A stretch of 37,612 bases of DNA from a virus (lineage: Duplodnaviria; Caudoviricetes). The position numbers and the translations under genes were made by a program. Position 1 is the stretch's first letter; every line of letters begins with the position of its first letter. Below are positions 1 through 37,612 of this stretch, in pieces. Location: positions 1-37,612 of IMG/VR virus record IMGVR_UViG_3300043036_000344; one strand, written 5' to 3'. The notes under the pieces are model-generated. The model searched no databases and was not told where the DNA came from. It was given only the letters and a program-made list of their open reading frames with translations.

Positions 1-97
1 ATTCAATTATTTGATTAATTAAACGATCACTTGCATGATCGTATTTACGATTAATATTAAAATAGTTATCGTGAGAAGAATAGTATTTATCTTTCAT
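1..97 (-). CDS. 5' part of a gene running off the left edge (dUTPase position by T5 synteny, unverified)
   Basis: ATG at 97 overlaps the D15 stop (ATGA); open frame MKDKYYSSHDNYFNINRKYDHASDRLINQIIE to the window edge. Confidence 0.35.
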   Translation of the reverse strand, partial: MKDKYYSSHDNYFNINRKYDHASDRLINQIIE

Positions 98-945
98 TTT
101 GTATAAAGCTCTAGAATTGTGTTGATTTCTTGGCAATTGGTTTCGCCTACTGCTTCTTCACAGTGCGTAACCAAGTCCATTAGTTGATAGTTTAAAATGA
201 GTTGATCTTTTGATTTATTCAACTCTTGAATGTATTTATACTTGCCGTTTACAGGGATGCTGGCAATAATATCCCATGTGGAGCCATACTCGGCTACTAA
301 GCTGGCTGCACGTTTTGGTCCGATACTTGGAACACCAAATACGTTATCTCCACTATCACCAGTTAGACACTTAATCGAAATGTAATCCTCAGGATTCCAC
401 TCGTAGTGACTGCTCCAGTTTTCGTGCGTGACTTCTTTGCGTGTAACGTAACTGAACCGACTAACTTTAGGTTGTACAAGCAAGTCCCAGTCTTTATCAC
501 TAGAAATCAACCAGATTTCGTCAAACTTATTTAAGATTGACTTTTTGGTTGCGATATAAGCAGCAATGTCGTCTGCTTCAACGCCTTGAAATTTCAATAC
601 TGGATAGTCTGTGGAATTCTTGATGTGCTCTAGCGTGGCTAAAAAGTCTTCAAAGAATAGCTCGAAAGCCAGTGCTTCTGCTTCAGTTTGTAGTGCTTGT
701 TTGTCTTTGCGATTTTGCTTGTATTCAGGGCTAAGAGCTTTGCGATAGCTTGAGGAGCCTTGATCACACGCCATGATAACGTGTGAGGCTTTGTAGCTTT
801 TCTTCAAACTCTGAACTGTGCGTAGGTAGTCTTCAGCAAAATCAGTAGCACCCGAATGCTTATAGCGAAAAGCTAAGTTAAGTGAGTCTACGATAAGCAG
901 TACGTTGCCTGCTTCTGCTAGTTTTGCGAATGATTTAGTTGCCAT
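94..945 (-). CDS. D15: 5'-3' exonuclease / flap endonuclease (T5 D15-like)
   Basis: LIVDSLNLAFR, DQGSSSYRK, YKQNR, EADD, SSDKDW, LTGDSGDNVFGVPSIGPKRA (H3TH) motifs. Confidence 0.93.
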   Translation of the reverse strand: MATKSFAKLAEAGNVLLIVDSLNLAFRYKHSGATDFAEDYLRTVQSLKKSYKASHVIMACDQGSSSYRKALSPEYKQNRKDKQALQTEAEALAFELFFEDFLATLEHIKNSTDYPVLKFQGVEADDIAAYIATKKSILNKFDEIWLISSDKDWDLLVQPKVSRFSYVTRKEVTHENWSSHYEWNPEDYISIKCLTGDSGDNVFGVPSIGPKRAASLVAEYGSTWDIIASIPVNGKYKYIQELNKSKDQLILNYQLMDLVTHCEEAVGETNCQEINTILELYTK

Positions 946-1120
946 CTTTGTTACAGGTAATTGTTAGTGTTTTGCTAATGCCTTCGGCTGCGACAGTGGT
1001 ACGAATTGTACCAGTTTTGCAGCTTCTTAAGAACGCATTGGAAATGCCGTTTGCCTCTGAATAGTCAGAATTACAACCTGCTAACAAGAGAATAAAAGTT
1101 AAAGTGTATATTGTTTTCAT
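935..1120 (-). CDS. small predicted lipoprotein
   Basis: Signal peptide ending LLLAGC (lipobox); own promoter immediately upstream. Confidence 0.6.
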   Translation of the reverse strand: MKTIYTLTFILLLAGCNSDYSEANGISNAFLRSCKTGTIRTTVAAEGISKTLTITCNKDGN

Positions 1121-1126
1121 TTTATT

Positions 1127-1158
1127 ATTATACCAAAGATGACTACATAAATCAAGTC
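1127..1158 (-). promoter_or_regulatory. sigma70-type phage promoter
   Basis: Minus strand ACTTGATT-N17-TATAAT; -10 lies 7 nt before the ATG at 1120. Confidence 0.65.
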
Positions 1159-1610
1159 ACAAATTCTGGTTGCTCGTTAGTTAACCACTCTTCTAGTAGT
1201 GATACGTAAAATTCGTGGCCTTGAACATTTAGGAACATATAACGATACTTGTTGAGTGTTGGCATTTCTTGAAATGCCACAAATACTTTGCTTCGATCAA
1301 ATTTAAAGATTAGTAATGGCTTCTTGTTAACCTGTAGTCCCTGACGGATTGTTTGTTCCCAAAATTCAATGATCTGAGGATTTTTACCTGTTAGTACACT
1401 ACTGGTAAGGTGATCTTCTGCATAGCCTTTTACTTCTGTGCAGTACAGATTAGTTCGGCCAGGCACGTACAAATCGCCTTTAAGTTGATGTTTAGGGTCT
1501 AAAGCACCAGAGCCAGGTACTCGTTCCCACCCTAAACCGGTGTGTTTTTTCAAGAGGTCACGTACAGTAGTTTCTGTACGTGCACCCTTAGCTCTAGCGT
1601 CTACGGCCAT
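1152..1610 (-). CDS. D14: T5 D14-like PD-(D/E)xK nuclease / Holliday junction resolvase
   Basis: RAKGARTE, RVPGSGA, KGDL, EVK motifs; located between D13 and D15. Confidence 0.85.
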   Translation of the reverse strand: MAVDARAKGARTETTVRDLLKKHTGLGWERVPGSGALDPKHQLKGDLYVPGRTNLYCTEVKGYAEDHLTSSVLTGKNPQIIEFWEQTIRQGLQVNKKPLLIFKFDRSKVFVAFQEMPTLNKYRYMFLNVQGHEFYVSLLEEWLTNEQPEFVT

Positions 1611-1909
1611 TACGCCTGGGAAGCTTCACTTCCAGGTTCCACGCTGCTGGGAACCACTGCTTCAGCAGGTGCCTCCTCAACAACTGGCACTACAACCGTA
1701 TCAGGAACACTTACAGTCACAGCTGGAGATGCGCCATCAACCGTGTAAACAATGCTATCAGTTAAGCAAAGATAAGTAGTTGGAGTATCACAAACAAGAG
1801 TTGCTAATTCGATTTGATTAAATGGCTCACCTAAGCCAATAGCAATAGTTTGACCATTGCGAGTAATTGTGTTGTGACCACTGGTTTCACGAATAACGTA
1901 AAGTTTCAT
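1610..1909 (-). CDS. hypothetical protein
   Basis: Likely start MKLYV at 1909 with GAGG RBS; Pro/Val/Glu-rich C-terminus; stop abuts the D14 start. Confidence 0.6.
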   Translation of the reverse strand: MKLYVIRETSGHNTITRNGQTIAIGLGEPFNQIELATLVCDTPTTYLCLTDSIVYTVDGASPAVTVSVPDTVVVPVVEEAPAEAVVPSSVEPGSEASQA

Positions 1910-1910
1910 T

Positions 1911-3749
1911 TTATACCTCAATTTGAGAGATGTTGTTTTGTTTAACAACATTGATTTTTTCAAGTAGAGGGTGTGTAAAGCCGTGCGACACTAGGAAAGT
2001 ATTAAGGTATTCCTCTGCTAGTAAAACTTCTACTAGCTTTTCTTTTCCGTCAACATCTAAGGCTTCTACAGTCTCATCTAGAATTAATAAGTTAATGCGT
2101 GAACTTGATAGTGATTGCATTAACTTGCGAATGGCTAATAGGGTAGCTACGTTTACACGAGCACGCTCTCCGCCACTTAGTGCAAGAATATCAATATCCT
2201 TGCTATTATCTGTGATAATAACATTAAGTTTATCACTAGAATTAATGCGGAAGGCAATCTGGAATCTGCCGTCCGATAAGTCAACTAAGTACTGATTAGT
2301 TAGTTCTTCTAAGTCTTTAACCAAGCACTCAATCTTGTAAGCTACCAATCCAGTTGTTGAAAAGGTTTTGGTTAATATATTGATTAACCCCATCTTTTCA
2401 CTTAGCTCATGAAGCGTACCAGAATACTTTTCCAGATCCTCATTCATGTCTACCAATTGTTTTGAAACAATATCAACTTTGGTATTGTGTGCGTCTGCTT
2501 CACGGTTGTGCTTTTCAGCTTTTACAATAGCAGCTTTTAGCTTTGTGATTTCGTCTTGAATTTCATCAAACTGACGACTTAGGTCATTTTGATCTAATAA
2601 ATCTTCTTGCAGTTTAGGGTCTATTAGCGAGTGGTACTTTTCCCATTCTTCTTTGGCTTTTGTAGCTTTATCAAACTCAGCAACCTCAACTTTAACTTCT
2701 GCTTCTTTTGCTTGAAACTCTTTAATAATTACATCTAGTTCTGCAAACTTAGAGCGTGCTGTAGTTTGTAATTCTTGTTGCTCCAACAAAAGCGCAGCAA
2801 TCTTGGCCTCATCAATAGTCTGCAAACAAGTAGGGCAAGTACCGGATAGTCCGTGCATTTTCTTTACAAAAGCTTGAGAATCTTTAACAGCCTTATTAAG
2901 CTCAATCTGCTCAGTAGCTGCTGTAGTTGCCACTGTTTTCAACTCTTTGGGCAACGGTGTAGGCTGTGGAGGGATTGGAAATACTTTTAAGCCATCTTGA
3001 ATTTTGCGGTAAGTATTGTTTTTAGTGATCTTTTTATTAGTCTGCTCCAAGTTTTCTAGTGCAGTCGACAGGCCACTTTGCTTGGTAATCCAACTATCAG
3101 GTACTGCATCAACTGGTAACAATTCTTTAAGTGTTAAATCAGTGTTGCCATACTTGCTTAGCCAGTTATTAACTGTGGTAATTTGCGATTGGATTGCTGT
3201 GATTTCTTTTGATAGGTCTTGAGCAACTTCCTTAAAAATATCTTGTGCACGAGTATACTTGCCTAGGTTAAGTAACTCTATTAGGAACTTTTTTCTAGCT
3301 GTGTCTGGCGCAGTAAGAAATTCTAAGCTCGACGCATTTGACTGGTACACAATTTGTGCAAATGTCTTGTGGTCGAATCCTAGAATAGCTTCTATTTGCT
3401 TGTAGGTTGCTGTTGCAGTGTGTGCTGAAATATCATTACCTGAGCGGTATAGCTTTACGGTTTGCGTAGTACCACGACTAGATTTGATCTGATAACTAGT
3501 GGCATCTTTATCAAAGTCTAGCTCAATTGTATAAGTCTTGTCTTTGATATAGCGATTAAGAATGTCTGCTTTCTTAATGCCTTTTGAATTCTTGTTGAAT
3601 AAGACTTCTTCTAAGATAAGTGCAACACTAGATTTACCATGACCGTTCTTGCCTACAAGTTGAGTAAGAGGGCTGTCTACAAAACTAACTACATTGTCCT
3701 TACCGTAACTAAAGGCATTAGACCAACGCAATGTTTTAAGAGTAATCAT
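1911..3749 (-). CDS. D13: SbcC/Rad50-like ATPase subunit (T5 D13-like)
   Basis: Walker A GKNGHGKS, zinc hook CPTC, signature LSGGE, Walker B LLILDE, coiled coils. Confidence 0.93.
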   Translation of the reverse strand: MITLKTLRWSNAFSYGKDNVVSFVDSPLTQLVGKNGHGKSSVALILEEVLFNKNSKGIKKADILNRYIKDKTYTIELDFDKDATSYQIKSSRGTTQTVKLYRSGNDISAHTATATYKQIEAILGFDHKTFAQIVYQSNASSLEFLTAPDTARKKFLIELLNLGKYTRAQDIFKEVAQDLSKEITAIQSQITTVNNWLSKYGNTDLTLKELLPVDAVPDSWITKQSGLSTALENLEQTNKKITKNNTYRKIQDGLKVFPIPPQPTPLPKELKTVATTAATEQIELNKAVKDSQAFVKKMHGLSGTCPTCLQTIDEAKIAALLLEQQELQTTARSKFAELDVIIKEFQAKEAEVKVEVAEFDKATKAKEEWEKYHSLIDPKLQEDLLDQNDLSRQFDEIQDEITKLKAAIVKAEKHNREADAHNTKVDIVSKQLVDMNEDLEKYSGTLHELSEKMGLINILTKTFSTTGLVAYKIECLVKDLEELTNQYLVDLSDGRFQIAFRINSSDKLNVIITDNSKDIDILALSGGERARVNVATLLAIRKLMQSLSSSRINLLILDETVEALDVDGKEKLVEVLLAEEYLNTFLVSHGFTHPLLEKINVVKQNNISQIEV

Positions 3750-3985
3750 TAGACCAGCTTTCGTAACTCAGCAACACCGCCAATGTACTTGCCATTGATA
3801 AATATTTGTGGTACTGATCTGGCATCGGGAACTGCTTCCAGCAATTCTTGCTTTGTGGCATTTTCGCCTAGTATTTTAATTTCATAAGGAATGTTACGAA
3901 ACTCAAGTATATTTTTAGCTTGATCACAAGCTATGCAGTTACGTTGTGACCAGATAACTGCTTTATTGTTCGAATTTGTCGGCAT
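3749..3985 (-). CDS. glutaredoxin
   Basis: CIAC active site, SVPQIFINGKYIGG. Confidence 0.9.
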   Translation of the reverse strand: MPTNSNNKAVIWSQRNCIACDQAKNILEFRNIPYEIKILGENATKQELLEAVPDARSVPQIFINGKYIGGVAELRKLV

Positions 3986-4916
3986 AGTTTTGCATTTCTT
4001 TTAGGACTTGAGTTACGGTTTCTGACGGCAATTCAAGTATGTAATTTAAGTATTCCGCTACTTCGTCCCCTAAGGTCATAGTAGGGTCTAAGATAAGTGT
4101 AGCTTCTGTGGCTCGTTTAATGACTTTTTTATCAATTAGATCACTATTCTCTAGCTCAGCTAATTCAGCCATATCACCCTCAATCTCATAGATTGTGTGG
4201 TGGTATTGTGTAGCCAGCTTTTCATCATGCACACCTATGGTTTTACGAATAAGCTGAGGTAGCTCTAGCTTTAGCCAATCGTGATTCCCAGTAGCGTCAT
4301 CAAATAATAAAACCCCAGTATCCACGACATTACGATGAAAGCTAGTAGTGCAAGGGCTGCCAGGGTAAAGAATGTTTCTTTGAGAATTTTCATATGAGTG
4401 TAAGTCGCCAGCCAGCACAGTAGTCCAGGGATTAAAAATATCGAGGTCAATTTCTGGTTTGACATGAGGTGGAATTTCACCACGTACGTGAGTGCACAGA
4501 ACTTTTTTGGAAAAAACAAAATCCGTTTTTTCAAGTTCTTTTAGTTTGTTATATGGAACAAAGTCAACGCCTTTATACGTATAAAAGTCGTCTACGATTC
4601 TGACTAAGGGATTAAGGCGTGCAACTACAACTTTTAAATTTGATAAAAAAGTTGTGTCTTTTTTAACCGCTTCGTGATTACCTGGATAGATAATAGTTTC
4701 CACTACGCAGCTGGCTACTAGATCAAAGAAACATTCTAGTTCTTCCATATTTGGCAACTTGTCAAATACGTCCCCGCCTATCACAAATAACTCACATAGC
4801 TTTTGTTGTTCTTGTAGTTGTTTCCACAAGCTGTTATACCGATTCTTTGCCCACTCTACTGGTACATTCTTTTGACCTAGCTTAATGTGCACGTCGGCTG
4901 TGAATAAGATTTTCAT
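3963..4916 (-). CDS. D12: SbcD/Mre11-like nuclease subunit (T5 D12-like)
   Basis: ADVH, GGDVFD, GNHE, GDLH, YPGS metallophosphoesterase motifs. Confidence 0.93.
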   Translation of the reverse strand: MKILFTADVHIKLGQKNVPVEWAKNRYNSLWKQLQEQQKLCELFVIGGDVFDKLPNMEELECFFDLVASCVVETIIYPGNHEAVKKDTTFLSNLKVVVARLNPLVRIVDDFYTYKGVDFVPYNKLKELEKTDFVFSKKVLCTHVRGEIPPHVKPEIDLDIFNPWTTVLAGDLHSYENSQRNILYPGSPCTTSFHRNVVDTGVLLFDDATGNHDWLKLELPQLIRKTIGVHDEKLATQYHHTIYEIEGDMAELAELENSDLIDKKVIKRATEATLILDPTMTLGDEVAEYLNYILELPSETVTQVLKEMQNYADKFEQ

Positions 4917-4927
4917 ATTTTATTAGG

Positions 4928-4964
4928 CAAAAAAGCCTGGTAAGCTGTGAAGTTTACCAGGCTG
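4928..4964 (-). terminator. rho-independent terminator
   Basis: AGCCTGGTAA..TTACCAGGCT hairpin followed by a T-run on the minus strand, after D11. Confidence 0.7.
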
Positions 4965-4972
4965 ATTTAATT

Positions 4973-5611
4973 TTACTCTAGATCTTTAACTGCTTCGCGC
5001 TCTGCGTCAGAAGTGGATTCTTCGTCAGCACCGCTTGTAACTTTTTCTAGGAGAGCTTTGACTTCGTCAGCCGTAGGACGAACATACTTTTCGTCGATTG
5101 CTTTTTCAGCATCTGCTAAGGCACGCTCAGCAGCCGAAAGTTTACGCGCTTTGCAACGCAATGGTTGCAATTGGTATTCAACGTTAAAGGCTAGAGGGCC
5201 AGTTTTAACGCGCTTGAATACAACATCCCAGCCAGTATCGTAATCAGTAGGATCGCCCAAATCTTCAGAAGTTGTCATGATCTGCTCAAACAATTTCTTT
5301 TTAAGGTTAAGTGCCTTAACTTTCCCATCCTTAGGGTCGATGCAATTAATAGAGTAGCTCCATGAGCACTTTGCATCTGGGAAGTATTCTTGAACGTGAT
5401 CTACTTCTAGATTATCGAACTTTTCTTTTTCACGGCTGAATGCCAAGCACTCAATCGGAATATCTTTGTTGTTAGAACCTTTAATCCAGTACACATAACG
5501 AGGAAGAATTCCACCGATAAGACGTACTGTGTTTTCGCCATCTTTATACTCAAAAGCGTCTACTTTGTTTGATTGTGCTTTGCCTTTGGTATTTTTGAAG
5601 CTAATTGCCAT
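4973..5611 (-). CDS. D11: T5 D11-like ssDNA-binding protein
   Basis: VRLIGGILPRYVYW, LKKKLFEQI, LGDPTD..TGWDVVF; acidic C-terminus; synteny. Confidence 0.8.
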   Translation of the reverse strand: MAISFKNTKGKAQSNKVDAFEYKDGENTVRLIGGILPRYVYWIKGSNNKDIPIECLAFSREKEKFDNLEVDHVQEYFPDAKCSWSYSINCIDPKDGKVKALNLKKKLFEQIMTTSEDLGDPTDYDTGWDVVFKRVKTGPLAFNVEYQLQPLRCKARKLSAAERALADAEKAIDEKYVRPTADEVKALLEKVTSGADEESTSDAEREAVKDLE

Positions 5612-5999
5612 TTGTTAATTCCTCGTATTTGAATTTAATTTGTTTGTTTTTGATTTCAAGCAATGGATTTGACTCCACTGCGGATAAGTTTAAATCGCTG
5701 AAATAGGTCAGATCTAAGTATTTAATCTTGTGTGATTTGTACAAAGCGTAGTCTCGTCGTGCAGATAATCTTAGATACTGTACTAGATAGCGAATGTCTG
5801 TAGTTTTGTCGTTGAAGAAGCCTTCGGGGTTTAACAAAAAACTACTGCCTGCTAATGATTTCTGGATTGGCTTGTAAACGGTGTATTTGCTTTTTGCGAT
5901 TGTTCGTTTTTGCCAATGGAACTTAAGAGCCTGCAACATATAGTCCGGGTTACATAGTGTTTCCTGTTCTAATATTAAAATGTTGAAAAATAAGATCAT
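5601..5999 (-). CDS. hypothetical protein (T5-type position between D10 and D11)
   Basis: 132 aa ORF with promoter upstream and AGGA RBS. Confidence 0.65.
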   Translation of the reverse strand: MILFFNILILEQETLCNPDYMLQALKFHWQKRTIAKSKYTVYKPIQKSLAGSSFLLNPEGFFNDKTTDIRYLVQYLRLSARRDYALYKSHKIKYLDLTYFSDLNLSAVESNPLLEIKNKQIKFKYEELTNGN

Positions 6000-6018
6000 T
6001 TTGTCCTTTTCAACTGAT

Positions 6019-6057
6019 ATTATACCAGTTTAGGGTCGACATGACAAGTCAATTTTT
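6019..6057 (-). promoter_or_regulatory. sigma70-type phage promoter with AT-rich UP element
   Basis: AAAATTGAC-TTGTCA-N17-TATAAT. Confidence 0.75.
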
Positions 6058-7353
6058 CTAGACCGATATAATTTCCCAGCCTTTACGCATATAAAGACCA
6101 AGCCTATCATTATTCTGCTTCTTGTCTGCAAATCCAGAAAACTGTATGTCTAATACTAGCGGTGTAAGCTTGTCAGTGTGAATACGCTGTATTCGTCCAA
6201 CAATTTGTTCTAGTAGTGAGTCGTTTGACATTGGTACTGCTAGGATAACGCAGCTGAGGATGTTAACAGATATGCCTTCTGAGAAGATCTGCCTTGACCC
6301 ACAAACGCATTTTTTGGTTCCATCGAGCAATTGCTCTTTTGCGAGTTTTCGGTCATTTGTTTCCGTGTTTCCAGTAACCAACACACTTTCTTCACCAACA
6401 TATTCTGATACCTTTTCTAAGAATTCTACTCGATCTGCAATAACTAAGACACTATGTCCTAGTGACATTTGTGTTAGCGCTAAACTAGCGATAAATCTGC
6501 GGTAATCATCACTTTGCGTGAGATCAGTAATCTTTTCAACCCAAGTTGCGCCTGGCTTTAGGGTAATGCCAGGTTTAATTAGTTTAACTACTGGAGTTAA
6601 GGTATTGGATTGCGGTGGTTTGACGACGTGCGACCCGAAGTAGTCACGGAAGACGATATGCTTTTGATCTTTACGCACCATGGTTCCGGACAAAGCAATC
6701 CTGTATCTTGCGTGAAACGAGTCGATAATGGCAGCAAATGTTGTGGCAGGACAGTGGTGGGCTTCGTCGAGGATAACAGTCCCAAACTCCTTAGATAGAG
6801 ATACAGTATGCTTAACAAGGGTTTGTACATTTGCAATGGTGATGAAATGATCTTCGTGGTCAATTTGTCCACCACCAATAACTCCGGGTTTCTGCCCGAA
6901 TAAGACCTCGACTTCTTCAGCCCACTGGTCTCGTAATGCTGCTGTGTGGGTAATAACCAGGGTTTTTTGTCCGAACTTGTGGGCAAGGTGTAGCGCTGTG
7001 AAGGTTTTTCCCCATCCGACAAGAGCATTGATAAATACTGTATCTGCCACTTCGTCATATACGACCTGTTGTTCCGGTCGTAAAGGAAATTTGGGTGATG
7101 GAAAAGGAACTGATACACTGACTCGTCTATCAATGATTTCATAGTCTTCGGGGATTAGATCTTGACGCCCTTGCGGAAGTGACAAGATGCCTTTGGTTAA
7201 TACTTTGTAGTTTTTGATTGTTTCTACAGCTGCAAACTTCTTAGACCCAGTATCTTTTTGTATTTTGTAGGTTAGTGCCTTGACGATGGCTTTAGTCGCA
7301 TCTGTACCAGGATTATCCAAGTATATGCGATTTGATATAACTGCCTTAGCCAT
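6058..7353 (-). CDS. D10: superfamily 2 DEAH helicase (T5 D10/UvsW-like)
   Basis: LRPEQ Q-motif, GWGKT, DEAHH, LSGT, QIVGRIQR; likely start MAKAV at 7353. Confidence 0.92.
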   Translation of the reverse strand: MAKAVISNRIYLDNPGTDATKAIVKALTYKIQKDTGSKKFAAVETIKNYKVLTKGILSLPQGRQDLIPEDYEIIDRRVSVSVPFPSPKFPLRPEQQVVYDEVADTVFINALVGWGKTFTALHLAHKFGQKTLVITHTAALRDQWAEEVEVLFGQKPGVIGGGQIDHEDHFITIANVQTLVKHTVSLSKEFGTVILDEAHHCPATTFAAIIDSFHARYRIALSGTMVRKDQKHIVFRDYFGSHVVKPPQSNTLTPVVKLIKPGITLKPGATWVEKITDLTQSDDYRRFIASLALTQMSLGHSVLVIADRVEFLEKVSEYVGEESVLVTGNTETNDRKLAKEQLLDGTKKCVCGSRQIFSEGISVNILSCVILAVPMSNDSLLEQIVGRIQRIHTDKLTPLVLDIQFSGFADKKQNNDRLGLYMRKGWEIISV

Positions 7354-7886
7354 TAAACAAGTCTCCAACTTTCTTGAGGTTTAGTATTATACAAGCCATA
7401 AAAAATATAGCTCATTCCTGATTGCAGTACAGCAGCGTATTCTACATCCGCGTCTGGTTTAAATGTGGTCTTAAAACGCTGAGGAATTCCTTCCAGTTCT
7501 AAAACAACGCCTAAGCCCGCAGTAGGCAGTATCTTTGTTATCTTACGCACTAGTAACTTGGCTCGTTTTGATTTTTTGTACTGGAACAATGCTCCACTAC
7601 TATCAATAAACCAAGTACTAGATTTTGCCAATTTGATCAAGTCACCTAAAAAGTAAATGGCTTGACGTATTGGGAAAAGCGGTATGTTGTTTACTAAGAG
7701 TTCTAGCCTGCGGCGGCTTAGGGTGTCCCTATCAATGCTTTTATCATCTACTATGCGTAAGGTACCTGTGTGTTCGTGGGTATCTAAATCAGTGTACTCT
7801 GTTGCATAGTAGACTATGTCACCATCTTGCTGTGGCTCACGCTCTCCAAGCCTAAAGACGGGCCAAACGATCTGTTCTAATCTCAT
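7353..7886 (-). CDS. hypothetical protein (T5-type position between polymerase and D10)
   Basis: Likely start MRLEQ at 7886; translationally coupled to neighbours. Confidence 0.65.
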   Translation of the reverse strand: MRLEQIVWPVFRLGEREPQQDGDIVYYATEYTDLDTHEHTGTLRIVDDKSIDRDTLSRRRLELLVNNIPLFPIRQAIYFLGDLIKLAKSSTWFIDSSGALFQYKKSKRAKLLVRKITKILPTAGLGVVLELEGIPQRFKTTFKPDADVEYAAVLQSGMSYIFYGLYNTKPQESWRLV

Positions 7887-10134
7887 AGAATTTCTCAAAG
7901 TCTCCAAATGCGTAGTCTTGTCCAACGTCCTGATCTACGCCGATAGGAGAGCCTTTGATAGAACATCCTAGGTCTTGCTGAGTGTTACGCTTGAGGATCT
8001 CGCAGTATTCCACCACATCTTCGTCTTTTACAAGCGCAACAATCGAGTCATGAACTAACATAAAGATTTTAGCATCCAGGTTTTTGGCTTTAACCTCATT
8101 TGCAGTAGCCATAGCACCAAACAAGTTCATGTCGGATGCTAAGGACTGTACTTCAGCGTTAATGCCCGAACGCACTTCATGAGCAGCAATACCTTTGTCG
8201 GTAGAGAACACATTTGGCAAACGGCGTTTACGACCAAAGAAACTATACGTATATCCATTAGCCTGAATAAACGCTTTACGCGAATCCAACCACTTTTTCA
8301 GTTTGTTAAATTTCGTAAAGTACGCTTTAATATCTTCTTGTGCCGTATCGAGGCCGTAATACTCACCGGTTGCTTTCGTAACAGTCTCTGAAACTTTCTT
8401 CGCTCCGCTTCCGTACAAAATGCCAAACGAGATAGCTTTAGCTGACTGTCGCATGGAAGGGTATAGCTTTTTGACATCTTCGACCGCACAAGGTAGTGAA
8501 AAGACCATGTGAGCAATCGTCGAGTGGAAGTCCCCGCCACCGGAGAAAACTTTCTGAAGGTTCTGGTCACCACTAAGCACTGCTGCATAATACATCTCTG
8601 CTGTTGTCAAGTCTTGACTTACAATCTTGTATCCCAGTGGAGCACTGATGCAACCTTTAATGATTGGGTCATCTCGTGGAATCTGCTGTGCATTAAACTT
8701 ACCGCTTGAAGACAAACGCCCTGAAGTGGTAAAGATAAGATTAAAGTTTGTACGAATACGTCCATCTTTGTCTAGCTCTGGTAATATCTTTTGGATATAA
8801 GTGTTTTGAATCTTACCTAGCTGACGCACTTTAAGGATAGCTGCTGGTAAGGGATGTTGCTCTGCAAGTTCTTTTAGAACTTCGGCATCAGTTGAAATAG
8901 CGCCTGTAGCAGTTTTCTTGCCGGTATGCTCTAGCCCTAAGTAGTCAAATAGTATAGTGCGTAATTGTAGCACTGAGTTAGGATTAAAGATCTTGCCATT
9001 GTCTTGCTCAAACTGCTTGACTTCAGGAAAAGCGTAAACAACTTCTTTAGCCAGCTGAATCTGCTCGTTTAGGTACAAGTCCGCAGCTTTCATACGCTCA
9101 ACACTAATAGGAATACCAACTTCTTCCATATTCATTAGGAATAAGGTACCGTCTACAAGCAATTTCTTGTAAACAAACATTAGCTTATCGTTTTTCTGGA
9201 CTAGTGGCCAGAACTTCATGAATAGGTCAAATGTTACCGCAGTATCAATTGAAGCGTACTGTGAGATTACATCAAATGGGATTAAGTCGTAAGTAAAATC
9301 TTCTTGCAGCATACCGTGCTGAGCACAGTAAGATCGCTTAAAGTCGTCTAGTTCCGAATCGTAGTCACCATAGTCTGTGTACTTTAGTGCTAGAGGCTTT
9401 AAACCATGCGAGTCATTTTCGTCTAGGACGTAATGTAGTAGCATTGTGTCGTGCACTCGATCATGATCAAAGTCAATATCAAGATGATACTTAATCATCT
9501 TAAAGTCAAACTTCATGTTGTGGAACACAGGATGAAAGTCCTTGCTGATCTTGCGTAACAGATCAATACACAGCTCGTCTAAGCAATCCGTCATGATATA
9601 ACGGCCTTGATGAGTTTTGTATGTTAAGGACACTCCTAGCACATAACCATCGCGGGGATACAGGGCTGTGGTTTCTGTGTCCCAAGCAACAAAGCCTTCA
9701 GCGTTTTCTAGGATTTCACGCAGGTAACGCTTGGCTTCTTTGGTATCACTAATACCAGCATAATCGCCAGCTGTGGTAGGCTTTAGCTCGCCTTCAATGT
9801 ACTTGTGAATTTTATCACACGCACGTTGAAAGTCTGGCTTGCCTTCAGGCTTGAAGGATAGCATTGCAGGGTTGGAAATTGCAATGAACTTGTCGTTTAC
9901 CAGTTGACCTGCCATGTTAGTCACGGAAGTGATCTTGGCATATTCTTTGGCGGCTTCGGCGCCGACTAAAATTACATAGTCGTATTCTTCCAAGTAAACT
10001 TCTAAGTCTACATCCTTTTTTAAGAGCTTGGTAATTGGCACAGAACTCATGTGGTAGTGGTCGAACTCAAACTTAAAGTAGTCTGAGTAACGTGTACGAT
10101 TTGGAGCTTTGTCAATTAAGGCAATTTTTGGCAT
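7852..10134 (-). CDS. pol: family A DNA polymerase with 3'-5' exonuclease domain
   Basis: ExoI DTETT, ExoII HNMKFD, TTSGRLSSS, motif A DLTTAE, motif B RQSAKAISFGILYG, motif C VHDS. Confidence 0.96.
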   Translation of the reverse strand: MPKIALIDKAPNRTRYSDYFKFEFDHYHMSSVPITKLLKKDVDLEVYLEEYDYVILVGAEAAKEYAKITSVTNMAGQLVNDKFIAISNPAMLSFKPEGKPDFQRACDKIHKYIEGELKPTTAGDYAGISDTKEAKRYLREILENAEGFVAWDTETTALYPRDGYVLGVSLTYKTHQGRYIMTDCLDELCIDLLRKISKDFHPVFHNMKFDFKMIKYHLDIDFDHDRVHDTMLLHYVLDENDSHGLKPLALKYTDYGDYDSELDDFKRSYCAQHGMLQEDFTYDLIPFDVISQYASIDTAVTFDLFMKFWPLVQKNDKLMFVYKKLLVDGTLFLMNMEEVGIPISVERMKAADLYLNEQIQLAKEVVYAFPEVKQFEQDNGKIFNPNSVLQLRTILFDYLGLEHTGKKTATGAISTDAEVLKELAEQHPLPAAILKVRQLGKIQNTYIQKILPELDKDGRIRTNFNLIFTTSGRLSSSGKFNAQQIPRDDPIIKGCISAPLGYKIVSQDLTTAEMYYAAVLSGDQNLQKVFSGGGDFHSTIAHMVFSLPCAVEDVKKLYPSMRQSAKAISFGILYGSGAKKVSETVTKATGEYYGLDTAQEDIKAYFTKFNKLKKWLDSRKAFIQANGYTYSFFGRKRRLPNVFSTDKGIAAHEVRSGINAEVQSLASDMNLFGAMATANEVKAKNLDAKIFMLVHDSIVALVKDEDVVEYCEILKRNTQQDLGCSIKGSPIGVDQDVGQDYAFGDFEKFYEIRTDRLARL

Positions 10135-10172
10135 TTGTGTTCTTTCTAATACTTTATTATAGCGTATTTGGG

Positions 10173-10385
10173 CTAATATTTCAAGTTTGTTTTTGTAAAA
10201 GCTTTGTGTAGCTCTAACATGGTTTGACGAAATTCTTCGTCTGTTGTAACTTCGCGCCCTAGCCAGTATATACGCCCTTGTGGGTCGATACGTACTACTT
10301 CTTTACTACTAGGGTTATTAATCGTTATAGTACTAGGAAGTTCCGGTGCTTTGATATTTGCATAAGCATAATTATTTTGTAACAT
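10173..10385 (-). CDS. hypothetical protein
   Basis: 70 aa ORF overlapping the primase stop. Confidence 0.55.
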   Translation of the reverse strand: MLQNNYAYANIKAPELPSTITINNPSSKEVVRIDPQGRIYWLGREVTTDEEFRQTMLELHKAFTKTNLKY

Positions 10386-11226
10386 ATTCTCTTGTAGAAT
10401 CTACATCTTCTTGCGATAGCTCGCCAGGGTCTACACCGTCTGGAAGCATTACGTTTTCTACTATAAAGCCGCATTCTTCGATAAGGGGCTTTAGTGTAAA
10501 CATGGCTTTTTCACCAGCTTCGTCGCCGTCAAACATTAGGTAAATGTGTGTGACGCCTTGTGCCTTAAAAGGCAGGAGCTTTTGGGCTGTGTTGTTTTGC
10601 AGTGTGTTTGTGCCAAAAGCACAAGTTACGTTGGTCAACCCCTTGTCGTATAAGTTCAGCATATCGAATATGCCTTCGACGATTACTAAGCTTTTTGCGG
10701 CTTGGGGTAAGTTTGCTGGAAACAGTGGAATTTGTACTCCACTAGGGTAATTTAAGTAGCGAGGGTTGCCGTTGCTGAGAGTGTGTCGGCCTACGTATAC
10801 CGCTGTTTTACCAGTTACATCAGTAATTGGAAAGATAATGCGGTCTACTAGTTTTTCTACTTGATGGGTGTAAAATGCACCAAAGTGCTGTAGGGTTTTA
10901 GCCGATACACCGCGAAACGATTTCGTATAAGGAGTTGCTCCTGCGGGAACTTCTAGGCTGTTACCATACGATTTTAGCTCTGCTAGTTTTTCTTTTAGCT
11001 TTGCAATCTTTTGTGGAATAGGGTTGGTAAAGACCCCGTAGTATTTAAAGATATTGGTCTTAAACCCACAAGCAAAGCAGTGAGCTACACCAGATACTCG
11101 GTCTACACGGAAACTAGGATTGGAATCGGGGTGTTCTGGATTTAGGCAACCAATTAGGTAGTCACGTCCTGACACGGTGAATGCCAAATTGTTTTTCTGT
11201 ATTAGTTCGAGTACTGGATCGCTCAT
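10372..11226 (-). CDS. DNA primase
   Basis: Zn finger CLNPEH..CFAC; TOPRIM VEGIFD and FDGDEAG; DPG. Confidence 0.93.
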   Translation of the reverse strand: MSDPVLELIQKNNLAFTVSGRDYLIGCLNPEHPDSNPSFRVDRVSGVAHCFACGFKTNIFKYYGVFTNPIPQKIAKLKEKLAELKSYGNSLEVPAGATPYTKSFRGVSAKTLQHFGAFYTHQVEKLVDRIIFPITDVTGKTAVYVGRHTLSNGNPRYLNYPSGVQIPLFPANLPQAAKSLVIVEGIFDMLNLYDKGLTNVTCAFGTNTLQNNTAQKLLPFKAQGVTHIYLMFDGDEAGEKAMFTLKPLIEECGFIVENVMLPDGVDPGELSQEDVDSTREYVTK

Positions 11227-11232
11227 AATTTG

Positions 11233-11400
11233 TTATCTGTAGTAAGTGTCTAGTATGTAAGCTGCTACCGCTTTAGGGTCGGTATTCCATACCTGTTGCG
11301 GTGTATCTAATTTAAAGTGTTCGTTTGGTGAAGTCCACCACTGAGTTACTAGTTCTGGTGAGCCTAGTAAGGATAAAAGTATTTCGTCTAAGTCGTTCAT
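11233..11400 (-). CDS. 55 aa protein resembling the Xre/MbcA/ParS antitoxin C-terminal domain (DUF2384)
   Basis: Not in the ORF track; MNDLDEILLSLLGSPELVTQWWTSPNEHFKLDTPQQVWNTDPKAVAAYILDTYYR; ATGA overlap with the upstream gene. Confidence 0.55.
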   Translation of the reverse strand: MNDLDEILLSLLGSPELVTQWWTSPNEHFKLDTPQQVWNTDPKAVAAYILDTYYR

Positions 11401-11594
11401 GAGCCTAGTCCATGTTCACTGGCTTGCCACATACGCATAGCTTTTTTAAGCTGTTCGCACTGGTCTAAACGAATATCGTCCATAATACCCATGCTCATAA
11501 ACTCGCTATTCATATTACGCATAGTCATAGCCATTAGCGCATCGTGTTTAACTAGTAAAGTGTCTAGTACTACATCATATTCTTTATTCATCAT
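11397..11594 (-). CDS. hypothetical protein
   Basis: 65 aa ORF coupled by ATGA overlaps on both sides. Confidence 0.6.
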   Translation of the reverse strand: MMNKEYDVVLDTLLVKHDALMAMTMRNMNSEFMSMGIMDDIRLDQCEQLKKAMRMWQASEHGLGS

Positions 11595-12982
11595 GTATCC
11601 CAGGGTAGGTCGCTAGAAGGCTCAGACTTTGCTGTATCTGCGGATTTCTTAGTTCCTCCAGCTTTTTTAATCGTTTCTTTTGCTGCAGGCCGATCAAGAG
11701 ACTGTGGCGAGATGCGTAAGGTGTCCCAATCAATAGGACAGGTAAAGGCCATTTCTTTGCCGCCACGGATTTTAGTGGTTTCAAAGGATATTGCTTGTTG
11801 ATCTTTATCATGCGCTTCCATAACCAATGCAATGTCTGCGGCATCAAGTAATCCTTTCGCAAAACGCGCCTCGCCGCTAGCGTCAATTTGATATGGTGAG
11901 ACCATGACCACTTCGTACTTGCGTGCAAGGTTCTTAAGTTTTTTGGACACTTCAATCTGCGGCTGCCAATCATACTGAGAATTACCTTCGATTTTAATTT
12001 GATTTACGTAGTCTACAATAACTACGGCTAGTTTGTCGCCAAACTTAGCTTTCATTTTACCAACGTGTAGGTCAATGTTACCAATCGTTAAATCGCGATC
12101 ATCAACAATAACCATTTGATTATCGGGCTTTAAGTTAAAGTTACGCACTAAGGTTTCTTCAAACTTAAAGCGATCACGATGACGTAAATATTCCGATACT
12201 AATTCATCAGCATTCTGGAACATTCCTGCTCGGGCTTTAACGATTTTTAGGACTTCGTCGTCGGTTAGTTTATTTTGCTTTAGGTTTTGCTGGTTAACTC
12301 CGGCTAAGATGCCTAAGTTACGCTGATTTGTTTCTTTAGCTGTCATCTCAATCGAGAAATACAAACAGCTATTACCCATCTCGTATTGGTTAACAAAAAT
12401 ATTGCTACTGGTAATTGATTTACCAGAGCCACGTTTGCCACCAACAAAGATTAATTCTTGTCTAGCAACGCCGCCTAGTACGGCATCAAAAGTATTGTTA
12501 AGACCCAAGAACACACGTTCTTTGGCAATGTCTTCAGGATGTTGAAACAACAACATATCTGACATGGTAAATACTTTTTCACTAGTATGTGTTTTTTCCT
12601 CGATTGTCATTGCAATCGTGGCTAGGCTGTCTTTGATTTCGTTAGCGTCGTAAAGCGGTAGCTTATCTACAAATTTATCTAGTAATTTAACGGTTTCGTT
12701 CTGCGTGTACTGGTCGATTAGAGCATCTAAGGCTACTTCGGCTGATACTTCTGGAACGTCGGTGAGCTTTAGGGTCGCGAGTGTTTTTGATGCTGGACCT
12801 TCTCTTAGTGTAAGCTCAAGGTCGTCAAAGCTAGGAAGTTTACTGTACTTCTCGTAGTGCTTGTTTACGACCGAATATAGACTAGAGTAAGCCGGGTCTA
12901 AAAACACCAGCTTCAGCTTTGCCCAGATATCTAGGCTCTGCTCGCTTAGCAGTTTATTGAGAACGACGGCTGATACATCCAT
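11591..12982 (-). CDS. DnaB-like replicative helicase (T5 D6-like)
   Basis: GGKRGSGKS, YFSIEM, VIVDY, LKNLARKYEV, KIR. Confidence 0.92.
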   Translation of the reverse strand: MDVSAVVLNKLLSEQSLDIWAKLKLVFLDPAYSSLYSVVNKHYEKYSKLPSFDDLELTLREGPASKTLATLKLTDVPEVSAEVALDALIDQYTQNETVKLLDKFVDKLPLYDANEIKDSLATIAMTIEEKTHTSEKVFTMSDMLLFQHPEDIAKERVFLGLNNTFDAVLGGVARQELIFVGGKRGSGKSITSSNIFVNQYEMGNSCLYFSIEMTAKETNQRNLGILAGVNQQNLKQNKLTDDEVLKIVKARAGMFQNADELVSEYLRHRDRFKFEETLVRNFNLKPDNQMVIVDDRDLTIGNIDLHVGKMKAKFGDKLAVVIVDYVNQIKIEGNSQYDWQPQIEVSKKLKNLARKYEVVMVSPYQIDASGEARFAKGLLDAADIALVMEAHDKDQQAISFETTKIRGGKEMAFTCPIDWDTLRISPQSLDRPAAKETIKKAGGTKKSADTAKSEPSSDLPWDT

Positions 12983-12983
12983 A

Positions 12984-13283
12984 TTAACTTACCTTAGACT
13001 CATTATCAATTATTACTTGATCTATAATTTCCGTTATTTTATACAAAACCTGCTCACGCAGTTTCTTTATATCCTTTTGGTAACTAGTACCTTTGTCAAA
13101 AAGAATACTTAGTTGCTCGTGGGTTATCAGTTGTTGCAACCCAAAATAGATATGATCATAAGCCATAGTGGACTCAGGCATAATATTTACTTGAACCATA
13201 CGACCATAGTTGTCTACAGCTTGCTTTACCACTTCTTCAACAGTAAACGACTCATTGTCGTGGTATGTAATTTCTACTTTCAT
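12984..13283 (-). CDS. hypothetical protein
   Basis: 99 aa ORF in operon context. Confidence 0.65.
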   Translation of the reverse strand: MKVEITYHDNESFTVEEVVKQAVDNYGRMVQVNIMPESTMAYDHIYFGLQQLITHEQLSILFDKGTSYQKDIKKLREQVLYKITEIIDQVIIDNESKVS

Positions 13284-13302
13284 TTACTGGATTTTCCAAG
13301 GT

Positions 13303-13336
13303 AAAAAGGCTGGGAGCCTTTACAAACTCCCAGCCT
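13303..13336 (-). terminator. rho-independent terminator
   Basis: AGGCTGGGAG..CTCCCAGCCT hairpin plus T-run after D5. Confidence 0.75.
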
Positions 13337-13356
13337 AGTGGTATTTAAAATACTAA

Positions 13357-14103
13357 TTAAGCAGCAGCTTTTGCTTCTGCTTTGGCTTTCTTTGCAGCGC
13401 CATCGTAGTCTGCAACTTTGATACCACGACGAGTAAGCAAAGTACGTAGACCGCGTTCTGTTTTGTCAACTGCTTTAGCAATTTCAGCAACAGTCATGCT
13501 AGAGATAGCAGCACCGATTGCGGTAACTGGGTCAATAGCTTCTTTAGCGTGAGATTCGCGTTGTGCTGGAATCTTGCTAATTTGACCTTTACGAGTCAAG
13601 CTAAGAGCCTTACCACGAACTGAAGCTACAGATTTACCAAGAGCAGCTGCGATTTCTTCGATAAAAGAACCCGAATCAGCCATCTTAACAAACTTAACTT
13701 CTTCTTGTTCAGTATAAGTACGAGCAGCTTCAACTTTTTCTGCTGGCTTAACTGCACCAGTTAGTTCTAGAGCAAGCAACTTACCTTGGATTTGCTTTGC
13801 AGAGAACTTGCCTTCAGCAAAAGCTTCAGCGATTTCTTTGTAGGTATACGCACCTTCATTGGCCGTAACGAAGTCGCTTAGATCATCGCTTTCGTCTACG
13901 GTAAAGGCAGAGATTTTTTCTTTAGCCATTGAAGCAACTTCATGGTCAAGCTGACGCAATTTGCTGGCTACTGAACGAGTTGTGAAACCCAGAGCTTCTG
14001 CAATTTGTTCAACTGTACCGGCGGAAACGGGGCTTTCACCATTTACCATGTTCAACATTTGGTTGGTAGCCTCATCGCTCCACTTTTTAGTTTTTTCAGT
14101 CAT
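13357..14103 (-). CDS. D5: T5 D5-like DNA-binding protein
   Basis: Repeated HTH-like units (IAEALGFTTRSVASKLR, EIAAALGKSVASVRGK), LTRRGI..DYDG; follows ligase subunit B. Confidence 0.85.
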   Translation of the reverse strand: MTEKTKKWSDEATNQMLNMVNGESPVSAGTVEQIAEALGFTTRSVASKLRQLDHEVASMAKEKISAFTVDESDDLSDFVTANEGAYTYKEIAEAFAEGKFSAKQIQGKLLALELTGAVKPAEKVEAARTYTEQEEVKFVKMADSGSFIEEIAAALGKSVASVRGKALSLTRKGQISKIPAQRESHAKEAIDPVTAIGAAISSMTVAEIAKAVDKTERGLRTLLTRRGIKVADYDGAAKKAKAEAKAAA

Positions 14104-14854
14104 TGTTTTTTTCTTTCAAAAAGGAATTTAGATTTTGTATAATGCTTATGCCGAGGTCATCGGCTTTTTTGCGTTTAGAACTGCCCTTGTTATCTTCGTC
14201 TACCAAGTAATCAGTAGATTTCGTTACTGTTTCCGCAACTTTGAAACCAGCCTCTTCTATTGCTTTGTAGGCTTCTGCTTTCGTCTTAAACGAAGATAAT
14301 TTTCCAGTGATACAGATTGATTTTCCACCAACCTGTACGGGAACCTTGATTGAAGTAAAAGAAAAGGGTAAAAACTCTCTTACTTCTTGGAATTCTGTTT
14401 CTAGCCAGTTAACTAGATTTTGTGATACTTTCTCACCTAGAGTTGCCTCACGGCATTTCTCAAACGTAATTTCATCAATATTGCTAACGGCTGCGCTAAT
14501 CTTCTTGCTAGCTGTGCCGCCTACTAAAGGAATCGAAAACGAGGCAATAACTGTTGCCAAGTCTGCTTGTTTGGCTTTTTCGATTTCTGCTAATAGCTTG
14601 GTTGCCACGGTCTTGCTTGACAAGGCTTCAGCAACTTCTGCTTCTTCCAAGTAGAAAATCTCAGTAATGTCAGCCAAACCCAATTTTTCAATAGTTTTGG
14701 CACCCATACCTTTAATACCTAGTGTTTTGCAGAAATGTTCAACTTTCTTGGAAAGCTGGGCATCGCAAGCTGTGTTTCGGCAAAAGAGTTGATCGTTGAC
14801 AAACTCTAGTGGGTAGTCACAGCAAGGGCAAACAGTCGGGATTTTGATCTTCAT
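14096..14854 (-). CDS. ligB: NAD-dependent DNA ligase subunit B (Zn finger, HhH, BRCT)
   Basis: CPCC..FCRN..C, IKGMG HhH, ICITGKL..SSKRKKA..LGI BRCT. Confidence 0.9.
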   Translation of the reverse strand: MKIKIPTVCPCCDYPLEFVNDQLFCRNTACDAQLSKKVEHFCKTLGIKGMGAKTIEKLGLADITEIFYLEEAEVAEALSSKTVATKLLAEIEKAKQADLATVIASFSIPLVGGTASKKISAAVSNIDEITFEKCREATLGEKVSQNLVNWLETEFQEVREFLPFSFTSIKVPVQVGGKSICITGKLSSFKTKAEAYKAIEEAGFKVAETVTKSTDYLVDEDNKGSSKRKKADDLGISIIQNLNSFLKEKNND

Positions 14855-14879
14855 GGTGGTTTTCTGTGTTTATAAGAGT

Positions 14880-14918
14880 ATTATACAGCTTTAAGGAACA
14901 TACAACAAGTCAAAATTT
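14880..14918 (-). promoter_or_regulatory. sigma70-type phage promoter
   Basis: AAATTTTGAC-TTGTTG-N17-TATAAT between the two ligase genes. Confidence 0.7.
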
Positions 14919-14926
14919 CTGATGCC

Positions 14927-15877
14927 TTAAGCATCAACTTTGTGGAGCACACAAGGAATAATCTCTCCAGCCCTGATAATGGCTACTGTGTCTCCAATTT
15001 GCAAGTCCAGCATTTCAATAAATCCTGGGTTATTGAGAGTAGCTCTGGAAACCAAAGCGTCGCCAATATAAACAGGAGCCAAGATTGCAACTGGAGTGAC
15101 TTTGCCTGACTTACCAACTTGCCACTCAACATCAAGTAATGTTGTTTCAACGTGAGCCTGTCGTTCTTTTTTAGCATATGCGCCTCGGGGATGTTTGGCT
15201 GTGAAACCAAGTTCGTAGAATGTTTTATTATCGTCTACTCGGAACACTAGGCCATCACAAGGATAAATCTTGTCCAAGTCTAGTTCATTGATTACGCCAA
15301 AACCAAAGTGTTTGAGTTCCGACAAGTCTTTGGTAAACGTATCGCATAGGCTAGGCTGAATGCCGTATGCAAAGAATGAAAGTGCACGAGTCTTGAACTC
15401 ATTTGGGTCTTTTAAGTTTAAGGCACCTGCGGCATAATTGCGTGAGTTTTCTACTGAAGCCGGAGCCACAATCTCGCCAGTTACTTGATATACTCCCTGT
15501 GCAGGGATTTTGTGAGGTACTAGCTTTGTGGCTAAGAGTTTATCAGTGATAATCTGACCTTCTACGCCATCGCCGCGAGTTAGAGCTTGGACTAGGTCGC
15601 CGTCGATGTACAGTAGGCTAATAGCAGCACCGTCTAGCTTAACACTGCAAGCTACATTACGAACGTCAGCTAGCGGACGATTGCCTTCATCTTCGTAATA
15701 CTTTTGCAGTGAGTACATTTGGAATAAGTGCTTAGCAGTTTTGAAAACCGCTTTAGCGCCTACGCTTTGATAGCCAAAAGCATCAGCAAGATTATCAAAC
15801 TGTGAATCACTGATGATTGGTGAACCTGCATAGTAGGCTTTTGATGCTGAGTCTAGGAATTGTTCAATTTTGTTCAT
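14927..15877 (-). CDS. ligA: NAD-dependent DNA ligase subunit A (adenylation + OB domains)
   Basis: KLDG, TRGDG..G, RNYAAG, DGLV, WQVGKSGKVTPVA, RATLNN, RAGEIIP. Confidence 0.93.
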   Translation of the reverse strand: MNKIEQFLDSASKAYYAGSPIISDSQFDNLADAFGYQSVGAKAVFKTAKHLFQMYSLQKYYEDEGNRPLADVRNVACSVKLDGAAISLLYIDGDLVQALTRGDGVEGQIITDKLLATKLVPHKIPAQGVYQVTGEIVAPASVENSRNYAAGALNLKDPNEFKTRALSFFAYGIQPSLCDTFTKDLSELKHFGFGVINELDLDKIYPCDGLVFRVDDNKTFYELGFTAKHPRGAYAKKERQAHVETTLLDVEWQVGKSGKVTPVAILAPVYIGDALVSRATLNNPGFIEMLDLQIGDTVAIIRAGEIIPCVLHKVDA

Positions 15878-15883
15878 AGATAG

Positions 15884-15921
15884 ATTATAACCGATTAAAC
15901 AGCTCTTTACAAGTTTAAATT
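15884..15921 (-). promoter_or_regulatory. sigma70-type phage promoter
   Basis: AATTTAAAC-TTGTAA-N17-TATAAT; -10 lies 7 nt before the ligA ATG. Confidence 0.7.
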
Positions 15922-16559
15922 TAACTTGCTAGCAGTTTGTGTACAAATTCACGCATAATACGTGCGTGCTGAGGAGTATACCAGCTTTCATCCATGCCGC
16001 CTTCCAAATACCACCATGCCAGTGCTTCTGGATGGCAGCCGAACAAGCCTACATTATCCTGAATAACGGCCATGGCATCGCCATTTTGGTAGGTGGCCAC
16101 CGTTTGCATATCTGTACCAACGATTGCGCAACCATCATAAAAGAACATGGTTTCAGCCTTGCCGTCAAACCACACATCAGCAACAGTTGGGCCATCGGTT
16201 ACAACGTCAGCACCTAAGCGCTCGATGTATTGTGTTACCTCCAAGCCGTCAACCACGTCAAAGTAGTTGGGGCCTGCCCAATACGCGCCCATGCAAATGC
16301 CAAAGTATTTGCCGCCTTCAAACACATATACTTGAACCGCGTCAATGTGTTCTTGGGTAAAAATGTCATAAAAATCATCGGAGTCGCCCATACCTCCTGG
16401 AAAAGCAACTACGTCATACTGAATCAAGAAGCCGTAATTAAGCTCGTCTAGTCCAAATGTACGAACATCAAAGTCTTTGATCAAACCTTGAATCATGCCT
16501 AGAGCGCATTCAGTTTCACATTGTGGGTCGTGGATAAAAAGTGCGATTGTTGGTTTCAT
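15921..16559 (-). CDS. class I glutamine amidotransferase-like protein (BPL_N-like)
   Basis: FPGG, YFGICMGAY nucleophile elbow, GCHPE. Confidence 0.75.
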   Translation of the reverse strand: MKPTIALFIHDPQCETECALGMIQGLIKDFDVRTFGLDELNYGFLIQYDVVAFPGGMGDSDDFYDIFTQEHIDAVQVYVFEGGKYFGICMGAYWAGPNYFDVVDGLEVTQYIERLGADVVTDGPTVADVWFDGKAETMFFYDGCAIVGTDMQTVATYQNGDAMAVIQDNVGLFGCHPEALAWWYLEGGMDESWYTPQHARIMREFVHKLLAS

Positions 16560-16622
16560 GGTTTACTGTGCCTTTAAAAGATTATTATAGGCTGTTTAGG
16601 GTCAAGAAGCAAGTCTGAATTC

Positions 16623-16985
16623 CTATACTCGAAACATCTTATCTAGAACTTCACGGATTAGTTTGGAGGCTTTTTCCGGCTCACCTTCAAAGATAGCAAA
16701 ATCAGCATCAATTAGTGGCTGACGAAACTCACCAAAGATTTCTTCCGCTAGTGGGCGATACACTTTATCTTTGATGATGTGAGTAAGATTAACACTAGCC
16801 TGTAGTTCGGGGGTAACTACTACTTGTGCACCTAGTCGTGCTTCTACTCGATAAATTTTGGCTATGCTATCCTGCAAGTACGATTCGTGCGCAGTTAATT
16901 TACCGGTAACCATTTTTAGTGGTTTCAGCTGATGCCTACGCTCGCCAGTATCGGTAACTTGCAGGTGGTCAAATAGTTGGCTCAT
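16623..16985 (-). CDS. hypothetical protein
   Basis: Likely start MSQLF at 16985. Confidence 0.6.
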   Translation of the reverse strand: MSQLFDHLQVTDTGERRHQLKPLKMVTGKLTAHESYLQDSIAKIYRVEARLGAQVVVTPELQASVNLTHIIKDKVYRPLAEEIFGEFRQPLIDADFAIFEGEPEKASKLIREVLDKMFRV

Positions 16986-17196
16986 CTTCAATTCCAAAAT
17001 GTTTTTTAATTGCTAAATAGCCAGCTGAGCCATCGTGGAAGCAAGCATCACTAATATCAGCACACTCTGTGGCAATTAATTTAGCAAATGTGTCTATAAA
17101 TTTTACTTCAGTTTCCCAGGAGTTATTACGCCCGCTAGGAAAACGTGCTGTGATAGCTGAAGCTTTAGTCCATAATTTATCAATTATTGGATTCAT
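16969..17196 (-). CDS. hypothetical protein
   Basis: 75 aa ORF overlapping neighbours. Confidence 0.6.
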   Translation of the reverse strand: MNPIIDKLWTKASAITARFPSGRNNSWETEVKFIDTFAKLIATECADISDACFHDGSAGYLAIKKHFGIEDEPTI

Positions 17197-17405
17197 TTAA
17201 GCTCCCACAATTTACCGCGTTGACCACAAGGAGCTAAGAACCCTTTTTCACGTTCTTCACGGCAATTTGATCCATTAATTCTAGTTGAAGCTAATGCCCA
17301 TGCATCCTTTGAATTGACCGATGGATTCATACATTTTAGTTGCCAACTGGAATGTTGGTCTGGTATTGCCCACTTACAATCTGTGCAATATTTAGGATAT
17401 TTCAT
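17193..17405 (-). CDS. Cys-rich hypothetical protein
   Basis: CTDCKW..C..C..CG; probable metal binding. Confidence 0.6.
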   Translation of the reverse strand: MKYPKYCTDCKWAIPDQHSSWQLKCMNPSVNSKDAWALASTRINGSNCREEREKGFLAPCGQRGKLWELK

Positions 17406-17688
17406 TTTTGTCCTTTAAAATCTTCTCAGCATAATGACGAATAATATCTTCACCCTCAGCTTTAGCACATATATCAAGCAACCCATCTAGCATTCCATAA
17501 ATGTTTTCAATAGTCGCAGGTACACTAATACCTTCACGACTAGCCTGCCAGTCGCCTTCGTAGGTCAAAAAGTATTTACGCAACTGGATGTATTCCGTAT
17601 CACGAAAGCTATTAACTACTAAACGTACTTGGAAACCTTTTTCCATGTTTTCGTCAATGAGTTTGTTATAATGAATGTTATCGTCCAT
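17392..17688 (-). CDS. PC4/p15-like ssDNA-binding protein
   Basis: VRLVVNSFRDTEYIQLRKYF....W...REGIS; T5 synteny. Confidence 0.8.
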   Translation of the reverse strand: MDDNIHYNKLIDENMEKGFQVRLVVNSFRDTEYIQLRKYFLTYEGDWQASREGISVPATIENIYGMLDGLLDICAKAEGEDIIRHYAEKILKDKNEIS

Positions 17689-17706
17689 CTACGTAATCTT
17701 TCACAA

Positions 17707-17976
17707 CTAAATTAATTGGGGTTTTGGCGCTGAGATAATGTTAAGTAGGTTCTCGGGCGTTGCTGGTATTGCCCAATGAGTGGTAGTCCAATCATTGATA
17801 CATCTAATTGGGTTTACCCCGCTATGCTTATCTAAGCCATGCAGGGTATTGTAGTTCATCATATGTCGCATCCAGGTTTCCCAGTACTCTGCGAGAATAG
17901 CGTCATCTGAATAAATCTTCCAGACGGGTTCGCTACTCTCGGCAGTAACTGGCTCTACATAAAGCCAGTGTTGCAT
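17707..17976 (-). CDS. hypothetical protein
   Basis: Likely start MQHWL at 17976 with AAGGA RBS. Confidence 0.6.
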   Translation of the reverse strand: MQHWLYVEPVTAESSEPVWKIYSDDAILAEYWETWMRHMMNYNTLHGLDKHSGVNPIRCINDWTTTHWAIPATPENLLNIISAPKPQLI

Positions 17977-18071
17977 TAGACGAGTTCCTTTTGAACCCAA
18001 CGACCAACTTTGTAGCCAGCGTAAAATACAAGGACTACAACTATAATGGCTGCAATATCAAAGAAGATCAT
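17976..18071 (-). CDS. 31 aa single-pass membrane peptide
   Basis: MIFFDIAAIIVVVLVFYAGYKVGRWVQKELV; fills the gap exactly with ATGA and TAATG overlaps. Confidence 0.55.
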   Translation of the reverse strand: MIFFDIAAIIVVVLVFYAGYKVGRWVQKELV

Positions 18072-18478
18072 TTTGCAATCTTTGGCAGTGGGTAAGGCAC
18101 GCGGTTTTGTGGAGCACAAATACCGTCTTCACTAGCAAAAGGCTTGGTTTTAAATGCGGCATCTTCCAAGCAACCAGTATTACCCGACACAGTAGAGCAC
18201 TTGGCTTTGATCACGCGATCTTTTTGTGGGCTAACAAACTCAATAGTAGCCCAGCCGTCGCCTTGGGGACAAGCATTGGTCTGAGTAGAGTCGCCACGAC
18301 CAACAATATCCCAACCGCTGTAAAGGATATTACTTTGACGATACATTTGCGCGTTGAACATTGCGTTCTCGCGTGCAGTACCTTTGGCTTCTTCTAGTGA
18401 AGCGAAGCTGACTTCATCAGTTTTGCAGCCTGCCAAAGCTGCGGAAAGGATAGCAATAGTAAGGATTAGTTTTTTCAT
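18068..18478 (-). CDS. predicted lipoprotein
   Basis: MKKLILTIAILSAALAGC lipobox; four further Cys. Confidence 0.7.
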   Translation of the reverse strand: MKKLILTIAILSAALAGCKTDEVSFASLEEAKGTARENAMFNAQMYRQSNILYSGWDIVGRGDSTQTNACPQGDGWATIEFVSPQKDRVIKAKCSTVSGNTGCLEDAAFKTKPFASEDGICAPQNRVPYPLPKIAK

Positions 18479-18491
18479 GATTTTTGTTTGT

Positions 18492-19118
18492 TTAAATACG
18501 GACACCTAATTCACGCAAGTGTTGGAGACTTGCAAGTTCTTCTGCGGGTTGATACGCTGACTGTTTCCATTTATCTGCAAGCAACCAGATACGATATACC
18601 CATCCGTGTTGAGGATGAGATTGTTCTGTGTCGATGCGAGCAGTTGAATCATATCGTGCGCTGTAGACGACTTCTCCAACATTAAAGCGATCACGCACTG
18701 CTCCGTCCGGTATAAGTTCAGGATTGAAGTAGTCGTGGCTGGTAGCTCTGATAGGGACAGCATATTTTTCTAGGATTGCTTTGATAAACGTCGCGCCACG
18801 GTAAGTTGATTTTGAAATTGCGTCGACGGTATTACCTTCTAGATATTCTTGGATAATGTAAGTAACTTCTTCGGTTGTAGCTGCCTTACCACGAAGTGCC
18901 TGACGACGCCGTGCATCACGATCACGCTTTGCTTTAAAGTCATCAATGATTGTGGCTAAGCGTGTGGTGTTGTACGCCATGCCAAGAATCTGGCAAGCAT
19001 CTTTTTTAGTAATAGGCTTGACGGCCACATCTTTAGGCTCAAGCAAGCTAATAACTCTGAGAATATTAGCTTCAGTCATCAATTCTTGTTCTAATTCGCT
19101 TCGTTTTTTAGTTGCCAT
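18492..19118 (-). CDS. D2: T5 D2-like protein
   Basis: TKKDACQILG, YLEG..ISKSTYR, YRIWLL, ELASLQHL match the recalled D2 pattern. Confidence 0.75.
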   Translation of the reverse strand: MATKKRSELEQELMTEANILRVISLLEPKDVAVKPITKKDACQILGMAYNTTRLATIIDDFKAKRDRDARRRQALRGKAATTEEVTYIIQEYLEGNTVDAISKSTYRGATFIKAILEKYAVPIRATSHDYFNPELIPDGAVRDRFNVGEVVYSARYDSTARIDTEQSHPQHGWVYRIWLLADKWKQSAYQPAEELASLQHLRELGVRI

Positions 19119-19157
19119 GTTATTCCTAAAAAGAAAGGCGGCACAGAGCCGCCAAGA

Positions 19158-19523
19158 TTACTTGAGTACAGACAAGAAGTAAACTGCGGCTTTGCCGGTC
19201 AATTTGCTAAGAATGTCGTCGTCAACTGGTTTACCAGCAGACTCTAGTGCTTCACGCAATTCTGCAATGCAAGCATCTTTTGATACGCGGGGAGCTTTGT
19301 CGCCACCAGCGGCGGTTTTAGTTTTGCTGGTAGTAGAAGCGCCTGCTTCTTTTTTAACATACACTCCAGCTTGCACAAGAACCATACGAACGCCGTTAGG
19401 GGACATTTCGATTTCTTCTGCAATATCTTTGATAATTTCGGTAGAAGTCTCAGGGGTTGGGCCTGCGCCTTCGTATTTTTCGATAACGGATGCTTTCAAT
19501 TCATCGGTCCATGCTGCTGCCAT
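19158..19523 (-). CDS. D3: T5 D3-like protein
   Basis: SPNGVRMVLVQAGVYVKK, KLTGKAA. Confidence 0.8.
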   Translation of the reverse strand: MAAAWTDELKASVIEKYEGAGPTPETSTEIIKDIAEEIEMSPNGVRMVLVQAGVYVKKEAGASTTSKTKTAAGGDKAPRVSKDACIAELREALESAGKPVDDDILSKLTGKAAVYFLSVLK

Positions 19524-19557
19524 AATTTATTTTCCTTAGTTGTTTGTTGAGTTTTGA

Positions 19558-19830
19558 TTAAGCGTGTTCGGTAACTACTTCAGTCATTCGACTTGGGACA
19601 AACTTGCGATAGTTGTGGTTGAGATCAAACTTATTGTAAAGCTCACTACGCTTTTGGTAGATTTCGCTTTCCAATTGATTGAGTTCAACAACAAACTGAC
19701 CATAAGAATCCATGTCTAGTGCACTAACGTCGATGCCTTCGAAATGCTCACAAGGAGCTACGAGTTCGACTAAGGTGCGATGTGAAACTTCACCATTGGG
19801 TTTAGTGTACAAGAATTCTTTGATTTTCAT
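19558..19830 (-). CDS. hypothetical protein
   Basis: 90 aa; YTKPNGEVSHR..YRKF pattern; promoter upstream. Confidence 0.65.
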   Translation of the reverse strand: MKIKEFLYTKPNGEVSHRTLVELVAPCEHFEGIDVSALDMDSYGQFVVELNQLESEIYQKRSELYNKFDLNHNYRKFVPSRMTEVVTEHA

Positions 19831-19896
19831 GTGTGTCTTTCGTTGAATAAGTATATATTATAAAGTGAAACACCGATTCACGCAAATTTAAATTTT

Positions 19897-20154
19897 TTAA
19901 TGTCCAAGCACTTCTTTTTCAAGCGTAGCAGTAAAACGTGCATTCATTGACGGTACTACCAATGGTAGGAACAAAACTGGAGCACTGATTACTGATAGTA
20001 CAAGGTAAACTACTTGAGTTAGAAGTGGATTATCGGTAAAAGGGTTCTCGATACCTGCCGCCTGGGCTTTCCGCAATAGCGGGTTAAATACGGTAACAAG
20101 AGCCATAATACCTGTGGTTAATGCAAAGAGTGCATACCACTCAATCACGCCCAT
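19897..20154 (-). CDS. hypothetical membrane protein
   Basis: Two hydrophobic segments. Confidence 0.6.
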   Translation of the reverse strand: MGVIEWYALFALTTGIMALVTVFNPLLRKAQAAGIENPFTDNPLLTQVVYLVLSVISAPVLFLPLVVPSMNARFTATLEKEVLGH

Positions 20155-20528
20155 ACTAGATTGCCTTGCTTATCATGAGCACGAGCACCTAGTGTGAAGT
20201 TAACTTTGACATTTGGCAGCTTGGTTTGATCGCCGCTGTTTAGGTGCAGGCGAGCATTAGCACGAATCGTTTCGTTACTGGAAAAGACGTTAATGTCCAT
20301 TTTACCAGTAAACTCTTTAAATAGTCGAGCTTCACGAATCATTGTGTGAGTCCAGTATGGAACTGTAGGAGCCTTACGCTTGTTTTTGCTGTCTGTGAGT
20401 GCACGCTTAGCTTGCTCGTTGTTTGGCTGCGCTTTGATTGTGCGCTCTAGCCGACGTTTACGATTGGCTTCAGTACGGCTGCTGGTACTGGGTGCAGGAG
20501 CTGCTGCTTTAGTTTGTTTCGTTGCCAT
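20145..20528 (-). CDS. basic hypothetical protein
   Basis: 127 aa, ANRKRRLERTIKAQPNN. Confidence 0.65.
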   Translation of the reverse strand: MATKQTKAAAPAPSTSSRTEANRKRRLERTIKAQPNNEQAKRALTDSKNKRKAPTVPYWTHTMIREARLFKEFTGKMDINVFSSNETIRANARLHLNSGDQTKLPNVKVNFTLGARAHDKQGNLVWA

Positions 20529-20745
20529 AATGCCTTTTTCTAATTAAAAATGTTTTGGATTCTGTCTCGATTAAGTCGAGTGCCCCATTCTCCGCCAAAT
20601 ACTCTAGTACAGCAAATGCTTGATCACGTGTTTGTAGCTGAAAGCCAGCATGCTTAATTGATAAGCCTATGTGATCTAAGATATTGTTTGTAAGCAGTTT
20701 GTACTCGTCGTTGAATAGTTCAACGATTTGCGGAAATGGATTCAT
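20509..20745 (-). CDS. hypothetical protein
   Basis: 78 aa coupled ORF. Confidence 0.6.
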   Translation of the reverse strand: MNPFPQIVELFNDEYKLLTNNILDHIGLSIKHAGFQLQTRDQAFAVLEYLAENGALDLIETESKTFLIRKRHYGNETN

Positions 20746-21044
20746 TAGTCAAATACGCGAGTAAACTCGTTGCTGTACATGCCTTGCAATGCCATTTGAC
20801 CCATTTCGATAGTTTGTAGAGTATCTTTAATGTCTACAAGCAATTCAATAAGCGAATCAATAGAGTCTACGCAAAGTGGAATTGAACGACCGCAAGTATC
20901 AGAGATGGTAAAGTCTTCCATACCGCCTGGGTTAGTACCGATCTCAACTTGATTAAAGTAGTAATCGCCATCAGCTTCAAACAGGTCGTCTTTGCCAAAC
21001 ATATCGACGTCTTGGTGGGGAACTTGGGCAAACAAATATTTCAT
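20745..21044 (-). CDS. hypothetical protein
   Basis: 99 aa, AAGGA RBS, promoter upstream. Confidence 0.65.
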   Translation of the reverse strand: MKYLFAQVPHQDVDMFGKDDLFEADGDYYFNQVEIGTNPGGMEDFTISDTCGRSIPLCVDSIDSLIELLVDIKDTLQTIEMGQMALQGMYSNEFTRVFD

Positions 21045-21129
21045 GGGGTTTCCTTTTGTGGAGTGTTGTTGTTAAAGAATAATTATATCAAAAAACAATT
21101 GATAAATCAAGTGAATATTTCTACATACG

Positions 21130-21155
21130 AAAAAGCCCCTCAATTTGAGGGGCTT
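21130..21155 (-). terminator. rho-independent terminator closing the tRNA cluster
   Basis: AAGCCCCTCAAATTGAGGGGCTT followed by TTT on the minus strand. Confidence 0.75.
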
Positions 21156-21163
21156 AGTGTGGG

Positions 21164-21239
21164 TGGTGCGAGCCAAGGGAGTCGAACCCCTATTTTACAA
21201 ATTATGAGTTTGCGGCATTAACCTTTATGCTAGACTCGC
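21164..21239 (-). tRNA. tRNA with CAT anticodon (Met or Ile2)
   Basis: GCGAGTC/GGCTCGC acceptor, loop CTCATAA, TTCGACT, CCA. Confidence 0.85.
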
Positions 21240-21757
21240 GTTTTTGCTTTGACTTCCTCTAAGGAAATCGGTGTGTAGTTGATCTGTTCTAGACTCACAT
21301 TAAAGTACCGTGGGTCTGGTAGGTGTGATAGTTCACGAATTACTCGATTAGCGTGCAGGTGTCCGTGAATGTTTAAACCCCAACGTGCTAGTGATAGAGG
21401 GTGAACGGGAATGTGCGTTAAAATCATGCCATCAAACTGATGTGACCCACGAATATCTTTAAAATGTTCTAGGTAGGCCAGTGGTTTGCATAAGTCATGG
21501 TTGCCTTTGATTAAGATTTTTTCACCATTCATGCGCGATAAAAAGTCCAGTGAGTATGACTTCGTACTCATTGAAACGTCGCCTAAAAAGTACACTTTGT
21601 CACATGAACGAACTACACTATTGTGATTAGCAATAATGGTTTCGTTCATCTGCTCAACGGTATCAAACGGACGCAGCGGTGACCCGTCGTCGCGCTTGAA
21701 GCCTAGGATATTGGCATGACCAAAGTGATGGTCACTGCAAAAGAAAATGTTTGCCAT
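21230..21757 (-). CDS. calcineurin-like metallophosphoesterase
   Basis: SDHHFGH, LGD, GNHD, THIP, HGHLH. Confidence 0.88.
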   Translation of the reverse strand: MANIFFCSDHHFGHANILGFKRDDGSPLRPFDTVEQMNETIIANHNSVVRSCDKVYFLGDVSMSTKSYSLDFLSRMNGEKILIKGNHDLCKPLAYLEHFKDIRGSHQFDGMILTHIPVHPLSLARWGLNIHGHLHANRVIRELSHLPDPRYFNVSLEQINYTPISLEEVKAKTRV

Positions 21758-22059
21758 TAGTAAGTATTCCAGCTTGGAGTGCCTGTCATGGAATGACCAT
21801 CGTGCTTTTCTGGCACATAGTCTTCATACCAGCCTTCGATGTTATCAGAGTAGCTTTCAGGGTCGGCGTCAACTTCCTCATCCGAATATTCACACTGAGG
21901 GTAGATGCCATAAGAGTCAGCATGGTCAACGCCACACTGCCAAGCAAAGTCACCTAATTCTGTTTCAGTCATGGAAGTGGAAACAATCCAGAACTCATAA
22001 GCATCCGTACCAGCCATGCCAGCACTCATGCAGATTACAATTTTACGAGTGTTTGTCAT
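21757..22059 (-). CDS. acidic hypothetical protein
   Basis: Likely start MTNTRK at 22059, promoter upstream. Confidence 0.6.
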   Translation of the reverse strand: MTNTRKIVICMSAGMAGTDAYEFWIVSTSMTETELGDFAWQCGVDHADSYGIYPQCEYSDEEVDADPESYSDNIEGWYEDYVPEKHDGHSMTGTPSWNTY

Positions 22060-22125
22060 AATGCGAAATCCCCTAAATAAGTGTATATTATACATTATTT
22101 AGGGGATCAGTTCAAGTTTAAATTT

Positions 22126-22200
22126 TGGTACATCCTGTAGGGGTCAAACCTACGACCTGAGCCGTGTAAAGGCACTGCTCTATCACTGAGCTAAGGATGC
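22126..22200 (-). tRNA. tRNA-Val(TAC)
   Basis: Cloverleaf, loop TTTACAC, variant T-loop TTTGACC, CCA. Confidence 0.85.
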
Positions 22201-22206
22201 ATTTGT

Positions 22207-22280
22207 TGGAGCAGGGTGCGAGAATCGAACTCGCGGCATTAGCTTGGAAGGCTAAGGTATTACCACTATACGAACCCTGC
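22207..22280 (-). tRNA. tRNA-Gly(TCC)
   Basis: Cloverleaf, loop CTTCCAA, U73, CCA. Confidence 0.92.
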
Positions 22281-22284
22281 GTAT

Positions 22285-22509
22285 TTAACGTCGCATTGAA
22301 GCCACGTCAACAGCAGCTTGTTTGCTAAAAATAGGCTGTAAACAGCTTTTGTGTATGATTGAAATACCGATCATTTCTGTGCCGGTATATTCAGGAATTG
22401 TTTTAAGATTGCAGTCACCACCAGGCGTAACACGACTTGGCGGACGGGTAGTTGCTCGTGGAGTACCCATTTGTGGCGATAGTGGTTTGATGTTGAATTT
22501 GTGTTTCAT
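22285..22509 (-). CDS. hypothetical protein
   Basis: YTGTEMIGISIIHKSCLQPIFS..AVDVASMRR; start placed just after a TATAAT. Confidence 0.65.
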   Translation of the reverse strand: MKHKFNIKPLSPQMGTPRATTRPPSRVTPGGDCNLKTIPEYTGTEMIGISIIHKSCLQPIFSKQAAVDVASMRR

Positions 22510-22553
22510 AGCCATAATTATACGGCGATTCAACTCCGTAATCAAGTGTATTT

Positions 22554-22763
22554 TTACGGATTTAACATCTGCGGAACATACTCCGACCCACTCATTTTTG
22601 CGCCTGGTTTGCCGGTCATCTGTTCATAGTCTGAAACCATTGTAACATAAGTATGCTCTTTTTTACGCATAGCTTCACAAGCTACAAGCACTTCTGTTAA
22701 ATCGTCAAATTCTGCGCTACACGGCAGGTTTGAATCTTTGTTTGTCCAATAAACTTTAAACAT
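22554..22763 (-). CDS. hypothetical protein
   Basis: Start MFKVYW at 22763; the longer ORF call runs through a tRNA. Confidence 0.6.
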   Translation of the reverse strand: MFKVYWTNKDSNLPCSAEFDDLTEVLVACEAMRKKEHTYVTMVSDYEQMTGKPGAKMSGSEYVPQMLNP

Positions 22764-22797
22764 AAATTTTGCGTGTTTGGCGCAAGTGTAAAAATTG

Positions 22798-22873
22798 TGG
22801 TGCGGGCTACAGGGTTCGAACCTGCGACCTCGACGTTGGCAACGTCGCGCTCTACCAGCTGAGCTAAGCACGC
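22798..22873 (-). tRNA. tRNA-Gly(GCC)
   Basis: Cloverleaf, loop TTGCCAA, CCA; A discriminator and one acceptor mismatch. Confidence 0.88.
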
Positions 22874-22874
22874 A

Positions 22875-23207
22875 TTAAAAGGGTACGTCATCATCTAAAA
22901 TGGCATCGACCATTTTTTGGTGATCACGTTTGATTTTTGCTAATTCTTGTTGTATTGCATAATCATCTGCATAAGGAGCAACTTCTTCCAAATAGTGTTG
23001 TTGCTGGTTCTTATACCCAGCGTGTTCCATAATGGTTTCAGTTGTAATCTTTGAGAATAACAATAAACCTTGTTTATTTGCCCATATAAGATATTCGTAG
23101 TGGTCTGGAATTACATCACAGACACGGCATCCTTGTAGTTTACCGACCATTATCTTGTCAGTTAGTTCTAACAGCGGTGATTTTAATTTTTTGAATTGTA
23201 TAGCCAT
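22875..23207 (-). CDS. hypothetical protein with SSB-like C-terminal tail
   Basis: VGKLQG..DVIPDHYEYLIWA (ExoX C-terminal/DUF3820-like pattern); ends DDDVPF. Confidence 0.65.
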   Translation of the reverse strand: MAIQFKKLKSPLLELTDKIMVGKLQGCRVCDVIPDHYEYLIWANKQGLLLFSKITTETIMEHAGYKNQQQHYLEEVAPYADDYAIQQELAKIKRDHQKMVDAILDDDVPF

Positions 23208-23273
23208 ATATTAGCACACGCTTTGCTAGCAAGCAGCCTCAGTTTTTATACCCCAGCGGAGTGTGCTAATATA

Positions 23274-23365
23274 TGGCGGATAGCAGAGGAGTCGAACCCC
23301 ATCCGGGTTACCGGAACCTGGTTTTCAAGGCCAGTCGCAGGACCAACCCCGCTGCATTACTATCC
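23274..23365 (-). tRNA. tRNA-Ser(TGA) with 8/4 cloverleaf
   Basis: Acceptor GGATAGTA/TGCTATCC, T stem GGGG/CCTC, long variable arm, G73, CCA. Confidence 0.8.
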
Positions 23366-23373
23366 GTTTATTT

Positions 23374-23450
23374 TGGTTGCAGAGGCTGGATTCGAACCAG
23401 CGATTTCAGAGCTTATGAGACTCGACGGATGACCACTTCCATACTCTGCG
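23374..23450 (-). tRNA. initiator-type tRNA-fMet(CAT)
   Basis: C1:A72 mismatch, loop CTCATAA, CCA. Confidence 0.82.
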
Positions 23451-23457
23451 ATATTCT

Positions 23458-24054
23458 TTATTCTGTTAAACTTTGTTCAACAGCTTGTTCTAGTTCGGCT
23501 TCACGTTGCATGGCTTTAACAAACTTGGCAACGCGTTCGATTACTTCTTCACTAGTCAACCAAATGTCTTTGTTGTGCAACATAGATTGAATTTCTAGTT
23601 CAGTTAAAAAGTTGCGGTAAACTTCTGATAAAAAGTTTTCACTCCAAGCACGCTCAAATTGCAGCTGGTCATACATTTCACCACCTTTGCCAAACACACC
23701 AGCTGAGTAGTTGTGAAACATAAATAACGAATGTGGCGTTACTTCAAACTCATGACCGCTTAAAAAGATCATGGTTGCGGCACTCATACATGCACCTTCT
23801 ACTGAAGTAGTAATAGTGCCTTCACATTCACCCATTACGCGTAGGAACTGTAGTGCGGTATAAAGATCGCCACCGCAACTGTTGATATAAATCTTGATTG
23901 AATCGTTTGAACGAGCATTACGAATTGTGTCGAACCAGTCAATGTAGTGTTCTGCTTCTAAGACTTCACCACTTAGGTAGAATTCATAGCTGTTTGCTAG
24001 ATTCTTGGTAAATGTTGCCGGTTGGTCAAGTTTAGGGTCAAGTAGGTTATGCAT
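23458..24054 (-). CDS. clpP: ClpP-like protease subunit
   Basis: IYINSCGG, GACMSAAT (catalytic Ser), FMFH, DIWLTSEE. Confidence 0.85.
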   Translation of the reverse strand: MHNLLDPKLDQPATFTKNLANSYEFYLSGEVLEAEHYIDWFDTIRNARSNDSIKIYINSCGGDLYTALQFLRVMGECEGTITTSVEGACMSAATMIFLSGHEFEVTPHSLFMFHNYSAGVFGKGGEMYDQLQFERAWSENFLSEVYRNFLTELEIQSMLHNKDIWLTSEEVIERVAKFVKAMQREAELEQAVEQSLTE

Positions 24055-24072
24055 CTAGTTATTGTTATTAAG

Positions 24073-24480
24073 TGCCGGTATTCTGTTACGAGGAACCGGC
24101 GAAACCCTAGTCAGTTTTTAGGCTGCCAATGCGAAAACGTTGTCGTTAGCATTTATTGTGTTTTGCGTCTGCGACCGGAACCTCCAGTCCTACGGCTTCT
24201 ACATTGCCGAGTTGTCCACGTATTTACTCTTAGCCTAATCGATTACCGGAGCAGGCCCATCATAAGGAATCTTCTTCTAGTTGTTTTCTAATTTGTTCGG
24301 TATGGTAAACAACTATAGCATGGAAGTTATCTTTGTTAAGAGTATTCATAAACTCCTTAAAAAGTCCTTCGACATGATCTTTGTCAATATACTTAAACTG
24401 TAGCATCAAACTTCCTTATGGTGGACCTGGCGGGAGTCGAACCCGCGTCTTAAACTCTTTTCTGTCGGCTTCATACAACC
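24073..24480 (-). ncRNA. ssrA: circularly permuted (two-piece) tmRNA
   Basis: Acceptor piece about 24480-24419 ends GACGCGGGTTCGACTCCCGCCAGGTCCACCA; coding piece starts GGGCCTG at 24258 (G3:U70); tag frame AATAAAT-GCT AAC GAC AAC GTT TTC GCA TTG GCA GCC TAA = ANDNVFALAA. Confidence 0.9.
24260..24406 (-). CDS. 48 aa ORF inside the tmRNA intervening segment
   Basis: TAAGGAAG RBS; MLQFKYIDKDHVEGLFKEFMNTLNKDNFHAIVVYHTEQIRKQLEEDSL. Confidence 0.5.
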   Translation of the reverse strand: MLQFKYIDKDHVEGLFKEFMNTLNKDNFHAIVVYHTEQIRKQLEEDSL

Positions 24481-24586
24481 ATATTTTAGCACACTACCCA
24501 TGCTGGGTGCTCCCAGTTACCCGCGGAAGGTGTGTGTACAATTACTCCGCATCTATTTATTAAGTGGCAAGTAGTGTGCTAAAATA

Positions 24587-24661
24587 TGGTGCCCCAGGAG
24601 AGAATCGAACTCCCACACCCGGCTTACAAAACCGGACCTCTACCACTAAGGATACAAGGGC
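24587..24661 (-). tRNA. tRNA-Thr(TGT)
   Basis: Cloverleaf, loop TTTGTAA, CCA. Confidence 0.85.
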
Positions 24662-24704
24662 ATGGGCAAGTGTTTTTACAGAACACCCGCTACAAAACTG
24701 AAAA

Positions 24705-24780
24705 TGGAGTTGGTAACAGGACTCGAACCTGCATAATCTGGATTTGCAATCCAGTCCCTAGCCTTTCGGGTCACACCAAC
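24705..24780 (-). tRNA. tRNA-Cys(GCA)
   Basis: Loop TTGCAAA, U73, CCA. Confidence 0.88.
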
Positions 24781-24781
24781 A

Positions 24782-24988
24782 TTAAATACTGCGCTCGCGA
24801 ATACAACTTTCAAACGTTGCCCATAAGTTACTAAATTTGACTTCGTAAATTTGCTTTAAGCCAATTAAGTAGTTAAGTTGTTCATCTTCACTCATATCCT
24901 CACGAGCAGCAATAAAGTTATCAATGTCTTCAGTAACATTCCAGCACTTCATAATTTCTTGTTCTAGGTCAAAGCGGTCTTTTATCAT
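24782..24988 (-). CDS. hypothetical protein
   Basis: DRFDLEQEIMKCWNVTEDI; ATGA overlap. Confidence 0.65.
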   Translation of the reverse strand: MIKDRFDLEQEIMKCWNVTEDIDNFIAAREDMSEDEQLNYLIGLKQIYEVKFSNLWATFESCIRERSI

Positions 24989-25455
24989 TTTGCTAATACA
25001 AATTTTAATCGGTCAGCTGCGTAGCTTGCAGCAAAAGCATTGGGTTTAACTTGTGCATCAATGTTACAGGTGCCCTTGATATAACCAACAGCTTGCTGTA
25101 CAACTGCTGAGGATTTATACCGTTCATTAGGATTAATGTCTAGGTGAACTTCAACATAACGATCTTGTAGTACATCTGACAATTCATGGAACAAGTCCGA
25201 AACTTTATAAACTTCTTGCATTAGTCGCATCGAAGGTTTATTAGCTTTTTGGTCCCAATCACGTTCGCGTTGAACATCGCCAAAAATCTTGCAGCCATGT
25301 TTGCCGTCAATATGCACAACAATAGCTAGGGTATAATCTGCATACCATAAGCCGTCAACTTGAACACGCTCTGAATCCGCACCAAGATAAATCTTGGTTT
25401 CTGCTGATTGAGCAACGATAAAATCTTTGACTTCTTGAATGTTAAAGGTACGCAT
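24985..25455 (-). CDS. YkuK-family RNase H-like protein
   Basis: IYLGADS, RLMQEV, EVHLDIN, KPNAFAASYAAD. Confidence 0.8.
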   Translation of the reverse strand: MRTFNIQEVKDFIVAQSAETKIYLGADSERVQVDGLWYADYTLAIVVHIDGKHGCKIFGDVQRERDWDQKANKPSMRLMQEVYKVSDLFHELSDVLQDRYVEVHLDINPNERYKSSAVVQQAVGYIKGTCNIDAQVKPNAFAASYAADRLKFVLAK

Positions 25456-25467
25456 GATAATGGTTTG

Positions 25468-25545
25468 TGGTACGACTGGAGAGATTCGAACTCCCGGCTC
25501 CTGCGTTCGTAGCGCAGTACTCTAAGTCCACTGAGTTACAGTCGT
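25468..25545 (-). tRNA. tRNA-Arg(ACG)
   Basis: Cloverleaf, loop CTACGAA, CCA. Confidence 0.9.
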
Positions 25546-25550
25546 GTATT

Positions 25551-25628
25551 TGGCAGAGGTACAAGGATTCGAACCTTGGATGGTAGATTCAAAATCTACA
25601 GTCTTAGACCGGACTAGACGATACCCCA
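25551..25628 (-). tRNA. tRNA-Gln(TTG)
   Basis: Loop TTTTGAA, G73, CCA. Confidence 0.88.
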
Positions 25629-25637
25629 ACAATAAGA

Positions 25638-25757
25638 TAAAACTAAGAATAATTAGATTAGAGATTTGCCCGTGCATCCAGCGGCATTCAGGGAATCGAA
25701 CCCTGATCGTTTTTATTAACAGTAAAAGAAGTAACTAATCAAGTCGCTATAGTTTTA
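25638..25757 (-). ncRNA. TROVE-associated structured RNA, copy E (carries a tRNA-like insert)
   Basis: AAAACUA-UAGCG..GAUUAG-UUACUUC..CUAAUC..AUUCU-UAGUUUU. Confidence 0.7.
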
Positions 25758-25761
25758 AAAA

Positions 25762-25840
25762 TGGCTCCGTATATAGGATTCGAACCTATCTAGTCATTGA
25801 TTAACAGTCAAGTCCGTGCGCCTAGCTCGGATTCTACGGA
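25762..25840 (-). tRNA. tRNA-Asn(GTT)
   Basis: Loop CTGTTAA, G73, CCA. Confidence 0.85.
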
Positions 25841-26095
25841 ATATTTAACTCTAGTGCCCGGTGCGCCATCCCCGAGTGAGCTTCAGTACAGGAGAAAGAC
25901 CGTACTTACACACTATAGCGCGTTTTCACTAGAATTAAATATGCTGGTTACTTTATCCAGCGCCAATTAACGAATGGCAGTTCAATTGCTCGGACGCCCG
26001 ACAGGAACAACCCTTGTCATAACCGTTTACGTCTAGCGGACCTAAGGTAGGTCTTGGTGGATAACAGATGCCATAGCACCCGCTTCTCCATAACT

Positions 26096-26170
26096 TGGCG
26101 GCTTCAAGGGGTAACGATCCCCTTCTTTAGCAGTGACAGTGCTATGTGCGTCCATGAACACTTTGAAGCC
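26096..26170 (-). tRNA. tRNA-Asp(GTC)
   Basis: Loop CTGTCAC, G73, variant T-loop ATCGTTA, CCA. Confidence 0.85.
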
Positions 26171-26175
26171 TTTGT

Positions 26176-26259
26176 TGGTACGAGTAATCGGAGTCGAACC
26201 GATACGCACTAGGCGGCGAGTTTTAAGCCCGCTGGGTCTACCAATTCCCCCATACTCGC
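26176..26259 (-). tRNA. tRNA-Leu(TAA)
   Basis: Loop CTTAAAA, long variable arm, CCA. Confidence 0.9.
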
Positions 26260-26318
26260 ATTGTTGTTTTCAAAGAATAATTATAACTGATTAAGCATCG
26301 TAATGCAAATCTAAATTT

Positions 26319-26392
26319 TGGCACCGACCCAAGGACTCGAACCTTGACTGCTGATTTTGGAGACCAGAGTGCTGCCATTACACTAGGAGGGT
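26319..26392 (-). tRNA. tRNA-Trp(CCA)
   Basis: Loop CTCCAAA, G73, CCA; two acceptor mismatches. Confidence 0.78.
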
Positions 26393-26559
26393 ATATATTC
26401 TAGCAATGCTTCTTGCGTTTCCGAATTATTGCGAGTAATTTTATCTTGTTCACTATCCGATTCATGCGATAGTTTATCGCGATTAAAGATTGCGTCCCAA
26501 CGATCAGCATATTCTTGATCGCTAACGCTAAGTGGTCTTGGTGACGAACCTTTTGACAT
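26383..26559 (-). CDS. 58 aa hypothetical protein
   Basis: TAAGGA RBS; MSKGSSPRPLSVSDQEYADRWDAIF...; stop lies inside the tRNA-Trp 5' end. Confidence 0.6.
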   Translation of the reverse strand: MSKGSSPRPLSVSDQEYADRWDAIFNRDKLSHESDSEQDKITRNNSETQEALLEYIPS

Positions 26560-26575
26560 ACGTTTCCTTATTAAA

Positions 26576-26678
26576 AAGCCCTTGAATAATATTAACAGTG
26601 GCTAAGTTCTCACTTAACCTGAGTTAGCCGCGGTTGGGCGGCTTTGGAAGATGTATCTGTTAAAAGCGCAAAGGGCTT
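26576..26678 (-). ncRNA. TROVE-associated structured RNA, copy D
   Basis: AAGCCCU-UUGCG..UUAACAG-AUACAUC..CUGUUAA..AUUCA-AGGGCUU. Confidence 0.72.
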
Positions 26679-26758
26679 AGATTTGTTGAGGAATAAGGCG
26701 ATACGGGGACGTGATTTCACCATAAGAAGTATCCGTATCTAACACCATCAACAAATCT
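26679..26758 (-). ncRNA. TROVE-associated structured RNA, copy C
   Basis: AGAUUUGUUGA-UGGUG..GAUACGG-AUACUUC..CCGUAUC..AUUCC-UCAACAAAUCU. Confidence 0.75.
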
Positions 26759-26824
26759 AAGCCCTTAGCTTAGAGCCTCACTTTTCTACCACCTGACTGG
26801 CTACAGGCTAGGGTCGTGAGTAGT

Positions 26825-28135
26825 TTATACTGCTTCCAGTTCCACTGCTTGGATGTAGTCGATAATTGCTTCGGAGAAGCCATTAATCTCTAGCCAAGCA
26901 CCGTGGTTAATACCGTGTTGGTATGTTGCTACGTTCACAACATAACCTTTGCCCCGTGGAGCACCTGGACGGTCATAGCTTTGTTCGTCAGTAAACACAA
27001 TGCAACGATCGTAAGAGCTTTTTGCATGGATTTGATTCATAGCACTACCCAATTGAGTACCGCTGTGATGCTGCGAATTTGAAATTGCTTCACGGAGAGC
27101 GAATCCGCGACGAGGTGGTACTAGCACAGCAAGATTACTAAAGCTATAGATCTCTACTTGTTCGCATACTTCACGACACAGCATGGCCAATGCTGCTGCC
27201 GCATCAAAGCGATCGAGATCTGATTTTTCAGACACTTTGGAGCCGAACATAGAGCCACTTACGTCGATTACCAAAACAGTCTTACCAGGAATTTTCTGAT
27301 GAGTCGCTAAACTGCGAAACATCATGGTTTCTAGCATGTCTTCGTATTGTGGCACAATACGAGCCGCCGCGATGTAGCGGAATGGCAGGACACGGCTAAC
27401 GTCAACGGTAGATGCATACTCGCGGATAAGGGAGTCCGCTACACCACTGTCGCGCATATTACGCAGATTACGTAAGAAAGCTAGTGCGCCTAGTTTCTTC
27501 TCAGTCATAAGACGAGTAAACGTACCACACTTATCTGCGCCGCTTGACAATTGAGTTTCCCAGGTATCTGGGGTTTCCAACTGATCTGAGGCAATACGCT
27601 GGAACAGCGCTGTTTGCTCAGCATTTTGCGGTTTAGGGTGAGACAAAAACATTACATCACGCAGTTTGATTGCGTGTGAGTTTTTATTCCACTTGGCAAG
27701 CTGGTATTCATTAAACTTGTTAAAGCAGGCTGCAAGACCTTTTTTAACTTGATTAGATACAGCAGACTTGCCTTCTTGCCAATAAATTGACATGAACTCA
27801 GACATTTCGTCTGGACGCTGAATTACATCAGTCAGCGCTTGTGCTTGCAGTTTTCCGTGTCGAGCAAGCTCGCGGGCAAGCAACAGAGGAATGTGACGAA
27901 GTTTGAATTTCGTACGAGCCTCCAAAGCTAGAGCTGATACCTTTTGAGGAGCAACTTTAGCTACCAATTCACGAACCAATTCAGCGTGAGTTTTACCATC
28001 AAGGTAGAACTGGTTTTCCCAAAGCATGGAAGCTAAGGTTAAACGCTTTAGTTGGCGTTCTGCATTGACTTGTGGAACACGAGTGCCCACAGAGTTGGTT
28101 GCTGAAACACGCACAACGCGATTGATCGAAGACAT
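26825..28135 (-). CDS. TROVE-domain Ro60/Rsr-like RNA-binding protein with vWA domain
   Basis: WENQFY, LRHIPLLL, QRPDE, FNEYQLAKW, LRDVMFLSHPKP, PDTWET, AFLRNLRN, LPFRY; MIDAS DVSGSM..T..TDEQ. Confidence 0.92.
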   Translation of the reverse strand: MSSINRVVRVSATNSVGTRVPQVNAERQLKRLTLASMLWENQFYLDGKTHAELVRELVAKVAPQKVSALALEARTKFKLRHIPLLLARELARHGKLQAQALTDVIQRPDEMSEFMSIYWQEGKSAVSNQVKKGLAACFNKFNEYQLAKWNKNSHAIKLRDVMFLSHPKPQNAEQTALFQRIASDQLETPDTWETQLSSGADKCGTFTRLMTEKKLGALAFLRNLRNMRDSGVADSLIREYASTVDVSRVLPFRYIAAARIVPQYEDMLETMMFRSLATHQKIPGKTVLVIDVSGSMFGSKVSEKSDLDRFDAAAALAMLCREVCEQVEIYSFSNLAVLVPPRRGFALREAISNSQHHSGTQLGSAMNQIHAKSSYDRCIVFTDEQSYDRPGAPRGKGYVVNVATYQHGINHGAWLEINGFSEAIIDYIQAVELEAV

Positions 28136-28156
28136 TGGATTTTCCTTTTGTTTAAT

Positions 28157-28224
28157 AAGTAAGAATTAGGCGAAACAGAGAGTTTATCATTACAAGTGAA
28201 GTAACTGTTTCTTTCACTATACCT
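28157..28224 (-). ncRNA. TROVE-associated structured RNA, copy B
   Basis: AGGUA-UAGUG..GAAACAG-UUACUUC..CUGUUUC..AUUCU-UACUU. Confidence 0.72.
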
Positions 28225-28407
28225 AAATTAAAGAACCTGGTGAGAATATTCTAGCACAGGGCGGAAGCGTTAAAGGTATCCAAGAACGCTTGCCTTAAAC
28301 TTAGGCAGGAGCAACGAAGCCTGCTGTTTGTTGCGATTTTTAAAGCGATAGTTTCATAGTATGATGATGTACCTGAAGTCTAATCACTACACTAAGTTCT
28401 TTAATTT
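28225..28407 (-). ncRNA. TROVE-associated structured RNA, copy A (large insert)
   Basis: AUUAAAGAACUUAGUG-UAGUG..CAG-GUACAUC..CUG..AUUCU-CACCAGGUUCUUUAAU; begins at the predicted transcription start. Confidence 0.68.
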
Positions 28408-28415
28408 AAGTATTA

Positions 28416-28444
28416 ATTATATATGAAATTAGCAAAGAGAACAA
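28416..28444 (-). promoter_or_regulatory. promoter of the TROVE/ncRNA unit
   Basis: TTGTTC-N17-TATAAT; start near 28409. Confidence 0.7.
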
Positions 28445-28499
28445 GAGTATATTTACTAATGTTATATGTTTGATTACTCGTTCTCTTTGCTAAGACATA

Positions 28500-28540
28500 A
28501 TTATATGATATTTTGACTTTTAAAACAAGTCAATTTTTTT
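28500..28540 (-). promoter_or_regulatory. second tandem promoter upstream of the TROVE unit
   Basis: AAAAAAATTGAC-TTGTTT-N17-TATAAT; start near 28493. Confidence 0.7.
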
Positions 28541-28542
28541 CA

Positions 28543-28618
28543 TGGTGGAACTAGCAAGACTCGAACTTGCGACCAACAGAATATGAATCTGCTGCACTAC
28601 CAACTGTGCTATAGTTCC
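28543..28618 (-). tRNA. tRNA with CAT anticodon (Ile2 or Met)
   Basis: GGAACTA/TAGTTCC, loop TTCATAT, CCA. Confidence 0.85.
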
Positions 28619-28624
28619 ACAAAA

Positions 28625-28789
28625 TCAACCCCAGTAAGGATGATCTTTGACCATACGGTCATATTGCTTTTGCAACTGCTCTACATGAAATACATCTACA
28701 GGATTATGTGCAGCAATGTAATCTTCTAGGCTTGGTCGGGATTTGAATAGCGCTTTTAAAGCAGCTAAAATAGTTGATTCACTAATCAT
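28625..28789 (-). CDS. 54 aa hypothetical protein
   Basis: MISESTILAALKALFKSRPSLEDYIAAHNPVDVFHVEQLQKQYDRMVKDHPYWG; ATGA overlap. Confidence 0.55.
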   Translation of the reverse strand: MISESTILAALKALFKSRPSLEDYIAAHNPVDVFHVEQLQKQYDRMVKDHPYWG

Positions 28790-29013
28790 TTGCCAGTCTC
28801 CACAAACTTGTAGAATTCTTTGGCTTGTTTTAAGACGTCTTCAACTGTTGGGAATTTAGGTGTTGCTTCTTGAAGCTGTTTTGCATTGGCCATACCTTCT
28901 TGATATAGCTTGAACATTACGTCTGTGGCAAACTCTAGGTTGGCTTCGTACTGTTCGGTAAGATGTTTTTGTGCTTGAGCAATCAGCTCAGTGCGAATTT
29001 CAAATGGATTCAT
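28786..29013 (-). CDS. hypothetical protein
   Basis: MNPFEIRTEL..FPTVEDVLKQAKEFYKFV; AGGAG RBS. Confidence 0.7.
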   Translation of the reverse strand: MNPFEIRTELIAQAQKHLTEQYEANLEFATDVMFKLYQEGMANAKQLQEATPKFPTVEDVLKQAKEFYKFVETGK

Positions 29014-29041
29014 GTGAATCTCCTATGTGTGATGTGTGTAT

Positions 29042-29116
29042 TGGTTGCCACGGACAATTCCGAGATGTCGACCTATCGCTTATCAAGCGAGTGCTCTGCC
29101 TCTGAGCTACGCGGCA
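29042..29116 (-). tRNA. tRNA-Ile(GAT)
   Basis: Loop TTGATAA, variant T-loop CTCGGAA, CCA. Confidence 0.8.
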
Positions 29117-29172
29117 ATTAGTTTACATACTACTTATCCTATTATACGCCGTATGTAAGAGCGATCATTTCT

Positions 29173-29391
29173 TTAAGCTGCGCCGCCTACGTCACCTGTG
29201 TGACTGGCTAGACCTACATTTCCTTGAACAGGATTTGCAAATACACTCATTCCTGCATTAGGAGTAGCAGTATTTTCATCACGTAAGCCTTCTGGGTTAT
29301 TTACTAAGTAAGCTGGCGTGTGTGCGATTGCCATGTTGTTACCAACTAAGTGTACCCCTGCAACAGGGATATTTGTACGATCAGTTGCCAT
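29173..29391 (-). CDS. hypothetical protein
   Basis: AAGGAG RBS, 72 aa. Confidence 0.6.
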   Translation of the reverse strand: MATDRTNIPVAGVHLVGNNMAIAHTPAYLVNNPEGLRDENTATPNAGMSVFANPVQGNVGLASHTGDVGGAA

Positions 29392-29563
29392 TTTTAGGCT
29401 CCTTAGGTGCTGGGTTCATGTAATTTAATACATCAGCCATTGTTGGTAGAGGTGCTGTTGGTGGCATTTGTCCACCGACCCGAGTCATTTCAGTTCCGGT
29501 TAGTGTACTGCCCATTGGATAATTATCCCCAACTTTGCCAGCAGCTGTTTTTGTTTTGTGCAT
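29381..29563 (-). CDS. hypothetical protein
   Basis: Likely start MHKTK with AAGGA RBS. Confidence 0.55.
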   Translation of the reverse strand: MHKTKTAAGKVGDNYPMGSTLTGTEMTRVGGQMPPTAPLPTMADVLNYMNPAPKEPKNGN

Positions 29564-29622
29564 AGATTGTCCTTTTTTAGCTAAAAAAGATCGCAATATG
29601 TTATTGCGATCAAAAAATTATT

Positions 29623-29698
29623 TGGTACAACCCACAAGAATCGAACTTGTTTCCATCGCTCTTCAGGCGACCGCTATGACCACATCAGCTAGAGTTGT
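29623..29698 (-). tRNA. tRNA-Phe(GAA)
   Basis: Loop CTGAAGA, CCA. Confidence 0.88.
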
Positions 29699-29701
29699 AT
29701 A

Positions 29702-30322
29702 TTAGGGGCCTATAAATGAATCAATGTCAAAGCTATTGCTTTTAGTGATATTATCTATGGCCGATATTTCTTGTAAATTACTTTCTATATGAAGCCCACA
29801 TACTAGTTCACCCCTTAACGGAATTATATGGTCTATGTGGTTTCCTTTTTTGCAAGTAATATACTTGTGTTTTATTGCATCCAAATTAGCCCAAGAGGGT
29901 GTCATGGATTTTAATTCTGCACGTTTTTTAGCTTCTGTTGCTCTGCGTGCAGGAACTACTGATTTGCAAAAACATGACTTACAAAAAGAATCTTTGCCAG
30001 TTGTTTTTGTTTTATTTGTGTAAAAACTGTCCAAATCATAAATATGTTCACAACTTGGGCATTGCTTTAACCCGTATTTATGCAATAAGTACGTACAAGA
30101 CTTGATAGTACCAGATTTTTCTGGCATTATTTTTTTATGTAGTACGCTTATGCTTTGGGCTGTTAGTGGTAGTTCTTTAGAAAGTGAGTATGTTATATTA
30201 GATATAACAGATAGGTATTCGTTTGGAGATACTTTATTTGAGGGCCATTTATCAAAATAACCTTCAATGTTAAATATATCTTTTAACGCCGCATATTTAG
30301 ATTCGTATATATAGTCTTGCAT
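29702..30322 (-). CDS. HNH homing endonuclease
   Basis: CPSC..CKSC, TPSWAN, HIDHIIPL..VCGLH..NLQ..DN..KSN; AT-rich; own promoter. Confidence 0.88.
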   Translation of the reverse strand: MQDYIYESKYAALKDIFNIEGYFDKWPSNKVSPNEYLSVISNITYSLSKELPLTAQSISVLHKKIMPEKSGTIKSCTYLLHKYGLKQCPSCEHIYDLDSFYTNKTKTTGKDSFCKSCFCKSVVPARRATEAKKRAELKSMTPSWANLDAIKHKYITCKKGNHIDHIIPLRGELVCGLHIESNLQEISAIDNITKSNSFDIDSFIGP

Positions 30323-30391
30323 AAGTAGAGTACTGGATTAATATATAAATATTATAACACTTATACAAAAATTTTGCAAGCTAAAATTTTA

Positions 30392-30422
30392 TCTGCTGCT
30401 CTACCTGATGAGCTACCGCGAT
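30392..30422 (-). pseudogene. truncated 5' half of a tRNA gene
   Basis: ATCGCGG-TA-GCTC-ATCAGGTA-GAGC-A-GCAGA then the HNH promoter; no 3' half found. Confidence 0.7.
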
Positions 30423-30432
30423 AAAACCTCTT

Positions 30433-30508
30433 TGGGGTGACCTATGGGAATCGAACCCATACTAAAAGAATCACAATCTCGGGTGCTAAACCGTTACACT
30501 AAGGCCAC
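30433..30508 (-). tRNA. tRNA-His(GTG)
   Basis: Loop TTGTGAT, C73, CCA; genomic -1 base is T. Confidence 0.85.
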
Positions 30509-30520
30509 ACCAAAGAAGTT

Positions 30521-30607
30521 TGGCGGAGAGTGTGGGAGTCGAACCCACTCGCCCATTTCGGAGCGTCGGATTAGCAATCCGATGCCTTACCATCCAGCCC
30601 ACTCTCC
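30521..30607 (-). tRNA. tRNA-Ser(GCT)
   Basis: Loop TTGCTAA, long variable arm, G73, CCA. Confidence 0.92.
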
Positions 30608-30686
30608 AGTGGTATTAAACCATATAGAAACACATTCCCCGGCTGAACCTAGGACACCGTTTGTACTTTAGGAATGTGTTTTTATA

Positions 30687-30761
30687 TGGTGGATGCACTG
30701 AGAATCGAACTCAGATAGTCGGATTAAAAGTCCGATATTCTAACCGTTGAATTATACACCC
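30687..30761 (-). tRNA. tRNA-Lys(TTT)
   Basis: Loop CTTTTAA, CCA. Confidence 0.9.
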
Positions 30762-30874
30762 ATATCGCGCTTCCATTTGCCACGAAGCTGCTTGTGGCTT
30801 TTTGTATGTGAACCACTACCCGAGCGTTTTTGTAACGCTATTTGGATGTGGTTCCTGGGTTTTCGTGTTTTCAT
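30752..30874 (-). CDS. 40 aa very basic peptide
   Basis: MKTRKPRNHIQIALQKRSGSGSHTKSHKQLRGKWKRDMGV; ATGA overlap; stop inside the tRNA-Lys 5' end. Confidence 0.55.
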   Translation of the reverse strand: MKTRKPRNHIQIALQKRSGSGSHTKSHKQLRGKWKRDMGV

Positions 30875-31092
30875 TTTGTTTTCCAATTAAGGACGTTATA
30901 AATTGTGCGTACCGTTTCTACAGTATTATCGCCTTTACTAACAATAGGTGAGGTGATTACTCTGTCACCATCTTTGAAATAATTTACTTTGTGCGACTCA
31001 GGATAGTTTAACACTACGCCAGTAAGACGCTCACGTCCCATAGTATCGGCATAAATATAACAATCTTGAATATCTACTACAGGCTTAGTCAT
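30871..31092 (-). CDS. hypothetical protein
   Basis: DGDRVITSPIV..VETVRTIY. Confidence 0.65.
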   Translation of the reverse strand: MTKPVVDIQDCYIYADTMGRERLTGVVLNYPESHKVNYFKDGDRVITSPIVSKGDNTVETVRTIYNVLNWKTK

Positions 31093-31207
31093 CTTTTTCT
31101 ACTCTGATTAAAATAGGGCCGAATCGGAAGATGCGCACATCTTTACCATCACTGTTATGCAGGGTGTTCCATAACAGTGGAACGCCCATAAACCAACTTG
31201 TTTTCAT
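31085..31207 (-). CDS. 40 aa hypothetical protein
   Basis: MKTSWFMGVPLLWNTLHNSDGKDVRIFRFGPILIRVEKDD; overlaps the next start; weak RBS. Confidence 0.4.
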   Translation of the reverse strand: MKTSWFMGVPLLWNTLHNSDGKDVRIFRFGPILIRVEKDD

Positions 31208-31235
31208 ATAGTGATATTTCATATAGTATTAAAAT

Positions 31236-31314
31236 TGGTGGAGAATATCGGGGTCGAACCGATCTGAAATCCTGCTTGCAAAGCAGGCGACCACGCCAGG
31301 CAGTCCCATTCCCC
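31236..31314 (-). tRNA. tRNA-Ala(TGC)
   Basis: G3:U70, loop TTTGCAA, CCA. Confidence 0.88.
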
Positions 31315-31316
31315 AG

Positions 31317-31547
31317 TTATCCTACGAACACTGCGTCAACCACTACATATTTATCGGGATTATCCTCCACGGTGTAGTGTGTATCAGCCTCATGAGGCCC
31401 GTAATACCAGGCATCATTTACATTTAGTGCAATCTTTTGAAACCCAACGTAGTCAATGTCAATAAAACCACCTTCGTAACCACGGGAGATTACTTGCAGT
31501 TTAGGGTCGTAAGTTTGTAGTTTTGCAATCAATTCTTCAACTAACAT
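31317..31547 (-). CDS. hypothetical protein
   Basis: MLVEELIAKLQTYDP..GYEGG. Confidence 0.65.
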   Translation of the reverse strand: MLVEELIAKLQTYDPKLQVISRGYEGGFIDIDYVGFQKIALNVNDAWYYGPHEADTHYTVEDNPDKYVVVDAVFVG

Positions 31548-31689
31548 AAGTGCCTTGTATAAGTTACCATTTGTTTTGCTGACGCACTATTTGCTATACT
31601 GCACAGGAATCAGCGGCCGCTTTTACCCGATCTTAGATATAGTTACGTAGGGTTGACGTTTACCCTGTGGCTTACGTCAGCAAAACAAA

Positions 31690-31764
31690 TGGTACTCCAG
31701 ACGGGTTTCGATCCCGCTTCTCCTCCTTGAAAGGGAGGCGTCCTAGCCACTAGACGACTGGAGT
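31690..31764 (-). tRNA. tRNA-Glu(TTC)
   Basis: Loop CTTTCAA, T-loop ATCGAAA, CCA. Confidence 0.88.
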
Positions 31765-31772
31765 ATGTTATA

Positions 31773-31857
31773 TGGTGGAGCAGAGAGGGTTCGAACCTCT
31801 ACAATTTCTTGACCTCCGGGTTACAGCCGGGTGCCCTTCCTCTCAGGCGTCTGCTCC
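31773..31857 (-). tRNA. tRNA-Tyr(GTA)
   Basis: Loop CTGTAAC, long variable arm, CCA. Confidence 0.88.
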
Positions 31858-31862
31858 ATATT

Positions 31863-31939
31863 TGGTGGGCTTGGCGAGACTCGAACTCGCAGCTTACGGC
31901 TTCTAAGACCGCTGTGTTTACCAATTTCACCACAAGCCC
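31863..31939 (-). tRNA. tRNA-Leu(TAG) with short variable loop
   Basis: Loop CTTAGAA, 5-nt variable region, CCA. Confidence 0.88.
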
Positions 31940-32047
31940 ATAATTAAATACTTTGTATACTTGATGATACTTAGCACCGTCTAACTTAATATAAGCCTTC
32001 AAACTCAAGGCAGGACGTATTGTCGTTTTCAACAAAATATTTAATTA

Positions 32048-32124
32048 TGGTCCGAGATGAAGGATTCGAACCTTCGTTCTTCTACTCCCAAAGTAGACGG
32101 ATTACCAGACTTTCCCAATCTCGG
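32048..32124 (-). tRNA. tRNA-Pro(TGG)
   Basis: C1-G72, loop TTTGGGA, CCA. Confidence 0.88.
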
Positions 32125-32188
32125 ATATACACTTTTTAGATAGTGCGAAATCTCCCCGATATAGTAGGCTGTCGGTGGCAGCAAGCCT

Positions 32189-32332
32189 TTAGTATTTTAC
32201 AAGTGCTAAGATGGTTGCACGATGTTGTGGGCCACATTCGGCTCGCACTAACGCAACAGCTTCTTCAAAGGTTACATCTTGTGGAACTTCCCAAACCGCT
32301 AGTTTACCCATAAGTCTAGTAAAAATTCGCAT
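32189..32332 (-). CDS. hypothetical protein
   Basis: Likely start MRIFT at 32332, promoter upstream. Confidence 0.5.
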   Translation of the reverse strand: MRIFTRLMGKLAVWEVPQDVTFEEAVALVRAECGPQHRATILALVKY

Positions 32333-32402
32333 TGTGTTCCAATCTGTTGAAGAATTGTTATTATACATGACTTGCAACGAATAAGCAAGTCTAAATTTAT
32401 AT

Positions 32403-32590
32403 TGGTAGGAGAGGGTGGATTCGAACCACCAAAACCAAAATTTCCTGATATGTTTCCCAATAGTCGACGTCGGGTCTAAATTGCTCTCGCCCTAACCAAT
32501 TGCTGTAGGTTCGGATGCTAAGTCACGACATTAGATATATCAGATTGAGTGCACTTGGTTGCTAAGAATTCCAACACTTGCTACTCTCCC
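32403..32590 (-). ncRNA. 188-nt tRNA-like RNA with a large insert replacing the anticodon loop
   Basis: GGGAGAG/CTCTCCT acceptor, D-like arm, GGTGG-TTCGAAT-CCACC, ACCA end. Confidence 0.72.
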
Positions 32591-33057
32591 ATATATTAGC
32601 ACACTAAACTACTTAGGCTGCAATAGAAGCCATTGTTCATAAAGTATACTAATATATGGCGATCGTCCCTAAACGATCAACATATAGTCTTATTACTGAG
32701 GGCGACGGCCCCACTGTATCTTAAAATCCGAATACCCTCTCTACAGCGGCGAGGTACTCTTTTTAATGACGGGGATTTCACCCGCCTCGACCGAAGTAGC
32801 TGCTAACCAATAGGGAATATGGCAACAAGCGTGGCGGGACTCATAATTAATAGCACTATGCAAACATTGCAGTTTGCGAAAGGCACCCGCAGGCTATCCC
32901 GTTTTACTATTAAACTAATAATACTATTAATTATGAGAACTAGGTCAAGGCAACAGCCTAGTTCAGTCAGTTATTATGCCACCGCAGGTTTCGACGGACT
33001 ATAAATAGCTCATCATTACTAACTGTTGGTCTGATCTTCTCCCATCCCTGGGAAACT

Positions 33058-33129
33058 TGGTGGACTTATTGCGAATCGAACGCAAATACCATTTGCAGGG
33101 AGCACCTTCGCCACAAGCTTTATAAGCCC
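33058..33129 (-). ncRNA. degenerate tRNA-Ala-like RNA
   Basis: GGGCTTA/TAAGTCC (G3:U70), TTGCG-TTCGATT-CGCAA, ACCA; D and anticodon arms do not fold canonically. Confidence 0.6.
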
Positions 33130-33271
33130 AAATTGTTAAGGATACTAAGCGCCTAAACTATTCTCTAGTAAAGGAAACTGAACCATGGCCTACGCACCGT
33201 GCACTGTGTAATCGTTGTTGCTGGGGAGGCCGTTCTGTTCTTTTTTCGCTTTTCTCACTGTCTAAGCAATA

Positions 33272-33310
33272 ATTATACTATGATTTACGTCCAGAGTCAA
33301 GTTTAAATTT
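33272..33310 (-). promoter_or_regulatory. sigma70-type promoter heading a non-coding block
   Basis: AAATTTAAAC-TTGACT-N17-TATAAT. Confidence 0.78.
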
Positions 33311-33478
33311 CTTGATGGCATCAGCATCTAGTGACGCCGATACGCGAAACGCGTCCTTACCTACTAGATCATAGTGCTGTTCAGCCATTTGCTTTAGCGC
33401 TGGAAGTTTAACTCCAACAACACGCTCATATCGGCTAAGGTAAGCATCTACTAAAAATTCTTTTGTGTATCCTGCCAT
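33278..33478 (-). CDS. hypothetical protein
   Basis: GGAG RBS, 66 aa. Confidence 0.65.
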   Translation of the reverse strand: MAGYTKEFLVDAYLSRYERVVGVKLPALKQMAEQHYDLVGKDAFRVSASLDADAIKKFKLDSGRKS

Positions 33479-33505
33479 AGTATCTCCGTTTAAGAATAAA
33501 TTATA

Positions 33506-33820
33506 CTACAAAACTAAAATACTTTCAAGATCAATTTCTTTGAAGTCAATGAATGGATACTTTTCGCGCCACTGAGTTAATACGCTAAGCATATAAGCGC
33601 TCATTCCGTGACCATTAACATGGCAGTGATATGTGCTGCCTGAATAACCATCAAACTCATAGTGGCCTTCATCATCCATACGAATGTTGGTAACGCCTGA
33701 ATTTAATTTCCATGAGTCACCACCAGCATATCCGCCGTACCAGCCAGCAAAAATTTTACGAGTAGCTTCTTTACCAGTAATCTCTAGCATAACCCATCGG
33801 TCTGGTGTGTAATATGACAT
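33506..33820 (-). CDS. hypothetical protein
   Basis: YTPDRWV..GWYGGYAGGDSWKLNSG..GYSGSTYHC; AGGAG RBS. Confidence 0.7.
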   Translation of the reverse strand: MSYYTPDRWVMLEITGKEATRKIFAGWYGGYAGGDSWKLNSGVTNIRMDDEGHYEFDGYSGSTYHCHVNGHGMSAYMLSVLTQWREKYPFIDFKEIDLESILVL

Positions 33821-33874
33821 ATTATTTCTCCTAATCAGACTATATTATAATCTGATTAAAGGACTTAATTCAAG

Positions 33875-34045
33875 TCAATATTTATTCTGCTTTCTTACAG
33901 TACCGCACACAACACCTAAAGTAGGCGGTAGTTGTTTAACGAACACTGTTGTGCCGTCTAGGTGTTCAATAACCAGTGCTCCGGTACTATTACGTACCAT
34001 TGCTGCACCAGTTACTGCTAAGCTAGTTTCATAAGCTGTTTTCAT
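33875..34045 (-). CDS. 56 aa hypothetical protein
   Basis: AAGGA RBS; MKTAYETSLAVTGAAMVRNSTGALVIEHLDGTTVFVKQLP... Confidence 0.5.
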   Translation of the reverse strand: MKTAYETSLAVTGAAMVRNSTGALVIEHLDGTTVFVKQLPPTLGVVCGTVRKQNKY

Positions 34046-34058
34046 ATTAATCCTTTGT

Positions 34059-34133
34059 TGGTCCGGCGTACAGGAATCGAACCCATATTCACGACTTAGA
34101 AGATCGCTGTATTATCCATTATACGAACGCCAG
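34059..34133 (-). tRNA. tRNA-Arg(TCT)
   Basis: Loop CTTCTAA, CCA. Confidence 0.9.
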
Positions 34134-34137
34134 TTAA

Positions 34138-34563
34138 TTAAAACCAAAGAAACTCTTGTTCAAACATACGCACTAGATGTGGGTCATTGTAGTCGTAAAT
34201 ATCAGGAATATCCATGATATACGATTTTGCACGAATTTGATCGCACAAGTCATCCATGCCAACAAATACATCTAAGCTATCTAAATAGTTTGCCGCATTA
34301 ACAAAAACAATACGCTCAGCCCAGTTAATTAAATTGGCTGAAACTGGAATTAATGCATAGTTGGGATTTGAACCGGCCGACCTAGCATTGATTCCATTCT
34401 TGACGGCCACTGCCGCACCCGTTGGTGAGCGAAGCAAACCAGCGCTACATACAAACAACCAGCGAGGGCTGTTACCTTGATATTGGTTACTAAATGGGGC
34501 ATTTGTTTTAAAGATTGCGGCATTTTTAGTGCCAGTTGCAAACTCATTTAAGTTTTGATTCAT
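34138..34563 (-). CDS. low-molecular-weight protein tyrosine phosphatase-like protein
   Basis: LFVCSAGLLRSPT (CX5R), RSAG, DIPD. Confidence 0.82.
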   Translation of the reverse strand: MNQNLNEFATGTKNAAIFKTNAPFSNQYQGNSPRWLFVCSAGLLRSPTGAAVAVKNGINARSAGSNPNYALIPVSANLINWAERIVFVNAANYLDSLDVFVGMDDLCDQIRAKSYIMDIPDIYDYNDPHLVRMFEQEFLWF

Positions 34564-35560
34564 AATAGTCTACTAATGCTTTTGAGGCAATATTCTTTTG
34601 TTTTGATTCACACATTATATCTGCAACGGGCAAGAAAGTCAAGGCCCAATCATTCGATACTTGATTCCAGTAGTATTCACTATGGGCACGCAATTTAGCA
34701 TTGGTAAAGCCCGATGCTTTAAGCGTAGGCAGGTGCAAGCTAGTGTGTGTATCGTGATCGCCTACAACATCTTCACGGCTAACCGAATAGTGAATTGTAG
34801 GACGTACGCCCCGCCATGAATCAACGACACGTTTAAATCTGTCATCACTAGGCTCAATGTATTGACCGCCTGAATTAATCCAGTGGTGATGAATGTCTAA
34901 GACTAGTGCACAATCGTGTTCCAATTCTAGCGAACTATCTAAGCCCCAGGTAAACTCTGCATTTTCAATGGTTAAACAGTTACGTGCTTCTGGCGATAAA
35001 CGACGCAATGCAGCTTTAATACCATCCGGACCGCGTTTACCGCCGATGTGTACGTTACACTTAAAGTCTTGGAATTCACGGCCGTAACCCATGTAGCGGA
35101 TAAGGTCACAGTGATACTCAAATTCTACAATTGAATTCTCAACTACGTGGTCTTGCTCCGATGCCAACACGCAAAACTGTCCGGGATGGAACGAGAGTTT
35201 AATGTCTAGCTTGCGAGCACGTTCACCGATCTTGGATAAGTTAGATTCTAGGAAAGCGACTACATCCGGTTGGAAGTAGAAGGGCATCCAATCATCATGC
35301 GAATAGGCTGTTAGCAAGTCCGATGTGATTCTGAACATACGCTGCATAGGAGGCTGCTTGCCTACCCATTCAATCTGATTGGCTAGCGCGGTTACATTTG
35401 CACGCATCAAATCCCATAAACGCTCACGTGCACGATCAGGTGTCTGAGACGACAGCCATTTAATGGTTGTACCTGATTGATTCAGCTTAGGGTCTGCTTT
35501 AGACTCTGAAATTTGAATCTTGCAAGCAAAGCCAATGCGTTTGATATTTTGATTGAACAT
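34544..35560 (-). CDS. uvsE: UV damage endonuclease (UvsE/UvdE)
   Basis: RIGFAC, FRITSD, SFHPGQF, NVHIGG, TIEN, VLDIHHH, HYS, AHS, DIMCESK. Confidence 0.92.
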   Translation of the reverse strand: MFNQNIKRIGFACKIQISESKADPKLNQSGTTIKWLSSQTPDRARERLWDLMRANVTALANQIEWVGKQPPMQRMFRITSDLLTAYSHDDWMPFYFQPDVVAFLESNLSKIGERARKLDIKLSFHPGQFCVLASEQDHVVENSIVEFEYHCDLIRYMGYGREFQDFKCNVHIGGKRGPDGIKAALRRLSPEARNCLTIENAEFTWGLDSSLELEHDCALVLDIHHHWINSGGQYIEPSDDRFKRVVDSWRGVRPTIHYSVSREDVVGDHDTHTSLHLPTLKASGFTNAKLRAHSEYYWNQVSNDWALTFLPVADIMCESKQKNIASKALVDYYESKLK

Positions 35561-35625
35561 TTTGTAGTTATTTGTAGGTTAAGCGTTTATTATAACAATG
35601 TTTAACTACTTGTTCAAGTTTATAT

Positions 35626-35853
35626 TTATAAACCAGCGATTGTATAACAAGTCTGACAAATTTCGTTGCCGTCTAAGTCTTCAATTAATTTAACTGCCCA
35701 TATGTTGCAATTGTTGCACTGAGTACATTTTAGCTTGACATAGTCCACTTGTTCGGGGTCAATGCCTAGTTCATCGCATACTACAATAAAATTGCGACGG
35801 GTATTTAATAATTCTTTACGTAGTTGAGGATACATCTGGTTTGTAACGATCAT
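35626..35853 (-). CDS. hypothetical Zn-binding protein
   Basis: CNNC..CQTC. Confidence 0.6.
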   Translation of the reverse strand: MIVTNQMYPQLRKELLNTRRNFIVVCDELGIDPEQVDYVKLKCTQCNNCNIWAVKLIEDLDGNEICQTCYTIAGL

Positions 35854-36223
35854 CCAAGTGTGGATGAGTCTTTTGAAATTCTAAAAGGAACATAATACAG
35901 CACTGTGCATGGGCCAGGTGCGACAAGCCCGATTCAGGGTCAATGTCTTCACCGTCGTTAAACGCTGTAATATGTCGCATTGCTGCGGCTAAGGGTCGGC
36001 TCCAAGCGAAGCCTTTACGCCAGTTGTGTTCTGCATACTTGATAGCACCGAACTTTAATACTGCCGCGGTTTGATTCATTGCTTCTGTGCTTAGTAAGTT
36101 TAGTGGTAATTTGTCTGTGTCAAACTTTAAAGCAGTACCTGCGGGTATTTGTTGTTTTAGTTCTGGAACGCCAGTTACGGCGACTGTTTCTAGGTATTCT
36201 TGGATTGCTTGAGTGTTGGTCAT
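35816..36223 (-). CDS. dATP/dGTP diphosphohydrolase-domain protein (DUF5664-like)
   Basis: KFDTDK, FGAIKY..NWRKG, AAMRH, DPESGLSHLAHA. Confidence 0.82.
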   Translation of the reverse strand: MTNTQAIQEYLETVAVTGVPELKQQIPAGTALKFDTDKLPLNLLSTEAMNQTAAVLKFGAIKYAEHNWRKGFAWSRPLAAAMRHITAFNDGEDIDPESGLSHLAHAQCCIMFLLEFQKTHPHLDDRYKPDVSSTT

Positions 36224-36229
36224 AAGTTT

Positions 36230-36373
36230 TTAAGGTTTTTTGGGCATTACTAGGGCACATAGTTTCTCAGGCATTGTAACTTTTACGTCAATTTTTGGTT
36301 CCAGAGATTTCTGTTTACAATAAGACAAATATGCTTTGTACGCATGAATTCTTATATACTCACTAAATGTCAT
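36230..36373 (-). CDS. 47 aa hypothetical protein
   Basis: MTFSEYIRIHAYKAYLSYCKQKSLEPKIDV...; first ORF after the leftward promoter. Confidence 0.4.
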   Translation of the reverse strand: MTFSEYIRIHAYKAYLSYCKQKSLEPKIDVKVTMPEKLCALVMPKKP

Positions 36374-36399
36374 ATTTTATACCCAGGTTTGTTCGACCT

Positions 36400-36530
36400 A
36401 TAATTATAACATTTAAGCTGGACCACGTCAACAGTGAAATTTTTTGTACCATAAAACCCCTAGCTAAAATTTGAGTCTTGACGTTTTGTGGTAATTCATA
36501 TATAATCACACATCGCGCATTATTTATAAT
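36400..36530. promoter_or_regulatory. divergent promoter region
   Basis: Leftward TTGACG-N17-TATAAT at about 36403-36431; rightward TTGACG-N17-TATAAT at about 36478-36506. Confidence 0.7.
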
Positions 36531-36537
36531 TAGACAC

Positions 36538-36819
36538 ATGGACTTCTCAATCTTAACCCAAAGACTTACAAACGGCGACATTTATCAAGCTCAGGCAGAA
36601 GATGGCAGTACTTATCAAGTAAACCGCCCTCCGACCACAGTAATGTTAAGTGCCGCTAAAGCAATTAAACAATTAGTTGACCTGTATAACAACGATCAAG
36701 TTGTTATACAGAGTTTAAGCAAACAAATCCAAGATCTACTAAACGATAATGAACTTCTTAGACAAAATAAATCTACTTCAGAAGCTAGCACACAAATTGG
36801 ACCTGAACAAGGGCAGTGA
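36538..36819 (+). CDS. hypothetical protein with coiled-coil C-terminus
   Basis: Likely start MDFSI at 36538. Confidence 0.55.
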   Translation: MDFSILTQRLTNGDIYQAQAEDGSTYQVNRPPTTVMLSAAKAIKQLVDLYNNDQVVIQSLSKQIQDLLNDNELLRQNKSTSEASTQIGPEQGQ

Positions 36820-36860
36820 ACTGGAACAGCAGGCTTTTGATTGTATACTGGAGAATATCT

Positions 36861-37322
36861 ATGAACAAAATAAAAGCAAGTTTGCTGGCTCTATTGTGCT
36901 TCACAACCACAAACCTGAGCCTGGCAACCAGCAATGGACAAACTGTCAAAACCTCTGTACGGGACATATCATGCCTAGCAACCAACATTTACCACGAGGC
37001 TCGATCGGAACCAATTAAGGGTCAGATTGCGGTAGCGCAGGTCACTGTTAATCGTGTTAAAAATAAAAAGCAGTTCGCTAATACTGTGTGTGGCGTAGTT
37101 TTTGAGCGCGCACAGTTCTCGTGGACACTTGGAAAGCCCAAGCAAGTAACAGACGCTAAAGCATGGAAAACGGCTGTTGATGTTGCTAAAGTTGTATTAA
37201 CACAATCACACCAACTTCCCAAGTTTAATGCTTTATTCTACCACACTACTAAAATAAAACCTCGTTGGGCTAAAAAGAAGCGTATTTTAACCACGATTGG
37301 TAATCACGTATTTTATGGCTAA
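36861..37322 (+). CDS. SleB/Hydrolase_2 cell wall hydrolase
   Basis: CLATNIYHEARSE, GQIAVAQVTVNRV, VCGVV..QFSW, IGNHVFY; GGAG RBS; signal peptide. Confidence 0.92.
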   Translation: MNKIKASLLALLCFTTTNLSLATSNGQTVKTSVRDISCLATNIYHEARSEPIKGQIAVAQVTVNRVKNKKQFANTVCGVVFERAQFSWTLGKPKQVTDAKAWKTAVDVAKVVLTQSHQLPKFNALFYHTTKIKPRWAKKKRILTTIGNHVFYG

Positions 37323-37324
37323 TC

Positions 37325-37361
37325 AAGGCCGGCACGCTTTTTTTGGGCTTGCCGGCCTTTT
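37325..37361 (+). terminator. rho-independent terminator
   Basis: AAGGCCGGCA..TGCCGGCCTT followed by TT. Confidence 0.7.
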
Positions 37362-37399
37362 GTCTTTGTGATATAATAAAGGCTTAAATAAGGAATAAT

Positions 37400-37612
37400 A
37401 TGCAACAATTAATCGGAAATCGCATTCAAACCCCCGACGGTACCATTCTTCAAAGTTTCAACCGTCACGACTACAAAGAGCATCTAGATGCTAATGGTGA
37501 GGTTTACATTGTTGACGGTGGTTTGGAATACCAACGACGTTCGCTTAACCAAGAGCCTGCTACAGATCTTTCAGTATACGTAGGTGACGATCACACACAT
37601 ATTCGCACAGCT
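37400..37612 (+). CDS. hypothetical protein, truncated at window edge
   Basis: AAGGA RBS; MQQLIGNRIQTPDGTILQSFNRHDY..VDGGLEYQRR. Confidence 0.7.
   Translation, partial: MQQLIGNRIQTPDGTILQSFNRHDYKEHLDANGEVYIVDGGLEYQRRSLNQEPATDLSVYVGDDHTHIRTA

Follow-up and report, generated by a model that had tools for sequence, protein, structure and literature searches.

The DNA analysed here, a stretch of 37,612 nt called the window, comes from a lake phage and carries a Ro60 gene that is flanked by five predicted Y RNA genes of the YrlA type. A preliminary description had proposed a new Y-RNA-like family, but the handle shared by the five RNAs is that of YrlA-type bacterial Y RNAs, so that no new family is at hand. 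It had also missed the tRNA parts in many of the inserts, including anticodon arms in RNAs B and E. Judged by sequence, the ‘variable arm’ of YrlA is an anticodon arm in exact tRNA register, with a triplet that changes between near-identical orthologues. The features are as follows.

25638..25757, minus strand: predicted Y RNA E; the handle carries an anticodon arm, then a 5-nt variable loop, a T arm and a D-like hairpin
25765..25841, minus strand: tRNA-Asn(GUU)-like gene by its sequence, immediately upstream of E and with an unusual D arm
26576..26678, minus strand: predicted Y RNA D; handle with a 51-nt insert of two hairpins
26679..26758, minus strand: predicted Y RNA C; minimal form, 7-nt loop UUAUGGU at 26725-26719
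26825..28135, minus strand: Ro60/Rsr gene; 436 aa, TROVE domain followed by a vWA domain with a DxSxS motif
28157..28224, minus strand: predicted Y RNA B; the handle encloses 19 nt (28197-28179) that form an anticodon hairpin only
28225..28407, minus strand: predicted Y RNA A; the 106 nt inserted in its handle (28365-28260) form several hairpins and are not tRNA-like
28416..28444, minus strand: proximal promoter candidate; its TATAAT ends 9 nt before RNA A
28500..28528, minus strand: distal promoter candidate by its sequence, sigma-70 type (TTG..-17-TATAAT)

The five repeat units are real and lie on the minus strand at the coordinates first proposed. A pattern derived from the original motif, and tuned to A–E, gives exactly five matches in the 37.6 kb on both strands (at 28389, 28219, 26747, 26671 and 25749). 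A covariance model built from 34 copies in other genomes, several of them close relatives, with the window copies excluded, scores C, B, E and D at 66.3, 52.8, 21.1 and 20.1 bits, the next match in the window reaching 14.8 and RNA A being missed. In a weight-matrix-plus-pairing scan trained on 190 copies, four of them from the window, B–E score 37.7-49.1 and A scores 26.7 with the wrong 3′ half picked; the top score in 20 simulated windows was 28.2. RNA A is the weakest of the five copies. Since it is missed by the covariance model and scores low in the scan, the case for it consists of its outer stem, with 17 of 18 pairs read from the sequence, and of its orthologues in the relatives L003, L004 and L007, which score 38.6-39.5. 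Its inner stem is interrupted and absent from the minimum-energy fold. Folding z-scores are -3.1 for A, -1.1 for B, -5.1 for C, -5.2 for D and -2.0 for E. All five RNAs are encoded within 1.2 kb of the Ro60 gene on the same strand, the criterion for the Yrl class being about 4 kb.

The handle consists, in order, of an outer stem, a bulged U, R:Y and G:C pairs, an internal loop, an inner stem of 7-8 bp and G-NUACUUC. The stem pairs quoted at the outset (GAAACAG/CUGUUUC and others) are correct, and the proposed covariation holds, with 90.5% pairing versus 62.6% after shuffling and two-sided changes in 15 of 17 pairs, among sequences chosen by a scan that rewards pairing. The classical bulged helix, first called not evident, is present in altered form. 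The family consensus U-G-G-Y-G-A/U-A-G fits the GNCGAAN0-1G-like 5′ motif, which has exact matches in relatives; the window copies are variants of it (AGUGAU, AGUGAA, GGUGUU, UGCGCU and AGCGAC), none of the five being exact. The YUAY following the inner stem is UUAC in B and E, whereas A has the variant GUAC and both C and D have AUAC; its first position is U in 77% of the 190 copies.

This handle is present in the YrlA genes published for phages CcrColossus and G. In the close relatives L003, L005 and L007, slot B holds a full YrlA: the orthologues align with the entire Rfam YrlA model, scoring 28.5-35.1 bits, and possess T arm, closed acceptor and D arm. These three elements occur together in none of the five window copies, and a search of A–E against Rfam at gathering and E-value thresholds returned no family, RF02553 included. 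The gathering threshold of RF02553 is 69 bits; the best relative reaches 55.9, and the published YrlAs of phages G and Bxz1 also fall below it (36.2 and 32.5 bits). The Bxz1 Y RNAs, whose handle has GGCCGA and GGUUACCUC, are missed by the handle model, which therefore covers one branch of YrlA handles. It is likely that the shared handle docks each RNA on the phage Ro60 ring, and linkage and homology make it very probable that A–E are Ro60-bound Y RNAs.

The proposed linkage to TROVE genes is borne out in both directions. Starting from the motif, 57 of 80 viral loci have a TROVE gene within 4 kb, on the same strand in 56, the base rate of TROVE homologues being 95 in 50,697 phage records. Starting from the protein, one or more copies occur in 240 of 249 TROVE loci, and 797 sense copies stand against a single antisense one. 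The label ‘phage RNP’ is too narrow, as the same arrays are found in 79 of 80 bacterial loci. Arrays of 2-8 copies adjoin TROVE genes in bacteria and in phages, crAss001 included; among cultured phages, the handle model finds eight copies in CcrColossus, five in crAss001 and at least five in phage G. Some handle-bearing RNAs carry a tRNA annotation in GenBank. No such RNA lies within 4 kb of the TROVE gene of phage RsoM2USA, and the neighbour genes of TROVE loci include no protein partner common to most of them. A search of the literature on crAss001 found nothing relevant, and a few individual papers screened for Ro60, TROVE and Y RNA terms contained none or nothing on these arrays.

The TROVE gene of the window is confirmed by Pfam matches to TROVE (7e-11) and vWA_Ro60 (3e-6), and its MIDAS residues D291, S293 and S295 are invariant in 32 homologues. 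The only solved relatives found are the Ro60 entries of phage phiLo, 9KOP and 9L5Y (E 3.5e-18); residues 33-432 match 9KOP over the full length, so that a ring-shaped Ro60 fold may be supposed. The consensus scan, with 7 promoters found versus 5.9 expected and uninformative alone, does not list the promoter candidate at 28444-28416, but 13 of 15 relatives have its TATAAT with unchanged spacing to A. A box like the distal candidate is retained in 11 of 15 relatives; in the window, the scan lists an alternative register at 28533-28505 that overlaps it. The locus sits inside a T5-like tRNA cluster, with a two-piece tmRNA and a Clp protease gene 1-2 kb from E. The tRNA-Asn-like gene is missed by ARAGORN and gives a weak tRNA-clan match (25.8 bits); its loop is constant in all six relatives having tRNA-Asn there, while the loop of E varies. 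Contigs of four freshwater RNA runs, small-share runs being left out, span portions of this locus as it occurs in a close relative; such contigs show neither RNA ends nor strand, and DNA carry-over is possible.

The inserts are interchangeable, as had been supposed: relatives exchange them at the handle boundary, 52 nt stand in place of the slot B insert in contigs of two RNA runs, and slot D of several relatives holds an anticodon hairpin in place of the two-hairpin insert. The loop of RNA B, CUUGUAA (28196-28190), is that of Thr(UGU), and the loop of RNA E, CUGUUAA (25722-25716), is that of Asn(GUU). RNA E further has a T arm (25705-25689), a D-like hairpin (25686-25667), whose stem shows compensatory changes among relatives when the alignment is read, and no acceptor stem. 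In RNA C, the UUC of the handle can pair with GAA, closing a non-canonical loop at the position of the anticodon loop; one of 22 C-type loops in close relatives equals a genuine tRNA loop. The reading of GGUGAAA in C as an rRNA or Phe loop was dropped, because its GAA is explained by this pairing.

The tRNA register was measured in 81 copies with a T loop starting 24 nt after the handle, positions being counted from the T loop. C32 occurs in 69%, U33 in 84%, a purine at 37 in 89% and A38 in 77%; pairing at 27-31:39-43 amounts to 75-88% versus 36-63% in shifted registers; and in 47 of the 81 the seven loop bases equal a genuine tRNA loop. Strict anticodon hairpins number 234 in 800 copies versus a mean of 18 (maximum 28) with shuffled inserts, and are present in 56 of 86 viral clades. 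G37 tracks G36 as in tRNA (31/49 versus 24/202), with the same trend by clade. Among 11 near-identical orthologues with the hairpin only, entropy is 1.8 and 1.3 bits at positions 34 and 35 and zero at 36-38. Acceptor ends are closed or absent in the inserts. Roughly one loop in four has no counterpart among the genuine tRNA loops of the comparison set, some loops have A34, and some bacterial copies have a plain hairpin in place of the anticodon arm.

That the phages copied the loops from tRNA genes of their own is not supported: 15 of 133 13-mers match, in a set without host tRNAs. Enrichment of CCA in inserts lacking a T arm (126 versus 106 of 221) concerns one of 64 triplets in related sequences and was set aside as a hint only. 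The suggested complementarity of inserts to host RNAs gave no sign: blastn of A and C+D against E. coli genomes, looking for antisense, rRNA or host-RNA mimicry, produced no match, a weak test since the phage has another host.

The explanation that best fits the whole, held tentatively and short of an even chance, is that the handle docks RNAs on the Ro60 ring and that exchangeable, unchargeable tRNA pieces act as decoys. Transcription would start at promoters upstream of A and inside the tRNA cluster, the transcripts would be trimmed to single Y RNAs, Ro60 would bind and protect them through the handle, and the exposed tRNA pieces, which cannot be charged, would be bait for host tRNA-cutting defence enzymes; such a role against these enzymes is plausible, if rather less than probable. 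It would cover B (Thr UGU hairpin), E (Asn GUU arm with T/D elbow) and perhaps C, and leaves A and D unexplained. The available text of PMC12409363 reports that T5 tRNAs counter a tRNA nuclease targeting Lys(UUU), Thr(UGU) and Asn(GUU), and for Salmonella YrlA an inhibitor idea is floated in the part of PMC7790460 at hand.

Several observations tell against decoys. A canonical anticodon loop is present in only two of the five window RNAs, T5 escapes through resistant tRNAs rather than decoys (PMC12409363, available text), and the same arrays are carried by bacteria. The AriB context U36-A37-A38(-U39) occurs in 66 of 133 copies versus 174 of 595 genuine phage tRNAs when pooled; with clades as the unit the excess is gone (0.46 versus 0.39, interval -0.11 to 0.22), so that B and E may resemble AriB targets by coincidence. 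Tuning specific to PARIS/AriB was rejected as a general claim, not being significant by clade at 70% or 60% protein identity. Unmatched loops and A34 fit drift, a variable triplet is as compatible with absence of constraint as with selection, and the cluster test of loops is biased by construction. It is conceivable, but rather unlikely, that Ro60/Y RNA arrays form a widespread reprogrammable RNA decoy system of T5-like, crAss-like and jumbo phages and of bacteria, in which a single protein ring would protect a set of unchargeable mimics with loops retuned by point change and cassette exchange, so as to jam any tRNA-cutting defence or toxin encountered by the carrier.

Close behind the decoy reading comes that of adaptors, possible although not favoured, in which each Y RNA would tether the Ro60 ring to a different host RNA-handling protein and divert or dampen RNA decay in the infected cell, the tRNA parts being protein-binding surfaces, not bait, for PNPase (RYPER) or tRNA-binding factors. 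Tethering is established for Deinococcus and Salmonella (PMC4201824, in part), Ro60-Yrl of phage phiLo cuts PNPase activity by about 71-76% in vitro according to the available text of PMC12135203, and the non-tRNA inserts of A and D are accommodated. Of 80 bacterial loci, 14 have RtcB no further than 3 kb away, but it is absent from all 89 viral loci and from the window; adaptors alone, moreover, leave the hairpin-only inserts unexplained, as well as the 7-nt loop with U33, purine 37 and G36-G37 coupling.

It is unlikely that only the handle matters, gating or stabilising Ro60, and that the inserts are decaying tRNA genes captured repeatedly. The truncation series from full YrlA in L003, L005 and L007 to the hairpin alone in the window, the non-tRNA loops and A34, and the tRNA-dimer origin proposed in 10.1101/312249 (available text) would suit such relics; loop geometry retained in 56 of 86 viral clades and in bacteria, positions 36-40 invariant while 34-35 change in one family, the mere 15 of 133 13-mers matching tRNA genes of the loci (in that set without host tRNAs) and the retention of several distinct RNAs per genome do not. 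More improbable still is entry of the mimics into empty ribosomal A sites, codon-specifically and for example after tRNA loss, which would bring Ro60 to stalled ribosomes alongside the phage tmRNA and ClpP: the anticodon arms are in register and the two-piece tmRNA and Clp protease gene lie near E, but in B, 4 nt separate the hairpin from a stem that a 49-kDa protein likely occupies, and the triplets drift freely, unlike the adjacent tRNA. That the handle is an RNase III-type cleavage signal freeing inserts, unrelated to Ro60, is highly improbable, for although A–B and C–D abut, so that cutting is needed, TROVE linkage is strict, the stems are short and interrupted, and known Y RNAs are bound by Rsr at this same 5′ motif (PMC4201824, available text).

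In the literature searched, the two main reviews excepted, no prior description was found of the handle as a covarying bulged-U helix with inner stem, of TROVE-side arrays of 2-8 copies, of insert exchange at the handle boundary or of the YrlA variable arm as an anticodon arm. The role of the tRNA-like domain in bacterial Y RNAs is a question standing since 2014; the anticodon-arm reading, together with a handle model that finds arrays, makes it directly testable, whereas the Rfam YrlA threshold misses these RNAs. Decoys, if confirmed, would be a new, RNA-based kind of phage counter-defence.

Among known systems, animal and Deinococcus Y RNAs (GGUCCGA) likewise have a terminal stem, a one-base bulge and conserved pairs followed by an internal loop; here, in contrast, the bulged base is U, U-R-G-Y-G replaces UUC-Y and there is no UUGAC strand. 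Gp130 of Bas63 is Ro60-like, its gene lies at a phage tRNA cluster, and its effect against the Ppl defence has been measured (10.1101/2024.10.10.617714, available text); only its vWA part aligns, weakly, no handle was found nearby, and as a member of a different family without handle it was rejected as a direct precedent. Thermus phage phiLo (PMC12135203; 9KOP, 9L5Y) likewise encodes a Ro60 with the adjacent Y-like RNAs Yrl1 and Yrl2, for which the available text shows Ro60 binding and PNPase damping. Its protein is distant (E 3.5e-18), the core motif is absent from the primer supplement of that paper, and its available text describes no anticodon display. With YrlB, Yrn2 and other secondary bacterial Y RNAs (PMC4201824, in part), a locus also has more than one Y RNA, not all of them with a tRNA-like domain, and the proposal there is that they diversify the complexes formed by Ro60; C, D and A would be their counterparts in role. 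Such cases comprise, in the text available, two to about five RNAs found by pull-down and without a shared model, whereas here one model finds up to eight. YrlA (RF02553; PMC4201824; 10.1101/312249, both in part) has in common YUAY after the inner stem, a same-strand position beside Rsr and, in the family consensus of which the window copies are variants, a GNCGAA-type 5′ motif; where the insert is complete, it comprises T arm, closed acceptor and D arm, and slot B of relatives scores on RF02553 like published phage YrlAs, whereas the window copies lack a complete T-acceptor-D module. The crystal structure comes from Salmonella YrlA, without the hairpin that five of seven seed sequences have. 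In the available text of the YrlA papers, there is one YrlA per phage, only the 5′ strand of the Ro site is recognised and the first hairpin is a variable arm with no anticodon loop; here there are arrays, a covarying 3′ strand is defined and the hairpin reads as an anticodon arm.

The window, part of a T5-like phage genome and estimated at 36% completeness, carries genes for polymerase A, primase, helicase, a split NAD ligase and a recombination nuclease, and sequence related to it is contained in freshwater runs. Twenty-three tRNA genes are accompanied by a tmRNA and by five Y RNA copies (A–E), which are present where the preliminary description had placed them. The relevant features are:

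28407-28225, minus strand, Y RNA copy A
28224-28157, minus strand, Y RNA copy B
28135-26825, minus strand, 436-aa gene, TROVE plus vWA
26758-26679, minus strand, Y RNA copy C
26678-26576, minus strand, Y RNA copy D
25757-25638, minus strand, Y RNA copy E
23458-24529, minus strand, two-piece tmRNA of betaproteobacterial type, then Clp protease gene

The only solved relatives found for the TROVE/vWA protein are the Ro60 entries of phage phiLo. Two tRNA genes were missed by ARAGORN, one Asn(GUU)-like with an odd D arm (25765-25841, minus strand) and one seen by Rfam only, at 45 bits (29045-29116, minus strand). In the tRNA-Trp (26319-26392, minus strand), two neighbouring positions of the acceptor stem are mismatched, and the gene is entered by a reading frame of 58 codons that starts at 26559. 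Between tRNA-Asp and tRNA-Asn lie two structured non-coding stretches (25935-26092 and 25842-25935, minus strand), each kept in 5-9 related loci, for which Rfam gave no credible family.

A covariance model built from 34 copies, all from genomes other than the window, scores C at 66, B at 53, E at 21 and D at 20 bits, with the next match in the window at 14.8, and misses A. The inner stem of A is interrupted and its scan score of 26.7 falls inside the range of simulated sequences (maximum 28.2); its outer stem pairs 17/18 and its orthologues are clear. A is accepted as the weakest member, and the five-copy array is real. The part common to the copies, or handle, a putative dock for Ro60, has the same order in 766 distinct examples: an outer stem, then an unpaired U that hardly varies, an R:Y and a G:C pair, an internal loop, an inner stem (7-8 pairs, closing with G:C), NUACUUC, the variable insert, and 3′ strands with UUC. 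Its stem positions are paired in 76-99% of copies versus 39-68% when shuffled, the shuffled control for the nearly invariant G:C pair being 92%. The scan that picked the handles rewarded pairing at six positions per stem and left the R:Y pair unrewarded. This pair is G:C in 375, A:U in 77 and U:A in 5 of 463 copies and, within the window, A:U in A, B and E, G:C in C and U:A in D. Since it alternates although unrewarded, the handle does contain a bulged helix, whose bulged base is U; what was earlier called not evident exists in altered form. Stem covariation, also proposed earlier, is borne out by this alternation and by the 34-sequence alignment, in which 90.5% of cells are paired versus 62.6% shuffled and 41-52% slid.

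Enrichment beside TROVE genes, suggested as a check, was found from both directions. Searching motif-first, with a pattern combining the handle and a T loop, brought up 121 viral loci; the count uses the 80 whose flanks reach up to 4 kb and excludes 41 with flanks of only about 300 bases. TROVE is present in 57 of the 80, on the same strand in 56, against a background of 95 phage records with a TROVE homologue among 50,697; further model matches appear in 3 of the 23 loci lacking it. Starting from the protein, at least one copy accompanies TROVE in 21/21 close viral, 65/68 further viral, 75/80 metagenomic and 79/80 bacterial loci, with 797 copies sense and 1 antisense, mostly 2-6 per locus. 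As the weight matrix was trained on viral copies, the bacterial loci, the best 80 of 589 and mostly from Acidobacteria and Alphaproteobacteria, constitute an independent set. Cultured phages with such copies include CcrColossus (eight by eye, six by model), crAss001 (five and two), Xanthomonas 10KY502B (five), Rhizobium Y65 (seven), Microcystis Mvi-JY20 (two) and phage G (at least five); a copy was looked for in phage RsoM2USA and none was found. Near the bacterial arrays (L149-L228, e.g. L190 233-2026), a BCS1-like AAA ATPase gene occurs in 18/80 loci and RtcB in 14/80.

Two promoter-like boxes ahead of A are conserved. In a relative whose gene is about 97% identical, parts of the locus are covered by contigs from four metatranscriptomes, one of them spanning 26883-28472; such contigs give neither RNA ends nor strand and may include DNA carry-over. 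A 72-nt hairpin (28424-28495, minus strand, -23 kcal/mol) lies between the two promoter candidates and overlaps the proximal -35 box. Most relatives have a like inverted repeat of changed sequence at this place. The hairpin may act as a promoter switch or belong to a leader RNA.

The view that the handle carries interchangeable RNA cargo is well founded. Among close relatives, one handle in one slot of the array is combined with a bare hairpin in some, with an E-type insert in others and with a complete YrlA insert in others again. Two RNA runs, each from a different study, yielded contigs in which the 19-base insert of B is swapped for 52 other bases between 28197 and 28177, the handle boundaries, and in a third run a different A is joined to the same B. 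Other insert types were also encountered. A sixth slot, missing from the window (L001 4582, L002 4554, L003 4554, L011 4582 and others), holds T arm, acceptor, D arm and anticodon arm in that order, with loops for Ile, Lys, Asn, Met or Thr. Acidobacterial loci (L154 834, L155 2486, L161 599, L163 1994, L166 1942) share a conserved 105-140-nt non-tRNA class, and the last copy of crAss-like arrays (L025 4991, which is crAss001; L028, L050, L079, L082, L102, L106) is AU-rich in its insert, where a conserved stretch of purines looks like a ribosome-binding site. The A- and D-type inserts found in close relatives repeatedly have unpaired CCA at their edges, with modest enrichment.

By its sequence, the first hairpin of the insert is an anticodon arm. 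When the register is fixed by counting back from the T loop, the loop itself being ignored, the 81 copies of commonest spacing display C32, U33, a purine at 37 and A38 on a five-pair stem whose 5′ strand starts in the UUC of the handle, and 47 of these loops are identical to a genuine tRNA loop. The one-base-shorter spacing class is mixed (13/48 loops) and the next gives no signal in this register (0/24). Strict anticodon hairpins are found in 234 of 800 copies versus 18 by chance, in 56/86 viral clades and in bacteria too, and G37 follows G36. Certain bacterial copies, whose opening lies in the D loop, have an arm that ends as a plain hairpin, so that anticodon display is not universal. In the second arrangement of close relatives (T, acceptor, D, anticodon), the loop is kept and the triplets change. 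Eleven hairpin-only orthologues, a family picked out by its four flanking bases per side, have entropies of 1.8 and 1.3 bits at 34 and 35 and none at 36-38. The loop of E reads GUU, UUU, CUU, GUG or a degenerate form among relatives, that of the adjoining tRNA-Asn is constant in 6/6, and crAss-like orthologues alternate UCU, CCU and UUU. The changing triplets show freedom from decoding and are compatible with both diversifying selection and drift.

Charging of the window RNAs is ruled out by their closed or missing acceptor ends, and their tRNA-shaped loop is likely read by something. Anticodon nucleases would be the best candidate readers. They are widespread defences, and anticodon cleavage triggers a response of bacterial Rsr operons. 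The tRNA cluster studied here is the place from which T5-like phages counteract such nucleases (PMC12409363), and YrlA was suggested by Hughes et al. as a competitive inhibitor (PMC7790460); the same text reports Salmonella YrlA as uncut. A decoy role, in which Ro60 would protect uncharged tRNA parts as bait for such nucleases, is tentatively put forward. The anticodons of B and E are two of the three main targets of AriB, the PARIS nuclease; AriB-specific tuning was rejected, its context not being enriched once relatedness was handled, and the link is therefore not claimed. An adaptor role, with the Y RNA tethering Ro60 to PNPase or other proteins, is judged slightly less likely than the decoy; it has experimental precedent, as described in PMC12135203, and accommodates A and D. 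The decoy and adaptor roles are compatible if different RNAs fulfil them. That the inserts are decaying tRNA remains is unlikely, and that the mimics enter empty ribosomal A sites is very improbable.

The handle relates these RNAs to YrlA. Its defining features in Chen et al. 2014 (PMC4201824) are a GNCGAAN0-1G motif, conservation of YUAY, and the T-acceptor-D module. Across 22 rows of the table in that paper, each phage has a single YrlA; that of CcrColossus is one of its eight copies and that of phage G bears the same core, so the candidate new family proposed initially has the handle of YrlA. Rfam YrlA is matched by full-insert copies at up to 55.9 bits, which is under its threshold, and by slot B of L003, L005 and L007 along the entire family length at 28.5-35.1 bits, similar to the YrlAs published for phages G and Bxz1. 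By eye, a 7-nt loop in anticodon register is present in 5/7 YrlA seed sequences, those without it being Salmonella (the crystallised one) and Pseudomonas. In Wang et al. (10.1101/312249), this hairpin counts as a variable loop of class II, and YrlA is described as without anticodon loop; GenBank labels two anticodon-bearing RNAs of this type tRNA-Thr and tRNA-Gln. For jumbo phages, PMC7824862 describes TROVE together with a tRNA-like partner as an RNA-repair platform. In the literature search, neither the consensus of the handle, nor arrays of more than about five copies, nor YrlA anticodon arms were found described; some of this may be covered by Sim and Wolin 2018, Sim et al. 2020 and figure supplements. 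Because none holds the full T-acceptor-D module, no window copy is a YrlA in the strict sense; the copies are YrlA-handle Y RNAs, and their role resembles that of YrlB.
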